Positions 1 through 64,000 of a stretch of 64,000 nt of DNA are shown one piece after another. Under the pieces are notes generated by a model. The model ran no database searches. It was given only the letters and a program-made list of their open reading frames with translations, and was not told where the DNA came from. The DNA comes from an uncultured Chloroflexia bacterium (GTDB lineage: Bacteria > Chloroflexota > Anaerolineae > Anaerolineales > UBA11579), in assembly GCA_963797275.1 (NCBI GenBank), contig CAWCOT010000005.1, positions 407,344 through 471,343 on the forward strand, in the 5' to 3' direction. The stretch's first letter is position 1, and the number at the start of each line of letters is the position of its first letter. The translations under genes were made by a program, and so were the position numbers.

Positions 1-651
1 CCAAGGAAGCAGCGTGGGTGTCCAGGCCCCGGCGCAAAAGATCACCCAATCTGCGCGAAATTCCTTGCCGCCCGTGGTCTCTACACCAACCACGCGTCCA
101 CCTCGTTCGATTATCGAGTTAAACGTTGTGCCTTCTAGGATTTCGACGCCAGCACCCCTCGCTTTTTGCGCCAGCAAGGTGACAACCCTGCCGCTAGCCG
201 CCCAGCCACCTTGTGGGTTGTAGTAGCCATCCGAATAGAGGTCGGCGTTCCAGACCCGGAAACGCCTGCGAATGTCGTCCTGGGTCAGCCGCTCCAGGAT
301 ATGGCCGCGCGCCTTTAGTCGCTGATAGCTTTCATATTCGAAATCGCCTGGTTGCATGCCGTCCAGGGTCAGGTACAGCACCCCGGTTTCGTGAAATAGG
401 GTCTCGCCAAATTCCTGGTTCCAAGCTCGCCACTCAATTAGCGCCTCTTCCATCATGCCCAGATAGAGTTCGTCTTTGCCATAATCCATGCGAATGACTT
501 TGCTAATGTCGGTGGAGGATGCGTCCGGATGGGGCAGGGGTCCGGGTTCAAGAAGAGTCACGGTGTAGCCGCGCACTTTGAGCTCCAGGGCAGTGTTTAA
601 GCCGAAGGTACCTCCCCCAATGATCAGGATTCGGTCAGACTTAGTGGCCAC
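1..651 (-). CDS. FAD-dependent oxidoreductase (DAO/sarcosine-oxidase-like), N-terminal part; continues past window start
   Basis: My reverse translation from GTG at 651 gives VATKSDRILIIGGGTFGLNTALELKVRGYTVTLLEPGPLPHPDASSTDISKVIRMDY..., a Rossmann GxGxxG FAD fold. The frame stays open to nt 1, so it is absent from the ORF track. It overlaps the upstream gene by 11 nt. Confidence 0.6.
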   Translation of the reverse strand, partial: MATKSDRILIIGGGTFGLNTALELKVRGYTVTLLEPGPLPHPDASSTDISKVIRMDYGKDELYLGMMEEALIEWRAWNQEFGETLFHETGVLYLTLDGMQPGDFEYESYQRLKARGHILERLTQDDIRRRFRVWNADLYSDGYYNPQGGWAASGRVVTLLAQKARGAGVEILEGTTFNSIIERGGRVVGVETTGGKEFRADWVIFCAGAWTPTLLPW

Positions 652-1150
652 CAAAGATTTTTTCGCCTGCCCGAATGGGAACCTCAAGACGGTTTTCAGC
701 CGGTGGGATTGGGCAACTCCACATCTCGTTGTACGCGCAATAGGGGTTGTAGGCCAAATTGAAATCGATCACAAACTCGCCGTTCGGCAGTTGCTCAGGA
801 TCCAGATAGCGGCCGGCGCCGTAGGTTTCCTTGTTCGCCAGCGAGTTGACGAAGGGCAGGAAGAAGCCGTGAGGGCTATTGAACAAGGTGAGCTGCGCTT
901 CTTTACCATCCACCTGAAAGGAGAAGCGGCCGTAGCGAGTGTACGTATTGATATCCCCCGTGGAGGTGGTCATTTGCACCTGTTTCTGTTCCGGGAAGGG
1001 CGCAACTTCCACCTCCAGGCGCAAGCCTGTGTCCTCCGGGAAGTAATTCAGCGACGTAAAAATAAGCTTCTGCTCACTGGTAAGTGGGCTATTTTGGTCG
1101 GTAGCAAAAAACTCGTCCTTGGCTTTGCGGAAATCTTCAAGGTCACTCAT
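641..1150 (-). CDS. DUF1684 domain-containing protein
   Basis: ORF 641..1207. The C-terminal NLAYNPYCAYNEMWSCPIPPAENRLEVPIRAGEK is typical of DUF1684. I prefer the ATG at 1150 (MSDLEDFRKAKDEFF), which is preceded by AAGGAA. Confidence 0.65.
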   Translation of the reverse strand: MSDLEDFRKAKDEFFATDQNSPLTSEQKLIFTSLNYFPEDTGLRLEVEVAPFPEQKQVQMTTSTGDINTYTRYGRFSFQVDGKEAQLTLFNSPHGFFLPFVNSLANKETYGAGRYLDPEQLPNGEFVIDFNLAYNPYCAYNEMWSCPIPPAENRLEVPIRAGEKIFGGH

Positions 1151-1378
1151 GGTCAACTCGATTCCTTGGTTTGCGGTAGGATAGCAAAAGGGAGCCGGAA
1201 AATTCACGAAGGATTGGCGTATGCTCGAATAGGGTTCCTAGCGCTCCCACGGCATGAATGCGCGTCCGAGGCGATCCCTTGTTGCCAGCCAGTCCTAACG
1301 CCTTTTTGAACCAACGACCCCTAGGCCAAATCTCGGTCTCAGAGCTGCGAGTAGATTGCGATTCCCACAGCCCAATTC

Positions 1379-1415
1379 AAAAATGTCCTGACAGTTTAAT
1401 GTCAGGACATTTTTT
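1379..1415. terminator. Rho-independent terminator hairpin, bidirectional shape, downstream of the UbiA-family gene
   Basis: AAAAATGTCCTGACA-gtttaa-TGTCAGGACATTTTTT: an 11-bp perfect stem flanked by an A-run and a T-run. Confidence 0.75.
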
Positions 1416-1429
1416 GCTGTTACGTGGCC

Positions 1430-2485
1430 TTATGCAAATAGCCTAAGGGCATAAATCATGGCAATATTCAAGACCAACCCAATGGTGAAATATTCCCCGG
1501 CCTTACGGTTGAAGAACATGGCCCAGCTCACGTACCATAACGGCCACACTGTCCAGCCCTTGGGAGGGGATTTCGGCTTGGGTTCAGAGTAGGCTTTCCA
1601 GGATTGTTGTAGTCGCGGAATTGCCAGGAAGGTCAGCAGCACCCAGAATCCTGTATAACCCAGCAGTACCATGGCGACGACCAGGACATAGAAAATCACA
1701 AAGTTAATCTTGTTCAATATCAAGGCGCGCTCTTGGCCAAGCATCACTGGGATTGAGTGAACGCCCACTTTTACGTCAGCGTCAATCTTGTCGATGTGCT
1801 TGCCTACCAGCACCGAGGCCACGATCAGGCCATATGGCAGGGTCAGTATCCAGGTGGCAGTGGAAACTGCGCCGGACGCGGCAAAAGCGGTGCCGCCAAT
1901 CATGAGGGGGCCCCACACGACCAGAGCGGTGAGTTCGCCGAATCCAGCGCGTTTGAGGAAGCTTGTGTATGACAAGCTGAGCAGCAGGCCGATAACTGCA
2001 AAGATAAGAATGGGGAAGCCACGCTGGGTATACAGGTAGGCCATTATGACGAAATCTATAAGGTTGAAGAGCAGCGCCGCAGTCAGCAGGCCATTGGCCG
2101 TGGTTAATCCGCCAAGGATGGGATGGGGGCTGTATTGTGCCCGTGGGTAATCCTCGGTATCTACACCGTTGCGAACGTCGAAATAATCGTTGAGTACGTT
2201 GTTGGAGGCGTGAGCGAAGACAACTCCTACAACGGCCAAGAGCCCGTACAGCCAATTAACGGCTGGGCCGCCGTTAGCAGCTTGTTCTGCCGCGATCAAC
2301 AGGCCTAAAAGACCCGAAGTGAGCGACATGGAAAATACGCAAGCTCTTGAAATCACCAGCCAGCGGGTTACTCCATCGGCCAACTCAATTTGGGGAATGT
2401 TGCAGCCATCCAAAACCATTTTCCAACGGGCAAGTAAGGGAATGGGATGAACGGCAGCGGCCCCAGTTGCGCTTTGGGTGCTCAT
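1430..2485 (-). CDS. UbiA-superfamily (MenA-like) prenyltransferase, polytopic membrane protein
   Basis: 351-aa ORF with many hydrophobic spans. NNVLNDYFDVRNGVD matches the NxxxDxxxD motif of UbiA-family prenyltransferases. Confidence 0.7.
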   Translation of the reverse strand: MSTQSATGAAAVHPIPLLARWKMVLDGCNIPQIELADGVTRWLVISRACVFSMSLTSGLLGLLIAAEQAANGGPAVNWLYGLLAVVGVVFAHASNNVLNDYFDVRNGVDTEDYPRAQYSPHPILGGLTTANGLLTAALLFNLIDFVIMAYLYTQRGFPILIFAVIGLLLSLSYTSFLKRAGFGELTALVVWGPLMIGGTAFAASGAVSTATWILTLPYGLIVASVLVGKHIDKIDADVKVGVHSIPVMLGQERALILNKINFVIFYVLVVAMVLLGYTGFWVLLTFLAIPRLQQSWKAYSEPKPKSPPKGWTVWPLWYVSWAMFFNRKAGEYFTIGLVLNIAMIYALRLFA

Positions 2486-2592
2486 TTATTCTCCTTTAGG
2501 TTATATGTGAACCATGTAATTAATTCTTTTCGCAATGATAGCACAGCCCGCACCTCGTTACCAGTAGCCAGAAATCGCCTGACTTTTCGGGT

Positions 2593-2618
2593 AAAAAAAC
2601 CTCCCAAGCTGGGAGGTC
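2593..2618 (-). terminator. Rho-independent terminator after the inositol-phosphate synthase gene
   Basis: The minus strand reads CCTCCCA-gct-TGGGAGG followed by TTTTTTT. Confidence 0.8.
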
Positions 2619-2631
2619 TGATTTAGGGGGT

Positions 2632-3738
2632 TTATGACTGTTCACTTACGCGGACAGGCTCGCCATGAATAAATTCTTCGATGCGCTTGCGAGCTTCATC
2701 ATCAGGAAATTGCTGGGGCGGCGTCTTCATCAGATATGACGAAGGACCGATCAGGGGGCCACTAAGACCGCGGTCCAAGGCCAGCTTGGCGCAGCGCACT
2801 GCATCGATGACGACGCCGGCGGAATTGGGTGAGTCCCACACTTCCAGCTTAACTTCCATCTGCAGCGGCACGTCACCGAAGGCGCGGCCTTCCATGCGAA
2901 TGTGAGCCCATTTCCGATCGGTCAGCCAGGGGACGTAGTCGCTGGGGCCAATGTGAATATCGCCTTTGTCCAGTTCGTATGGGAGCATGCTGGTGACCGC
3001 GCCGGTCTTGGAAATCTTCTTGGACTCCAGACGCTCTCGCTCCAGCATGTTATAGAAGTCCATGTTCCCACCGAAATTGAGTTGGTAGGTACGGTCGAGA
3101 TGCACGCCGCGCTCCACAAACATACGGGTCAACTCACGGTGGGTGATGGTGGCGCCTACCTGGCTCTTGATATCGTCTCCGATTACGGGCAGGCCGCGTT
3201 CGGCAAAGCGCTTACCCCAATATTCCTGGCTGGCAATGAAGACCGGCATACAATTGACGAAAGCCGCACCTGCATCAAGCACTTGCTCCACATACCATTT
3301 GGTGGCCATTTCAGATCCAACAGGCAAATAGTTCACCACAACATCCGTGTTGGTTTCCTGTAGGATGCGTGAAATATCTGCGGTGGGGCCAGGCGCTTTT
3401 TCCACTACCTCCCGCAGATATTTTCCCAATCCGTCATGGGTCATGCCGCGTTGCACAGGCACACTCAGGTTGGGCACATCCGCGAATTTGATGGTGTTAT
3501 TGGGGTAGGCCCAAATGGCTTCGCTAAGATCCTTGCCAACCTTGGTGGAAACCACGTCGAATGCGGCTGAAAATTCAATATCGTGAATGTGATACCCTCC
3601 CAAGTCGACATGCATTAGGCCTGGGACCTCCTCAGTTTCAGAGGCGTTTTTGTAATATTCAACCCCCTGGATAAGGGCGCTGGCGCAATTGCCCACGCCG
3701 ATAATAGCAACGCGAACCTTATGATTTGTTTTTGTCAT
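2632..3738 (-). CDS. ino1: myo-inositol-1-phosphate (inositol-3-phosphate) synthase
   Basis: [31 protein letters not shown]... gives an NAD Rossmann N-terminus, and the overall sequence is that of bacterial/archaeal MIPS. The ATG at 3738 has GAGG 8 nt upstream; the ORF track starts at GTG 3753. Confidence 0.8.
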
Positions 3739-3796
3739 ATTGAGGGCCTCCACGTACGGACGATTATACTTAGGGTAATCTTACCGCTTTGAAAAT

Positions 3797-4186
3797 ATGA
3801 ATGCAGGCAAAACAATCTCTATCGAGTTAGAGGATTTCATATCCGCTTTCTCGCCTGAAGTACGCAACCTGGCCCTTGCGCTGCGTGATCTGATTCTAGA
3901 GATCGAGCCCAAAGCCCAGGAGCAGATCGATGCACCTGCCCACCTGCTGGGCTACGGTTACGCTGAGACGTACGCCCACATTATTTGCGTGATCATCTTA
4001 TACGGTGATTATGTGAATCTGGGTTTTCCGCGCGGTGTGGACCTGCCGGATCCCGAGGGCTTGCTGCAAGGCACGGGGCAAAAAGCACGCCATGTAAAGA
4101 TCATAGAGTTGGCCCAGGTAGACGCCCCAGAGATTGCGGCGCTGGTGCAGGCCGCCGTCGACGAGACGCCCCTCCCCGAAGACTAA
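3797..4186 (+). CDS. DUF1801 (YdhG-like) domain protein
   Basis: 129-aa ORF. The pattern ..VRNLALALRDLILEIEPKAQEQID..YVNLGFPRG..ARHVKI.. matches the DUF1801 family style. Confidence 0.55.
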   Translation: MNAGKTISIELEDFISAFSPEVRNLALALRDLILEIEPKAQEQIDAPAHLLGYGYAETYAHIICVIILYGDYVNLGFPRGVDLPDPEGLLQGTGQKARHVKIIELAQVDAPEIAALVQAAVDETPLPED

Positions 4187-4779
4187 GGCACTTTTATGAG
4201 CACCGAAAGGTAGCCGAAGCCGGCTGTGCTGGAATTGGCGATAGCCCAATAACCGGTGTAGTCTCCGGCGGCGGCTGGGGCCACCAGGTCCACAGAGATA
4301 TTCGCAACCTCACCAGGGGCGACCGAGGATGTTAATGGATGACTGGCGTCCCCACTCATTTGGTCTCCGCTGCTGTAAACGATTAAATAATCTGTACCCC
4401 AGGTGCAGGTGCCGTCATTGCGTACCTGCCAGGTTTTTGTAAAGGGTGTTCCCGCAGTCACCTCTTCGCCATCAGAAACGGTGACATCTGACAGAAAGGT
4501 CATCACATTACAAGTGTTGTTGGCGGGCGTTAGCGCGACCGGGTCGGTGGTTGCCGTGACGGCGGGTGTGTTGGTTGCCGCCGGTGTGCTGGTGGCCACC
4601 AGGGTATTGGTGGCGCTGGGAGTGAGCAGGGCAATCTGAGTGAACTGCGCCAGAATCGTGTTGACCGCCTGGCCCTGAGCCGCAGTGACTGTGGCTTGCA
4701 CATCTGCTTCGGAAAGGCCACAGGCGCTAAGTAGTAGAGCAGAAATTGCCAATAGGAAGATATAAATCCGTTTCATCAC
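4183..4779 (-). CDS. Lipoprotein with Thr/Pro/Ala-rich linker and NBR1-like Ig (FW) domain
   Basis: Signal peptide with lipobox LLSAC and a PT-rich linker. The C-terminal FTKTWQVRNDGTCTW...GEVANISVDLVAP..GDYTGYW resembles the Nbr1-FW fold. Confidence 0.6.
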   Translation of the reverse strand: MMKRIYIFLLAISALLLSACGLSEADVQATVTAAQGQAVNTILAQFTQIALLTPSATNTLVATSTPAATNTPAVTATTDPVALTPANNTCNVMTFLSDVTVSDGEEVTAGTPFTKTWQVRNDGTCTWGTDYLIVYSSGDQMSGDASHPLTSSVAPGEVANISVDLVAPAAAGDYTGYWAIANSSTAGFGYLSVLIKVP

Positions 4780-4918
4780 AGGCTCCTCACTTTCGGGATT
4801 GTACCCAGCGACATTCTGAAGGCACGGTAAGCGCTTCTTGTTAATCTAACGCTTAAAAAAGACGACTTGATACGGTGCGGAGGAAGAAGAGTGCGGAGAG
4901 TCTCGCTCTTCTTTTCTC

Positions 4919-6424
4919 TTACAACGTGTAGAGTTCGCTGTATTTGGTCTTCAGATATTTAATGTAAGGCGCGATGCGCAGAGGGCCACCAGTGATGCGC
5001 TCAATTATTTCATTGGGAGTGAACTTCGAGCCGTGGCGGTAAAGGTTTTCCTTTAACCAGCTATGCAAGCTGCCGAACTTGCCCAAGGTGATGTCACCCA
5101 ATATCTCAGGGTGGGCATTGAGGGCCGCGTCGTAGAACAATGCGCTGATGATGTTACCCAGCGTGTATCCTTGGAAGGCGCCTCCGATCAAACCCCCATA
5201 CCAATGCACATCCTGGAGGACACCATCCACATCGCTTGGGGCGCGGTTTCCCAGGTCCTCCTGGTAGCGTGCTCCCCAGGCTTCAGGCAGATCCTTGATC
5301 TCCAACTTGCCCTCCAGCAGTTGCAATTCCAGGTCGAAACGGATCATCACATGCAGGTTGTAGGTCACTTCGTCGGCATCAGTGCGGATCAACGAGCGCG
5401 CCACTTTGTTAATCGCCCTATAGAAGGCCTCCAGTTCTACCTTGCCAAGTTGTTCGGGAAAGCGGTTTTGCAGTTTGGGGTAGTAAAACTCCCAGAAGCC
5501 GCGGCTGCGTCCCACCAGGTTCTCCCAGGTGCGGGATTGGCTCTCGTGCACCCCGGAAGAGGTTCCGCCGGCCAGCGGCGTTCCCTCCAGCGCAGGGTCC
5601 ACGCCTTGCTCATAGAGGGCGTGTCCGGTCTCGTGCAGGGTACTGAAGAGCGCGTCACCCAGGTCATCTTCCCTTACCCGGGTCGTGATGCGCACATCGC
5701 CCACCGAAAAGCTGGTGGTGAAAGGGTGGGGGCTTTTATCCTGGCGGCCGCGGTCGAAATCAAATCCATAATCCCGGGCGACCACCTGGCCAAAGGCTAG
5801 CTGCTCCTCTGCGGAATAACCTGCATGTAGGGGTGCATCATCCGCGGGCGCCTGCTCGGTAATGGCCTTCACGATAGGGACCAACTGCTCCCTCAAATCG
5901 CTAAAGACGCCGCGGATATCAGATGCCTTCATGCCAGGGTCGGCGCGGTCAATGAGCGGATCGGCAACATGTTCGTAGCCCGGGAAGAAATTGGCGTATT
6001 CGCGGCTGAAATCCAGAGTTTTCTTCAGATCATCCGCTACGGCTTTGAAATCATTGGCCGGGCGGGCCGTTGACCAGTCTTGATAGCTTCTGGCTGAATG
6101 GACATTGAAGCGCGCCACCCAATCTGTGGGGACCTTGATTTGCTTCTCGTAGTCCCGCCGCGTCTTGCGCAGCAGGGCGGCGTCATCTGAATCATAGGGC
6201 AGACCCTCACCATATTTTTGCAATTCATCCAGCAACTTACCAATAGTGGGGTTAGTAAATTTCTCCTGGGCCAGGCTGCTCAACACGGCCATCTGGCGGC
6301 CGCGGGCTTCCGCGCCGCCCGACGGCATGAACGTCGCCTGATCCCACTCCAAAACCGCGGCTGCAGAGCTGAGATCGTAGACTTCCCGCAAATGTGTCTT
6401 TAGTTCTTCAAGCTTCTTTTCCAT
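4919..6424 (-). CDS. M32 family carboxypeptidase (Taq-type metallocarboxypeptidase)
   Basis: HETGHALYE contains the HEXXH zinc motif, with SPHPFT and VHWYGGLIGGAFQGYTLGN blocks. The ATG at 6424 is preceded by GAGGAA. Confidence 0.85.
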   Translation of the reverse strand: MEKKLEELKTHLREVYDLSSAAAVLEWDQATFMPSGGAEARGRQMAVLSSLAQEKFTNPTIGKLLDELQKYGEGLPYDSDDAALLRKTRRDYEKQIKVPTDWVARFNVHSARSYQDWSTARPANDFKAVADDLKKTLDFSREYANFFPGYEHVADPLIDRADPGMKASDIRGVFSDLREQLVPIVKAITEQAPADDAPLHAGYSAEEQLAFGQVVARDYGFDFDRGRQDKSPHPFTTSFSVGDVRITTRVREDDLGDALFSTLHETGHALYEQGVDPALEGTPLAGGTSSGVHESQSRTWENLVGRSRGFWEFYYPKLQNRFPEQLGKVELEAFYRAINKVARSLIRTDADEVTYNLHVMIRFDLELQLLEGKLEIKDLPEAWGARYQEDLGNRAPSDVDGVLQDVHWYGGLIGGAFQGYTLGNIISALFYDAALNAHPEILGDITLGKFGSLHSWLKENLYRHGSKFTPNEIIERITGGPLRIAPYIKYLKTKYSELYTL

Positions 6425-6532
6425 GATTAATTCCTCGAGTGGATTTGCCTTCATTCTAATGCCCTTTCATCCGTCGCGGAGGTTCACTGGTAAAATGGGT
6501 TATTCGAAGGATTGAATGTTATGGAGAGAGGC

Positions 6533-6868
6533 ATGCGGATTACTGAAAAGAGTTACAAGCGGTCGACACTTGTTAAGCCAGAGGGTCGAGTGGACGCCGA
6601 GACGTCCCCCGAGTTGGAAAAGTATCTTAACAAACTGTTCAAAACAGGCCAATATCACCTGGCTGTGGACCTGTCTGCCGTCGATTACATATCCAGCGCG
6701 GGGCTGCGAGTGCTGGTTTCTGCGCTTAAGCAGGCCCGTCGCTATAACCGTGGCGATGTCCGCCTGGCCAGTCTTTCTCCCCGCTTGGAGGAGGCTTTTC
6801 AGTTAGTCGGGTTTCATAAGCTGTTTCAGATTTTCGAAGAGCCCGAAGATGCTGTTGGGAGCTTCTAG
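6533..6868 (+). CDS. STAS-domain anti-sigma-factor antagonist (SpoIIAA/RsbV-like)
   Basis: ..LAVDLSAVDYISSAGLRVLVSALKQAR.. includes the conserved phosphorylatable Ser context. The ATG at 6533 follows GGAGAGAGG. Confidence 0.8.
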   Translation: MRITEKSYKRSTLVKPEGRVDAETSPELEKYLNKLFKTGQYHLAVDLSAVDYISSAGLRVLVSALKQARRYNRGDVRLASLSPRLEEAFQLVGFHKLFQIFEEPEDAVGSF

Positions 6869-7319
6869 CTCTAGCCAGGTAATTTCTGTGGTTTCGCCGA
6901 AAAAAGAAAATACCTATGTTTGGGAAGGCCTGACTAAGTCAGGTTTTTTGGAATCTCTGGAGGATTTCATCGAGCAGGTGGGCGCCAACCTGAAAGTTGC
7001 TGAAAAAACGCTCTGGGATATCCAGATGGCGGTCGAAGAAGCCGCAGCCAATGCCCAGGAACATTCCTATGGAGGCAAGAAGGGCAAACTTCGGTTGGAG
7101 ATCGAGATGGAAAACGGGGAGATCAAGGTCAAGATAATCGATTGGGGAAAATCCAGCCCAAACATGGACGAAGTCCCTGAACCTAACATTGTTCCTGAGC
7201 TGAAGAACGTGGACCTGGAAGGGTTGGGAATGTTGATGATTCGCCGGGCAATGGACGAGGTCGAATTCTCCATCACCAAAAACGGCAACGCGGTTACCAT
7301 GCGCAAGCGCCTGGGCTGA
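6849..7319 (+). CDS. Anti-sigma regulatory factor, Ser protein kinase (RsbW/SpoIIAB-like HATPase)
   Basis: VEEAAANAQEHSY is the N-box and DWGKS..LEGLGMLMIRRAMDEV is the G-box region. It overlaps the STAS gene by 20 nt. Confidence 0.75.
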   Translation: MLLGASSSSQVISVVSPKKENTYVWEGLTKSGFLESLEDFIEQVGANLKVAEKTLWDIQMAVEEAAANAQEHSYGGKKGKLRLEIEMENGEIKVKIIDWGKSSPNMDEVPEPNIVPELKNVDLEGLGMLMIRRAMDEVEFSITKNGNAVTMRKRLG

Positions 7320-7323
7320 TTTT

Positions 7324-9120
7324 TTAATTCGGTTTCTTCCGCTTCAAGGCAATTGCAGTCAAATCGTCATTGGGTGATCGCCCGCGCGTGAAGTCGGCGA
7401 CCTTCTTCCCAAGGCCATTCAGAATTTGAGCTGGTTTCTGCATTGCCAACTCGCGCAGAGCAGCCTGAATTCGCCGGTCGCCAAAGAGCTGCCCCGAGCG
7501 GCTGGTGGCTTCGCTCATCCCATCGGTATAGAACAAAACCACGTCTCCGGGCGCCAGTTCTACGGTTTTCTGCTCCAATTCGACACCGGGCAGCACCCCC
7601 AAAGCCATACCGTCTGCTTCCAGCTTGGTAATTGCGTTCTTGGTCTGTCGAAACCACAGCAAACGCGGATGGCCAGCGTTGACGTAAGTTAGCGTGCCTT
7701 GTCTGGGGTCCAGCAAGCCGTAAACCATGGTGACGAAAAGCTCGCTTGAGGAATTTGCGATGATGAGGTCGTTCACCCGTCGTAAAGCGTCTAGTGGAGC
7801 GCGTCCATCCATACAGAATGTTCGCGTGAGAGTACGGCAAAACGCCATGAACAGCGCTGCGGGCACGCCCTTCCCGGCCACATCCGCGACGATGAACCCC
7901 CAGCGCTTATCAGGGACAGGGAAGCAATCATAGAAATCTCCACTAACCTCTTTGGCGGAATTCCATTGAGCCGCTAGTTCCCAGCCAGGTACTTTCGGCA
8001 AATGCTTCGGCAGCAGACTGGACTGGATCGTGTAGGCGAGGCGCAGTTCACTCTCCAGCTGTTCCTTGCCCTGGACTTGCGCATACAGTTGTTGCAATTC
8101 TTGATACTGCTGTGCGTTGGCCAAGGCTACTGCCGCCTGATTGGCAAACAAGCTGAGGATACGCAGATCGTTCTGGTTGAAGGGAGGCTCATTTGCATTG
8201 CGCGCCAAGCTGAGCACTCCCAAAATCTGCTCGCCGTGTTTCACTGGGATGCCAATGGCGCGCCGGAACAAGCCCGGCGGCGTCCCCTCGGCGCGCCCAT
8301 CCCAATCATCGTAGTCAGTAATAATCAGCGGTTGGCGGGTTAGAAAGACTTTGCCGGATAATCCCTCCCCGGGTTTCATCGTGACCGACCTCAGCGATTG
8401 AGGAAAGAAGTCCGGAACAGCCGGCACCAACAGCTTGCGCTCCTCGTCGAATTGGTAGAACTGGCCGTACTTGCCGTTCACCAATTTGCTGGCGCGCTGG
8501 ATAATGCGCTCCAGCACTTTCGCAACGTCCAGCTGCCGGGTAATTTCCAGGGAGGTTTCGTATAGGCTTGCGAGTTCCTCTGCCGACTGTCGGGCAGATT
8601 CATAAAGTTCTGCGTTGGAGATTGCAATAGCTGCCTGGCTGGCGAATAATTCCAAGTCTGCCAGGTCCTCATTTGTGAACACGGGCCTGCCGGGCGCCCG
8701 CTCGGCGAACAGCACACCGAGAATTTGCCTCCGCTTTTTCACCGGAGCCTGGGCCACTGCACCCACGCTCCCCCTTGGCTGCCTTGGGTCCCGGCCGGCC
8801 CACTCGTCGTATTTATCTACCTTCATGGATTTGCCGCTCTGCATCACGCGGCCCGCCATGCCTTCCCCGGGCCGAACCTTGTATAGGGCCTCTTTGGGTT
8901 GGCGTATGTGAATGGTCGGGTCCAATTCACCGCGCTCGGTGTTGTAGCGATAAATTCCGCCCGAGTCAGCGTCTAAGAATTGCACGACGCCGTTGGCTAA
9001 TGATTCGAGCAACGGATTCAGCTCCAGTTGACCAAGCAGCTTGGCGCTGATCTCCTGGAGGCGTTTGAACCGGGTTTGTTGCCGGTTCTTGGGTTGCTGG
9101 GGTTTTGTTTTCTGCGCCAT
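7324..9120 (-). CDS. GAF-GAF-PP2C (SpoIIE/RsbU-type) serine phosphatase
   Basis: Two GAF-like repeats, then SGDFYDCFPVPDKRWGFIVADVAGKGVPAALFM...FYTDGMSEA...NDDLTAI. I prefer the start MAQKTKPQQ at 9120. Confidence 0.8.
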   Translation of the reverse strand: MAQKTKPQQPKNRQQTRFKRLQEISAKLLGQLELNPLLESLANGVVQFLDADSGGIYRYNTERGELDPTIHIRQPKEALYKVRPGEGMAGRVMQSGKSMKVDKYDEWAGRDPRQPRGSVGAVAQAPVKKRRQILGVLFAERAPGRPVFTNEDLADLELFASQAAIAISNAELYESARQSAEELASLYETSLEITRQLDVAKVLERIIQRASKLVNGKYGQFYQFDEERKLLVPAVPDFFPQSLRSVTMKPGEGLSGKVFLTRQPLIITDYDDWDGRAEGTPPGLFRRAIGIPVKHGEQILGVLSLARNANEPPFNQNDLRILSLFANQAAVALANAQQYQELQQLYAQVQGKEQLESELRLAYTIQSSLLPKHLPKVPGWELAAQWNSAKEVSGDFYDCFPVPDKRWGFIVADVAGKGVPAALFMAFCRTLTRTFCMDGRAPLDALRRVNDLIIANSSSELFVTMVYGLLDPRQGTLTYVNAGHPRLLWFRQTKNAITKLEADGMALGVLPGVELEQKTVELAPGDVVLFYTDGMSEATSRSGQLFGDRRIQAALRELAMQKPAQILNGLGKKVADFTRGRSPNDDLTAIALKRKKPN

Positions 9121-9227
9121 TTTAGTTCGGATCGTATTCGATTGTAATTCATTGCCTGTAAAACGAAACGCAGGGACCTGGGGTTGGCCTTGCGTTGGGC
9201 TGCAGCTGTTTGGGATCGTCCACACAG

Positions 9228-9259
9228 AAAAAAGCGCCCTTATAAAGGGCGCCTTTTTT
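9228..9259. terminator. Bidirectional-shape intrinsic terminator
   Basis: AAAAAA-GCGCCCTTTATAAAGGGCGC-CTTTTTT, a 20-nt palindrome flanked by an A-run and a T-run. It lies 3' of minus-strand gene 9280..9660. Confidence 0.8.
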
Positions 9260-9279
9260 GTTTGATCTCTGTCGATAAT

Positions 9280-9660
9280 CTAGCTGGCAAACCAGCTGAC
9301 TATGTTGCGAACCACCACGGCCACCACGGCGAAACCCAGGAAATACAACAAGGTCCCGAACATGCCGCCCAGGTAATCCCCTACGATGGGTAAATTGCCG
9401 AATGAATTGTAAAAGAGAGCTAACCCGACAGTTAGGATGATGAACTTTTGCTCGCTGCCTTCCATGATGTACAGCAGCCCCCCTACAAAGCCGAGGGCCA
9501 TCAAAATATAGCCGGCCCACTGTTGCACGTTAGTGTCTGTGACCGCTCCTGAGGCCAGGCCATAAACGACCGAGAGAACCAATCCTACGAGAAAGATCCA
9601 ACGACCCACAACGAGAACATCGACGGTATTGCTATTCTTTGCGGTCTTGCTTGCCGGCAT
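9280..9660 (-). CDS. Small integral membrane protein (about 4 TM), function unknown
   Basis: 126-aa ORF with hydrophobic spans and a terminator immediately downstream. Confidence 0.5.
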   Translation of the reverse strand: MPASKTAKNSNTVDVLVVGRWIFLVGLVLSVVYGLASGAVTDTNVQQWAGYILMALGFVGGLLYIMEGSEQKFIILTVGLALFYNSFGNLPIVGDYLGGMFGTLLYFLGFAVVAVVVRNIVSWFAS

Positions 9661-9811
9661 TTTTTGCCTCCTAGATTTGTTTTTATCCGATCCTTGAAAA
9701 AGGGCGGGAACAGGGTTGACTATACTAGACTATCGCTCACGCCGCCAGCATCAATTTGAGAGGAATTGAGAGCCGCCTAAGAATATTCTATAGACCAGAA
9801 AGGAACCTGAT

Positions 9812-10033
9812 ATGCAAGGTAATTGGTTTCAGCCCTGGGGATGGAGCTATCGCCCTTCCAATATTTTAGGATGGTTGGTCACTGCGCTGGCAGCTTTGTT
9901 TGTGGTTTGGGCTTTCGTGGCCGTGGATCGCAATTCTCATTCAGTCAGCGATACCTTGATCGGCACCTTCCCGTGGGCATTTATCGCCGCGGTCTCATGG
10001 ACTTGGGTAGCTTCTCACACCGCAAAAAATTAA
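9812..10033 (+). CDS. Small Trp-rich membrane protein (2 TM), function unknown
   Basis: 73-aa ORF with AGGAA 8 nt upstream of the ATG. The overlapping 9823..10218 ORF looks non-coding. Confidence 0.4.
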   Translation: MQGNWFQPWGWSYRPSNILGWLVTALAALFVVWAFVAVDRNSHSVSDTLIGTFPWAFIAAVSWTWVASHTAKN

Positions 10034-10034
10034 C

Positions 10035-10715
10035 TTACTTCTTCTTACTTTCGAACAATTCATTCAGCCGGGTGATCTGCGCTCGGTTCAGGCGGCTTTT
10101 TTCATCCGCCTTGAGCAAAATCTGCTTTAGTTTTTTGATCGAAGCCGTGGGGATGGGGGCATTGCCAGCTTGCACCTCCGCGTTTTCGTCCACAAAGGCG
10201 AGAGCGGCCTGGACGTGAAGCTGGCCGCCATCCCAATGCTTGGCAAGGTACCGATCCAGCGCCTCGGCTTCCATGGATGCATCCACGATTGGCTTGCCGA
10301 CCTTCTCGTTGCCAAAGCGCGCCAGGAAACCCGGCGCCTTTACCCGCCAGCGTTTTCGCTCCGCATCGTATGTGACCAAGCCGCGCGTATAGCGGGGCAG
10401 CAAGATCCAGATCCCGGTTGGCCCCAGCAGCATGTGGGACACCGGCGTTTCGTAATGATAGAGCGTGTAATTATTGTCCAGAGATTTTAAGGCCCGGTCT
10501 ATGGCCGCGTCCGGACGCTTGTTCCAACGTCCAAAGTAGGTACCCAACTGCACGAACACGACCCCCAACACCAGGAATATAAGGTAAAGGCCAAATTGCC
10601 CGTTATTGAATAGCACGTAAACAGAACCAACCAGGAAAAACATCCCCAATAGATTGGTCCCAAATGACAAATTGGTGTTGCGCTTGTAGAGCTTCTCGTT
10701 GGTCAGAATGCGCAT
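10035..10715 (-). CDS. Membrane-anchored NERD-like domain protein
   Basis: Two N-terminal TM helices, then YTLYHYETPVSHMLLGPTGIWILL, which resembles the NERD nuclease-related domain core. Confidence 0.45.
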   Translation of the reverse strand: MRILTNEKLYKRNTNLSFGTNLLGMFFLVGSVYVLFNNGQFGLYLIFLVLGVVFVQLGTYFGRWNKRPDAAIDRALKSLDNNYTLYHYETPVSHMLLGPTGIWILLPRYTRGLVTYDAERKRWRVKAPGFLARFGNEKVGKPIVDASMEAEALDRYLAKHWDGGQLHVQAALAFVDENAEVQAGNAPIPTASIKKLKQILLKADEKSRLNRAQITRLNELFESKKK

Positions 10716-10716
10716 G

Positions 10717-11727
10717 CTACCCGCCAGTCACCGGGCTGAGCTGCGCCAAGCCCTGCTCAATAGAGGCGCGCAGCGAATTGAGCAAGCCTACTTCAACTGA
10801 GCGGCGAGCCAGTTTAAAGGCTGCGACCATGGCGGCCGCGTCCGAGCGGCCATGCGCCACGAATACCAAACCGTCGATTCCCAGCAGCGTTGCCGCCCCT
10901 ACTTCGCGTGGGTCCAGATCTTTGCGCAATTCCTTGAAAGCTGGCTGAGCCAACACCGCGCCGATTTTGGTCCGCCAGGAAGCCATCAATTCTTCCTTCA
11001 GCCGGTCGGTGATGAGCTTGGCTACGGCCTCGGCGCTTTTCATGATCACATTTCCGGTGAAGCCGTCCGAGATAGCTACATCTGCCGCGCCGCCGAAGAG
11101 TTCTTTGCCCTCCAGGTTGCCGATAAAATTCAGTCCGCTGGCTTCCAGGAGGGGGTAGGTGGCTTTTACCAACTCGTTGCCCTTACCGGCCTCTTCTCCG
11201 TTAGAGATCAATCCTACCCTTGGGCTTTTCACACCCAGGATTTTTTCAGCATAAGCTGAGCCCATCAGGGCGAACTGCAATAGATATTCCGGCTTACACT
11301 CTGCGTTGGCGCCGATATCCAACGCCACACAGCGCCCCCCTTGAACCGGATACATTACGGTTAGCCCGGGACGCAGAACGCCTTTCATCCTCCCTAGCCG
11401 GGTGAGCGCGATAGCCATTACTCCCCCGGTATTCCCGGCGGACACAAACGCCTGCGCCTCTCCATTTTTCACCAAATCCAGGCCAACCCCCATGGAATTC
11501 TGGGCTCGTCGGAGTGCCGAAGGCGCCACGTGGTCGGTCATCTCAAAGACTTCGGGGGCATTGACGACTTCTACACCCGGAGCCCGATTCCCCAACATTT
11601 TTTTTAGCTTGGTCTCATCCCCCACTAAGAGCAGTTCTTTCCCGTAAGATAAGGAAAGTTGGATGGCTGCCTCAACTTCAGGGTTTGGGTGCTTGTCGCT
11701 GCCCATTGCGTCCAAAACGATGCGCAC
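10717..11727 (-). CDS. plsX: Phosphate acyltransferase PlsX
   Basis: MRIVLDAMGSDKHP...SAGNTGG...VFVAHGRSD are canonical PlsX blocks. Confidence 0.9.
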   Translation of the reverse strand: MRIVLDAMGSDKHPNPEVEAAIQLSLSYGKELLLVGDETKLKKMLGNRAPGVEVVNAPEVFEMTDHVAPSALRRAQNSMGVGLDLVKNGEAQAFVSAGNTGGVMAIALTRLGRMKGVLRPGLTVMYPVQGGRCVALDIGANAECKPEYLLQFALMGSAYAEKILGVKSPRVGLISNGEEAGKGNELVKATYPLLEASGLNFIGNLEGKELFGGAADVAISDGFTGNVIMKSAEAVAKLITDRLKEELMASWRTKIGAVLAQPAFKELRKDLDPREVGAATLLGIDGLVFVAHGRSDAAAMVAAFKLARRSVEVGLLNSLRASIEQGLAQLSPVTGG

Positions 11728-11772
11728 TAAATTCCTCCGCAGTGGGTTAATGGGATGGGAAAACGGCTTAGC

Positions 11773-11800
11773 TTGACACTCGGAATGCGGGCATTATAAT
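11773..11800 (+). promoter_or_regulatory. Sigma-70-type promoter for tRNA-Leu(GAG)
   Basis: TTGACA (11773..11778), a 16-nt spacer, then TATAAT (11795..11800). The tRNA 5' end is 10 nt downstream. Confidence 0.7.
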
Positions 11801-11810
11801 GCCTCTGCCC

Positions 11811-11896
11811 GCGCTGGTGCTGGAACTGGTAGACAGGCATGGTTGAGGGCCATGTGCCGCAAGGCGTGTGGGTTCGATTCCCCACCCAGCGCACCA
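11811..11896 (+). tRNA. tRNA-Leu (anticodon GAG), CCA encoded
   Basis: Hand-folded cloverleaf: acceptor GCGCTGG/CCAGCGC, anticodon stem CATGG/CCATG with loop TTGAGGG, long variable arm TGCCGCAAGGCGT, T-arm GTGGG-TTCGATT-CCCAC. Confidence 0.9.
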
Positions 11897-11899
11897 AAA

Positions 11900-11929
11900 A
11901 TCCTGCAAAGGGTCATTTGCAGGATTTTT
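11900..11929 (+). terminator. Intrinsic terminator after tRNA-Leu
   Basis: ATCCTGCAAA-gggtca-TTTGCAGGAT followed by TTTT. Confidence 0.8.
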
Positions 11930-11954
11930 ATTGCTTCAAAGCCCCGCCAACAGA

Positions 11955-13508
11955 ATGTATACTTGTCGCGTGGCAAAGCTTGTGTCCATTGCTGAGATGA
12001 AGGCTATTGAAAAGGCCGCCGATGTCTCAGGCCTTTCCTATGGCCGGATGATGCTAAATGCCGGGGGAGCACTTGCCAGGAGCGCTCTTGCGCATAGCCA
12101 ACTGAGTAAACGGAGTGTAGTTGGGCTTGTTGGACCCGGTAATAATGGGGGGGATACTTTGGTGGCCCTGGGGCATTTGGCTAAACAGGGTTGGACTGCC
12201 AGGGCTTTATTGGTGGGTAACCGCCACAAGGATAAACAATCCAAGTCCGCGGAACAAGCGGGCGTCAAGGTTGCTGCCTATACTCCATCGGCCGCTCGGC
12301 GCTTGTTGGCATCCAGCCAAGTGGTTCTGGACGGTTTGCTGGGCACTGGCATCCATCTTCCCCTGCGCAGCCCTTTCGATGAAGTCCTCCACCTCGCCGG
12401 TATTACTCTATCCGGCCGGCCTCATCCTGCTTATGTTATCGCTGTGGATTGCCCTTCGGGGTTGGATTGTGACAGCGGCCAGATAGCGCCTGAAGCATTG
12501 TTTGCGGACCTTACCGTCAGCATGGCGGCTGTAAAACAGGGCATGCTAACCCTACCCGCTTTTGCTCATCTTGGAAAAATCGAAGTTGGTGATATTGGCT
12601 TGACAGCCGACTTACCGGAATGGGGTGCTGTTCAACGCTATGTGATTGATGAGCCGATGGCGCGAGCGGCCCTTCCTCACCGTCCTCCGGATTCTCACAA
12701 AGGTACTTTTGGCACCGCGCTCGTTATCGCCGGATCGCGACATTTTCCTGGCGCCGCCTTGTTGGCAGGCGAGGCAGCTTATCGCAGCGGCGCCGGCTTG
12801 GTCACCATTGGCACCGTGCAAAGTATGCAACCCGCACTGGCTGGACACCTCCGCGAGGTGGTTTGGCTGCCTCTGCCAGATCAGGATGGCTGGATCGCCG
12901 AGGCCGCAGCCGATATGGCCTTGGCAAATTTGGAGCGTGTCACCGCTATGCTGCTGGGGCCTGGTTTTGGACAGCAGCCTCAGACAGGCAAGTTTCTGGA
13001 GCGTTTGCTGTCTGGGAAATTGAGGCCTTTGGTGGTGGACGCCGACGGCTTAAAATTGCTCGCCCAGATACCTGATTGGCCTAAAAAGCTGCCAGCCGAA
13101 ACCGTACTTACTCCCCATCCTGGGGAGATGTCCGTTCTTACAGGCGTACCGATAAAGGAAATCCAGGCTGACCGCATTGAGGTCGCCGAAAAATTCGCGG
13201 CTGCTTGGACGCAGGTCGTGGTGCTGAAAGGAGCTTTTTCGGTTGTGGCCGCTCCGGACGGGCAGAGTGCTGTCCTACCATTGGCTACCGCGGCCTTGGC
13301 CCGCGCCGGCACCGGGGACGTGCTGGCGGGCATTATCACCGGCTTGCGTGCCCAGGGCGTTTCGGCTTTCGAGGCGGCCTGCGCTGGGGTGTGGTTGCAC
13401 GGCCAGGCGGGATTGGCCGCGGAAGCGCGCCTCGGGAGCTCGGCGGGCATCCTGGCGGGTGACCTGATCCGCGAATTACCGTCCTTGTTCGCTACCCAAC
13501 ATGGCTAA
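11955..13508 (+). CDS. nnr: Bifunctional NAD(P)H-hydrate repair enzyme Nnr (epimerase + ADP-dependent dehydratase)
   Basis: ..GPGNNGGD.. marks the YjeF-N domain and ..HKGTFG..GAALLAGEAAYRSGAGLV..TGDVLAG.. the C-terminal domain. The track start at 11868 overlaps the tRNA, so I prefer the in-frame ATG at 11955. Confidence 0.85.
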   Translation: MYTCRVAKLVSIAEMKAIEKAADVSGLSYGRMMLNAGGALARSALAHSQLSKRSVVGLVGPGNNGGDTLVALGHLAKQGWTARALLVGNRHKDKQSKSAEQAGVKVAAYTPSAARRLLASSQVVLDGLLGTGIHLPLRSPFDEVLHLAGITLSGRPHPAYVIAVDCPSGLDCDSGQIAPEALFADLTVSMAAVKQGMLTLPAFAHLGKIEVGDIGLTADLPEWGAVQRYVIDEPMARAALPHRPPDSHKGTFGTALVIAGSRHFPGAALLAGEAAYRSGAGLVTIGTVQSMQPALAGHLREVVWLPLPDQDGWIAEAAADMALANLERVTAMLLGPGFGQQPQTGKFLERLLSGKLRPLVVDADGLKLLAQIPDWPKKLPAETVLTPHPGEMSVLTGVPIKEIQADRIEVAEKFAAAWTQVVVLKGAFSVVAAPDGQSAVLPLATAALARAGTGDVLAGIITGLRAQGVSAFEAACAGVWLHGQAGLAAEARLGSSAGILAGDLIRELPSLFATQHG

Positions 13509-14211
13509 GAATCCTAGCAGGGTTATCCTTGTCACCTTTCTGCTGGTGGCCTGTGGTGTCCGGCAACCCGTCGATGACACCTTTGGAGGATTGCTCATAC
13601 ATTCTAATGATTCTGCTTACACGCTAAATATCGATCAAGCCGTCTTACTCTCAGACGAGCAGGGTAATCCAGTATCCACCCGCATTACCGATGACACCTC
13701 CTTGGGAACTGTACACTCTTTCGATTTGCTTCCAATTATTTTGGATAAGCCGCAACGCTCAGCAGAGGATGGGCTTTGGCGCGTTAATGTTTGGGAAGCG
13801 CGGGGAAATTCGGTGGAACATCCCGGGTATGTGGTGACCATAGTTTTGGGATACGACGATACGATAATAGAATACGACTTATTGCCTGGTTATATTTTTG
13901 ACTGGAAAGCCGGGAACACGGAGAAAGTTGGACTGGTCGTAAAGCAATTGCAACCCGGGGAGCAAATTTCCTTGCACGTCATCGGCGAACATGGGTTCAC
14001 ACAGCAAGATATTGATGCCATTACCGCCCTGGGTTACGATTATCCGATTTTAGTGCAGGGTTATGAGGAAAACAACATGGCCATTTTGGAGGCCCTGAAG
14101 TCAGGAAAGGCCCCACCTCCGGGAGCAGATTCGCGGCGTGGGTGCTATCTCCCGCGGCGTAATCCAATAATCAAAAGGACTGGCATTGCCAGTCCTTTTT
14201 TATTTATTTAG
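13501..14211 (+). CDS. Hypothetical lipoprotein
   Basis: Signal peptide with LLVAC lipobox. I recognise no domain. It overlaps the nnr stop by 8 nt. Confidence 0.5.
   Translation: MAKNPSRVILVTFLLVACGVRQPVDDTFGGLLIHSNDSAYTLNIDQAVLLSDEQGNPVSTRITDDTSLGTVHSFDLLPIILDKPQRSAEDGLWRVNVWEARGNSVEHPGYVVTIVLGYDDTIIEYDLLPGYIFDWKAGNTEKVGLVVKQLQPGEQISLHVIGEHGFTQQDIDAITALGYDYPILVQGYEENNMAILEALKSGKAPPPGADSRRGCYLPRRNPIIKRTGIASPFLFI
14173..14201. terminator. Bidirectional-shape terminator between convergent genes
   Basis: AAAA-GGACTGGCA-t-TGCCAGTCC-TTTTTT. Confidence 0.7.
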
Positions 14212-14630
14212 CTCTTCTTCTTGGCGTCGTTCGAAGACTTCCGTCCACTCTTCGGCGGCGTCATCGCCGCATCAATTGCAGCTTCGCCACGGGCGCGCAG
14301 GTCCTCGACCGCGGCTTCGCCGCGATTGCGCAGGCCTTCAACTGCGGCCTCCCCTTTGGAGCGCATTTGCTGGGCCTGGCCGCGCATTTCGTCGGCCTGC
14401 TGGCGAGCCATGCGGGTCAGTTCCTCTGCCCGTGAGCGTGCCTCGGCGGCAGCTTTTTCCAGCGCCTCGGTGCTCATATCGCGTAGTTCGATGCCGCGCT
14501 CGCGCAGCAGCCTGCGGGTTTCCTCGCCGGATTGTGGCGCCATCAGCAGGGCCGTAGCCGCACCGATAATGCCACCCATGAGAAGACCGGAAAAGAAAGA
14601 AGCGAAATCGCTACCATTTCTGTCAGACAT
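14208..14630 (-). CDS. YtxH domain-containing protein
   Basis: FFSGLLMGGIIGAATALLMAPQSGEETRRLL is the N-terminal YtxH signature, followed by a coiled charged repeat tail. Confidence 0.75.
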   Translation of the reverse strand: MSDRNGSDFASFFSGLLMGGIIGAATALLMAPQSGEETRRLLRERGIELRDMSTEALEKAAAEARSRAEELTRMARQQADEMRGQAQQMRSKGEAAVEGLRNRGEAAVEDLRARGEAAIDAAMTPPKSGRKSSNDAKKKS

Positions 14631-14663
14631 ATCTAAACTCCTTTTCTGTATAGTCGGTTACTC

Positions 14664-15110
14664 TTATCTACGGATCCAAAAACCAAACAGCTCCAGTGCG
14701 CGACGGAAGGCCGCCACGCCGGCATTAACCTTAACGACCGGTTGGACCAATTTATCACTCAAGAAGCGCGTCGTTCCTCGCATGGTCTCGGCAGCTTCGC
14801 TGGCCGAATTCAGGATGGGGCGTACTTCATTGTTAATCAGGTTTACCAGCCGGGTCAACTGGATGATCAGCAGGATCAGCGCCAAGCCGATGACCATGAA
14901 CTCAAAGGCGACCAGGATTATGAACAGGTCCCGCAACGAGTCAGTGGGCGCACCTGGTTGCATCAGGTAGAAGACTGCGGCCACCAGCCCTGCCAACAAC
15001 AGCACTCCCAAAACGATTAAGCCAACAATCAGGTTGCGAGAAGATGATTTGCTAATTCCCTCAATACCTTTGGTGCTGGCGGCGCGGTCGATAGGTTGTT
15101 CTTCGTTCAA
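14664..15110 (-). CDS. DUF948-like membrane protein
   Basis: Two TM helices followed by ..LVNLINNEVRPILNSASEAAETMRGTTRFLSD... It has the usual YtxH neighbour. Confidence 0.5.
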   Translation of the reverse strand: MNEEQPIDRAASTKGIEGISKSSSRNLIVGLIVLGVLLLAGLVAAVFYLMQPGAPTDSLRDLFIILVAFEFMVIGLALILLIIQLTRLVNLINNEVRPILNSASEAAETMRGTTRFLSDKLVQPVVKVNAGVAAFRRALELFGFWIRR

Positions 15111-15217
15111 AAATCCGCCTTTCGCACCTATTATACCAAATGCCCCCTTACCCTTTTTTTATCGAATTGTTGGATAGTTTATGGAATCGCGATTGGTTTA
15201 GAGAGATATTTTCAGCC

Positions 15218-16502
15218 TTACTGGGACTGCCAGGACTTTATTTCGTCCTGTATTTGCTGCAATGATTGCTGGTTTGCCACCACCGTTCGCGTATTGCCAG
15301 GGGTAGCCTCCAAAACGCTGCATGCCGCATCCAGGCAATACCGGTATTCCAGGGGCTCGGCGAAGTTAGTGGGGCTGTTTAGTTTATAAGCCCAATGGCC
15401 GTCGCCCAGGGGCCACATGGGCAGCGGCTTAGACCATTCACCCAGTTTGAATTGGATGTAAGCCAGCAAGCTGTCAGCGGGCGCGGTTAGCTCGAACCAG
15501 ATAGGTGCGCTGGAACCAGCTGCCCACGACGCGACCCGATCATCGATTTCCAGATCCGTAGTGCCTTCCGGGAGGATCAGTTGGCGCACCGAGAAATCGC
15601 CTTCGGCCACATGTTCTGCGTTCCATAGGCCATCCCCTAAGGTGTACTTGTAGCGGATGTCAGCAGCGGCCGGTATTTGCATAGTTATCGAGTAGCTTCC
15701 ATCTGCTTGCGTGACCAGTAGCGGCCGGGAAGCCAGTTCATCCAGGTTACCAGAAAGGAATACAGGCGTGCCGGCGGTGTGGTCCTCGGGCGGTGTGACC
15801 TTAAAGGTCACAGTGGCCATCTGTGAAGGAGAGAGAGCTATGCTCGCCGGCGTCTCGCTGTTGGCCGCCACCAGTGCGCCCTGCTGGAAGGGTTTATAGC
15901 TGCCGTCTGTTGAATTGACCAATACGTTGTGCAAACCCTGGGGCAACCCGGCAATGACGAAGTGCCCGTCGGCATCAGTCTGAGCTCGCAGCCCAGCCGC
16001 CGTCACAGCAAGATTGGAGAGTGGCTTGCCGGTGGCCGCGTCGGTCACCGTGCCGCTTACCTGGCCCGTGGGCTGGTCAGAAGGCAGGTCTGCCCAGGCG
16101 GCCACCATATCGTGCGCCAGGTGGCCGGGACCGTCCACTAGATAGGCCCGATAGACGATTTCTTCCCGGTTGGCGGCGGTCTCATTCACGTCCCCGTTTG
16201 AACTTTGACGCACGTATCGGTATTTGAGCAGGGTTCCGGTGGGTACGGAGATGGTTATAGCCACGCTGTTTTCGCCGGTCGACTGCATGGACTCGTGTTT
16301 GTCGTTTAATCCCAATCCAGTAACGTCATCCACCACAGCGAATACCACGGGGTCTCCTACTGGTGTGCCTTCTGGGAGCAAGGCGATAAAGGTAACGTTG
16401 ACCATGCCAGGCAATTGGTAAGAACTCAGGTTGGCCGGTCCGGTTGCAGTACAGGCTGCCATAAAGGGCGCCCAAAATAGCCAGAGAGGAGAGCCTTCTC
16501 AT
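15218..16502 (-). CDS. Secreted lipoprotein with carboxypeptidase-regulatory-like (CarboxypepD_reg) domain; 1-nt frameshift in the signal-peptide region
   Basis: GQVSGTVTDAATGKPLSNLAVTAAGLRAQTDADGHFVIAGLPQG. ATG 16500..16502 forms an ATGA overlap with the tatC stop and encodes MRRLSSLAILGAL.., but it is one frame off the body of the gene (ORF 15218..16462, MAACTATGP..). Confidence 0.6.
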
Positions 16503-17368
16503 TCGCTACTCCGGCGGGCGCGCTGGCGCTGCGCCAGCGCCGCGGTGCCCACGCTGAGGAAATAGATCAGCGACAAAGGGATCCACACCAGCGTCATATT
16601 AACCGGGTCTACCGTGGGAGTGATAGCAGCAGCCACCACGGCCAGTATAACCACGGCGATGCGCCAATTTTTCCCCAACCAACGCGCCTGTATCAAACCC
16701 ATAGCGGCCAGAACGTAAGAGACCAGCGGAAACTCGAAGCACAGCCCAACCCAGAACATCAATCCCGTAGAAAAACTGACGTATGACGAAGGCCTTACGA
16801 TGGTGTGGATACCCATGAAATTGACCAGGAAAGCGACGGCTGGAGGTAATAAAACAAAGTATGTGAATGCCATCCCCGCGACGAACAAAAGCAGCACCAG
16901 CGGGATGGATAGGAAGCCTATCATTCGTGATCGGCGGGATAAGCCCGGTGCCACGAATAGCATTAATTCAAATGCAATATAAGGAAGCGTGATGGCGAAG
17001 CTGGCCAGCAGAGTGACTCGCATTACCACGCCTACTGGTTCGGTCACATCGATGGCCTGTAGGTCAGCCAGGCCGCCCACCGGTTGAGCCAGCCAATCCA
17101 GCATGGTGCCGGCAAAACTGAACATCACCAGGAAGACCACGATGAGCGCCAGCGTCGAGCGCACCAGGTGGCCGCGCAGCGCGGCCAGGTGCTCCAGTAC
17201 CTCGCCGGGATGAGAGACCGCCTTTTCGATCGTATCGCCCAGCGGCGTGTTTTCCGGCTCCTCGCTAAAGAAGCGTTTGGGCCTATCCACCAACCGTGAA
17301 AATATCCGCCCCACGAAGCGAAACGGCGCGGTGAGCCCGCGCCAAATCCTGCTCAACAAGGCGCGCAC
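16499..17368 (-). CDS. tatC: Twin-arginine translocase subunit TatC
   Basis: ..VLEHLAALRGHLVRS.. plus six TM spans with a TatC-like arrangement. GTG start overlaps the tatA stop. Confidence 0.85.
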   Translation of the reverse strand: MRALLSRIWRGLTAPFRFVGRIFSRLVDRPKRFFSEEPENTPLGDTIEKAVSHPGEVLEHLAALRGHLVRSTLALIVVFLVMFSFAGTMLDWLAQPVGGLADLQAIDVTEPVGVVMRVTLLASFAITLPYIAFELMLFVAPGLSRRSRMIGFLSIPLVLLLFVAGMAFTYFVLLPPAVAFLVNFMGIHTIVRPSSYVSFSTGLMFWVGLCFEFPLVSYVLAAMGLIQARWLGKNWRIAVVILAVVAAAITPTVDPVNMTLVWIPLSLIYFLSVGTAALAQRQRARRSSE

Positions 17369-17760
17369 TAGCTTTGTTCTCCCTCCGGCTTGTCTTCGGG
17401 TGGCTTGAGCTCTTCGATTGGCTTGTCTTTTTGCGATAGCGGCTCCGGTGAGCGCGTCCAGGCGGTGATCTGGCTATCCAGGTTCTTCAACCCGGAAGTC
17501 TGGTTTTGCATCTCGTTCTTCAATTCCTGGCCCGTTTGCTTGAGTTCATCCATGCCGGTTTCTTTCGCCAGCGTATCCGGTAGGTTGCGCAATTGGCGAC
17601 CGGCGTCTTGAATAGCGCGCCATATCTCGGATTGGCGCAAGGAGCGCAAAGTGCGTCCCAGCGTAGCCCCCATCTTAGCCATATCTTGCGGGCCCATCAC
17701 CAGGAAGACGATGAGCAGGATAGCAATAAGCTCAGTTGGTCCAATGCCAAGGAATTCCAT
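17368..17760 (-). CDS. tatA: Sec-independent translocase TatA/TatB-family protein
   Basis: MEFLGIGPTELIAILLIVFLVMGPQDM... gives a TM helix, hinge Gly-Pro and amphipathic helix. The long acidic tail is TatB-like. Confidence 0.8.
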   Translation of the reverse strand: MEFLGIGPTELIAILLIVFLVMGPQDMAKMGATLGRTLRSLRQSEIWRAIQDAGRQLRNLPDTLAKETGMDELKQTGQELKNEMQNQTSGLKNLDSQITAWTRSPEPLSQKDKPIEELKPPEDKPEGEQS

Positions 17761-17763
17761 GCG

Positions 17764-18216
17764 TCACTCTTTGGGGCTGGCTGCAGGGTGAGGCGCTAGT
17801 GCCCGGCCAATTTCCTGACGGCGGTCCGCCAGGCTACCCAGTACGCCGTTGACGAAGCGGGAAGAGCTTTCCGATCCGAAGCGCTTGGCCAGCTCAACGG
17901 CTTCATTGATTGCGACTTTCACCGGGGTTTCACCGTCCACGGCGAACTCCCAAACTGCCATACGGATGAGATTCCGGTCGATAACCGATACCTGTTCGAT
18001 GGGCCATTCGGGGGCGTGCTCGGATGTATAAGCGTCCAGCTCTGTGCGCAAAGGTAAGATGCCCCTTACAAGTTTGCGGGCAAATTCGACCAGTTCGTCG
18101 TCCAGTTGGATTTCCTTGAAGCGCAAATCCAGGACTTCTTCGGCGGGGTGCCCGGTAAGGTCGATTTCGTAAAGCGCCTGGAGGGCCAGGCTGCGGGCCC
18201 GGGTGCGCGGTTTCAT
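17764..18216 (-). CDS. nusB: Transcription antitermination factor NusB
   Basis: RTRARSLALQALYEIDL...INEAVELAKRFG....FVNGVLG. Confidence 0.85.
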   Translation of the reverse strand: MKPRTRARSLALQALYEIDLTGHPAEEVLDLRFKEIQLDDELVEFARKLVRGILPLRTELDAYTSEHAPEWPIEQVSVIDRNLIRMAVWEFAVDGETPVKVAINEAVELAKRFGSESSSRFVNGVLGSLADRRQEIGRALAPHPAASPKE

Positions 18217-18218
18217 GC

Positions 18219-18539
18219 CTAGACTTCCGAGGGGAAGTAGATATCCTCTATGTGGATGTTAATACGGCCGGCCTTCATGCCCACCATGTCGGAAATGGCC
18301 CGCGCCACGTCGGCTTGCACTTCCCGGCTAACCTGGCGCAGGTTTACGTCTTTCTCAAGGATGAGGAATAAGTCCACATCCACCAGATCGCCGCTTACGT
18401 CCACGTGAACGCCTTCGTCGGAGCTGCGGCCGGTGTTGCGGGCCGCAGTGCCGTGCACGCCAGGCACCCTTAATGCGCTCAGGCGCGCAATGGCGTGCAA
18501 AACGTCGGGGGCTACAGTGGTGGAGTTGGCGTTACGCAT
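18219..18539 (-). CDS. Asp23/Gls24 family envelope stress protein
   Basis: ..VAPDVLHAIARLSALRVPGV.. The size and the position upstream of nusB are typical. Confidence 0.7.
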   Translation of the reverse strand: MRNANSTTVAPDVLHAIARLSALRVPGVHGTAARNTGRSSDEGVHVDVSGDLVDVDLFLILEKDVNLRQVSREVQADVARAISDMVGMKAGRINIHIEDIYFPSEV

Positions 18540-18557
18540 GGCTGTAAGGAAATTCCA

Positions 18558-19319
18558 CTAAAACATCGCCATGCCACCATCTACGGCCAAGACCTGGCCG
18601 GTGATGTAGCTGGCCTCATCGGAGGCGAGGAAAGCGACGGCAAACGCGATGTCCTCTGGGGTGCCTTTGCGTCCAAGGGGAATCATCTTCACGAACGATG
18701 CGCGCATCTCTTCGGGTACGTCGGCCCAGATCTCGGTGTCCACATAACCGGCGGCAATGGCGTTGACCGTGACGTTGCGGGAGGCAACCTCCCGTGCCAG
18801 GGCTTTCGTGAAACCGATCTGCCCGGCCTTGGAAGCCGAGTAGTTGGTCTGGCCAGCGTTGCCTATTTGCCCGGAAACGGAGGTGATGTTGATGATGCGC
18901 CCGCTGCGCGCCTTCATCATATGGCGCACAGCAGCCTTAGCGCAGTTGAAGGTGCCTTTGAGGTTGGTGTCGATGACCGCGTCCCAGGATTCTTCTGACA
19001 TCATCATGATGAGCATATCTTTGGTGATGCCAGCGTTATTGACCAGGATATCCAGCCCCCCGAATTTTTCGATGCCGGCTTTGATGAGTGCCTGGGCATC
19101 CTCCACTTTGGACACGTCCCCCATAATGGCGGCGGCCTTGCCGCCCGCTTTGACTATCTCCATCACTACGTCTTCGGCCGCTTTGCCGTTGCTGTTGTAA
19201 TTGACGATGACACTGGCCCCGCGGGCGGCCAGTTCGATGGCGATGGCGCGGCCGATGCCGCGTGAGGCCCCCGTGACGACGGCGACTTTATTAGCGAGTG
19301 GGGTAGCGTTCGCATGCAT
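18558..19319 (-). CDS. fabG: 3-oxoacyl-ACP reductase FabG
   Basis: VTGASRGIGRAIA...NNAGI...YSASKAG is the SDR catalytic signature. It sits next to fabD. Confidence 0.85.
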   Translation of the reverse strand: MHANATPLANKVAVVTGASRGIGRAIAIELAARGASVIVNYNSNGKAAEDVVMEIVKAGGKAAAIMGDVSKVEDAQALIKAGIEKFGGLDILVNNAGITKDMLIMMMSEESWDAVIDTNLKGTFNCAKAAVRHMMKARSGRIINITSVSGQIGNAGQTNYSASKAGQIGFTKALAREVASRNVTVNAIAAGYVDTEIWADVPEEMRASFVKMIPLGRKGTPEDIAFAVAFLASDEASYITGQVLAVDGGMAMF

Positions 19320-19473
19320 GGTAAGGTCCTTAGGTTGGGATTATACCAACGGAGAAGAGTTGCTTAAATTTCGACGCACATTCTAATTTTGCGATCTTTC
19401 TCAGCAAGGGCCGAATGATTACGAAGGTGGGATTCGGACGTATGCTTCGTTCTGCTCGGAAAAAGTATGCGAC

Positions 19474-20418
19474 TTACGCCGTGAGCTTTTCGAAATCTGC
19501 GGGTTCGCCAAGATTTATACCAATTGCATCGGCGTCTATACGCTTGAGCAACCCGGTAAGCACGGAGCCGGTGCCCAGCTCAACAAAGGTGGTGAGGCCT
19601 GCTTCGCGCATAGCCTGGATGCTTTCGGTCCAGCGCACGCGGCTGGTGAGCTGCGCCTGAAGGTCAACATGCAGGGCGGCCGCATCCCGCATGGGAGCGG
19701 CGCTTACATTGCCGATCATGGGTATAGAGGGGTCCACCAAGGCGGCGGATTCGATGGCTTGGATGAAGGCTTTCTGGGCGGAAGCCATCAGGGGCGAATG
19801 GGCGGCAATGCTGACCGCCAGCGGCAGGGCGCGTTTGGCGCCGGCCGCCTTGGCCCCTTCCACGGCGCGTTCGACGGCAGCCTTGTGGCCGGAAATAACC
19901 ACTTGGCCGGGACAATTGTCGTTGGCCACCTGGGCTACTTCGCCGCCAGTGCTGGCCTCGCTGCAGATTTTATTCAGAGTGGGGATATCCAGCCCCAGGA
20001 TGGCGGCCATGCCGCCGGGGTTTTGTTCGCCAGCCTGCTTCATCAGTTCACCGCGGCGACGCACGAGGCTTAGTCCGGCGTCGAAATCCAGGGCGCCGGC
20101 GGCTACAGCAGCGCTCAATTCGCCCATGCTGTGGCCGGCCACAAAGGTCGGTTGGAATTCGGGCCGTAGCTTGTGGAAAACCCTCAGCGCGGCCAGCGAG
20201 TGCACGAACAGGGCGGGCTGGGTGTTTATGGTGTCGTTGAGCTCGGCCTCAGGACCTTCCCAGCAGATGCCGGAAAGCGAAAAGCCCAGCAGTTCGTCGG
20301 CCTGCCGGAAGATCTGGGCGGCCTCTGGGTAGGCGGTGGCCAGTTCCTTGCCCATGCCCGCTTTCTGGGAGCCTTGGCCGGGAAATACGAATGCGGTAGT
20401 GGCGGGAGTCAATTCCAT
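19474..20418 (-). CDS. fabD: Malonyl-CoA:ACP transacylase FabD
   Basis: FVFPGQGSQ...GHSMGELSA active-site blocks. Confidence 0.9.
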   Translation of the reverse strand: MELTPATTAFVFPGQGSQKAGMGKELATAYPEAAQIFRQADELLGFSLSGICWEGPEAELNDTINTQPALFVHSLAALRVFHKLRPEFQPTFVAGHSMGELSAAVAAGALDFDAGLSLVRRRGELMKQAGEQNPGGMAAILGLDIPTLNKICSEASTGGEVAQVANDNCPGQVVISGHKAAVERAVEGAKAAGAKRALPLAVSIAAHSPLMASAQKAFIQAIESAALVDPSIPMIGNVSAAPMRDAAALHVDLQAQLTSRVRWTESIQAMREAGLTTFVELGTGSVLTGLLKRIDADAIGINLGEPADFEKLTA

Positions 20419-20492
20419 ATAGAAATTGTAAACGAGAAAACAGGTACATTCTACAGGGCAAGAAGTTTAGAATCCCGGCAATATAGGTATCT

Positions 20493-20753
20493 ATGACCAA
20501 CAGCGATTTCCTTGGCGAATTGCAATCCCAGTTCGAAGCCTCCATGCTGGAGAAAAGAAGAGCAGAAGAACGAATTGAGAGCAAAGGGCAAACGGGCCAC
20601 GGCTTCCATCGTCAACGTGATGGATAGCGGCATCTGCGTAGGGACACCGCCAGGATCCTGCATTTCCATCTGAATGTGGAACCCGACGGCGTCGAGGCCA
20701 GCAGGTGTGTATTAACGCGGCAACCCGCCTCCGGCGCATTAGATCCGAAGTAA
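20493..20753 (+). pseudogene. Possible frameshifted small gene or pseudogene (unknown family)
   Basis: Three consecutive frame pieces read sensibly: MTNSDFLGELQSQFEASMLEKRRAEERIESKG | KRATASIVNVMDSGICVGTPPG | LHFHLNVEPDGVEASRCVLTRQPASGALDPK*. Each piece is below the 60-aa cutoff of the ORF track. Confidence 0.3.
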
Positions 20754-20807
20754 ACCCGACTTCAAGTGAGTGGCATAATTAAACAACAGATAGCTCGAGA
20801 GGAAATA

Positions 20808-21404
20808 ATGAAACATTCTCTGATTTTAGTTTTCACCCTGGCGTTGGCCGCCTGCGCTCCGCCGACGGCGCCTACCGCCACACCGCCGCCCGCTCCGGTG
20901 AAGGTCGTCACTGCTACACCCGCCACTCCTCCCGAGGCGGCGGCCGGCTTGTCGTTCCAGCCTGCGGTGTACCAGGACGATCAGGGCCGCTACCAGATCA
21001 GCTACCCTGCGAGCTGGACGGTGGAGGCTGCCGTGGCAGGCTCGCGCGGCAGCTATGTGCAGTTCACATCGTGGCAGCACGAGCCCGGCGGCTTCAACGA
21101 GGTCCCGGAAGGCGGCACCGTGATGCAAGTCACCATTTACCAATGGGATCCTAAGGGCGACCTAGCGGCTCGACTGGAAATGCGCCGCACAAGCTTTATC
21201 GATTCGGGCAATACGATATTGGAGGAGTCCCGGTTTGATGTCCCCGGTGGCCCCAGCGGGGTGCGCTTACTGTTGCAGAACGCGGACGGCAGCCTATCCC
21301 CGGTGGTGTTACTCACGCTGGGCAATGATTACTTGGAGCTCAGCGGCGAGGGCGACCAGACGCTGCTGGATGAAATCATGGGAACCTTCAGATACTTGAA
21401 CTAA
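20808..21404 (+). CDS. Hypothetical lipoprotein
   Basis: MKHSLILVFTLALAAC lipobox followed by a Pro/Thr/Ala linker. GAGAGGAAATA precedes the ATG. Confidence 0.55.
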   Translation: MKHSLILVFTLALAACAPPTAPTATPPPAPVKVVTATPATPPEAAAGLSFQPAVYQDDQGRYQISYPASWTVEAAVAGSRGSYVQFTSWQHEPGGFNEVPEGGTVMQVTIYQWDPKGDLAARLEMRRTSFIDSGNTILEESRFDVPGGPSGVRLLLQNADGSLSPVVLLTLGNDYLELSGEGDQTLLDEIMGTFRYLN

Positions 21405-21433
21405 GCAGATTGTCATTCTGAGGGAGCTTATCC

Positions 21434-21463
21434 AAAGGGCGCTTAAACAGTGAGCGCCCTTTA
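21434..21463 (+). terminator. Intrinsic terminator after lipoprotein gene
   Basis: AAGGGCGCT-taaacagtg-AGCGCCCTT followed by a T-rich tract. Confidence 0.7.
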
Positions 21464-21604
21464 TGTTTATATGCGACGAGGAATTCCTGAGCCCTTCTTA
21501 CTATTCCAGCCCTGCTTGAGGATTAGGCAGAGGCCGAGGAATTTCTCGGCGACTAACCTTTGCCTGCGTCAAGACAGGCTTCGGCGGAATGATAAGTTTG
21601 ATAA

Positions 21605-21632
21605 ACAAAAAAGCCTCGCTTGCGCGGGGCTC
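21605..21632 (-). terminator. Intrinsic terminator after rpmF
   Basis: The minus strand reads GCCCCGC-gcaa-GCGAGGC (one mismatch) followed by TTTTTT. Confidence 0.65.
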
Positions 21633-21660
21633 TTTGTTCTTTGCGAAGGACACGCGACGT

Positions 21661-21846
21661 CTATTCGCGTTCGATGTGCACGACTTCGCGGCCTTTATAG
21701 TAGCCGCAGCTTGGGCATACGGTGTGCGGAAGGCGCTGCTCGCCACAGTTGGGGCAAGCGACGGTGTTGCGGGCTTCGAGCGCGTCATGGGCGCGGCGGC
21801 GGTCGCGGCGGCCTTTGGACGTCTTACGTTTTGGAAGGGGTGTCAT
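21661..21846 (-). CDS. rpmF: 50S ribosomal protein L32 (zinc-ribbon form)
   Basis: [20 protein letters not shown]...[20 protein letters not shown]. Confidence 0.9.
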
Positions 21847-22129
21847 ATCTTTTCAGTACCTTATCTTGTGTTGGTCAAGCGCAATATTATACCTGAGAAA
21901 CTGTGAAAAACTTCTATGGTTCCAATGATCCTTGGCAGAAGTTTTCCTACCTGCCAACCTGTTCAAATCGAAGTTTACTTGAAAGCCAGCTTTCCCCACA
22001 ACTATCATGTGAGTGTGAAACCTCAACATGACAACGGCCTTGAAATTTTCCTAATATCCCGCTAAGGGGTGATAGGCGGTTTGTTCAGGTTTCTTCCACG
22101 CCCACTGGCGATAAATGCAAACTTGATGG

Positions 22130-23032
22130 CTAACCCCGGTCCAGCGTTTGGTCTTCCCAGCTAGCCGCGTCCTCCATGGCCTCCAGGTGAGTGGTCACAG
22201 TAAGGTTCTCCAGGCTGGCGCGCAGTTCGGCTTCCAGGCGCTCCAGCAGCCGGTGGCCTTGATGCACGCTCCAGGTACCAGGCACCAGCACGTGCACTGA
22301 AACGAAGCGCCGGGCGCCGGATTGACGCGTGCGCAGCGCATGGAAGCGCACCGATTCTCGCGTGTACGCATTCAGGATGGCATTGACCTTGGCAAGTTCC
22401 TCAGGTGGCAGGGCGGTATCCATCAGCCCCAGCGCCGAGCTGCGCAGAATGCGGTAGCCTGCCCAGGTGATGTTCATCGCAACCAGTAGGGCGATCACGG
22501 GGTCCAGCCAACCCCAGCCGCTGATGGCCACCAGGCTTACGCCCAGCAAAACGCCCGCCGAGGTCCACACGTCGGTGAGCAGGTGGCGGCCGTCGGCTTG
22601 CAAAGCGGGGGAGTCGTATTTGCGCCCGGCTCGCAGAATCACCAAGGCCGCGCCGAGGTTTACCAGTGAGGCTAGCACCGAGACGGAGAGACCCAGGCCG
22701 ATAGCCTCCAAGGGCTGCGGGGTGAGCAAGCGGCGGATGGAAGCCAAGCCAATACTGGCGGCCGCCAGCAGGATTAGTCCGCCTTCGACGCCGCTGGAGA
22801 AATATTCGGCTTTACTATGGCCGTAAGCATGCTCCTCATCGGGAGGTTGGGCGGCGATGGTCAGCACCACCAGGGCCATGATCGCGCCGGCCAGGTTAAC
22901 CAGCGACTCGATGGCGTCGGACAGCAAACCGACGGAGCCGGTGAGAAGATAGGCGGCGGCTTTGAGCCCGATAGTAGCCACGGCCGCGGCAATGGACAGC
23001 CACGCATAGCGTGTAAGGAAGGCGCGGTTCAT
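22130..23032 (-). CDS. Cation diffusion facilitator (CDF) family metal efflux transporter
   Basis: Six TM spans, [11 protein letters not shown] and HLLTDVWTS metal-site motifs, and a C-terminal cytoplasmic domain. Confidence 0.8.
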
Positions 23033-23039
23033 TGGCTTA

Positions 23040-23070
23040 ATTATAGATTGTCGATCGGCTAATCGATTAG
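23040..23070 (-). promoter_or_regulatory. Putative leaderless promoter plus palindromic operator for the CDF gene
   Basis: Minus-strand TATAAT (23040..23045) lies 7 nt before ATG 23032. The perfect 12-bp palindrome CTAATCGATTAG (23059..23070) covers the -35 position. Confidence 0.4.
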
Positions 23071-23248
23071 GCAGTTAGTCGGGTAATCAATGGATAAATC
23101 TTGTGGGCGAAACAAATGCCATTAGCGTCAAGGAAATCAGGCAATCAGCTTGAGGCCTGCTAGTTCGGCGGCGAAAGTCCGGGCTTTATCTGGCTGGCTG
23201 GTAGATCAAAGGCCAACGATGCTGCGGTTTGCAGGTTTCATCCTTGTT

Positions 23249-24338
23249 CTAGCTATTCTGCCCTATCTGCGATCGAAGGTAGGCCTCGATGAAATCGTCT
23301 ATGTCACCATCCAAGACTGCCTGGGTATTGCCGGTTTCATGTTCAGTGCGGTGGTCCTTGACCATCTGGTAGGGATGCAGTACGTAGGAGCGTATCTGGC
23401 TGCCCCACTCAGCTTTCTGGTACTCCCCGCGCAGGGCGGCCAATTCCTTTTCAGCCTCCTTGCGTCGCACATCGGCCAGGCGAGCGCGCAGCACCTTCAT
23501 AGCGTTCTGGCGGTTCTGGGTCTGGGAGCGTTCGTTTTGTGATGTAGCAACCAGGCCAGTGGGTAGGTGGGTGATGCGAATGGCGGTGTGGTTCTTCTGC
23601 ACGTTTTGGCCGCCGGCGCCTCCGGAAAGGAAGGCATCTATGCGCAGATCATTGGGCTCAATCTCAACGTCGGCGTCTTCCACCTGGGGGAGCACTTCCA
23701 CCTGTGCGAAGGAAGTGTGACGGCGGTGAGCCGAGTCGTAGGGTGACAGGCGGACCAGCCGGTGTACGCCCTTTTCGGGTCGTAGGTATCCGTAAGCGTA
23801 AGGCCCTTCTACCGAGATGGTGACGCTCTTGATGCCGGCTTCTTCCCCGGGGGTTTGGTCCAGCATCTCGGTTTTGTAGCCGGAGGCTTCAGCCCAGCGC
23901 AGGTACATGCGCAGCAGCATGGAGGCCCAATCCTGGGCTTCGGTGCCGCCGGCGCCGGCGTTGATGGAAAGCAGGGCGTCCCCGGCATCGTACTCGTTGG
24001 AAAGCAGGGTTCGCAGTTCGCGCTGCTCGACTTCATGCTTGATGGCGGCAGCCTCCGTTTCCAGTTCGACCTGCAGGCTCTCGTCTTCTAACTGGGCTAA
24101 TTCCAGGGCGTCGGCGATGCGCGCTTCCAGGCTGCGCCAGCCTTCGATTTCATCGCGCAGGCCGGCAAGGCGCTTCATCAGTTGTTGGGCGTTCTGGGAG
24201 TTATCCCACAGGCCAGGGGCAGCGGCTTGCTGCTCCAGATCGGCGAGTTCGGCTTCTTGTTGGCCTAAGTCAAAGACGCTCCAGCAAAGCTTGGATGCGT
24301 TCCTGGGCCAGGGTCAGGCGGTCAATGAGTTCTTGCAT
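23249..24338 (-). CDS. prfB: Peptide chain release factor 2, with programmed +1 ribosomal frameshift
   Basis: Frame 0 reads MQELIDRLTLAQERIQALLERL then TGA (24270..24272). The slippery CTT TGA C is at 24269..24275 with GGAG 3 nt upstream. The +1 frame continues DLGQQEAELADLEQQAAAPGLWDN... to 23249. GGQ motif present. Confidence 0.9.
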
Positions 24339-24356
24339 GAGGTCCTCGTTGAGGTA

Positions 24357-24365
24357 ATTATAGCA
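24357..24365 (-). promoter_or_regulatory. Extended -10 promoter (TGCTATAAT) for prfB
   Basis: The minus strand reads TGCTATAAT, 18 nt upstream of ATG 24338, with GAGGA as the SD. Confidence 0.5.
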
Positions 24366-24406
24366 AGGGGCAAGCATAAAACTGCGCGAATGCAGAATCG
24401 AGTCGT

Positions 24407-24415
24407 TGCTATAAT
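24407..24415 (+). promoter_or_regulatory. Extended -10 promoter (TGCTATAAT) for moaC, leaderless geometry
   Basis: TGCTATAAT, then 6 nt, then ATG 24422. Confidence 0.5.
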
Positions 24416-24421
24416 CACCGC

Positions 24422-24905
24422 ATGGCCAAGCCAAAACTAAGTCATGTGGACGAGCACGGCAGCGCAGCGCATGGTGGATGTGGGCGACAAGGCGGTTACA
24501 CAGCGCCAAGCCGTCGCCGAGGGGGCTGTGCGCATGCAGCCGGAAACCCTAGATCTGATCCGCTCCAATTCGCTAAAAAAGGGCGATGCGCTGGGCGTGG
24601 CCCAAGTGGCTGGCATTCAGGCAGGTAAGCGCACGTCGGAATTGATCCCGTTCTGCCACCCGCTCCCTTTGGATTTCCTGGCTGTGGAATTTGAGCTGGA
24701 TGATAAATTGCCAGGTGTGCGTATTCTTGCGACGGCACGCAGCACGGGTAGGACCGGCGTTGAAATGGAAGCCTTGACGGCCGTTTCTGTGGCGGCCCTG
24801 ACCATCTACGACATGGCCAAATCGGCTGAAAGGGGAATGCGCATTGAGGGTATCCGCCTGGTAAAGAAGAGCGGGGGCAAAAGCGGTATTTACGAGGCAG
24901 AATGA
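24422..24905 (+). CDS. moaC: Cyclic pyranopterin monophosphate synthase MoaC; apparent 1-nt insertion near 24461..24470
   Basis: The frame from ATG 24422 gives [16 protein letters not shown] and the frame from 24444 gives ..[14 protein letters not shown]...[20 protein letters not shown]... Joined, they match the E. coli LTHINAAGEAHMVDVSAK spacing exactly. Confidence 0.8.
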
Positions 24906-25069
24906 CAGGCAAGGAAACTTGGAAGCGACGCGAGGAAAAACTGCGCAAAAAAAAGGAGGGCATGCAGGTGAGTGGACGCAGCGTTTTTACCTTGCAGGAG
25001 ATTATCCGGCACAAAGGAGAGGAAGCCAATAGGGAAAGAGAAGCCAGGCGAAAGACCAAGAGTGAATAA
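24902..25069 (+). CDS. Unannotated 55-codon ORF (Lys/Arg/Glu-rich) bridging moaC and moaDE
   Basis: ATG 24902 overlaps the moaC TGA (ATGA). Stop TAA 25067..25069 overlaps the moaDE GTG 25062 (GTGAATAA). There is an internal GGAGGG-N7-GTG. It is below the ORF-track size cutoff. Confidence 0.35.
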
Positions 25070-25766
25070 AGTCAGTGTGCTTTTCTTCGCATCCTTAAGG
25101 GATAAAGCCGGGGTGGCGCGAACTGAGTTGGAGATTCCCGCAGGCTCGACCGTGGCTTCTTTCAAACAAGTGCTGTTCGGTGCGTTCCCGAATTTGCCGC
25201 GGAGCTCTGCGGCCCTTCTGGTAGCCGTCAATAAAGAATACGCCTTTGACAAAGACACAATCCCCGCCGGGGCTGAAGTGGCGCTGTTCCCACCCGTAAG
25301 CGGCGGAACTGAATGGCCCACTATTTTCTCCGTAACAGAAAACGAGTTAGACCTAAACGCTTTGCTTTCGCAAATTACGCTGCCCAGCACGGGGGCGGCG
25401 TGCATATTCAGTGGCATGGTGCGCGCGGTTACCGAACGCGGCGAGGTCCACGAAACCTCACATCTGGAATACGAAGCGTATGTGCCCATGGCGGAAGCCA
25501 AAATGCAACAAGTGGCGGACGAAATCCGCCAGCGCTGGCCGAAAGTGGAAGGCCTTGCCATCGTCCAACGCATCGGCAAGCTGATGCCAGGCACACCAAC
25601 AGTGCTGATCGCCTGCAGCGCTGCCCATAGGGATACGGGCGTCTTCGATGCTGCCCGCTACGGCATTGACCGCCTTAAGGAGATCGTGCCCATTTGGAAG
25701 AAAGAAGTCAACCCTGAAGGACAGGAATGGGTGGAGGGTGAATATCTACCCGGCCGAGGAGATTAG
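25062..25766 (+). CDS. Fused molybdopterin synthase MoaD-MoaE (sulfur carrier + catalytic subunit)
   Basis: [17 protein letters not shown]...ALFPPVSGG is MoaD with its C-terminal GG. It is directly followed by a MoaE-like ..GAACIFSGMVR..LEYEAY..MA..IAIVQRIG....P.V.IA.SAAHR...F.AA.Y.ID.LK...PIWKKE. Confidence 0.75.
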   Translation: MNKVSVLFFASLRDKAGVARTELEIPAGSTVASFKQVLFGAFPNLPRSSAALLVAVNKEYAFDKDTIPAGAEVALFPPVSGGTEWPTIFSVTENELDLNALLSQITLPSTGAACIFSGMVRAVTERGEVHETSHLEYEAYVPMAEAKMQQVADEIRQRWPKVEGLAIVQRIGKLMPGTPTVLIACSAAHRDTGVFDAARYGIDRLKEIVPIWKKEVNPEGQEWVEGEYLPGRGD

Positions 25767-25771
25767 GCGCT

Positions 25772-26865
25772 TTGGCTATCTTTGAGTGTAATAACTGTCA
25801 CCGTGCTTATCCTCGGCGTGGCTTGCCTTATAAATGCCCGCATTGCGGAGGCATTTATGGGCTGGCAGGGGTTATTGATTTTCGCTCCGACGAAGTTAAT
25901 GCTACCTTGCCTGGCCTTTGGCGATATCGGCATACCTTTGGATTGCCCGAAAAGGCTCAAGCCGTCTTCCTGGGTGAAGGCGATACGCCGCTAGTCGAAG
26001 CAAAGGGTTTCGGGAAGCGCCTGGCCTTCAAATTGGAGTATCTGTTAATCCAACGGGATCATACAAGGACCGCGGAACGGCCCCGCTGGCCAGCCTGATG
26101 CTGGCGCGCGGCGTGCGCGAAGCTGTGGAGGACTCCTCTGGCAATGCTGGGTCCTCATTTGCGGGCTATGCAGCCCGGGCGGGAATTCATGCCCGAGTGT
26201 ATGTACCCAGCTATGCTTCGGGCCCCAAGCGGCAGCAGATCACCACTTACGGTGCAGAGTTGGTAGCCGTTGAGGGTCCGCGTTCCAACGCGGCCAGGGC
26301 GGTGGGCGAGGTTGCGGAGGCCGGAGCAGTCTATGCCAGCCATGCTTATCTCCCTTTTGGTTTGCCTGGAATTGCCACCATCGCCTACGAGCTGGTGGAG
26401 CAATTGGGCCAGATGCCAGGTTCCGTCGTGGCACCGGTAGGGCACGGAGGTTTGCTCCTGGGAATAGCAAAAGGTTTTGAGGCATTGGCAAGCGCCGGTA
26501 TAATTCCGGCGCAGCCGGTTTTGGTGGGCGTGCAGGCCAGAGCCTGCGCCCCACTTTGGGCGTTAGCGACCCAGGGGGTTGCCGGGCTGGCTTGGGTAAC
26601 TGAAGGAGAAACCGCTGCCGAGGGTGTGCGTGTGCGGCAACCCATGCGTGGGGATGCCTTGCTGGCCGCAGTGGAGGCTTCCCACGGGCGCTTTGTGGCG
26701 GTGGAGGAAGAAGCGATCTTGCCGGCCCGCGACGCGCTGGCATTAACAGGGTTATTTGTAGAGCCGACCTCTGCCATTGTGTGGGCAGCGTTAGGAGAAA
26801 TAGCCGCCGAATTGCCCGAGCCTATCGTGTTGATTTTGACGGGTTCAGGCTTGAAGGCTCTTTGA
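25772..26865 (+). CDS. Threonine-synthase-like PLP enzyme with N-terminal Zn-ribbon; apparent 1-nt deletion near 26045
   Basis: CNNC...CPHCGG is the ribbon. ORF 25772..26098 ends ..AFKLEYL, and the next frame reads NPTGSYKDRGTAPLASLMLARGVREAVEDSSGNAG.. (PLP-Lys motif), continuing in ORF 26098..26865. Confidence 0.75.
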
Positions 26866-26873
26866 GGAGTGAG

Positions 26874-28104
26874 ATGGTCGAAAAAATTGTAATAACAGGA
26901 TTGGGAACCGTAAATGCTTTAGGGAACAACGTTCCCGATACATGGGAACAGGTCACGCACGGCGTTTCTGGTTTGGGTCCCATAACCTTATTTGACAGCA
27001 GCGACCATTTGGTGCATGTAGCTTGCGAACCCAAGAACTTCGATCCGACTTTGTATATGGAGCAGCGGGAAGTGCGCCGCCGCGACCGGTATGAGCTTTA
27101 CTCGGCCGCGGCCGCAGACCAAGCCATTAAGGATTCGGGGTTGCAGATCACTGAGAAGAACGCGGCGCGGGTGGGCGTTGTTATTTCCTCGGCCATTGGC
27201 GGCCTGACCGCCATGGAGGAAGGTGTCAGAGCGACGTTTACCGAAGGGCCGCGCAGGGTCAGTCCTTTCATGATTCCCATGCTAATGCCCAATGGGGCTG
27301 CCGGCTTGGTAGGGATTGACCACGGCGCCAAGGGTCCTGCGTTTTCGGTTGCCTCGGCTTGCGCTTCCGGCGAGGACGGAATTGGGATGGCGTGGATGAT
27401 GCTGCGGGCTGGAATGATCGATGTGGCTGTGGCCGGCGCAGCGGAGGCGGCCATTACCAGGACGGGTGTAGCGGCTTTTGACCGCATGCAAGCCATGTCC
27501 AGGCGTACAGAGGGGACACCGAGCCCGTTCGATAAGAACCGAGATGGCCTGGTTATTGGCGAAGGTGCGGCGGTATTGATCATGGAGTCCGAGAGCCACG
27601 CGAAAGCACGCGGCGCAAATATTCTGGCCGAGCTGGCCGGTTATTCCGCCTCGGCGGACGCGCATCACATCACCGCTCCGATCGAATCTGGGGCAGGCGG
27701 CTCCCAGGCTATCCACAATGCACTAGAAATTGCCGGCGTGAACGCGGAGGATGTGGATTACATCAATGCCCACGGAACGGGAACGGTGTTAAATGACGCT
27801 TTCCGAAACGCGAGCTATAAAAGCCTCGTTCGGTGAAAAGGCTTATAACGTGGCTATTTCTTCAACGAAATCCATGACGGGCCACATGATGGGTGCTACT
27901 GGCGCCCTGGAAACCATATTCTGCGTTTTGGCGATACGCAATGGGCTCATACCGCCCACGATCAATTACGTGGACCCTGACCCAGAATGCGACCTGGATT
28001 ACGTGCCGAATAAAGCCCGGGAAGCCAAGATCAAGGTGGCCATTACCAATGCGTTTGGTTTTGGTGGGCACAATGCGGTGTTGGTCGTGCGTAAATATTC
28101 GTAA
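26874..28104 (+). CDS. fabF: 3-oxoacyl-ACP synthase II FabF; apparent 1-nt insertion near 27797..27803
   Basis: [11 protein letters not shown]...SACASG...[11 protein letters not shown] then a frame change to ..[33 protein letters not shown]...NAFGFGGHN. Confidence 0.85.
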
Positions 28105-28173
28105 GCATATTACAATAGGAGCAGGAACTGACGGACCGCTAGCCACTCCTCGGCGAGGGGTGGTTGACGTTCC

Positions 28174-28908
28174 TTGAGTTCCGGGAGACATTGTTTGTCT
28201 GTTAATGACGTCCCGGGCCTGGAGACCCCCCAGAGCTTTGCTCAGCGTATTCATTTACCCATTGAAGATATGCGGCTGCTGGGTCGCGCTTTGACTCACC
28301 GTTCTTATCTCAATGAGCATTCAGAGGCGTTAGAAGACAATGAGCGGCTGGAGTTCCTGGGGGATGCGGTTTTGGACTTTGTGGTGGGAGCGTGGCTATA
28401 TAACCATTTCCCGGAGATGTCTGAAGGTGAAATGACGCGATTAAGGGCTGCACTGGTGAGCACCGAGCACCTTGGACGTTTGGGAGTGCAAATCGAGATC
28501 GGCCAGGCGCTACGCATGGGAAACGGAGAGGAAGAAGGGGGCGGGCGCACACGCCTGGCAATGTTGTGCAACGCATTTGAGGCCGTAGTGGGTGCATTGT
28601 TTCTGGACGCCGGGATAGATAAGGTGGACCAATTCCTAGACCCCTTGCTGCACACTGCGGTTGAGGAAATCCGCTCGGGGCATGGTGACCGAGACCCGAA
28701 GAGCTTGCTCCAGGAAGCAGTTCAGGCGCAGGGAATGTCCGCCCCCATGTACCGGATCGTGGCTGAATCGGGGCCTGATCATGATAAATATTTCGAGGTG
28801 GAGGTATTTGTAGGTGGTAAGCCTCTTGGACGGGGAGAAGGTCGTAGCAAGCAGGCGGCTAGCAAGATGGCGGCCCGCGACGCACTGAAGGGAATGGAAG
28901 TCACTTGA
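28174..28908 (+). CDS. rnc: Ribonuclease III
   Basis: ALTHRSY...[16 protein letters not shown] is the signature, with a C-terminal dsRBD (..[19 protein letters not shown]...AA..AL). The start is uncertain (TTG 28174 or ATG 28270). Confidence 0.85.
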
Positions 28909-28963
28909 CAGGCAAAAGCGGTTATATAGTTCAATTGCGCATAGCCACAAGGGAAAGACATTG

Positions 28964-31900
28964 ATGAACGCCTTGCGACTTAAATCCCTCGAGCTTAATG
29001 GCTACAAAACGTTCGCGAGCCGCACGCTGTTTGAGTTTGCCGGGCCGGTAACTGCGGTTGTCGGCCCTAATGGCTCGGGCAAGTCAAATATCGCGGATGC
29101 CTTGCGCTGGGTGCTCGGAGAGCAGTCCTATGGCGTATTACGCGGCCGAAAAACCGAGGACATGATCTTTTCAGGTTCTGATAAAGAGGGCGCGTTCAGG
29201 AATGGCTTCGGTCAGCATCACTTTCGATAACACCGAAGCTTGGCTGCCTATTGATTTCTCCGAAGTTTCCATCACTCGCCGGGCTTATCGGGACGGACAA
29301 AATGAGTACCTGATCAACCAGCAAAAAGTGCGCTTAAAGGATGTGAGCGAGCTTCTTTCCCATTCATCCCTGGCAGAACGAACCTATACGATAATCGGGC
29401 AGGGGCTGGTAGATACGGCATTGACCTTAAAGTCGGATGAACGGCGGCGGTTATTTGAGGAGGCAGCCGGCATTGGCCTTTACCGGACGCGCAAAGATCA
29501 ATCTTTGCGGCGACTGGAAGCCACCTTACACAATTTAGAGCGCGTGGAGGACCTGTTGACGGAGTTGCGGCCGCGAGTGCGCAGTTTGGAGCGGCAGGCG
29601 GCCCGTGCAGAGGAACATTCGCGGTTGCGGGCCGATCTGCGCGCCACGTTGCGCCAGTGGTACGGGTACCACTGGAACCGCGCCCAGGCTGAGCTACTGG
29701 ATTTGCGTCAGGAAGCGGACGACCGCGAGGTGAATTTGGGTGTAGCGCGCCAGAAACAATTGGAATTAAGCCGGGAATTGAACGAATTACGCTCCCGAAC
29801 GCAGGAATTGCGCGTGCAGCTCAACGAATGGAACCGCCGACTGGCTGAACTGCATGCAAGTCGGGAGGGGGCCACCAAGAGCCTGGCCGTGGCTGATGAA
29901 CGTCAAAGGGCGTTAATGGAGCGAAGCCAAGCACTGAAGGAAGAGAAACAGCGCATTGAGAAAGAATTGGAGAACCTGACCGCCCGATTGCAGGAATCTC
30001 AACAAGACGCTGGCCGGTACCAAACAGAGGTAGAGGAGGCGCGGTTACAACTTCAGGAAGCTCAACGGGTTTTGGCTGAGCGGCAGGCAACTCAGGATGA
30101 AACTGCACAACAATTGCAAAATGCACGCGACCAGGTGTCTTTGCTGGAGCGTCAACAGGGGAATTTGGCTGCGCAGCGGGAGCAGCTTGAGGCCAAACTC
30201 GCTCGCGGCCAATCAGAAGCGGCCGAATTGGAGCACAACCTCCTAAACCTCAATAGTGACCTGGCCGCCCTCAAAGAACAATCCAGTCAAGCAGAAGAGC
30301 AGGCTAACCGGGCAGAGAAATCCTCACAAGATTATCAAAAAAGGCAATCCGAACTCGTCGCTCAGACAGAGGAAGAACTCAAGAACCTAGATGACCTGAA
30401 GGAAAAAGCGTCGGACCTCGAGGCGCTCCAAGCACTCATTCAAGCCCAATTAAGGGGACTAGAAGACGCCGAAAAGTCTGCCGCCGGATTTGCTCTTGGG
30501 GCTCAACTGCTCTTAAAGGCCGCCGAAGAAAAGCGCCTGGGAGTCAAACGCGGAACTTTGGGTCGGGAATTGAAAGTGTCCGCGGAACTGGAACCGGCTA
30601 TTGCTGCCGCTCTGGGGAGCTACGTGGATGCCATCGTTCTGGCTGAGAGTAAGGATACGGAAACGGCTTTGAGCCTTCTGGAAGGACGTGAGGCATCAGG
30701 GGCTTTGATTGATACGAGGCATTCCGGCGCCAAGGGGCGTTTGCAGGGGCCCAAGGGAAACGGCCTCCTGGGGGTGGCGGCTGATTTGGTGGAAGCCCCA
30801 GATGAGTTGCAGCACGCGGTGGATTTGTTATTGGGCAGTGTATTGGTAAGCAAGGACCGAAAGTCGGCCAAAAAACTGCTGGAGGAGAACCCGGGCGCAA
30901 CCCAGGTTGTAACCTTACTTGGGGAACTATTCCATCGCTCGGGCCAGATCGAGGTTCGGTCCGCGAAATCATCCGCTGGTTTGGCCCGCCCCGGGAGGAA
31001 CGCCAACTGCTTTCCCGATTAGAGGAAACCCAGAAGGCGGTGCAAGCCAATGGGACGGATCTTGGCAAAGCAAACAGCCGCGTCGCCGATTTGCGGACTC
31101 AGGCTGCCAGCGCTAAGGTCGATGTTGAGAATCAAAAAACCGTCGTAGACGCCGCCCGGCGGGAGGCACAGGCCAAATCGATGGAAGTTGACCAGTTGGA
31201 ACGGCAGATCGAATGGTTCCGCACTCAAGAACGCACCTTGGCAGCCGACCAAGAAAAAGCTCGGGCTCAGATGGAAGAGATAGAGGCCAACGAAGCTGAT
31301 TTGGCCAACAAGTCAGTAGCCGCCAAAGCCGCGCTCGAAACTCAGATTGGTTCGTCCATTGAGGTCCCCATGGATGAGCAGCATGCTCAAGTTGCCCATT
31401 GGGAAATGCGTCAGGCAGTTGCTCAAAGGGCCCTGCAGGAAGCCCAACGCCGGCTTCAAGAACGCCAGCAGGCTTCGGAGAGGGCGGAGCAACAGCTGGG
31501 TTCCCAACAGGAACGCAGCCGAGAAGTGGAGGGGCAGGTCAAGTCCATCGCGGCTGAAATCGAACAATTGGGAAGCCAGGGCAGCGATGTGGGTGAAGAA
31601 ATCACCGGCATCCAAGCCAAAATTGGCCCGGCAGAGCAGGAATTGGCGGAAGCCGATCGTCAACTGAACGAGCAACAAACCGCAGAAAGCCAGGCTATGC
31701 AGGCCCTGAGCGCGGCAGAACGAACTCACACTCAAGCGCAGATCGCCCTGGGCCGCCAACAGGAAGCATTGGAAAGCCTGCGCGGCCGGATCGAGGACGA
31801 CTTTGGGTTGGTAGCCTTCCAATACGAAGCTGGAGTTTCCGGCCCAACCCCTCTGCCGCTTGGTGAACTTGTGGAGCAACTCCCGGTTGTGGAATCGATC

Positions 31901-32569
31901 AGCGCTGATCTAGAAGAAACGCTCAAGCAGCAGCGGGCGCAGATTTGCCGCCTGGGGTCAGTAAACCCAGAAGCGGAACAAGAATACGTACAGGTCAGGT
32001 CGCGAGTGGAGAGCATGGAAGAACAGGTTCGCGACCTGCGCGCTGCTGAAGTGGACTTAAAAAAGGTCATCTCAGAATTGGATGGCTTGATGGAGAGCGA
32101 ATTTCGGGCAACATTCGACCGAGTTGCTGAGGAATTCAAGGATATTTTCGGGCGTCTGTTCAGCGGTGGGGCAGCCAAGTTGGTGCTTACCGAAGAAGGA
32201 GACCTGGCTGCCACAGGTATCGATATAGAAGCGCGCCTGCCGGGCAAGCGTTCACAGCGGCTGGCGCTGCTCTCCGGGGGCGAACGCAGCCTCACGGCTA
32301 CGGCGTTGGTATTTGCTCTCCTAAAGGCTTCGCCCACGCCATTCTGCGTGATGGATGAAGTGGATGCCATGCTGGACGAGGCCAACGTGGGCCGGTTTAC
32401 CGAATTGCTGAGGGAGCTTAGCAAGACCACGCAGTTCGTCGTTATTACACACAACCGTAATACTGTGCAGATAGCAGACGTGATCTACGGAATTACAATG
32501 GGTCGCGATACGGCCAGTCAAGTAATCAGCCTCAAGCTGGATGAGGTCAGTGAGCGATTTACGAGCTAA
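28964..32569 (+). CDS. smc: Chromosome segregation protein SMC; two apparent single-nt frameshifts (about 29183 and about 30990)
   Basis: Walker [10 protein letters not shown] sits in the first piece. [11 protein letters not shown], a long coiled coil and the hinge are in the second piece (29202..31022). LSGGERSL and [10 protein letters not shown] are in the third piece (31040..32569). Confidence 0.85.
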
Positions 32570-32592
32570 TAAATATAGATTAGAGGTGTAAC

Positions 32593-32790
32593 GTGGCTGG
32601 AAATTCTGGAGGAAAGCTAAGACGCTCAAGGAAAAAGCGTGTGGTCGCCGGCGTATGCGGTGGCCTGGAGGAATTCTTCGGTATCGATGCGATCTGGTTT
32701 CGGGCAGCGTTTATTATTGCTTTGCTGCCTGGAGGGGTTCCGGGGATCTTTTCATATCTCCTGTGTTGGATCATCATCCCCATTGAGTAG
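32593..32790 (+). CDS. PspC domain-containing membrane protein
   Basis: RSRKKRVVAGVCGGLEEFFGIDAIWFRAAFII.. Confidence 0.75.
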   Translation: MAGNSGGKLRRSRKKRVVAGVCGGLEEFFGIDAIWFRAAFIIALLPGGVPGIFSYLLCWIIIPIE

Positions 32791-32852
32791 ATCCAGAAAC
32801 AAAGAGACCGGCGATTTCGCCGGCCTCCTTGTTGTTGGAGTTGTTGAAGCCC

Positions 32853-34200
32853 TTATTGCTGTAAATAGTTGGCGGGGATAACTGGCTCGGTTGGAAGCAT
32901 CGCTTTCCAGCTATCGTTCTCCTGCCAGGTGTATTTGTCGCGCAGGCTCTGGATAAAATCGGCCAGTTTCTGAGCCCGCAACTGCTCGTAATCAGCATCA
33001 TTTACAGGGCGATCTTCGTGGCCCAGTACCTGAATGATGTGATAGCCAAATTGAGATTGAATGGGCTGACTGATCTCGCCAATCTTCATATCGAAAGCTG
33101 CATTCTCAAAAGGTTCGACCATCTTGCCACGCGGGAACCAACCCAGGTCGCCTCCGGTGGAGGCGCTGGCGCTGTCGATGGAGAACTGCGCCGCCAAGGC
33201 GGACCAGTCCTGCCCCGCCGCCAGATCATCCAATACTGTCTGGGCGTCAGCTTCATTGCTTACAAGAATGTGACGCGCCCAAACTTCCTCTTGGGTGCGT
33301 GGCAGATCGGATGTGATCTCATCTTCGAATTTTTGGCGCAGCATGGTAAATGAGAAGATATCGCGGATGACGCCTTCGCTTATTTGCAACTGGCCCTTGT
33401 AGCTGGAGAAGTAATCCGATAGTGCCTGCTGATAACCCTCGAAGGTGTACTCCGTGGCGGTTGGTTGTGGGGTGGGGCTGGCGGCTGCAGCGGTAGCCAG
33501 CGCTGGGATCAGCGTGGCTGCCGGAGTAGCAGTAATGGTAGGTGTCTCCGAAGGAGTACTTGTGGCAGACAAGTCAATGGTAGGCGATACTGTCCAGGTG
33601 GGCGTGGGAGAGATTATCGCAAACTGAGTCGCCGAAAGCGTCGATGCGGCGGGAATGGCAAAGGTCGCGGTAGGCGACGGTGTGCCATTTGGATAATATC
33701 CAAAATATTGCTGGAGACGCTGATCCAATTCGGTTTGGCTTATCTCGATTCCCATATTCTGGGCCTCGAGTTTAAGTAACTCGTAATCCACCATCTCGTC
33801 GATTACGCTTTGGCCGATGGTTTGCGGGTCCAGTTGAGCTTGGATCCGGGCCAAGGCGTTGTTATATTGTTGCTGGAAGTTTTGGTCAGAGCCAAAGATC
33901 TGTTGCAATGTTTGATATTCGCCATAGGTTTGGATGTAGTTATTGACCAATTGTTGACGGCTAAACTTTACCCAACTTTGAAAATCAGCCCCTTTGATAT
34001 TGGTTCCCTCCACCACTGCCACAGCCTGGTTGGGAAAAATGAAGGCTGACTGGATCCATGACCAACTCACCAAGAGCAGCACGACGGCAACCAATATACT
34101 GGTGCCGATCAAAATCAGGCGATTAAAATCAGCGCTCTCGCTCCAGACCCACAAGTTGTTTCCGCGAAACGATACGGGGTTTATTTTGTTTGTTTGCCAT
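32853..34200 (-). CDS. Membrane-anchored parvulin-type peptidyl-prolyl isomerase (SurA/PrsA-like); frameshift near 34132..34160
   Basis: ..ARHILV...GGDLGWFPRGKMVEPFENAAF..GEISQPIQSQFGYHIIQV. The N-terminus MANKQNKPRIVSRKQLVGLERER from ATG 34200 is one frame off the ORF 32853..34154. Confidence 0.75.
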
Positions 34201-34236
34201 GGGATCGCTATGCTATCACTTTCTGATTTGACTTAG

Positions 34237-34659
34237 CTAAAAAGGAAAATCTTCTTCGTCCCCTTCAGGGAAGCCTTCAGGGCTCTCAGCCCCGTTATCA
34301 GTTTCGCCTTCTGGTTTGTCACGTTTTTCGGAAAGCATAATCATCTCGCGGGCCACCACCTCTGTAGCTGACCGCTTGTTGCCTTCCTCGTCTTCCCAGC
34401 GGCGAGTTTGCAGTCGACCCTCAATGTACACTTGCTGCCCCTTTTTGAGGTATTGATTGCAAATCTCGGCCAAGCTGCCCCAAGCAACAATGTTGAACCA
34501 TTCGGTCTCGGTGCGTCGTTCACCCTCGGCAGTGGTCCAATTGCGGCTGGTGGCCACGCTGAAACTGGTTACTGGCCGGCCAGAGGGGGTAAAGCGCATC
34601 TCCGGGTCCCGCCCTAAATGGCCGATAAGCATGACCTTGTTCAGCCCTCTGCTCATCAA
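34237..34659 (-). CDS. ssb: Single-stranded DNA-binding protein
   Basis: LNKVMLIGHLGRDPEMRFT..G....F.VA......TEWFNIVAWG..AE is an OB fold. The acidic tail ends DEEDFPF. Confidence 0.9.
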   Translation of the reverse strand: MMSRGLNKVMLIGHLGRDPEMRFTPSGRPVTSFSVATSRNWTTAEGERRTETEWFNIVAWGSLAEICNQYLKKGQQVYIEGRLQTRRWEDEEGNKRSATEVVAREMIMLSEKRDKPEGETDNGAESPEGFPEGDEEDFPF

Positions 34660-34690
34660 TCCTCCTATCCCACAGAAGGCCCGGCCTGGT

Positions 34691-34996
34691 TCAGGCGGGT
34701 TCGGCAGCTTCTTCGTCGGCAGAGACGATCAGAAAACGCATGACGGATTCCTGCAAGCGGAACTGCTGCTCCAATTGAGCGCAAGCTGCAGGCTCCATTT
34801 GGGTGTGTAATAAGACGTATTGGCCTTCACTTTGCTTCCTGATGCGATACGCCATCTTGCGTTTTCCCCAGACATCGGCTTTTTCAACCTTCCCGCCGCC
34901 GTCCTTGATCCATCCCTTGACCAGGTCGTTCAACTGTTTGAACGCATCCGCGTCCAGATCGGGGTGAGCTATATAAGTTACTTCGTAATTGCGCAT
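34691..34996 (-). CDS. rpsF: 30S ribosomal protein S6
   Basis: MRNYEVTYIAHPDLD...WGKRKMAYRI... I prefer the ATG at 34996 over the track start at 35017. Confidence 0.85.
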   Translation of the reverse strand: MRNYEVTYIAHPDLDADAFKQLNDLVKGWIKDGGGKVEKADVWGKRKMAYRIRKQSEGQYVLLHTQMEPAACAQLEQQFRLQESVMRFLIVSADEEAAEPA

Positions 34997-35149
34997 AGGG
35001 TGTGGCTCCTTTTCCACGGGATTGCCCTGGCCGCTTTCTGCGGTGAACCTGGCAAAATTGCCTAGGGTGTCTGACCGGGTGTGCGCAACCCGGCGGGCGG
35101 AAACTCAGCCAGCCATTTTAGCATGGGCATGTTGATTTGGATAGGAGCG

Positions 35150-35527
35150 CTATTTTATGGTGAGTAGATAAGCGACCAGCTGCTGGATCTCTTCGGGAGT
35201 TAGGATTTGGCTCAGTGAGGACGGCATCAAATCCGAAAATCCGTCAACAATGTAAGCGCTAGGGCGCTCAATTGATTGCTGGATGTATTCGTATGCGGGT
35301 AATCCGGTCACCCGCGTTTCGGCACGAGTAGCTAAGCCGGCAAGTGAGGGGCCAGAGACGACGGTGTTCGGTTGGGTTGAATGGCAGGCGGTGCAATGCT
35401 GGGCGAATAAGTATTTGCCCTCTTTTTCTCTTGGCGTCAGGTTTTCGTCTGCTGGGTCCTCGGCACAAGCGCCTAAGACAACTGCACCCAATATTAATAG
35501 CGCCGGGATGCAACGGGCCTTTACCAT
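35150..35527 (-). CDS. Small membrane-anchored or lipoprotein c-type cytochrome
   Basis: Signal with LGAC, then GKYLFAQHCTACHS (CxxCH), ..DLMP.. as the candidate Met ligand, and a C-terminal ..EIQQLVAYLLTIK helix. Confidence 0.8.
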   Translation of the reverse strand: MVKARCIPALLILGAVVLGACAEDPADENLTPREKEGKYLFAQHCTACHSTQPNTVVSGPSLAGLATRAETRVTGLPAYEYIQQSIERPSAYIVDGFSDLMPSSLSQILTPEEIQQLVAYLLTIK

Positions 35528-37590
35528 CTTAGGAGCTCATCAATCTTTGCCCGTAATAGCTCAACGGTTGGAATTAGCGAGTTCATCAAGGGAATATTGA
35601 ACGGAATGGGAGTATCCGGGACGGCTGCACGCTGGATGGGAGCGTCGAGGAAGGTAAAACATTCCTGAGCCAAGGTGGCGGCTATCTCGGCGCCAAAGCC
35701 GCCGGTCAGGCCATCTTCATGGGCTATCAGGCATTTCCCGGTTTTTTTAACTGAAGCCGAAATCGTGGCTTTGTCCCAAGGGGAAATGGTACGCAAGTCA
35801 ATGATCTCTACCTGGCTACCAAATGGTTCAGAAGCTTCCAAACAGCGATGTAACATTTCCCCCCAACTGACTACGGTTAGGTTGCCGCCCTCTTGAAGAA
35901 TGGCTGCCTTTCCGAATGGAAGCGCATAGCCATCGCCTGGATAGGGGCGACGGGAGGGCGGGCTGTCGTAAAGTGCCCGATGCTCCAAAATTATGGTTGG
36001 ATCCTGGCCACGCAGGGCGCTGCGCAGCAGGCCCACGGCATCGGCCGCATTGGAAGGCATCGCTAGTTGCCAACCCAGGCTATGGGCGTAAATGGCTTCG
36101 CCCGAGACGGAATGCCAGGGATCGCCTGTTTTCTTGCTGTGCCCCACTGGGATGCGAATTACAACGGGGGCAGCAAACTTGCCCGCCGTGCGCCAGCGGA
36201 CCCAGCCGATATCATTGATCTGTTCGGTGGCGGGATCGGCATATTTGCGAAATTGTAATTCTGGCAACGGGGTTAGGCCCGCCAGGGCCATGCCGCCAGC
36301 GCGACCAATGATGCCTTCTTCGGAAAGCGAAGTGTCGAACACGCGGGCCTCGCCAAATTTGGCTTGAAGGTCCACAGTTACACGGTGCACGCCTCCGCGG
36401 GGGCCAACATCTTCACCAAAGATGAGAAGGCTCGGGTTGGCTTCAAGCTCAACTTCCATCGCGCGGCGGATGGCTTCAGACATGTTGACGCGGGGACCTT
36501 CCGTCTCCGGCTGAACGGTAAAGTCTAAGGGTGGCTTGTTCAGCTTCGGAGGCACTTGAGCCGAGTATTTCCCGTCCGAGAATAAGTGCTGCTTCCCCGA
36601 ACCGAGAGCCGGCGCGGCGTTTTTCAAGGCGTCAAGCATATGCCCCTGGACCGCTACCCCGGTCTCATCCTCCAATTGTTCCCAAGGCTTCGCTCCAATT
36701 AAATTGCGCATAGCCAAAAAGGGATCTTGTCCACGTTCTTTTTCCAATAGCCTCATGCTCTTATAGGCAGTCTGGTCCTCGCCAAAGGTGTGTCCTGTAA
36801 GGCGTGGTACTTCCACGCGCAACAGGGCTGGACCTTTTCCTGCCCGTACGTACGCCACCGCTTTACCGACAAGGTTCATGGTTAGTTTCGGTTCGGTACC
36901 CGGGCCAGTGAAGATTTGAAGATTTGAATAGGAGGCCAGGTTCGTGCTGATGTTCTCTCCAGGGGTTTGGAAACGGCGCGGCACGGAAATCCCATAGCCG
37001 TTGTCTTCGATGAAGAACAGCATAGGGAGTTTTAGCGTGGTGGCAATATTCAGAGCAGCCCAAAAGCCGTTCGTGGCAACCGAGCCATCCCCTCCCAGAG
37101 CCACTGCAATGGCTCCTTTCCACTCCTGGTGCCTAAGCTGCTGGTTGTAATAGGTAATAGATTGTGCCCAGCCCACAACCGGTGTGTATTGGGCACCTAC
37201 ATCTCCGGAAGAGGGCAATACGGTTACGCCATGGCGCGGTGGCATGGAATACACCACGCCTACGTCACGCCCTTCTGACGGAGAGCCGGTCAGGGCCAGA
37301 TCAGCGGCAAAGGCTTCCTGCGGGGTGAGGCCGGCAGCAAGCAAAAAGGGGCGTGAGCGATAATACACGCCCGCAGCGTCATGGGTGTGGGTTAGTTGCA
37401 AACCGAGAAGAACCTGGGCCAATTCGTGGCCTTTGGAGGAAAATTGGTAGGTTACTTTGCCTTGAGGCGCAAGCGTGGTTTCTTCAGCCTCGTCGATGGC
37501 GCGAGAGGTGAGCACCAAGCGGGCGACTTGCTGCCAATTTGTGGTTTGAGTGGGTTTGGAATTAGGCGCTGTCTGTTTTTTTTCGGGCAC
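35521..37590 (-). CDS. Fused alpha-beta E1 component of a 2-oxoacid dehydrogenase (TPP-dependent)
   Basis: 689 aa. The N-terminal half is E1-alpha-like (..GGDGSVATNGFWAALNIATTLKLPMLFFIEDNGYGIS..). The C-terminal half is E1-beta-like (..LIFGEDVG.RGGV..T..L...FG..RVFDT.LSE..I.G.A.G.A..G..P). Confidence 0.75.
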   Translation of the reverse strand: MPEKKQTAPNSKPTQTTNWQQVARLVLTSRAIDEAEETTLAPQGKVTYQFSSKGHELAQVLLGLQLTHTHDAAGVYYRSRPFLLAAGLTPQEAFAADLALTGSPSEGRDVGVVYSMPPRHGVTVLPSSGDVGAQYTPVVGWAQSITYYNQQLRHQEWKGAIAVALGGDGSVATNGFWAALNIATTLKLPMLFFIEDNGYGISVPRRFQTPGENISTNLASYSNLQIFTGPGTEPKLTMNLVGKAVAYVRAGKGPALLRVEVPRLTGHTFGEDQTAYKSMRLLEKERGQDPFLAMRNLIGAKPWEQLEDETGVAVQGHMLDALKNAAPALGSGKQHLFSDGKYSAQVPPKLNKPPLDFTVQPETEGPRVNMSEAIRRAMEVELEANPSLLIFGEDVGPRGGVHRVTVDLQAKFGEARVFDTSLSEEGIIGRAGGMALAGLTPLPELQFRKYADPATEQINDIGWVRWRTAGKFAAPVVIRIPVGHSKKTGDPWHSVSGEAIYAHSLGWQLAMPSNAADAVGLLRSALRGQDPTIILEHRALYDSPPSRRPYPGDGYALPFGKAAILQEGGNLTVVSWGEMLHRCLEASEPFGSQVEIIDLRTISPWDKATISASVKKTGKCLIAHEDGLTGGFGAEIAATLAQECFTFLDAPIQRAAVPDTPIPFNIPLMNSLIPTVELLRAKIDELLRW

Positions 37591-37592
37591 GG

Positions 37593-38372
37593 CTATTCGC
37601 TAAATTCCAACTCGAATTCCAGGTCTTCGTCCCAGGCATCATCGCGCTGCATTTGGATGTCGCCAAACAGGCTATCTTGATGAGCGGCAATGCGATATCG
37701 GCGAACCAATTCCAACATGGCCAGGAATGTCACTACCACCTGCAAACGCTCCGGTTTTTTGCCCAGCAATTCCCGGAATTGCACCACGGCCTTTTCCTTA
37801 AGCGCGTCGGCGATGAGACGGATCTTTTCGCGGATGGTTATCCTGGGGGCCCTTACCACGGTGGCAAGCGGAGCGCGCCCATCCTGTCTGGCAAAGACAT
37901 TGACCGCCGCATCGTACAGGTCCTTGGCGGTCAATCCAGTCAGGTCTAGGCGACCTTCTACTTTAGGTGGGGGCGCCAAACGTAAATAGGAGCGCAGGTT
38001 ATCTTCCTGCCGGCCAGCCAGGCGGTTGGCAATATCCTTGAATTGCTTGTAAAGAATGAGCTGCTGGACAAGTGCTTCGCCGGGATCTTCTTCGTCCGGC
38101 AAGCGCACGACGGGGCGCGGAAGGAGGGCTTCGGATTTGATCTGCATCAAACGGGAGGCAACCACAAGGAACTCTGATACTCTTTCAGCCCGCAGGACTT
38201 CCAGGCTACGCATGTAAGCCAGGAACTGATCGGTCACTTTGGCCAGGGAGAGCTTAGTGATATCCAGTTCGGCGCGCTCAATGAGCTGCAAGAGCAAATC
38301 CAGGGGGCCCTGGTAAACATCGGTTTCGACTGTATATGGTTGGGGGGCGTCGTAATGCAGGATAGATGTCAC
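37593..38372 (-). CDS. scpA: Segregation and condensation protein A (kleisin ScpA)
   Basis: ..VYQGPLDLLLQLIERAELDITKLSLAKVTDQFLAYM.. Confidence 0.85.
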   Translation of the reverse strand: MTSILHYDAPQPYTVETDVYQGPLDLLLQLIERAELDITKLSLAKVTDQFLAYMRSLEVLRAERVSEFLVVASRLMQIKSEALLPRPVVRLPDEEDPGEALVQQLILYKQFKDIANRLAGRQEDNLRSYLRLAPPPKVEGRLDLTGLTAKDLYDAAVNVFARQDGRAPLATVVRAPRITIREKIRLIADALKEKAVVQFRELLGKKPERLQVVVTFLAMLELVRRYRIAAHQDSLFGDIQMQRDDAWDEDLEFELEFSE

Positions 38373-38454
38373 TGGTTAATTATACTCGGGGGAGTAAGAT
38401 AGACTGCGAAGCAGGCGTCAAATAGGTAGAATTTAGGAAAACTGGAGAATATAA

Positions 38455-38817
38455 ATGCAAAGTGAACCTATTCATGTAACTGATGATGCGTTTGAAAAGA
38501 CGGTCATGAAGTCCGATATGCCGGTAGTAGTAGATTTCTGGGCGCCTTGGTGCGGCCCGTGCCTACGGGTGGCTCCCACGTTGGAAAAGCTTGCCAAGGA
38601 GTATGAAGGCAAGGTAGTGGTGGCGAAAGTGAACACCGACGAGAACCCTCTGTGGGCTCAGCAATTCGGTGTGCAGGGAATTCCCACCATGTTGTTCGTT
38701 TCGGACGGCAAGCTGGTGCATCGACAGGTTGGGGCCCTGCCTGAACCTATGCTGCGCGAATTGTTCGATCAATTCGTTGAGGTTGCAAAACCGAAATCTG
38801 AGGCTACTGCCAAATAA
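38455..38817 (+). CDS. trxA: Thioredoxin
   Basis: VVVDFWAPWCGPCLRVAP...VAKVNTDENP..A..FGVQGIPT. Confidence 0.9.
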   Translation: MQSEPIHVTDDAFEKTVMKSDMPVVVDFWAPWCGPCLRVAPTLEKLAKEYEGKVVVAKVNTDENPLWAQQFGVQGIPTMLFVSDGKLVHRQVGALPEPMLRELFDQFVEVAKPKSEATAK

Positions 38818-38838
38818 ATAGATTGATTTTGGAATTTG

Positions 38839-38866
38839 AAGGGCCGGGAGAAATCTCGGCCCTTTT
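38839..38866 (+). terminator. Intrinsic terminator after trxA
   Basis: GGGCCGgGAG-aaat-CTCGGCCC followed by TTTT. Confidence 0.65.
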
Positions 38867-39595
38867 ATGTTCACGTATAATGCCGACATGCTGACCCTAT
38901 GGGTAGTCATTGGTCTCCTAAGCGGATTGCTGGTTAATTATCTGGCGGATGTGCTCCCGACCCAGCGCAGGCTGGCAGTACCCCTGTGGTGGCCCTTGCG
39001 TGCCGCAAAGGTGGCGGCGTACTTGACGACCAGAGCAATCTTGGTTTTCGCCTTTCTACTGGGGGTAGGCATTGCCGTTTATCAGTTTCCCGCTGATGGA
39101 TTTTCAGGATATTTGCTATTTAGCATCATCGCCTATTTCACCCTGATCACGGTGATTGACTATGAACATAGACTGGTGCTGCACCCGATAAGCATCTTGG
39201 GGGTGTTGCTTATGGGTGGGATTGGCTTGATGCGGCATGGCTTAGCCAACACCTTGCTGGGGGGTGCGGTGGGATTTGGCTTGATGCTGGTGCTGTATTT
39301 CCTGGGCGATTGGCTAGGCCGTATGATGGCCAGGTCGCGGGGAGAGCCCTGGGAGGAAACGGCACTGGGATTTGGGGATGTAAACCTTTCGGGAGTGATT
39401 GGGCTATTGATGGGTTGGCCCGGTGTAATCGCGGCTTTATTTGCAGGCGTGTTTGCGGCTGGGATTTTCAGTGCCCTGTATTTGGTGTGGATGATGGTGC
39501 GGCGTAAATATTCGGTGTTTTCTTCTTTCGCTTATGCCCCCTTCCTGTCGTTAGGTACAGTGGTGATGATTTTGGTAGGGCTGTATTTTACGTAA
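38867..39595 (+). CDS. A24-family prepilin peptidase-like membrane protein
   Basis: Polytopic, with ..TVIDYEHRLV.. and ..LGFGDVNLSGVIGLLMGW.. as Asp motif contexts. The true start is possibly ATG 38888. Confidence 0.65.
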   Translation: MFTYNADMLTLWVVIGLLSGLLVNYLADVLPTQRRLAVPLWWPLRAAKVAAYLTTRAILVFAFLLGVGIAVYQFPADGFSGYLLFSIIAYFTLITVIDYEHRLVLHPISILGVLLMGGIGLMRHGLANTLLGGAVGFGLMLVLYFLGDWLGRMMARSRGEPWEETALGFGDVNLSGVIGLLMGWPGVIAALFAGVFAAGIFSALYLVWMMVRRKYSVFSSFAYAPFLSLGTVVMILVGLYFT

Positions 39596-39596
39596 G

Positions 39597-39971
39597 TCAA
39601 GCTCTCTTTTCCCCTAGAAACTGTAAGACTTTTTCCAAGACCTCCTCTGGTGGGAGTTGATCTGTTTCGATGGTCAGATCGGCGCGCTGGCTGGCATCCT
39701 CCAGGCGAGGTTGCTGATCTTCGTATTCCTGTTTAGTCCAACTTATGCCGCGCTGCAGCGTGGTTTCGTATTGGCAATGCAAGAAAATGAGGAAATCGGG
39801 CTTGCCGATGATTTCCCACATCCTTGGAGCGAAAGAATGCTCTTGGGCGATCTGGATGGCTTCGATCCCCGAGACTTGTAAGCCGCGCACCAGCGTGGAT
39901 TTGCCCGATTTGCACGGGCCAACCACGCCTACGCGCGGCCAGGTACTTTGAGGGCTGCCGTCCTCTGTCAT
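39597..39971 (-). CDS. Very small P-loop NTPase or kinase-like protein (about 124 aa), family not recognised
   Basis: Walker A is VGVVGPCKSGKSTLVRGL. ATG 39969..39971 forms an ATGA overlap with the stop of the upstream PPM phosphatase gene. The track start at 39992 is less likely. Confidence 0.6.
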   Translation of the reverse strand: MTEDGSPQSTWPRVGVVGPCKSGKSTLVRGLQVSGIEAIQIAQEHSFAPRMWEIIGKPDFLIFLHCQYETTLQRGISWTKQEYEDQQPRLEDASQRADLTIETDQLPPEEVLEKVLQFLGEKRA

Positions 39972-40669
39972 GACAAAGGCAATCTTACCCACATGCGGCG
40001 CACATCGTCGCTGCCGCGCGGCAACACGCCGATAATAACCACGCTGATATCGTCGCCAGGGCGGGTTTGTTCCAGTTGAAGCGCTTCCGCCATAAGTCCG
40101 TCAGCGATGCCTTGGGGCTGGGCGCCACCGGCGAGCAATTTATCGAAGAGAGCGGGTATATCCATGGGCTTGCTTTGACGCTCCCCAGCAAAAGGAAGCC
40201 CATCGCTAAACATGGCTATGGTCAAACCATCCTGTAGGTCCATTTCAGTGATAACGGGGCGTGTGCCGCGACGCAGGCCAACGGGTTGGCTGTCTCCGTC
40301 CAGGGATTTTGTATGTCCGTCCACGTGCACCAGCACCGGGTTGGGATTATTCCGCGTGATGACCACGCTGCGGGACTCCAAATCGATGGAGAGGATGTTT
40401 AACGTGGACTGAACCTGGCCATTGCGATGGGTGTAGAGGTAATCGGAGGCAGCGCGGGCGGAGGCCCCGTCGCGGACGCCTTCAGCCAATAGACTGATGA
40501 CCTTGCGAACCACCATATTGGAGATAAGCTTGGCGCTCTTGCCGGAGCGTTGGCCATCGGCCAGGACTAACGAAAGGCCCCCGTTGGGGCGTTCGACCAG
40601 CTCAAACGTATCTCCACTCTCTGAGGAAGCGTATTTATTGATTTTGGCGACGCCGATTTGAATTTCCAT
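39968..40669 (-). CDS. Stand-alone PPM/SpoIIE-type serine phosphatase domain protein
   Basis: ..SSESGDTFELV..LVLADGQRSGKSA...MFSDGL...PGDDISVVIIG are PP2C metal-site motifs. It is 233 aa with no sensor domain. Confidence 0.7.
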   Translation of the reverse strand: MEIQIGVAKINKYASSESGDTFELVERPNGGLSLVLADGQRSGKSAKLISNMVVRKVISLLAEGVRDGASARAASDYLYTHRNGQVQSTLNILSIDLESRSVVITRNNPNPVLVHVDGHTKSLDGDSQPVGLRRGTRPVITEMDLQDGLTIAMFSDGLPFAGERQSKPMDIPALFDKLLAGGAQPQGIADGLMAEALQLEQTRPGDDISVVIIGVLPRGSDDVRRMWVRLPLS

Positions 40670-40857
40670 AGTCAGAATTCTATATCAGTTGTCAAGTTTA
40701 CCTGCTGGTTGAGTCGAAGACGCGCAAGTATCTTGACAAAAATTATGTGAAGCAGGTTTTTTAAGAGTTTGCTGGGCAAACTCTGGGGCTCAGAGTACAG
40801 GCAAATCGCTGTGCTGCGGGAAGACCAGCGATTTTGGCAAGCAATGGACAGAGCGGT

Positions 40858-41505
40858 TCAAGGCTTTTCGGCAATTACCTGGATTAAATCCCCCCCGGCT
40901 GCCTGGATGTGTTTTTGCTGCACTGTGTACCCCAACGCTTTCAGCTGGCTGCTAAACAGGCCGGTCCAATCATTGGCCTGCCCTGTGGCGCGAAAGAGGC
41001 AGGCCATCAGGCGCTCTAGTAAACCGGTTCCCCGCAGCCAGGCGACTGGAAGGACGACAAAGCGCCCTCCGGGGGTAAGAACCCGGTAAGACTCGGCAAG
41101 GGTTTGGGGATCGAAGATGTATTCACTAGGGAAGGTCGAAACGAGCTGATTGAAACTGGCGGACTTAAACGGCATGCGCTGGGCGCGCCCTCGGACGAGG
41201 TGGGCAGGCGTTCCGGCGGAGAACAAGCGGCGGGCCGCCTGACGGCCCATTTGGGGGCTGAGGTCCAGGCCGAAGGCATCGGCCCCTTTTTGGTCGAGGG
41301 CAACTTGAAGGTGGCCGGGGCCATGACCAAGTTCGAGGACACGTGGGCCGGAGAGGTATGGCAAGGTCGTATAGACCCAGTCCTTCCAGCGGCCCAGGGA
41401 AACGGCCCAGGCAACGAGGTCATAGCTCCAGGCCATGGGTTGGTAGAGCAGGAAGAAGAAAGCGCGCAGGAAGGCTATGAGCGGGCCGTGGGGCTTGGTT
41501 TCCAT
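40858..41505 (-). CDS. Class I SAM-dependent methyltransferase
   Basis: PRVLELGHGPGHL is motif I. ..LTPGGRFVV.. follows. The N-terminus is hydrophobic. Confidence 0.7.
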   Translation of the reverse strand: METKPHGPLIAFLRAFFFLLYQPMAWSYDLVAWAVSLGRWKDWVYTTLPYLSGPRVLELGHGPGHLQVALDQKGADAFGLDLSPQMGRQAARRLFSAGTPAHLVRGRAQRMPFKSASFNQLVSTFPSEYIFDPQTLAESYRVLTPGGRFVVLPVAWLRGTGLLERLMACLFRATGQANDWTGLFSSQLKALGYTVQQKHIQAAGGDLIQVIAEKP

Positions 41506-41701
41506 TTGGGTGGAAAGATTTTATCGCCGGAGGGCGATAGTGTTCCTAAGTGTTCCTAATAGACACAAAGATCCTCAAGAAAAGAGACAATGCGGATTGC
41601 TCGCTGAAGGAGGCCGTGGATTGACGAGGATATTGTGCACCGCTCGGAATAACTGAGGAATGCCGGTGTTGCTGGCGACACCCTGGCTTGTTTTAGCAGG
41701 A

Positions 41702-42598
41702 TTAGATGAGCAAGGGTAGCTTGCCGGGGTGGACGATGTATTCTAGGTCCTGGATTGCGTAGGAGAACAGTTCGCCGTCCGCGTGGGCAGGGCTTGCGGG
41801 TTCGACATGTACTTTCAAGCGGGTGGTGTGAAATTCGTGCACGGCGGGATGCTCCACGTAATTGCCTTCGCTAGCCTTCATGGTCTTGGGCAATACGGCA
41901 AGGATCTTCAGGCGGCTGGAGAGATAGCCGTGGACAAAGGTAAGCTGGCCGTCATACGGATCGGCATGGGGAACCGTGTAGAATACGCCACCGGTGAGGG
42001 GAGAATTGCCGACGGAAACCAGGGTGCAGGGTCCATCATAGGAACCACCATCCCACTGTAAGCGCATGTTCCATTGCGGATTGCGAGCAATGGCTACCAG
42101 GGTGGCCAGCAAGTAGCGGAAGATACCTTTAACGCGGGTCATATCTTGCTGGATGACGGTGACATAGGGTTCCAAGCCGATGCCGGAGTTGTTGATGAAA
42201 TAGCGATCGTTGACCTGCAGGATGTCGATGGGTCGCGTTTTTCCCGCCGCGAGGACCCTGGCGGCGCCATCCAGATCAGTGGGCAGACCCAGATTGACCA
42301 CAGTGTCATTGGCGGTGCCAAGGGGAAGAATTCCCATGGGAGGTGGATTATTGGTTCCGGTAGCCTGGACAATTCCGTTCACGACTTCGCCAATGGTGCC
42401 ATCTCCACCGGCGGCGATGATGGGGCTGTAACCTTGGCGAACTGCCTGGGCGGCCAACTCAGTGCAGTGGCCGCGTTGGGAACTGAGCGCAGTTTCGAAT
42501 TCGACGCCAACCGCACTCAAGGCAGCTTCCACGTCTGATTGACGCCTGCCCGCCTCCCAGCGGGAGGCATATGGATTGAGAACGACTTTTGCTTGCAT
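41702..42598 (-). CDS. Diacylglycerol/lipid kinase family protein (YegS/BmrU-like)
   Basis: ..VLNPYASRW...IIAAGGDGTIGEVVNG...LGILPLGTANDT.. Confidence 0.8.
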   Translation of the reverse strand: MQAKVVLNPYASRWEAGRRQSDVEAALSAVGVEFETALSSQRGHCTELAAQAVRQGYSPIIAAGGDGTIGEVVNGIVQATGTNNPPPMGILPLGTANDTVVNLGLPTDLDGAARVLAAGKTRPIDILQVNDRYFINNSGIGLEPYVTVIQQDMTRVKGIFRYLLATLVAIARNPQWNMRLQWDGGSYDGPCTLVSVGNSPLTGGVFYTVPHADPYDGQLTFVHGYLSSRLKILAVLPKTMKASEGNYVEHPAVHEFHTTRLKVHVEPASPAHADGELFSYAIQDLEYIVHPGKLPLLI

Positions 42599-42624
42599 GG
42601 GAGGCCGCAAGAGGTGGCCGAGGG

Positions 42625-42855
42625 CTAAGAGCCGAGTACTTGAACCTCGACGCCTTGTTTACGCAGCCAGTCGATGGAGGATTCGATAATGGCAGCACTG
42701 CCGATGAGTTGTACTTCCAGCCAGCCTTCGGTGGGGTTCACTTCGGCGCGCAAGATATTAATGGCCAAATCGCGAAAATTGCGAATGAGCTGATTAACGA
42801 TGGGAATATTTACAACCGAAGGCGGATAAATCAAGCGCACAAGTTGTTCGGTCAT
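42625..42855 (-). CDS. Stand-alone NIL domain protein
   Basis: 76 aa. ..PIVNQLIRNFRDLAINILRAEVNPTEGWLEVQLIG....IESSIDWLRKQGVEVQVL resembles the MetN C-terminal NIL fold. Confidence 0.6.
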   Translation of the reverse strand: MTEQLVRLIYPPSVVNIPIVNQLIRNFRDLAINILRAEVNPTEGWLEVQLIGSAAIIESSIDWLRKQGVEVQVLGS

Positions 42856-42912
42856 AGGTGGCTCCTGGAATCAAGCAGGGGTCGATGTTTTCCGCATTTT
42901 AGCATGGAAACA

Positions 42913-43968
42913 TCAACGGGATGCTGCGGCGGAATCAGCTCTTTCCGCCAGCTGTCCGCAACCGGCTTGTATGTCTATCCCGCGGCGCACGCGAACGGTG
43001 CAGGGGATACCGTTGGATTCCAGCACCTGCTGAAATGCGGCCACACGGTCGCGGGTGGAGCGTTGCCCGCTATAGCCCTGGGTGGGATTGAGCGGGATCA
43101 CGTTTACGTGGCAGTTCAAACCAGCAAGGAGGCCGGCGAGTTTCTGTGCCTCCTGGGGAGAATCATTCACATCGCGGATAAGGGCCCACTCAAAGGTAAC
43201 TCGGCGGCCGGTAACCTGTACGTATTCACGACAAGCTTGGATCAGATCGCGGATAGGATAGCGTTGATTGATGGGCAACATGGAGGAACGCAATAAATCC
43301 TCAGTGGCGTGCAGAGAAATGGCCAGACCCACCTGACGTCTCTCGGCGGTGAAGCGCTTGATGGCGGGAATGAGCCCAACAGTAGAGATGGTGAAGCGAC
43401 GGGCACCCATATTGAAGCCATCCGGATTTCCTAGCCGGTCGATTGCCGCCAGCGAAGCATCATAATTGTTAAATGGCTCGCCCATACCCATTAGCACAAC
43501 ATTGGTAGGGCGCTCTCCTTCAGCATGTAGCTGGCGGGAGAAGAACAAAACCTGTTCGAGTATCTCGCCGCTGCTGAGATTTCGACGAAAGCCCATCTGA
43601 CCCGTGGCGCAAAAAACGCACCCCATGGCACAGCCAGCCTGTGTGGAGATGCACAGGGTGCGGCGGTCAGAGTAGCGCATGAGCACGGTCTCAATGGCCT
43701 GACCGTCCGGTAGGCGTAACAACACTTTGGTTGTCTGGCCGTCCGATGAATAAAGGTGTTGGTCTTCCTGGAGATGGGTAAAACTGAAATGCTCCTGGAG
43801 TTGCTTGCGCAAGTCCTTGGGAAAAGTGGTGAACTTATCCGCAGAGGCCCAGAATTGTAGATACAGCCCTTCCCAAAGCTGCTTGGCGCGATAAGCAGGC
43901 TGACCCCATTGGCTGAGTAAGGCGGCCAGGTCCTTGTATTCGAAATCGTAGATGAGTGGAAGGGACAT
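42913..43968 (-). CDS. rlmN: 23S rRNA/tRNA A2503/A37 C2-methyltransferase RlmN (radical SAM)
   Basis: ..YRAKQLWEGLY... and CISTQAGCAMGCVFCATG (CxxxCxxC) ...MGMGEP.. blocks. Confidence 0.9.
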   Translation of the reverse strand: MSLPLIYDFEYKDLAALLSQWGQPAYRAKQLWEGLYLQFWASADKFTTFPKDLRKQLQEHFSFTHLQEDQHLYSSDGQTTKVLLRLPDGQAIETVLMRYSDRRTLCISTQAGCAMGCVFCATGQMGFRRNLSSGEILEQVLFFSRQLHAEGERPTNVVLMGMGEPFNNYDASLAAIDRLGNPDGFNMGARRFTISTVGLIPAIKRFTAERRQVGLAISLHATEDLLRSSMLPINQRYPIRDLIQACREYVQVTGRRVTFEWALIRDVNDSPQEAQKLAGLLAGLNCHVNVIPLNPTQGYSGQRSTRDRVAAFQQVLESNGIPCTVRVRRGIDIQAGCGQLAERADSAAASR

Positions 43969-43980
43969 GAGCTGAGCGAA

Positions 43981-44754
43981 TCAGAGCTTAGTGAGCAAGG
44001 CGGCGAGATCGGCCTCGATAAAGTCCGGGGCAGGCCGCCACTGCCGAGCGGTTTCCCAGCTGGTCACACCGCTGAGTACCAGCGCTGTCTGGCAGCCGGC
44101 TTGCTGCCCCGCAACCAAGTCGGTCTCGATGCGATCACCCACCATAAGAGCTTCCCCAGGCTTCAGGCCCAGGGCATTGAGCGCAGTCAATAGCAGAGTT
44201 GGCTGCGGTTTACCGATAATTGTGGGGGGAACCCCGCTGGCCGCCTCTAGAGCGGCCAGAATGCTGCCGGCACCGGGCACTTCACCCAGTGGGGAGGGGA
44301 GGGTTTTGTCCGGGTTGGTGCCGTAGAAGGCAGCTCCGGCTCGAATGAGCAAAGTCGCCCTAGTCAGCTTGTCATAGGTGACCTGCCGATCCAGGGCGGC
44401 AACTACGGCAACGCAATCGTGGTCTGCAAGGCGGAAACCTTTTTCCTTCAAGGCTTCTTTTAGCCCGGTCTCGCCAACTACGAAAATATTGCCGCCTTGA
44501 GGATATTTTTCGCTAAGGACCTGGGCGGTAACTGTGGCAGAGGTGAACACGCTTTGGGCCGTCACTTCGGCACCGAAGCCGCGAAACATTTCCAGGTACT
44601 GCTTTACGGTGCGGGTTGCGTTATTGGTGACGAAAGCCAGCTTTAGGCCCTTTGCAGGGATGGCAGCCAAATTGGCAGGCACGTCGCCGATAGCCTCTGA
44701 ATCCCTCCAGAGAACGCCGTCCATGTCGAGGAGCAGGGCTTTGATATCGGGCAT
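43981..44754 (-). CDS. HAD-IIA family hydrolase (NagD-like)
   Basis: LLDMDGVLW..., FVTNN..., ..MVGDRIETD.. Confidence 0.8.
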   Translation of the reverse strand: MPDIKALLLDMDGVLWRDSEAIGDVPANLAAIPAKGLKLAFVTNNATRTVKQYLEMFRGFGAEVTAQSVFTSATVTAQVLSEKYPQGGNIFVVGETGLKEALKEKGFRLADHDCVAVVAALDRQVTYDKLTRATLLIRAGAAFYGTNPDKTLPSPLGEVPGAGSILAALEAASGVPPTIIGKPQPTLLLTALNALGLKPGEALMVGDRIETDLVAGQQAGCQTALVLSGVTSWETARQWRPAPDFIEADLAALLTKL

Positions 44755-44834
44755 GATAAGCAATTATAAGGGGGACGAATGAAAGAGAGACAGCCAGTTG
44801 TTAGTGGCTTTCGGATCAGGGGGTGACACCTGCG

Positions 44835-44869
44835 AAAAAAAAGGAGCCGAGAAACCTCGGCTCCTTTTT
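44835..44869 (-). terminator. Intrinsic terminator after clpP (bidirectional shape)
   Basis: AAAAAAAA-GGAGCCGAG-aaac-CTCGGCTCC-TTTTT. Confidence 0.8.
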
Positions 44870-44884
44870 AAGTTAAGCGAACCC

Positions 44885-45506
44885 TTAGTTGCTGCTGACA
44901 GCCAATGTTGGCTTTACCAAGACCTGGTCCACCAGGCCGTACTCGACAGCCTGTTGGGAAGTCATGTAGAAGTCGCGGTCAGTGTCCTTCTCGATTTCTT
45001 CCGGCGTCTTGCCAGTGGCCTCGGCCAAAATCTCGTTCATGCGCTGCTTGAGGCGCAGGATCTCCTTGGCGTGTATTTCGATGTCGGTGGCCTGGCCGCC
45101 GCCACCGCCGCTGGCCCAGGGTTGGTGCATGTGGATCGTGGCGTTGGGCAGCGCATAGCGATGCCCCTTGGAACCGGCGGTCAGAAGTACGGTAGCGTAC
45201 GAGGCTGCAAAGCCAACCGCTACCGTGCTGACCTGGTTAGGGATCATTTGCATAGTGTCGTAGATGGCCATGCCGGCATAAACAGAGCCGCCCGGGGATG
45301 AGATATACATCTGGATGGGAGCGTCCTGATCTTCGTTGCTCAAGTAGATAAGTTGGGCAACGATCAGGTTAGCGGTCTGGTCTTCGATGGGTGTGCTCAG
45401 CAAGATGATGCGGCGCTTGAGCAGCAGGGAGTAAATATCGAAAGGCGCGCTCGCCGCGGCCTGTGGTCTCAATTACCATAGGGATAACAGACTTGGGGTC
45501 GAACAT
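44885..45506 (-). CDS. clpP: ATP-dependent Clp protease proteolytic subunit ClpP; apparent 1-nt insertion near 45441
   Basis: ATG 45506 gives MFDPKSVIPMVIETTGRGERAF, then a frame change to DIYSLLLKRRII...SPGGSV..G.AIYDTMQ...A.SYATVLL... RBS AAGGA present. Confidence 0.85.
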
Positions 45507-45535
45507 TGAATTATCCTTTCTCATTTTCATAATGA

Positions 45536-46963
45536 CTATTCCGTCTTCTTCTCAGATTTTTCTTTAACAGGTTTTTCAGCAGCGGGTTCTTCTGTTTCAG
45601 CCTGGGCCTTCTTAGGCTTGGCTTTGGGTACTTCACCCTTACCTTCAGCAATGAGGCGCAATCGGTCGAGGGTGCGATTGATCACTTCTTCGGTAAGTGT
45701 GCGGCTGACCAACCCCTGAAGGTTTTCCTTGGCCAAAATCTTCTTCATATCATCTGCAGAATAAGATTGAGACAGACGAGTAATCTTCTGCTGGACCAAA
45801 CCCTCGACATCCTCCTCGGGAACCTCAATGTTTTCCTGTTTGGATACTTCCATAATCACCAGCGACTTTTTGAGCCTTTCTTGAACACGGGGGCTGACCT
45901 CTTCCTCGAGTTGATCCAGGGTCATGTCGCAACTCTTTAAGTAGGTTTCCAGGTCCAGACCGCGTGCGGCTAATTCCGGTCCCAAGTCTTCGATGTAATG
46001 ATGAATCTCGTGGTGCAACATTTGAGGCGGGAACTTAACCTCGCTCTTTTCTATGATCTGTTCGACGATGCGATTGTCGTATTCATCCTTGGCCTGGTTG
46101 GCGAAATTTTCGGTGAGCTGCTTCTCAATCTCGGCACGAAGTTCCGCCATAGTTTTGTAGCTGCCAAGCGTTTGGGCGAAGGCGTCGTCCAGTTCGGGCA
46201 TTTGGCGGTCTTTGATTTCCTCGACCTTGAGTTTGAAGCTAGCGGCCTCACCACGCAGGTCCTCGAAATCGGCATCCTTGGCGAAGGTGTGGGGGAAAGT
46301 CTTTTCCTCCTCGGGCTTCATGCCGATGAGCAGGCGTGAGAAACCGGGGAAGGGCCACTCATTCTTGGTGTCTACATCCTCTTTTTCGACGACGACAGGA
46401 TAACGGCGTTCGGGCAGCAAGGAGGTCTTTCCATCCTTAGGTTTGCCGCGCTCTGCGCTCATGAGGATGTAGACCATATCGCCTTCCTCGACGGATCGCT
46501 GCACTGGAACGAGCATAGCGTTTTGCTCGCGAAGGTCTTTAATCACTTTGTCGACGTCGGCCTGCGTGACCTTCTTGTCCTCGAAAGTCAGGCGAATTTT
46601 TTTGTAATCGCCGAGTTCGACCTCGGGAGAAAGAGGCACCTTGAATTCGAAGATCTGCGGGTCCTTGTCTTCATGCACCTTTTCCAATGTTCCGGGGCCA
46701 TAGGGCTTGATACCGGCTTCTTCAATTACTTTGGGATACATTTCCTCTAGCACGATGTCGATGGCTTCGTCCTTGATCGCCTCAAGTCCAACCTGCTTTT
46801 CAATGACGTTGAATGGCGCTTTACCAGGACGGAAGCCGGGGATCTTTACGCGCTGCGCGATTTTGCGAGCGGCCTTTTGACGAGCGCTTTCCAAGGTTTG
46901 TTTTTCGACCTCAACTGAGAATTGCACTTGATGGTCGTCTAGGTTTTTTTGGTCGATTTTCAA
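45536..46963 (-). CDS. tig: Trigger factor
   Basis: ..IPGFRPGKAPFNVIEK.. and the FKBP-like middle domain. It sits upstream of clpP as usual. Confidence 0.9.
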   Translation of the reverse strand: MKIDQKNLDDHQVQFSVEVEKQTLESARQKAARKIAQRVKIPGFRPGKAPFNVIEKQVGLEAIKDEAIDIVLEEMYPKVIEEAGIKPYGPGTLEKVHEDKDPQIFEFKVPLSPEVELGDYKKIRLTFEDKKVTQADVDKVIKDLREQNAMLVPVQRSVEEGDMVYILMSAERGKPKDGKTSLLPERRYPVVVEKEDVDTKNEWPFPGFSRLLIGMKPEEEKTFPHTFAKDADFEDLRGEAASFKLKVEEIKDRQMPELDDAFAQTLGSYKTMAELRAEIEKQLTENFANQAKDEYDNRIVEQIIEKSEVKFPPQMLHHEIHHYIEDLGPELAARGLDLETYLKSCDMTLDQLEEEVSPRVQERLKKSLVIMEVSKQENIEVPEEDVEGLVQQKITRLSQSYSADDMKKILAKENLQGLVSRTLTEEVINRTLDRLRLIAEGKGEVPKAKPKKAQAETEEPAAEKPVKEKSEKKTE

Positions 46964-47083
46964 AAGTTGAGTTCCTTAAAGAATTAAATCGCAAACCCGC
47001 GGATTATAGCATAGCAAGATTTTGGGCAGTATCAGAGCTTCGTTAGATTATTGTGAACAGGAAATTTCGGGAAAATATCATAG

Positions 47084-47166
47084 TGGGGAAGGAGGGGAGT
47101 CGAACCCTCACGCCTTGCGGCACATGATCCTAAGTCATGCTTGTCTGCCAATTCCAACACTTCCCC
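47084..47166 (-). tRNA. tRNA-Leu (anticodon TAG), CCA not encoded
   Basis: Minus strand: GGGGAAG..TTGGAATTGGCAGACAA..CATGA-CTTAGGA-TCATG..TGCCGCAAGGCGT..GAGGG-TTCGACT-CCCTC-CTTCCCC-A. Confidence 0.9.
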
Positions 47167-47175
47167 GGAGCGTGG

Positions 47176-47184
47176 ATTATAGCA
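47176..47184 (-). promoter_or_regulatory. Extended -10 promoter (TGCTATAAT) for tRNA-Leu(TAG)
   Basis: The minus strand reads TGCTATAAT, 9 nt upstream of the tRNA 5' end. A plus-strand CCGACA-N17-TATAAT (47193..47221) faces the divergent gene. Confidence 0.5.
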
Positions 47185-47241
47185 GGAGGACTCCGACACA
47201 AGGAAAGCTTGTGTGTATAATGCCGCGGCTGAGAGGCAAGA

Positions 47242-47664
47242 ATGACGCGTGTTATACACACTGAAAACCTGGCGGCTGAACGCAACCGGCTGATGAAAGG
47301 CATGGCTTTGGCTTTCCGCGAGTTAACCAAGCTTGCTGCCTTCAATACGCAAGCGCGCGACTTGGCGGCTTTCCTCGTGCTGGCTTTGGATGGTGTGGCG
47401 GAAACCATCGAGCATAGTGTGCAACCCTGGGAAAAGCGCGGTTACTGGCTTAAGGCGGATCGATTTCGCATGGACTGGGCATGGGTGGAGCCGTTGAGGA
47501 GGCAATTACGGACGGCAGTCGAGGCAGAGGACCCGGCCGAGGTTGCGCTATGCATGGGATCTTTAGGAGAGAAGCTGAAAGACGTGAAAGTATCGGAGCG
47601 GCATCGTTTGGGTACTCCGTGGCACGGGGCCTGGGACCAGTTGCGCATGAGAACCAACAAATAA
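47242..47664 (+). CDS. Hypothetical protein (140 aa), no recognised domain
   Basis: A clean ORF with a TATAAT 20 nt upstream. I can assign no motif. Confidence 0.45.
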   Translation: MTRVIHTENLAAERNRLMKGMALAFRELTKLAAFNTQARDLAAFLVLALDGVAETIEHSVQPWEKRGYWLKADRFRMDWAWVEPLRRQLRTAVEAEDPAEVALCMGSLGEKLKDVKVSERHRLGTPWHGAWDQLRMRTNK

Positions 47665-47720
47665 TGCGCATAGCCATTATCCTTCAATCATAAAAATCAT
47701 CAACCTTAAATAAACGCAGT

Positions 47721-48443
47721 ATGATGGATGTGAGGCTGAATCCGCGAAAAAGTTCTAGTCGTCGAAGATGACCCTGCGATACAGGAAGCATTGGGCTATA
47801 ACCTCGGAAAAGAGGGGTATGAAGTGCTTACCGCGGGGGACGGCCTGGAAGCGCTGAAAGTGGCGCGCAGTTGTGCACCAGACCTGATAGTGCTTGACCT
47901 AATGCTGCCGGAATTGGATGGCTTCGACGTGACGCGCGCGTTGCGCAAAGAGAGCTCGGTACCCATTTTGATGCTTACCCGCGGGACGACGAGATCGACC
48001 GGGTACTGGGGCTTGAGCTAGGAGCCGACGATTATTTGACCAAGCCCTTTTCCATGCGGGAACTGCTGGCGCGGGTCAAAGCCATGCTGCGGCGGGTGCA
48101 AATCGGCAGAGAAGAAGCCGAACCGGCAAAGGGTTTGCCTGAGAAGCTTGTCAATTCAGGGAATATACATATTGACTTGGGAAGGCATGAGACCAGCCTT
48201 AACGGAGAAGTTATTGACCTTAAGCCCAAGGAATTTGACCTGCTTTTATTTTTTATGCAGAACCGAGGTCAGGTGTTTTCAAGGGAGCAACTTTTGGAGC
48301 AAGTATGGGGATGGGAGTTTTCGGGAGGGAGCCGCACCGTAGATGTCCACGTGCGATGGTTGCGTTCGAAGATCGAAGAGGATGCAGAACAACCCACTCG
48401 CATTATAACGGTGCGGGGGGTGGGCTATCGGTTTGAGGGGTAA
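47721..48443 (+). CDS. OmpR/PhoB-family response regulator (PhoP/PhoB-like); two apparent single-nt frameshifts (about 47747..47751 and about 47978..47985)
   Basis: [10 protein letters not shown] | [18 protein letters not shown]...[14 protein letters not shown]...ILMLT | ..[31 protein letters not shown]...TVRGVGYRF. Confidence 0.8.
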
Positions 48444-49731
48444 GGTGGGTCATGGCGCCGGTCCTGGCTTTAGTCTACGGCGCTTCTTGGCAGTTTTATT
48501 TCTTCAGGGCATCCTACTGGCTGTAATCTATACCATCTTGCGTCAGAACATTGGGCCATTAGGCACGGCCCTTAATTGGGGTATGGGCCTGCTTTTGGTT
48601 TCTGTTGTGACCGTGGCGGCCGCCTACGCGCATAAACCTGCGGAGGAGCAAATCCTGCAAGTGGAAGCTCTGGAGGAAGAGCTGGAGACAAACCAGGATC
48701 AACTCAGATTGCAAGCTGCCCAGTTGGAGATCCTGGTTGGGCACTTAGATGTGGGGCTTGTGCTGGCTAGTGAAGACGGGGACGTGCAGTTTTCCAATCG
48801 AGCTATGCAAAATCTGTTTGCCCTGAGCAAGCTGGAGGCTCAGGCAGATACATTGCCTCATCTATTACGCCATTATCAGTTTGTTGACCTGTGGAAGAGG
48901 GCCATGCAGGTGGGCATCCCAAAATCCTTGACGGCGGAGGTGCCTCAAAACCGGCGTTACTTGAGGGCCACCGTTTTTCCATTGAAGGAGTCGATGGGCG
49001 GCCAGGCATTGCTAATGTTCGAGGACGTCAGTGAGATGCGGCGCCTTGAAACCATTCGAAGAGATTTTGTGAGCAATGTATCCCACGAACTGCGAACCCC
49101 GCTGACCTCATTGAAAGCGTTGACAGAAAGCCTGCGAGCCGGAGCATTAGAGGACCCCGAAATGGCCCGGCGCTTTTTGGGGCACATTGAAACGGAAGTC
49201 GACGCTCTCTCTGAATTAGTGTCTGAGTTGCTTGAGCTGGCTCGCATCGAATCGCAGCAGGTACCGTTGCAGCTCTCGCCAAATGACCCGGGCCAATTAC
49301 TGGAACGAGGGGCCGAGCGCCTGCGCCTGCAAGCCGAAAGGGCCGGGCTGGAGCTTAGGGTGGAGCACGAAGAGAATTTGCCTATGGTATTGGCGGACCC
49401 GCCACGGTTGGAACAAGTGCTTGTGAATTTAATCCACAATGCCGTCAAATTTACCCCTCCCGGAGGCAGCATTGTGACGACAGCCCGGAGGCAAGGTGCC
49501 GAAGTTGAATTTTCAGTGACGGACACAGGTGAGGGCATTTCGGCAGAAAACCAGAAACGCATTTTTGAACGCTTCTATAAAACCGACCCGGCGCGCAATA
49601 AGAGTGGCACCGGCCTTGGGTTGGCCATCGTCAAGCATTTGGTAGAGGCCCATCACGGCAAACTTGGGGTGGAGAGCAAAGAAGGAAAAGGCAGCCGGTT
49701 TTACTTCACCGTCCCTGTTGCAAACGTATAA
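48433..49731 (+). CDS. Sensor histidine kinase (PhoR-like: TM, PAS-like, HisKA, HATPase)
   Basis: [17 protein letters not shown] is the H-box. [17 protein letters not shown] and [11 protein letters not shown] are the N, G1 and G2 boxes. Confidence 0.85.
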
Positions 49732-49814
49732 CCCGGTCATCTGTCCGCTTATTAGCAGACAGATGACACTAAGGCGGGGGACAGACCGGAGCTAACATAT
49801 TCATGTTCCCGAAT

Positions 49815-50186
49815 ATGTTAGCCGCCAAGCCAAGTCACAAAATCAGCAGTCTGTTTAAATTCTTGGGAGATCCCTTTCGGTTGGGTTTGCTGTTGGCCTT
49901 ATCGCAGGAGGAGGCGTGCGTTTGCCACCTCGAGTGTTTGATGGAAAAAAGGCAAGCTTACATTTCACAACACCTTATGAAATTGAAGAAAGTGGGGCTG
50001 GTGGCTACACGGCGGCGCGGAAAATATATTTTCTACCGGCTGAAGGACCCACAATTGCTAAATGTCATCCAAGAAGCGGCAAGGGTGATCGGAGTCCAGA
50101 AAGAGGTGGCGCCCTCCATCGCTGAGCGCCTTCAACATTGCGAATGCCCGAAATGCGGCAATTCCAAATTGATATCCGTCCAATGA
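49815..50186 (+). CDS. ArsR/SmtB-family metalloregulator
   Basis: ..DPFRLGLLLALSQEEACVCHLE...ISQHLMKLKKVGLV..RR.GKYIFYRL is a wHTH with the CVC metal site. Confidence 0.8.
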   Translation: MLAAKPSHKISSLFKFLGDPFRLGLLLALSQEEACVCHLECLMEKRQAYISQHLMKLKKVGLVATRRRGKYIFYRLKDPQLLNVIQEAARVIGVQKEVAPSIAERLQHCECPKCGNSKLISVQ

Positions 50187-50202
50187 GTCCAAAGGAGAGA
50201 AC

Positions 50203-50454
50203 ATGTTGCGAATAAAAATTCTAGGGTCCGGATGCCCGAATTGCAAGAAACTGGAAGCGGCAGCTAGGCAAGCGCTTGAGACAAATGGTTTGGAAGCTGA
50301 TGTTGTAAAGGTTACTGATATGGTCCAGATCATGAGTTATGACATTCTGTCGACACCGGGCCTGGTAGTGAATGAGAAAGTATATAGTTATGGGCGTATT
50401 CCTAGCGTGGCGGAAATATCCACCTGGCTGAACGAGGCTGTGAAGACGGCCTAA
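50203..50454 (+). CDS. Thioredoxin-fold protein (redox-active disulfide protein 2 type)
   Basis: MLRIKILGSGCPNCKKLE... contains the CPxC motif. The 83-aa size and the permease neighbour are typical. Confidence 0.75.
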   Translation: MLRIKILGSGCPNCKKLEAAARQALETNGLEADVVKVTDMVQIMSYDILSTPGLVVNEKVYSYGRIPSVAEISTWLNEAVKTA

Positions 50455-50465
50455 CCGAGGCACAA

Positions 50466-51447
50466 ATGGACCCTTTCCGGTTGTTGCAAATAATTGCAGA
50501 CTTAGTGAGCCATAGTTGGCTTGGCTTGGGGGAAAGCTCCTTTCTGGGCAGCGCGGTCAACTTCTTTGTATACGACACGCTGAAAATCGGGGTGCTGCTA
50601 GTTCTTATTAACTACATTATGGCAATCACACGCTTTTATTTCCCAATGGAAAAAGTGCCGCGATATCTTGACCAGAAGGCGTTGGTATGGTTTGGATTAC
50701 TTGCTCGCCGCTGCACTAGGAGTGATCACGCCATTTTGTTCCTGCTCATCAATTCCGCTATTTATTGGTTTTGTCGGGGCAGGGATCCCGCTAGGTGTAA
50801 CCTTCGCATTTCTGATTAGTTCTCCTCTTGTCAACGAAGCCTCCCTTTACCTATTCCCAGCCATGTTTGGGATGCGGGTTACCTTGCTTTACAACGTATT
50901 GGGGATTGCAGTGGCCGTCGTGGGTGGGATGCTGATAAATGGGCTAGGAATGGAAAAATACATAGCCCCCGAGTTCTTGAACTCGAAACGACGTAAGCAG
51001 TTTGGAGCAGCGCAGAATGACGCCAAACCCGCCTTTCGCCAACTGATCGGATTCTTTTGGGAAGACGGAATGGTAATAACAAAGCAAGTATTTCCATATG
51101 TAGTTCTGGGAGTAGCTGTTGGGGGATTCATCCATGGGTTTGTCCCGTCCAGTCTGGTGGAGGGCACCCTAGCTGCTAAGACTTGGTGGTCCATCCCGGT
51201 GGCTACAATTCTGGGTGCACCGTTATATGCCAATTCGGTCAGCGTTATCCCGATCATGGAGGCTCTGGTTGGGAAAGGAGTTCCTTTGGGAACGGCTTTA
51301 GCCTTCATGACGGGCATTGTGACCATCTCTATCCCAGAGGGACTTATCCTCAAGAAGGTAATGGGCTGGCCTCTGTTGGGGCTGTTCTTTGGAATCACTA
51401 TTTCCGGCATTATGTTGATGGGATACTTGTTTAATTCAATCCTGTAA
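50466..51447 (+). CDS. ArsP_1/DUF318-type permease; apparent 1-nt insertion near 50658..50661
   Basis: ORF 50466..50819 ends ..RFYFPMEKV, and the next frame continues RDILTRRRWYGLDYLLAAALGVITPFCSCSSIPLF.., which carries the vicinal Cys motif. Confidence 0.7.
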
Positions 51448-51502
51448 TAAGTCATTTTTTTCGTTGTTTGGGGGGTTTCACGAGAAAACCGGCGAAGTTC
51501 TG

Positions 51503-51552
51503 TTAACCCGTTCTTAGCATTTTGTTAAACCGCTTTTCCTAGGCGCTTAAAC
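51503..51552 (+). promoter_or_regulatory. Pho-box array upstream of pstS
   Basis: Five direct hexamers with exactly 11-bp phasing: TTAACC (51503), TTAGCA (51514), TTAAAC (51525), TTCCTA (51536), TTAAAC (51547). They resemble PhoP TT(A/T/C)ACA repeats. AAGGAGG SD lies before ATG 51622. Confidence 0.6.
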
Positions 51553-51621
51553 ACAGAGTGCTAGCATCGATGCAAGAAACTAATCCAACCCTACTTTCTT
51601 TTTCCTAAGGAGGAAAAAACC

Positions 51622-52731
51622 ATGAATCGCAAGATTCAAACCCTGCTGGCTGTGTTCGGGATTGCGAGCTTTGTGCTGGCAGCCTGTGGCACGCCGGCCA
51701 CCGCGGCGGCCACATCAGCTCCGTCCGCAGAGCAGCCGAATGCAGAGATGGCTGAGCCGTTGTCGGCTGACTTGCTCGGTGCAGGAGCTTCATTTCCTGC
51801 TCCAATTTACCTGGAATGGATCAATGAATACAGTTCCAACGTCCAACCCGGCGTGAGCATTAACTACCAGTCTATCGGTTCCGGTGGCGGCGTAGAGCAA
51901 TTCATTGGGCAGCAGACAACCTTCGGTGCCTCGGATGCCTTTCTCAGCGACGAAGATATCGCCGCTGCTACAGAAGCTCGTGGTTGCGACCCGGTTCATA
52001 TTCCCACTGTATTCGGCGCGGTTTCCTTGGGTTACAACCTTGAAGGCGTTGACCATTTGGTGCTGGATGGCGAGACCCTGGCCAATATCTTCCTGGGCAA
52101 CATAACAAATTGGGATGATCCTGCGATTGCTGCCCTGAATGAAGGCATGAGGCTGCCTTCTGAACCCATCGTCGTTGCCCACCGCTCGGACGGTTCCGGC
52201 ACGACCAGCATTTTCACCACCTATCTAAGCAGCGTCTCTGATGAGTGGGCAAGCAAAGTCGGTTCGGGGAAGGAAGTTGAATGGCCTGCTCCTAACTCCG
52301 TTGGCGGAGACAAGAATGACGGCGTGGCCGCCCAAATCCAGCAGAACCCCGGCGCCATTGGCTACATCGAGCTTTCCTATGCGATGACCAACAATATCCC
52401 AATGGCCGACATGATGAATGACGATGGCAACGCGATTACACCTTCGTTGGAAACCACCGCGGCCGCAGCGGATGGGATCACAATCCCTGATGACCTACGC
52501 TTCAATATCCTTAACGTGGGCGGCGAAGGGTATCCGATTGCCGGCGCAACCTGGCTGTTGGTTTGGAAGTGTGGTTATGACGACGCCACAGCTGCCGCGC
52601 TCAAGGATTTCATAACCTGGGATTTGACCCAAGGTGATGATCTGGCTCGCGAATTGTTGTATTCTCCACTTCCAGACTCACTGCAGGCTCGAGCCCTGGA
52701 AAAGGTCAGCCTGATCAATTCGGAGCAATAA
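51622..52731 (+). CDS. pstS: Phosphate ABC transporter substrate-binding lipoprotein PstS
   Basis: LAAC lipobox, ..GAGASFPAPIY..W...Y........INYQSIGSGGG...F, and ..HRSDGSGTT.. Confidence 0.9.
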   Translation: MNRKIQTLLAVFGIASFVLAACGTPATAAATSAPSAEQPNAEMAEPLSADLLGAGASFPAPIYLEWINEYSSNVQPGVSINYQSIGSGGGVEQFIGQQTTFGASDAFLSDEDIAAATEARGCDPVHIPTVFGAVSLGYNLEGVDHLVLDGETLANIFLGNITNWDDPAIAALNEGMRLPSEPIVVAHRSDGSGTTSIFTTYLSSVSDEWASKVGSGKEVEWPAPNSVGGDKNDGVAAQIQQNPGAIGYIELSYAMTNNIPMADMMNDDGNAITPSLETTAAAADGITIPDDLRFNILNVGGEGYPIAGATWLLVWKCGYDDATAAALKDFITWDLTQGDDLARELLYSPLPDSLQARALEKVSLINSEQ

Positions 52732-52828
52732 GAATCTTCTTGCTTTCCAAGAAAGTTTATACTAACAGTGTGGGGCTGATCAGCCCCACACTGTTAGTTG
52801 CAGGGATTAGAAGGAACAATTCAAAAAT

Positions 52829-53803
52829 ATGACCACCGCGACCCCATTGAAACAAGTAACAAGAAAGTCCTTCGCGGATAGCTGGTTCCGATGGGGATTG
52901 ACTTTGCTGGGGGCTGGTGTGCTGGTGATCCTGGCCGCCATGATAATCACAACCGCACTTGATGCTTGGCCTGTTTTTCAACATATGGGTTGGGGTTTTG
53001 TTACCAGCCAAGATTGGGACCCAGGAATTTCTCGCAGCGAGATTACCGGCTCTTATGGGGCCTTGGCATTTATCGTAGGAACTTTAGTGACCTCAGGCAT
53101 CGCTTTGATTATCGCCGTCCCACTTTCTATTGGAACCGCCGTCTATCTGACACAGCTGGCGCCATCTATGCTACGTAAGCCGCTTACATACGGGGTGGAA
53201 TTGCTGGCTGCCGTACCCAGCGTTGTGTACGGATTATGGGGATTACTTTTCTTTGTACCGTTTTTCATTCGTCCGGTGATGGATTTTACGGCTAAAACTT
53301 TAGGAAACTACATCCCTTTTTTGAGCGGCCCCGTGGTTACTTACAATTACCTTGCTGCCGGGGTGGTGCTCTCAATTATGGTCTTGCCGATCATTACGGC
53401 GGTTATTAGAGAAGTAATGGCAAACACGCCTGATGCGGAAATCTTTGCAGCCTTTGCCCTGGGGGCCACTCGGTGGGAAATGATCCGTCATGTTGTCCTG
53501 CACAGGGCCAGACCGGGAATCATCGGTGCCACAATGCTTGGATTGGGCCGGGCGTTAGGTGAGACCATTGCGGTTGCCATGCTAATTGGAGGGTCCCAGA
53601 TTTTGCCAAACACAGTATTCAGAGGCGGCGAATCGATGGCTGGGATTATTGCCACAACCTTCCAAGAGGCTGCTCCTGAAAACATTAAAGCCCTGCTAGG
53701 CGTAGGTGTTGTATTGTTTTTTATCACTGTCATTATTAATATGGGGGCGCGTTTAATTGTATGGATCACCGGTGGTAGAGTAATTGGAGATGCCAGCGTA
53801 TGA
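52829..53803 (+). CDS. pstC: Phosphate ABC transporter permease PstC
   Basis: ..FAALGATRWEMIRHVVL..ARPGIIGA..LGLGRALGETIAV.. is the EAA loop. Confidence 0.9.
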   Translation: MTTATPLKQVTRKSFADSWFRWGLTLLGAGVLVILAAMIITTALDAWPVFQHMGWGFVTSQDWDPGISRSEITGSYGALAFIVGTLVTSGIALIIAVPLSIGTAVYLTQLAPSMLRKPLTYGVELLAAVPSVVYGLWGLLFFVPFFIRPVMDFTAKTLGNYIPFLSGPVVTYNYLAAGVVLSIMVLPIITAVIREVMANTPDAEIFAAFALGATRWEMIRHVVLHRARPGIIGATMLGLGRALGETIAVAMLIGGSQILPNTVFRGGESMAGIIATTFQEAAPENIKALLGVGVVLFFITVIINMGARLIVWITGGRVIGDASV

Positions 53804-54714
53804 GCACCGCCCAAGTCGACAAGCAGTTGCAAGGGTTACCTGAAATCCTGTTACAGGATAGAGCTCCTGGCGCAGCGTCTCGAAGGCGGAGTGACGCGCT
53901 TATGCGGAGTATCTTTCTGGCCTCTGTGGTTTTTTCGCTCATTCCGCTGGTGTTGATCCTATATGAGGTAATTCAACAAGGTGCCGGCGCGATGACATGG
54001 GAATTTCTCAGCTCGGTACAGACAATTTCCCTGGTGCGTGAAGGTGGGGGCTACCTGAACGGGTTGTTTGGTACGGCTTATATGGTGACCATCGGTATTC
54101 TTATTGCCGTTCCGTTTGGTGTAGCCGCAGCCACATTCGTGGTGGAATATTCCGACAGCAAACTGGTGCCGTTTATTCAGTTTTTCACGGATGTGATGAC
54201 AGGCGTGCCGTCCATCTTCGTTGGACTATTTATCTACACGATCTTGGTTCAACAGGGCGCAGGATATTCCACGCTGGCAGGCGGTCTTGCGATCAGCCTA
54301 TTAATGATTCCTATTATGACCCGTGCCTCCGAGGAAGTCATCCGATTAGTACCGGATGACCTGCGTGTGGCTGCTTACGCGCTGGGTGCTCGCCGTTGGC
54401 AGGTTGTACTTCAAGTTGTACTGCCGGCGGCAGCCAATGGACTTGTCACGGCGGGCATGCTATCGGTTTCGCGCGCGGCCGGGGAAACGGCGCCCTTACT
54501 CCTGACCGCGCTTGGGGCGTTTACCATTGTTCCCGAGTTGCTTGGACACCCGCAGGCGGCATTGCCTCTGATTATTTATAACGAGGCGCGTGGCCCATTT
54601 GCACCTGCGCATGTAAGGGCATGGGCAGGTGCCTTGGAACTTATGTTGTTGGTTTTGCTGCTAACCATCATTGCACGCACCATCAGTGGAAGAACCCAGG
54701 GCAAAAACAGATGA
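53800..54714 (+). CDS. pstA: Phosphate ABC transporter permease PstA
   Basis: ..AAYALGARRWQVVLQVVLPAA..G..T...L...RAAGETAPLL.. It overlaps the pstC stop by 4 nt. Confidence 0.9.
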   Translation: MSTAQVDKQLQGLPEILLQDRAPGAASRRRSDALMRSIFLASVVFSLIPLVLILYEVIQQGAGAMTWEFLSSVQTISLVREGGGYLNGLFGTAYMVTIGILIAVPFGVAAATFVVEYSDSKLVPFIQFFTDVMTGVPSIFVGLFIYTILVQQGAGYSTLAGGLAISLLMIPIMTRASEEVIRLVPDDLRVAAYALGARRWQVVLQVVLPAAANGLVTAGMLSVSRAAGETAPLLLTALGAFTIVPELLGHPQAALPLIIYNEARGPFAPAHVRAWAGALELMLLVLLLTIIARTISGRTQGKNR

Positions 54715-54753
54715 GACGCCGTTTAGACATTCTTGTGAGCAGGAGCAAATTAC

Positions 54754-55557
54754 ATGCCTGAAGCGGCATCCCAGACCACCTCGACCGGCCACTACGCAAT
54801 CGAGACTGAGAAATTAAGTGTTTACTACGCGTCTTTTCAAGCAGTCCGCGATGTGGAACTAAAAATCGAGCCGCGTAAGATAACCGCCATAATTGGTCCT
54901 TCCGGATGCGGAAAAAGCACCGTGCTGAGATCCTTCAATCGGATGAATGAACTAGTGCCTGGCACGCGAGCGGTTGGCAAAGTGTTATTTCACGGCCAGA
55001 ATATCTACGAAAGTGGCGTGGATCCCGTTGAAGTGAGACGGCGCATCGGAATGGTGTTTCAAAAACCGAATCCATTTCCGAGATCCATTTACGAAAATAT
55101 TGCCTGGGGTGCGCGCATCAACGGAATTATTGGGGACATGGACGAATTAGTCGAAAGAACGTTGAAGAGTGCGGCGTTGTGGGACGAGGTGCACAACAAG
55201 CTGAACCAGAGTGGGCTCTCCCTTTCTGGTGGGCAGCAACAACGTTTGTGTATTGCGCGAACTATTGCCGTTGAACCCGATATCGTGTTGATGGATGAGC
55301 CATGCTCGGCTCTGGACCCCATCGCAACCTTACGCATTGAAGAGTTGATGCGCGAGTTGGCCAAGCAATACACCATCATCATTGTTACCCACAATATGCA
55401 GCAGGCCGCGCGCGTGTCCGATTACACGGCGTTCTTCTCCCTTTCGGATGATGGCAAGCGCACAGGGATGCTTATGGAATACGGAGATACCAAGTCCATG
55501 TTTACAAATCCGAAGGAAAAAGTCACTGAAGATTATATAACTGGTCGTTTTGGGTAA
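54754..55557 (+). CDS. pstB: Phosphate ABC transporter ATP-binding protein PstB
   Basis: [33 protein letters not shown] and ..TGRFG C-terminus. Confidence 0.9.
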
Positions 55558-55987
55558 GATGACAGTGACCGCAGCGCTTAAGAAGGTACTTTTCCTATGC
55601 ACAGGCAACTCTTGCCGGTCGCAGATGGCTGAGGCATGGGTCAATGCACGGCTGGGTGACCGCTGGCAGGCTTTCAGCGCAGGGGTGGTGCCAACGGGAA
55701 AAGTGAACCCTCATGCGATTAAAGCGCTGGCGGAATTGGGCATCCAACACCACGGCGAGTCCAAGGGCGTTGAGCGGTATATCCACGAGGATTTCGACCT
55801 GGTGGTAACCGTATGTGACGATGCTGCCGAGAACTGCCCGGTTTGGTTGGGCAAGGGGAAGCGAGAACATCTAGGCTTTCCCGACCCGGGTGAGGCAACT
55901 GGGAACGAGGAGCAAGTGATGATCGTTTTCCGGGAAGTGATGGCGGATATCGCCGAACGCGTCCCGGCGTTGCTAGCAACGCGTTAA
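55550..55987 (+). CDS. arsC: Arsenate reductase, LMW-PTP/thioredoxin-coupled type
   Basis: [19 protein letters not shown] is the CX5R P-loop, with ..[15 protein letters not shown].. as distal Cys residues. It overlaps the pstB stop. Confidence 0.75.
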
Positions 55988-55995
55988 TAGTTTGG

Positions 55996-57624
55996 TTATG
56001 TAATTTTGAGCCAGGAAAAACCGTGGGGCGGAAGGGTTAACTGCAGGGTTTTTTCGACAATTTTTCCTGTTGCACGTCCTGTGAGCAAATCCGGTGGTGG
56101 GAAGTAAATGTCTTCACCGGCTAATTTCACCTCGGCGTCTTGGGCTTTTGAAGTCAGATTATTCAGGATGAGCAGTTTTTCGCCTTGGTAACTGCGATAA
56201 TAAGCGGCGATATATCGTCGCTTATTTACCTCCGCCCAGGCGAAATCTCCCCAGCCAAACGCACGATGAACCTTGCGTACCGCGATCATATTTTTGACTT
56301 TGTAATACATGGAAGCCAAATCCTGCTTCTGGTCGGCCACATTTACCTGCAGGGGCGAGTAGGGCGCATCCTCAATCACAGGAGAATACAGGCTGGCGGC
56401 ATTTGAGAAACCGGCGTTCTTGGTATTGTCCCACTGCATGGGCGTGCGCACCCCGTCGCGGTCATTGAGCCAGATGTTATCGCCCATGCCAATTTCGTCT
56501 CCATAATAGATGATTGGCGAACCAGGAAGTGTAAACAGCAAGGAGTTGGCCAGCACAATCTTGTCAAATTTGTTGTCCAACAGCGGCGCCAGGCGCCGGC
56601 GAATACCAAGGTTGAGGCGCATGCGCGGCTCAGGTGCGTATTCTCGCCACATCCATTGACGCTCGGTTTCCGTCACCATTTCGAGAGTGAGCTCGTCGTG
56701 ATTGCGCAGGAAAGTGCACCACTGGGCATTCTCGGGTATAGGCGGCGTACGCTTGAGGATGCTGCGGATTGGATTGCTGGATTGACGGCGCAATGACATG
56801 AAAATGCGCGGCATCAAGGGAAAGTGGAAGGCCATGTGCATTTCGTCGCCAGCGCCAAAATATTCGCGGACTTGCTTAGGCCACTGGTTGGCTTCGGAGA
56901 GCAGCACGCCGGCGCTGTCGTGCTGATCAAAGGATTTGCGGACGCGTTTGAGGTAGGCGTGTGTTTCAGGCAGGTTTTCACAGTTGGTGCGGGGGCGTTC
57001 GAACAGGTAGGGGATGGCGTCCACACGAAAGCCGTCTATGCCCAGATCCAGCCAAAAAGCCATGGTGTCCAGCATCTCTTGCTGGACGGCGGGATTGTCA
57101 TAGTTCAGATCAGGCTGGAAGGAGTAGAAGCGGTGCCAGTAATATTGGCCGGCTTCTTCATCCCAAGTCCAATTGCTGGTCTCGGTATCTAGAAAAACAA
57201 TACGAGCTCCGGGATATTTCTCGTTGGTGTCGCTCCAGACATAATAATCTCGATATTTGGAGGCTTTGTTTTTGCGGGCGGCCTGAAACCAGGGGTGGGC
57301 GCTGGATGTGTGGTTAAGCACCAGGTCGCTGATGAGGCGAATATTGCGCATGTGAGCTTCGCGGACCAAATCTTTGAAATCTTGTAGTGTTCCGTAGTCC
57401 GGATGAATGCCGCGGAAATCAGCCACGTCGTAGCCATCGTCCAGAAGTGGGGAAGGGAAGATGGGCAGCAACCACACACAATTGACGCCCAAATCTTGGA
57501 GGTAATCCAGTTTCTCTATTACGCCGCGCAGATCCCCATGACCATCGCCGTTGCTATCGCGAAAGGCGCGCACGTAGAGTTCGTAAAAAATTGCGTCTTT
57601 GTACCAGAGAGGAATGCCGTCCAT
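55996..57624 (-). CDS. treS: Trehalose synthase-type GH13 enzyme (maltose alpha-D-glucosyltransferase, TreS-like)
   Basis: [28 protein letters not shown]...DLVLNHTS...[10 protein letters not shown]... I prefer the ATG at 57624; the track start TTG 57693 would read through a terminator-like hairpin. Confidence 0.75.
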
Positions 57625-57630
57625 AAGTTC

Positions 57631-57684
57631 AAAAAATAAAAGGCCTGACCGTATACGAGGGCGCAGTGTAGACGGGTCAGGCCT
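57631..57684 (-). terminator. Terminator-like or intercistronic hairpin between the permease gene and treS
   Basis: A 10-bp stem AGGCCTGACC/GGTCAGGCCT with a loop of about 24 nt. On the minus strand it is followed by TTTTATTTTTT. Confidence 0.5.
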
Positions 57685-57711
57685 TTTGGTCAAGTGGTTT
57701 TGTCCGCTGAG

Positions 57712-58900
57712 TTATCCTTTCACAGAGCCAGCCAGCAAACCGCGTACAAAGTAGCGCTGAAAAGCGAAGAACACGATCATGGGCAGGATCATCGACAGGA
57801 AGGCAGAAGACGTTAGCAACTGCCATCCGCCACCCAGCGATTGCACCAGATTATTGATCTGGTAGGTGAGCACCGGCTTGGCCCCGGTTAAGAAGACCAA
57901 AGCGACCAGTAGGTCATTCCACACCCACAGGAACTGGAAGATGGCCAGGGAGGCTAAGGCTGGCATGGAAAGCGGCAGTGCCAATCTGTAAAAGGCCGTC
58001 CAATGGGAGGCTCCATCCAGATAGGCAGATTCGAACAGATCCTTTGGCAAGGCCCCGATGAAGTTGCGCATCAGGTAGATGGCATAAGGCAATCCGAAGC
58101 CCGTATGGAACAGCCATACTCCCAGAAAGGTGGCGTTTAGACCGAGTTGAGCATAGAGGCGAGAAATGGGTACCAGGGTCATTTGAAGCGGTACGATTTG
58201 TAAGCCAACCAGTAGCGCAAATATCCACATGCGGCCGCGGAATTCCAGCCAGGAAAAGGCGTAAGCGGCCAGAGCGCCAAAGATCAATGGCAGAAAAGTT
58301 GCCGGGATACTTACGATCAATGTGTTTACAAAAGCTTGGCCCATTCCGCGTGGATTACTCAGGTCCGTTACAAAGTTGCAGGTTAGGTCTGAGCTTTGCG
58401 TTCCGGCAGCGCATTCGTCTGCATAGCTGCTGGTGCCGCGATAGCCCACCAGAGAGTCTACATAATTGCTAAGGGAAACCCTGGGCCGGGTATCCACGCC
58501 AGCGTTTCGCCGCAGATAGGAAAGGATATCCGCCAGGGTTTGGTCGTCTGGCCTTGCGTCCTGCGGGATGTGTACAACTCCGTCATATTCATTATTAAAG
58601 GTGGCTTTGATTGAAACCGATCGTTTGATGCTGCCAATGTAAGCTGGATCACTCAGGTTGGCGGCAGCTATAGCGTCTCCCGGTCGGACCATGGCAGGAT
58701 GCGCAGAATTGTTGATATTCGTCGTTTCCAGGGAGGGCGCTGAAAACCGTCCACCAACCGGTCTCGTTGGCATCCTGAACGGGCCGGAAAGAAGTTACCA
58801 GTAATCCAAGCGTGGGCACTATCCAGATCACGGTCAGAAGAATGATGAGAATGTGAACCGGAAGAGCCCCCAGCCAATTTCGAAACCGTTGGATATTCAT
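57712..58900 (-). CDS. MalG-type carbohydrate ABC transporter permease with a cytochrome-c-like (CxxCH) periplasmic insert; 1-nt frameshift near 58679..58681
   Basis: ATG 58900 gives MNIQRFRNWLGALPVHILIILLTVIWIVP...GWWTVFSALPGNDEYQQFCASCHGPTG. After a frame change it continues DAIAAANLSDP...SLSNYV...GMGQAFVNTLIVSIPAT...DGASHWTAFYRLALP (EAA loop). Confidence 0.7.
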
Positions 58901-59858
58901 CGGATCGCCTCTTGTTCTCTGAAGCGTTTGATGTTCAGGTACATAAATGGGAATTACCGCCATCACCAGGATGGTAGCGACAGCGGTGCCGAGCGCCAGT
59001 ATTATGGCTAATATACATGGTCTGGTACATGCGATTAGCAATCACGTCGGTGCTGTAATTCCCACCGGTCATTACGAAGACAATATCGAATATTTTCAGT
59101 GTGTTGATGACCATGGTGGTAATTACCACCGTGATGGTTGGCAGGATAATGGGAATGGTAATGCGCCAGAAAGCCCGCCATTCTGAGGCGCCGTCCAGGC
59201 GGGCGGCCTCAAGGAGTTCAGTTGGCACGCCTTTGATAGCGGCTGATAAAATGACCATGCAAAAGCCTGCCCAAATCCAAATCCCCACGATGATGAGCAT
59301 GAAAGTGTTAATGGGTATTCGGGTCAAGAAGGATACAGGCTCTCCGCCAAACAGCCGCACGATTGCATTCAGTAGTCCGATCTGCGTATTCTTCGTTCCA
59401 AATGCATACATGAATTTCCAAATAACACCTGCGCCCACAAATGAAATTGCCATGGGCAGGAAAATAATTGACTTGGCGACTGACTCGTAGCTAACGCGGT
59501 CAGCGATAACGGCCAAAAGGAGGCCAAAGCCCACCGAACCCGTAACCATAAATAGCAGCCACTTAATATTGTCTCCAAAGGACGAGATCCAAAAACTAGA
59601 CCAAAGTGTGCCTGCATTGGCTGTGTTTAGTTCATCGAAAATTGCATGCCGGTAATTTTCAAAGATTCCCCAACAAGGTTGCCCTTGCACGCAGGTGGAC
59701 GAAGCCCAGGTAGTTGAGTTACCACTCAACAGACTCAGGTAAATCGTATTGAACATTGGGTAGATAATGAAAATGATGACGATCAACAGGGCGGGCAATA
59801 TGTAAAGCCAAGGTATCAACGGCCCCTGTCTCATTATATTGGGTGAACGCGATGCCAT
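58897..59858 (-). CDS. MalF-type carbohydrate ABC transporter permease; two frameshifts in the last ~150 nt
   Basis: ..EAARLDGASEWRAFWRITIPIILP.. is the EAA loop. The tail needs ..YQTMYISHNTGA | GTAVATILVMAVIP | MYLNIKRFREQEAIR*. TGA 58897..58899 forms an ATGA overlap with the next gene. Confidence 0.7.
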
Positions 59859-59937
59859 CTCTCTCCTCCAAACTGGGCGATTTAGTAAAAATCTGGGGCG
59901 CCTTTCGACGCCCCAGATTTTTCTAAATCAAAGTTGA

Positions 59938-61291
59938 CTATTGACCCATCTGGTCCGCGTGTTGAGCAGCCGCGGCATTGGCGAGTGCATCCTGGATGCT
60001 GGAAGCACCGCTAACGACGTCTACAATCGCCTTCCATTCTGCAGTCGGGAAGGTTGGTTGGATGGAGTCACCAAGGTCAGGAGTGGCAGCCGTGGCGTTC
60101 GCCAGAACGGCAGCCAGATCGGCATTGGTGGGATCCATGTAGTGGCCAGTGGAGCCATTGTTCGGGGAAAGACCAAAGCCGGCCTCGCGCCCAGGCAGCA
60201 CCGCCATCCGCGCTGGTGATGAAGCTGACCAGAGCATGTACAGCGGGGGTGTCATTGAAGGCCATCATGCCAGTCAGCACCACTCTGAACGCCCTGGGCG
60301 CCTGGGAAGGGAAAGAAGGCAAAGTCAGTGCCCATATTCCAGCTCAGGGAACTGAGCCTTGACGTTGCCGCCAGCGAAACCAGACTGCTTAACCATCATG
60401 GCTTCCGGGGGATCCGAGAAGGGCTTGAGCAAAGCATCCGAGAAAGATGTGCTCAAAGCGCCGTCCGCGCCACCCAGGAGTAAGCAGGATCGGTAGCCCA
60501 GTTAGAGTAGATCTGGTAAGCCTCGGCCACGCCAGGATCATCGTAGGAAACGGTGCCGTCAATGATGCCATTGACGAAGTCCGGGCCCTGCGTGGTCAGC
60601 AGGATGTCCTGAATGAAGTCAGAAGCGGTCCAACCAGTGGCATCACCGCTCTCGAAACCCATGGAGAATGGCACGTTGCCATCGGCGACCATTTGGTCAG
60701 CCAGAGCAGTGAAGTCGTCCCAGGTGGTGGGAACGGAGTAGCCAGTTGCATCAAAATTTACGGGGCTGTACCACACGATTGTCTTGGGGTCAGCTTTGAC
60801 ACCGACTGCCACCCAGTTGCCGTTGGAGTAAGCCTTCCAGGCATCAGGAGTAGTTGTCAGCATGCACCGCCGAGGGAGTCGAGGGCTTTCAGTTGTCTGC
60901 CATAAGCTACGACCGGAGCTGTGCTCGGCCAGATTACGATGTCGTAGGGGGTTCCAGCCTGGACACGGGTATCGCAGCAGAGCCTGGTCGCGAGTGGACT
61001 CGGTTTGCAGGATCGATACCGCATTGGTCGAGCGAGGGGCTGCACGGCAGCCTTGAAACAGATCTTCCTCATCGCCGGACCGCTGGTAAACGATCGCTGA
61101 CTGTCGTCGCCAGAGGCGGCGCCCATGCACATATCCATGGGTTCGGCCATTGCCTCTGTGGGAGCGGGGGCTTCGGTGGGGGAGGCGGGAGCGGCGGGGG
61201 CGGTCGTTGCGGCGGCACCGCAAGCGGCCAAAACCAGCGCCGACACACTGAGCAGGCTCACTAAGAGCCATGCTTTTTTAAAGGTCTTCAT
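59938..61291 (-). pseudogene. Family-1 sugar ABC solute-binding lipoprotein, broken by about 10 frame changes (either a pseudogene or heavily mis-called sequence)
   Basis: AAGGAG SD plus MKTFKKAWLLVSLLSVSALVLAAC lipobox at 61291. Good SBP-like peptide pieces are spread over all three frames down to ..AQHADQMGQ* at 59938. Confidence 0.7.
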
Positions 61292-61646
61292 TCTGTTTTT
61301 CTCCTTAGAATAGTTGGTAATTCTAGATTGTTTTCTAGAGGATAACGAGTCTTCGTTCACCTCCTTTCGGGAGTGGTGCGGTCCGCCAAATGAAAATACG
61401 GACGTTAAAACCTCAGAGTTGTAGTTACCGATAAATGCGACCGACTAGTGGCAACTTCGCCAAAAAAACAGGTAAATATATACGTGAAACAAAAAATCTG
61501 ACACACTTAAATTAGTAAAGTAAACAATAAAGTTTTACTAGGCGCGAAGCCATGCTACTACGCGAAAAAATCAATGTCAAGAAAAACCAGGGCTTTTGGC
61601 CGTGTAACCGTTTACTTAAGCTTAAAAAATTGAGGTTTAGGCGGAG

Positions 61647-62633
61647 TTACTTAAATACTTCGTAGTAGCCGCGATCCAACTCATCATCACTTAAGTGGGC
61701 GTAGCGTTGGGTGACTTGGATATTGCGGTGGCGGGCAAGTTCTTGGGCCAGTTTAAGGTTGCCTCCCGAAGCGCGCAGCACTGTGGTTACAAAAAAATGA
61801 CGGAAGGAGTGCGGTGTGATTGTGCCAGCGGCCTGATCGCCAAGAGCCTGACGCACGCGTTGGGCTATGATGTTGCGGCCGGTGGTGGGCGTGATTGGCT
61901 TCACTTGGTTGCCACCACCTTTGTCGTGGCGAGCGAAGATGGGCAAGGAGGTCAATGCTTTGCCTGAGCCACCATCAATAGAGGCGCGAGCGTTCAGATA
62001 ATCTTTTAGCGCGGTCAGCGAGCGTTTGGAGAACCGCACGACCGCTTGTCGGTTACCCTTTCCGATGATGATGGCTTTACCCTCGTTCCAATCCAGGTCG
62101 CCGCGCCGCAAGTTGCAAGCCTCGTGCACGCGCAAGCCCGTATCTCCCAACGTGATAATGAAGGCTCGGTCTCGCAGATTGCGCAAATGTTCTTGGTCAT
62201 CCTCTGTTGGGGCGGAGACAAGACCTTGAGCAAACCCCATCATTTGCTCGATAGCATCACGCGGGAATTGTGGCAAGCGCGGCCCGGGCCGACGGCCGCG
62301 CTGGCGAATCAGAAGCCGCACACGTGGAAGGTTGGGCTCGGCGAGTTTTTCAGCTGCTAGGAATTCGTAAAAGCCGGACACGGCGGTTAACCGTAGGCGC
62401 TCCGTGGCTGGCGAAAGGTTCTTTTGGTCCGTGGCAAACAAAGCTACTGCATCCTCAGTGAGCGAGGCCAAGCTGGTCTGGGCTGGGTCCAGTCCGTCTT
62501 TCAAAAGGGCTGCGCGAAAGGCGTCCAAGGCCTTCCGGTAGGTGAGGGCGGTGTTTTCAGAACGCGCCAGGGTCACACTGTCAATGTATCGCGCAATCGC
62601 CTGGTCGACAGTAATTCCTGATAAGCTGTCCAT
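61647..62633 (-). CDS. Tyrosine recombinase/integrase (XerC/D-like)
   Basis: N-terminal SAM-like core-binding domain. Catalytic ..TGLRVHEACNLRRGDL.. (Arg), ..HSFRHFF.. (HxxR), ..LARHRNIQVTQRYAHL (His, Tyr). Confidence 0.85.
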   Translation of the reverse strand: MDSLSGITVDQAIARYIDSVTLARSENTALTYRKALDAFRAALLKDGLDPAQTSLASLTEDAVALFATDQKNLSPATERLRLTAVSGFYEFLAAEKLAEPNLPRVRLLIRQRGRRPGPRLPQFPRDAIEQMMGFAQGLVSAPTEDDQEHLRNLRDRAFIITLGDTGLRVHEACNLRRGDLDWNEGKAIIIGKGNRQAVVRFSKRSLTALKDYLNARASIDGGSGKALTSLPIFARHDKGGGNQVKPITPTTGRNIIAQRVRQALGDQAAGTITPHSFRHFFVTTVLRASGGNLKLAQELARHRNIQVTQRYAHLSDDELDRGYYEVFK

Positions 62634-62640
62634 AGCGCGC

Positions 62641-62670
62641 ATTATATGGGAGGCGCAATAGTTATCGCAA
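62641..62670 (-). promoter_or_regulatory. Putative leaderless promoter of the integrase gene
   Basis: Minus strand: TTGCGA (62665..62670), 18 nt, TATAAT (62641..62646), 7 nt, ATG 62633 (MDSLSG...). Confidence 0.45.
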
Positions 62671-62809
62671 GCAAAGAGGACGGTCAATTGGCCAAATAGG
62701 GGCCGGGGGTTCTCGAAAGTCGCCGTGTCTTCTTGCGTTGCGTATAGTTTTATGCGAAGGCCTCGGCCAAGCGTGGGGCTTTAATTTTATTGATACTGGC
62801 TGTGAGCCC

Positions 62810-62926
62810 TCAGAAAACCAAACCCAATACGGCGGCGCCAAAAATCCGGCCTATGATTACTAGGGAGAGCAGAAAACCCCACATTCCAATGAAAACACCA
62901 AGCGCAACTCTTACGACGGTTTGCAT
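62810..62926 (-). CDS. Possible 38-aa hydrophobic peptide (type-I-toxin-like or small membrane protein)
   Basis: MQTVVRVALGVFIGMWGFLLSLVIIGRIFGAAVLGLVF. GAAGGGA lies about 12 nt upstream of the ATG. Below the ORF-track cutoff. Confidence 0.3.
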   Translation of the reverse strand: MQTVVRVALGVFIGMWGFLLSLVIIGRIFGAAVLGLVF

Positions 62927-62980
62927 GTATTAGTTTCCCTTCCCGATCATTCTTTGTGCAATCATTTTATATGGCTTGCA

Positions 62981-63016
62981 GGTTCCATGCCGGGAACCGG
63001 CATAAGGTGTTTTTTT
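62981..63016 (+). terminator. Overlapping alternative hairpins followed by a T7 run (plus-strand terminator-like element with no plus-strand gene)
   Basis: GGTTCC-atgccg-GGAACC overlaps ATGCCGG-gaa-CCGGCAT, then aaggtgTTTTTTT. Confidence 0.35.
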
Positions 63017-63583
63017 ACCAGCGCTCCTTTTAGGGGCAGATGTTTACCGTTGGCTATACTTGTTTTGTATATGGATGAAGTCCTTGCTTACTAAATTACC
63101 TATATCTTTATTTAAATTGCCGCTATTTAACCTGACCGGTATTAGGATTTGTAAGCCGAGCCTAAGCTAATCCACATGCGGCACGGGGGGACTATCTCGA
63201 AAATATTGCTCGCTTCCTCATAGATTGATTTTACGTCTGCGGGCATCTCCGCTATTGGTGGGGGAGCATGCCGTGGTTATGGGGAAAGCATTTTCTCGCT
63301 GCTCGTATCGCCGTTCTCCGCTGTCCAAATGAAATACCCTTGCATGACGGATTTTGGCAAATGGTCAACATAATAAAAATCAATTAGACCTTTATCCAAA
63401 TGCGTATAGACTATATCCGCTTTCCTCAACGCAAACCAGGATTGCTAGGGTAAGCGTGTAGACAATACGTAATTAAAGGCGTCTGACCTGAAATTTGAGT
63501 TACGTATTTTGATATAGAGCCATAATCGCAATTATATGACGGTAAATTTCACCAAAAACGATTGAATATCCGCTCTAATTCAT

Positions 63584-63934
63584 TCATCTCTCCTCTTTGC
63601 CTTTTCTAGTAGCCCAAGAAGCCTCAAATTCCTCATCGGAAGGAATGCTACCAGTGGGGTTGATAAAGAACTTTTGCTGGTGCTTATCGAGCTCTGCAGG
63701 TAGCTCAGCACCTCGAAATCTGAACGCTTGTATATCTTCAACTTCTAGATCATCACCAGGGCGATAAAGACCTAAATTCAGCGCCATAAGCCGAGCGCCC
63801 ATGACCAATGCCATGCGTTGGAAATCCGTCTCTGATAGGGCGGCGCGGGCTGACCACTTTAGCAGCTGAGTTTTAAGCGGCGTGCTAACGCGTACTCTAA
63901 CTTCATCATGTAATTTGAGCTGACGACCTGCCAT
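63584..63934 (-). CDS. Ribbon-helix-helix (CopG/MobC-like) DNA-binding protein with acidic C-terminal extension
   Basis: ..HDEVRVRVSTPLKTQLLKWSARAALSETDFQRMALVMGARLM.. fits the strand-helix-helix RHH pattern. Confidence 0.45.
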   Translation of the reverse strand: MAGRQLKLHDEVRVRVSTPLKTQLLKWSARAALSETDFQRMALVMGARLMALNLGLYRPGDDLEVEDIQAFRFRGAELPAELDKHQQKFFINPTGSIPSDEEFEASWATRKGKEER

Positions 63935-64000
63935 TACAAACCTCGCAAGACTGCAAATGCAAAAAAGCGGAGGTCTGTAATCGGAGCTTCGGACCTTGGG

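Follow-up and report, generated by a model that had tools for sequence, protein, structure and literature searches.

Few transporters have been studied as thoroughly as type I ABC importers, whose known regulation acts, to our knowledge, either on the cytoplasmic side, through the ATPase and regulatory domains, or via the binding protein. In MalG-type permeases the N-terminus is cytoplasmic and the loop between TM1 and TM2 is the periplasmic P1 loop, which is short and cofactor-free in both SugB (7cad, 8ja7) and MalG (2r6g). The P2 loop of MalF in the E. coli maltose transporter, which contacts the binding protein, is like the P1 loop described below a large extracytoplasmic insertion in an ABC importer permease, but it has another fold and neither a cofactor nor a CxxCH motif. 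Periplasmic c-heme domains occur in the Geobacter chemoreceptors GSU0582 and GSU0935 and in Desulfovibrio DcrA, where a role in the sensing of redox state or small ligands has been proposed. We know of no characterised ABC importer with a cytochrome c-type heme domain, and a full-text literature search turned up no account of an ABC importer permease with a heme or cytochrome c domain. Here we describe a permease gene with an inserted domain homologous to cytochrome c, found in a 64,000-nucleotide stretch of contig CAWCOT010000005.1 from an uncultured Chloroflexia bacterium (the window, in whose coordinates all positions are given).

The assembly splits the permease gene into an 83-aa ORF and a 326/353-aa ORF. 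A first-pass annotation, made from the bases and their translations, had nevertheless read the two as one MalG-type permease with a heme-binding motif in its first periplasmic loop, and its reading of the frames agrees with ours at every point. On the minus strand, the ATG at 58900..58898 is a MalG-type start (MNIQRF, followed by TM1 and GWWTVFSALPGNDEYQQFCASCHGPTG), the CASCH codons at 58705..58691 lie in the same frame, this frame ends at the TGA at 58651..58649, and the long ORF 57712..58773 occupies the next frame relative to it. The single-nucleotide slip that was proposed to join the two ORFs does so, as removing a single base anywhere in 58677..58681 yields a continuous protein. An intact relative (P0001) is 98% identical to the window copy, and the blastn alignment with the 98%-identical intact copy at locus L001, which sets CCGGGA-ACGCTA in L001 against CCGGGAGACGCTA in the window, identifies the surplus base as the G at 58677. 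Automatic annotation splits or mislabels such permease-cytochrome genes; the window copy was called as two ORFs, and partial copies elsewhere are automatically named "c-type cytochrome". The features of the gene and its neighbors are collected in Table 1.

Table 1. Features of the permease gene and its operon, in window coordinates.
Feature	Position	Strand	Basis or remark
MalG/SugB-type ABC importer permease with cytochrome c insert	57712..58900	-	395 aa after removing one extra base
Frameshift site, one base too many relative to intact L001	58677..58681	-	blastn alignment: G at 58677, beside GGG 58679..58681
TM1, residues 14-37, N-terminus cytoplasmic	58790..58861	-	AF2 helix 15-37; alignment to MalG-type TM1
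Extracytoplasmic loop P1, residues 38-186, ~149 aa	58342..58789	-	AF2, between helices 15-37 and 186-217, pLDDT 83-93
Class-I cytochrome c module, residues ~56-137	58489..58735	-	PF00034/PF13442, PDB profile matches, hhalign
CASCH heme-attachment motif (C66, C69, H70)	58691..58705	-	Direct reading; 78/78 orthologues
H110, candidate distal (sixth) heme ligand	58570..58572	-	Invariant 78/78; one residue past the axial-Met-aligned position
Cys pair C163...C174, non-cytochrome part of P1	58378..58413	-	Invariant in 78/78 orthologues
Invariant NY.D...GYRG motif, precedes Cys pair	58435..58467	-	
Transmembrane core TM2-TM6	57715..58341	-	PF00528 residues 206-387; SugB E 2e-26, MalG E 2e-13
EAA-type loop FESAYLDGAS...LALPL	57970..58035	-	Within the TM2-TM6 core
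treS (maltose alpha-D-glucosyltransferase / trehalose synthase), last operon gene	55996..57693	-	TIGR02456
MalF-like partner permease	58897..59858	-	Stop overlaps malG start (ATGA)
Lipoprotein solute-binding protein	59938..61291	-	Broken by ~19 single-base indels in the assembly

The frameshift at 58677 is probably an assembly error, the gene being intact in the organism. The permease gene is under strong purifying selection, with a dN/dS of 0.023 against the 98%-identical intact copy; the MalF-like gene gives 0.020 and the binding-protein gene 0.087. Relative to L001 these three genes together carry about 24 indels, including the surplus bases at 58995 and 58952 that break the MalF-like gene. 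Frameshifts also occur in the window's SMC gene, in a response-regulator gene and in a threonine-synthase-like gene, and since SMC and other housekeeping genes are broken, the assembly must make indel errors generally. We also searched for reads. Independent short-read contigs, from four soil metagenome runs of other samples found via the flank, contradict the window at nine other indel sites, where the surplus bases are missing from them; neither the two in the MalF-like gene nor those in the binding-protein gene occur in these contigs. These contigs give no coverage of 58255..58778, which includes the frameshift site, and none of the public sequencing runs searched holds 57700..59100. A programmed frameshift was considered and rejected, as intact orthologues are unshifted, the site is not conserved, and some 20 similar indels lie in neighboring genes.

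This gap in read coverage is one of three observations consistent with a genuine pseudogene, in which the shift at 58677 and the roughly 20 operon indels would be real and the strain would be losing the transporter. The other two are that the indels cluster in the three transporter genes, with flanks 99% identical to L001 and only 2 gaps there, and that an adjacent sugar-uptake segment of 6.5 kb, present in L001, is missing from this strain as well. We consider this improbable. The low dN/dS over the same three genes (0.02-0.09), the ratio of 11 amino-acid differences to 19 indels in the binding protein, which is unlike neutral decay, and the frameshifted housekeeping genes all speak against it, and the raised dS of the segment (0.14-0.46 versus 0.03) fits a poorly polished stretch from a minor strain.

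The protein is a MalG/SugB-type membrane subunit, and homology of its core is established. BPD_transp_1 (PF00528) matches with 56.8 bits against a cut-off of 26.4, and SugB and MalG, which give the best sequence matches, both align only from residue 187 on. The EAA-type coupling loop is present (FESAYLDGASHWTAFYRLALPL, residues 289-310); E290, A292, D295, G296, L306, P309 and L310 are invariant among 23 sequences, and in a larger set of 95, E290, G296, L306, P309 and L310 are still invariant, D295 nearly so, and A292 is not among the conserved positions. An AF2 model of the whole protein (pLDDT 82) has TM1, the periplasmic loop and a five-helix core, and Foldseek places SugB of the LpqY-SugABC trehalose importer and MalG chains at the top (E 3e-9 to 1e-6), with TM-scores of about 0.6-0.67 as normalised to the target. 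The permease thus has the type I importer transmembrane-domain fold, BPD_transp_1 core and EAA loop in common with SugB and MalG. It differs from them in the P1 loop, which is ~149 aa long against ~30 aa in SugB and carries the cytochrome c module and a Cys pair. JGI labels the orthologues K10234 (KEGG; AglG-type alpha-glucoside permease), an automatic annotation, and the AglG-type trait, a long P1 loop framed by TSFR..GWW and SNY.D.L.G motifs, is found here.

As the first-pass annotation had suggested, the TM1-TM2 loop carries an inserted domain that by sequence is homologous to cytochrome c, and Pfam, PDB-profile and hhalign matches all bear this out. On PF00034 the repaired loop from the window reaches 23.3 bits, above the cut-off of 21.3; on PF13442 it reaches 22.7 bits, which is under the cut-off of 27. 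Among orthologous loops, 18/18 match PF13442 (best E 2e-9) and 13/18 match PF00034. A loop profile matches CcoP in the PDB with an E-value of 2.5e-5, as well as cytochrome c6 structures and the c-type cytochrome domain of a Teredinibacter carbohydrate-active protein (8q1v). An exhaustive search with the loop profile found tandem and multi-domain class-I cytochromes c with E-values down to 1e-43, and in hhalign the alignment to a tandem cytochrome c domain has a probability of 96.6% (E 6.7e-10). A word-index search with the same profile returned mainly gene fragments and was also the source of copies that lack the module.

Structure prediction is only suggestive of the same relationship. In the full AF2 model the loop (pLDDT 83-93) has the expected N- and C-terminal helices; AF2 does not model the heme. 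A loop-only model is of low confidence (pLDDT 67), and the cytochromes c6, c-556 and TtX183A that head its Foldseek list are non-significant (E >=2). Set beside the class-I mono-heme cytochromes c (CcoP, c6 and the Chloroflexota tandem proteins), the module has the same N-terminal helix leading into CxxCHG..G, the central loop and the amphipathic C-terminal helix (..ADIL.YLRR..G here). It departs from them in two respects: they have an axial Met in a G-x-M-P motif, whereas the window module lacks that Met and has an invariant His one residue later, and they are free or N-terminally anchored, whereas this module sits inside a polytopic transporter and is tethered at both ends.

At least 256 species-level genomes, almost all from Anaerolineae (Chloroflexota), encode relatives of the permease, and the carriers include abundant Anaerolineae of sediments, soils and digesters. 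Intact orthologues are 391-400 aa long. CxxCH is present in 79/79 related loci, and nine residues (C66, C69, H70, G71, G74, H110, P117, C163 and C174) are invariant in 78/78 full-length orthologues. Because CxxCH and H110 are invariant even though the loops are only ~50-60% identical to one another, CASCH is no chance occurrence. A chance motif or a wrong frame was accordingly rejected as an explanation; the alternative frame, which would have read the loop without CxxCH, is not the one used by orthologues.

An axial Met is typical of class I cytochromes c, though not universal. At the Met-aligned position the orthologues have P, I, V or L, with H110 next, and position 111 is Met in only 55% of them; no Met is conserved near H110. 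Since the axial Met is absent and an invariant His stands one residue past its position, we predict from the sequence that a bound heme would have His/His axial ligation by H70 and H110. This supports the earlier idea that such ligation was conceivable, the His of the VVHIPQ stretch to which it pointed being H110. H110 is offset by one residue from the canonical Met position, which makes it a candidate ligand. The heme would be attached covalently at C66 and C69 by a cytochrome c maturation system, and the module, lying between TM1 and TM2, would by homology be outside the single membrane. C163 and C174 probably form a disulfide.

Loss of the axial Met could also mean that the CxxCH domain no longer binds heme and is a relic cytochrome fold holding a metal ion or a disulfide, and the window's Pfam scores near the cut-offs, together with the first description of some carriers as strictly fermentative anaerobes, would fit such a history. 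We think this very unlikely. Both cysteines and the His of the motif, the Gly that follows and a second His are invariant in 78 species, as is typical of functional heme sites, whereas relic cytochrome domains normally lose CxxCH, and carriers encode Ccm components and multi-heme enzymes. The permease gene is carried by Thermanaerothrix daxensis (L076), a single-membrane bacterium that encodes ACIII, NirS and NrfA (PMC4653793). Scanning the collected loci for motifs yielded a single CcmF, in a Pelolinea MAG (L026), where it lies upstream of the operon at a distance of 4 kb. The window itself encodes a second c-type cytochrome at 35150..35527, as had been noted, and this one is genuine (PF00034, 43.5 bits).

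The operon runs from a LacI-type regulator through the binding protein, the MalF-like permease and the permease studied here to TreS or an MGH1-like hydrolase. In the window it ends in treS, as the first-pass annotation had it (TIGR02456, 805 bits against a cut-off of 678). Binding protein and MalF-like permease adjoin the permease in the window and in most loci, so that, as in the SugB and MalG systems, a binding protein and a second permease are encoded alongside. A TreS gene is first downstream of the permease in 34/67 related loci and second in 11 more, a sugar/trehalose context in common with the mycobacterial LpqY-SugABC importer. The substrate is probably an alpha-glucoside, most likely trehalose. 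Because the operon contains no ATPase gene, the ATPase is presumably encoded elsewhere and shared.

The same neighborhoods bear on whether the module could be an electron-transfer site, exchanging electrons with an extracytoplasmic sugar oxidoreductase (e.g. a glucoside 3-dehydrogenase) or acting as a respiratory cytochrome anchored on the permease. Its closest sequence relatives are tandem class-I domains of the electron-transfer type, and the PDB matches include the domain from the carbohydrate-active Teredinibacter protein. No oxidoreductase is conserved in the operon across related loci, however, a low-potential His/His heme is ill-suited to typical class-I carrier roles, and the domain is tethered to the transporter at both ends. 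We therefore give this explanation the least weight of those considered. Nor is any redox partner, sensor output or regulator encoded beside the permease gene.

Comparison with module-free relatives is informative about the insertion site. Locus L001 also encodes a paralogous AglG-like permease (14283..15383, 43% identical) with an unrelated, cofactor-free P1 insert. This insert is similarly large and occupies precisely the position of the cytochrome module, between the GWW and NY.D motifs; it has another fold and no CxxCH. A further relative, P0246, lacks the cytochrome module and keeps the C163...C174 pair. The TSFR..GWW and SNY.D.L.G framing is common to the window permease, the L001 paralogue and P0246. 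The non-heme insert of the paralogue suggests that the basic job of a P1 insert is structural, but because a cofactor-free insert can occupy the same site, retention of a costly covalent heme in the cytochrome module calls for an explanation of its own, which speaks for a function of the heme beyond folding.

The heme may be a folding or stability cofactor only, the cytochrome fold serving as a compact, rigid scaffold that aids docking of the binding protein much as the MalF P2 loop does, with no redox or sensing function. The paralogue and P0246 suggest that the site hosts interchangeable structural modules, the operon has no redox partner, and invariant heme ligands are equally expected if heme is needed for folding alone. 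There is a precedent in PsbV (cytochrome c550), a heme c protein on the outer face of cyanobacterial photosystem II that is mainly a structural subunit and whose His/His heme has no established redox function. Like the predicted module, PsbV and the M58H variant of cytochrome c6 (4h0k) combine a class-I-type fold with His/His ligation and hence a low potential; PsbV is a separate soluble photosystem subunit, whereas the window module is part of a transporter, and our sequence comparison covers c6-type matches. Against a purely structural role, covalent heme needs dedicated maturation and is a costly scaffold when cofactor-free inserts work in paralogues, and the fact that an invariant His has taken the place of Met argues for selection on the properties of the heme and not just on its presence. 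We regard the structural role as somewhat unlikely overall, and as a close rival to redox-responsive docking.

The reading we prefer, with a probability of roughly 40%, is that the gene is intact and encodes the permease of a binding-protein-dependent alpha-glucoside importer, with a mono-heme P1 insert through which docking responds to redox state. We hypothesize that after membrane insertion the P1 loop would end up on the outer side of the one membrane that these monoderm bacteria have, where the maturation system would attach heme to C66 and C69, H70 and H110 would give a low-potential six-coordinate His/His heme, and the C163-C174 disulfide would form. The cytochrome module would then lie on the permease face where the binding protein docks. 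What is most speculative is the last step, in which a change in the heme's redox state or ligand state would alter the docking surface and so tune sugar import to the redox or oxygen conditions of the surroundings. The chemoreceptors GSU0582, GSU0935 and DcrA offer a parallel, in that a c-type heme (predicted here) is held in an extracytoplasmic loop between two TM helices of a non-respiratory membrane protein. Their heme domains are PAS-like and signal to cytoplasmic kinase or methyl-accepting modules, whereas the window module has a predicted class-I fold and belongs to a transporter. That this would be the first ABC importer with a covalent redox cofactor in its transmembrane subunit, the outer low-potential His/His heme sensing redox state or a gas and gating docking, is a possibility that we put forward tentatively and hold to be on balance doubtful.

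The family is large, and three cultured strains are among its carriers, so these proposals are directly testable. A heme on the outward loop of a membrane subunit would be both a new control point for ABC importers and a new setting for cytochrome c. If the more far-reaching possibility of a built-in sensor is true, single-membrane Anaerolineae would couple their uptake of trehalose or other compatible solutes directly to the redox or oxygen conditions around them.

The MalG/SugB-type ABC permease of the window is annotated as two fragments of 83 aa (P0201) and 326 aa (P0002). Read on the minus strand, its first frame encodes a MalG-like N-terminus and first transmembrane helix, then ...GWWTVFSALPGNDEYQQFCASCHGPTG, and runs through a CASCH motif to a TGA stop. 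The first-pass annotation had located these elements, and the long ORF in the next frame, correctly, and the single-base slip it proposed does join the two frames: deleting any single base within 58677..58681 gives a continuous 395-aa protein. The repaired permease scores 56.8 bits against BPD_transp_1 (cut-off 26.4), and a database search returned more than 100 unbroken full-length homologues of 391-398 aa. One of these, P0001, is 98% identical, the remainder are 64-77% identical and derive mainly from Anaerolineales / Chloroflexota MAGs, and many already had precomputed PF13442 or PF00034 matches attached. By sequence and predicted fold the nearest solved structures are SugB of the mycobacterial LpqY-SugABC trehalose importer and E. 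coli MalG, although both align to the permease only from residue 187 on. In the AF2 model (pLDDT 82; loop blocks 83-93) helices 15-37 and 186-217 correspond to TM1 and TM2, which, together with homology, places residues 38-186 in a predicted first extracytoplasmic loop (P1).

The first-pass annotation had proposed that this loop carries a mono-heme insert, and profile searches bear out its cytochrome c nature. The isolated window loop scores 23.3 bits against Cytochrom_C (PF00034), over the 21.3 cut-off, and 22.7 bits against Cytochrome_CBB3 (PF13442), under the cut-off of 27; among orthologous loops, PF13442 is matched by 18/18 (best E 2e-9) and PF00034 by 13/18. A profile built from 18 orthologous loops matched PDB entries for the cytochrome c domains of CcoP (E 2.5e-5), for c6 cytochromes and for others. 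Searching 1.84 billion representative proteins exhaustively with this profile retrieved multi-domain tandem cytochromes c, with E values down to 1e-43 that are summed over their repeats. Profile-profile comparison with one tandem cytochrome c domain gave 96.6% probability and E 6.7e-10 over 79 columns, spanning the N-terminal helix, CxxCHG..G, the central region and the C-terminal helix (..ADIL.YLRR..G). The structural check is weaker than the sequence evidence: a loop-only model reached no more than pLDDT 67, and the top Foldseek matches were cytochromes c6, c-556 and a Teredinibacter cytochrome domain, at E of at least 2.

In a scan using one genome per species, 256 species proved to have relatives. 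Nearly all of the 80 best are Anaerolineae, among them three in culture: Pelolinea submarina MO-CFX1, Thermanaerothrix daxensis GNS-1 and T. solaris. CxxCH is present in 79/79 loci, and C66, C69, H70, G71, G74, R93, S94, H110, P117, A123, C163 and C174 are invariant in 78 full-length proteins, across which many loop positions are free to vary; that the loop has lost heme binding is a less likely reading. In the alignments, the canonical axial Met (G-x-M-P region) falls on position 109, where the orthologues have P, I, V or L, and the invariant H110 comes directly after it. Just 55% of sequences retain the Met at position 111. This pattern predicts a His/His heme c, a ligation the first-pass annotation had raised as conceivable. 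A heme whose Met ligand is exchanged for His has a midpoint potential several hundred millivolts lower. Two carriers, L016 and L051, are labelled Zixiibacteriota and Sulfomarinibacteraceae, not Chloroflexota, which could reflect horizontal transfer or mis-binning; L051 also has a NapC/NirT-type tetraheme cytochrome near the permease locus.

The capacity to mature such a heme is plausible, given the second c-type cytochrome that the first-pass annotation had rightly noted in the window, a CcmF heme lyase in an uncultured Pelolinea MAG (table), and the ACIII, NirS and NrfA encoded by T. daxensis, which has a single membrane (PMC4653793). The window cytochrome gene overlaps the end of a 2-oxoacid dehydrogenase E1 gene by 7 nt, an unusual pairing.

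The operon has a conserved order: LacI-type regulator, lipoprotein binding protein (~446 aa), MalF-like permease (320 aa), this permease, and TreS or an MGH1/GH63-like hydrolase. Immediately after the permease lies TreS in 34/67 loci and the hydrolase in 10/67; the window operon ends, as first described, in treS (TIGR02456, 805 bits), which comes right after the permease. Most other species have the LacI-type regulator where the window and L001, the syntenic contig of a close relative with an intact permease copy, have a tyrosine recombinase. In 14 related loci a tandem double binding protein of ~850 aa, its halves closely alike in many, lies just upstream of the MalF-like permease. Neither an ATPase nor a redox partner is encoded in the operon across the loci compared, and electron transfer to a partner is among the less likely roles for the heme. 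The substrate is likely to be trehalose or another compatible solute of the alpha-glucoside type; because the binding protein has only weak matches among solved proteins (AcbH and a Thermus glucose-binding protein), this specificity is inferred.

Features of the window and of related loci (window coordinates unless a locus is named)
Feature	Position	Strand	Remarks
Threonine-synthase-like gene	25772..26865	+	frameshifted; two ORFs, 108 and 255 aa
SMC chromosome-segregation gene	28960..32569	+	frameshifted, at least 3 pieces; N-terminus, 606-aa and 509-aa pieces in different frames
Small, lipoprotein-like, mono-heme cytochrome c	35150..35527	-	PF00034, 43.5 bits
Fused alpha/beta E1 component of 2-oxoacid dehydrogenase	35521..37590	-	
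OmpR-type response regulator	~47750..48443	+	frameshift between receiver and DNA-binding domains
pstB	54754..55557		intact
pstB	L001 19787..20591		split, ORFs 204 and 65 aa
This permease gene	57712..58900	-	indel 58677 and compensating pair 58048 / 58051 vs L001
Long ORF	57712..58773	-	next frame; remaining loop and conserved permease core
TGA stop of first frame	58651..58649	-	closes the CASCH frame
CASCH codons	58705..58691	-	in frame opened by ATG 58900..58898
MalF-like permease gene	58897..59858	-	broken; 2 indels, 58995 and 58952
Binding-protein gene	59938..61291	-	broken; ~19 single-base indels vs L001
Tyrosine recombinase (phage-integrase family)	61647..62687	-	directly upstream of operon, in window and L001
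CcmF cytochrome c heme lyase (System I)	L026 2031..4073	+	~4 kb upstream of permease operon
Double binding protein, named loci			L003, L011, L015, L029, L030, L042, L050, L052, L055, L057, L063, L071, L078

Identity to L001 is 93.5% over the three transporter genes, which show numerous single-base indels. Most of these, and nearly all in the binding-protein and MalF-like genes, are bases that the window has in excess; the flanks are 99% identical with 2 gaps. Substitutions in the three genes are overwhelmingly synonymous and reflect purifying selection (dN/dS 0.087 for the binding-protein gene, 0.020 for the MalF-like gene, 0.023 for this permease), with dS of 0.14-0.46 versus 0.03 in the flanks. 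A gene that had been inactive for long enough to gather 19 indels, the approximate number in the binding-protein gene, would not be left with 11 amino-acid differences and dN/dS <0.1; that the frameshift at 58677 marks a real pseudogene is improbable. In four soil metagenomes, short-read contigs are without the window's extra bases at 58952, 58995, 60847, 60865, 60899, 60974, 61013, 61295 and 61350; they leave 58255..58778 uncovered, and hence site 58677 outside their range. The split in SMC, a housekeeping gene, indicates assembly indel errors, and the split pstB of L001, intact in the window, indicates that the L001 assembly has them as well. The most economical explanation is an assembly liable to indel errors, above all in a segment that varies among strains and is poorly polished for that reason, and we place the probability that the frameshift at 58677 is an assembly artefact at about 85%. 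Between the permease and treS, L001 carries an additional 6.5 kb (L001 11231..17734; window 57600..57700). This segment encodes a second sugar ABC system, with a split binding protein and two permeases of which one bears a long P1 insert free of cofactors, as well as a P-loop kinase and a member of the alpha-amylase family. Next to this junction synonymous divergence reaches 0.34-0.46, against 0.03 in the flanks, suggesting recombination or a mixture of strains.

P0246, a relative in which the cytochrome module is absent, keeps the flanking GWW and NYVDAL.GYRG..C..C..NPRGM elements, and a paralogous permease 3 kb downstream in L001 (43% identical) carries, between these two motifs, an unrelated Cys-free insert of comparable size. 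In this AglG-like clade the P1 loop has thus served as an insertion site for different modules, the cytochrome c domain being the one fixed in this lineage.

In the arrangement we envisage, heme would be attached covalently to C66 and C69 with H70 and H110 as axial ligands, C163 and C174 would form a disulfide, and the module would lie beside the binding-protein docking face. We speculate that docking or transport responds to the redox state or the ligand state of the heme. Current evidence fits this and a purely structural role alike; we tentatively favor modulation and consider the structural role somewhat more doubtful, because paralogues manage with cofactor-free inserts, yet a costly covalent heme has been retained. 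That it has persisted over the long term, and with its sixth ligand specifically changed, suggests that the properties of the heme are under selection.

Automated pipelines have already seen both domains, with Pfam matches precomputed and some partial copies called 'c-type cytochrome' by NCBI. Full-text searches of the literature turned up no paper describing an ABC importer permease with a heme or cytochrome c domain, and we know of none. Judged from its sequence, the system would be a standard type I sugar importer bearing an unprecedented cofactor-carrying insert, and the three cultured carriers make it readily accessible to testing.
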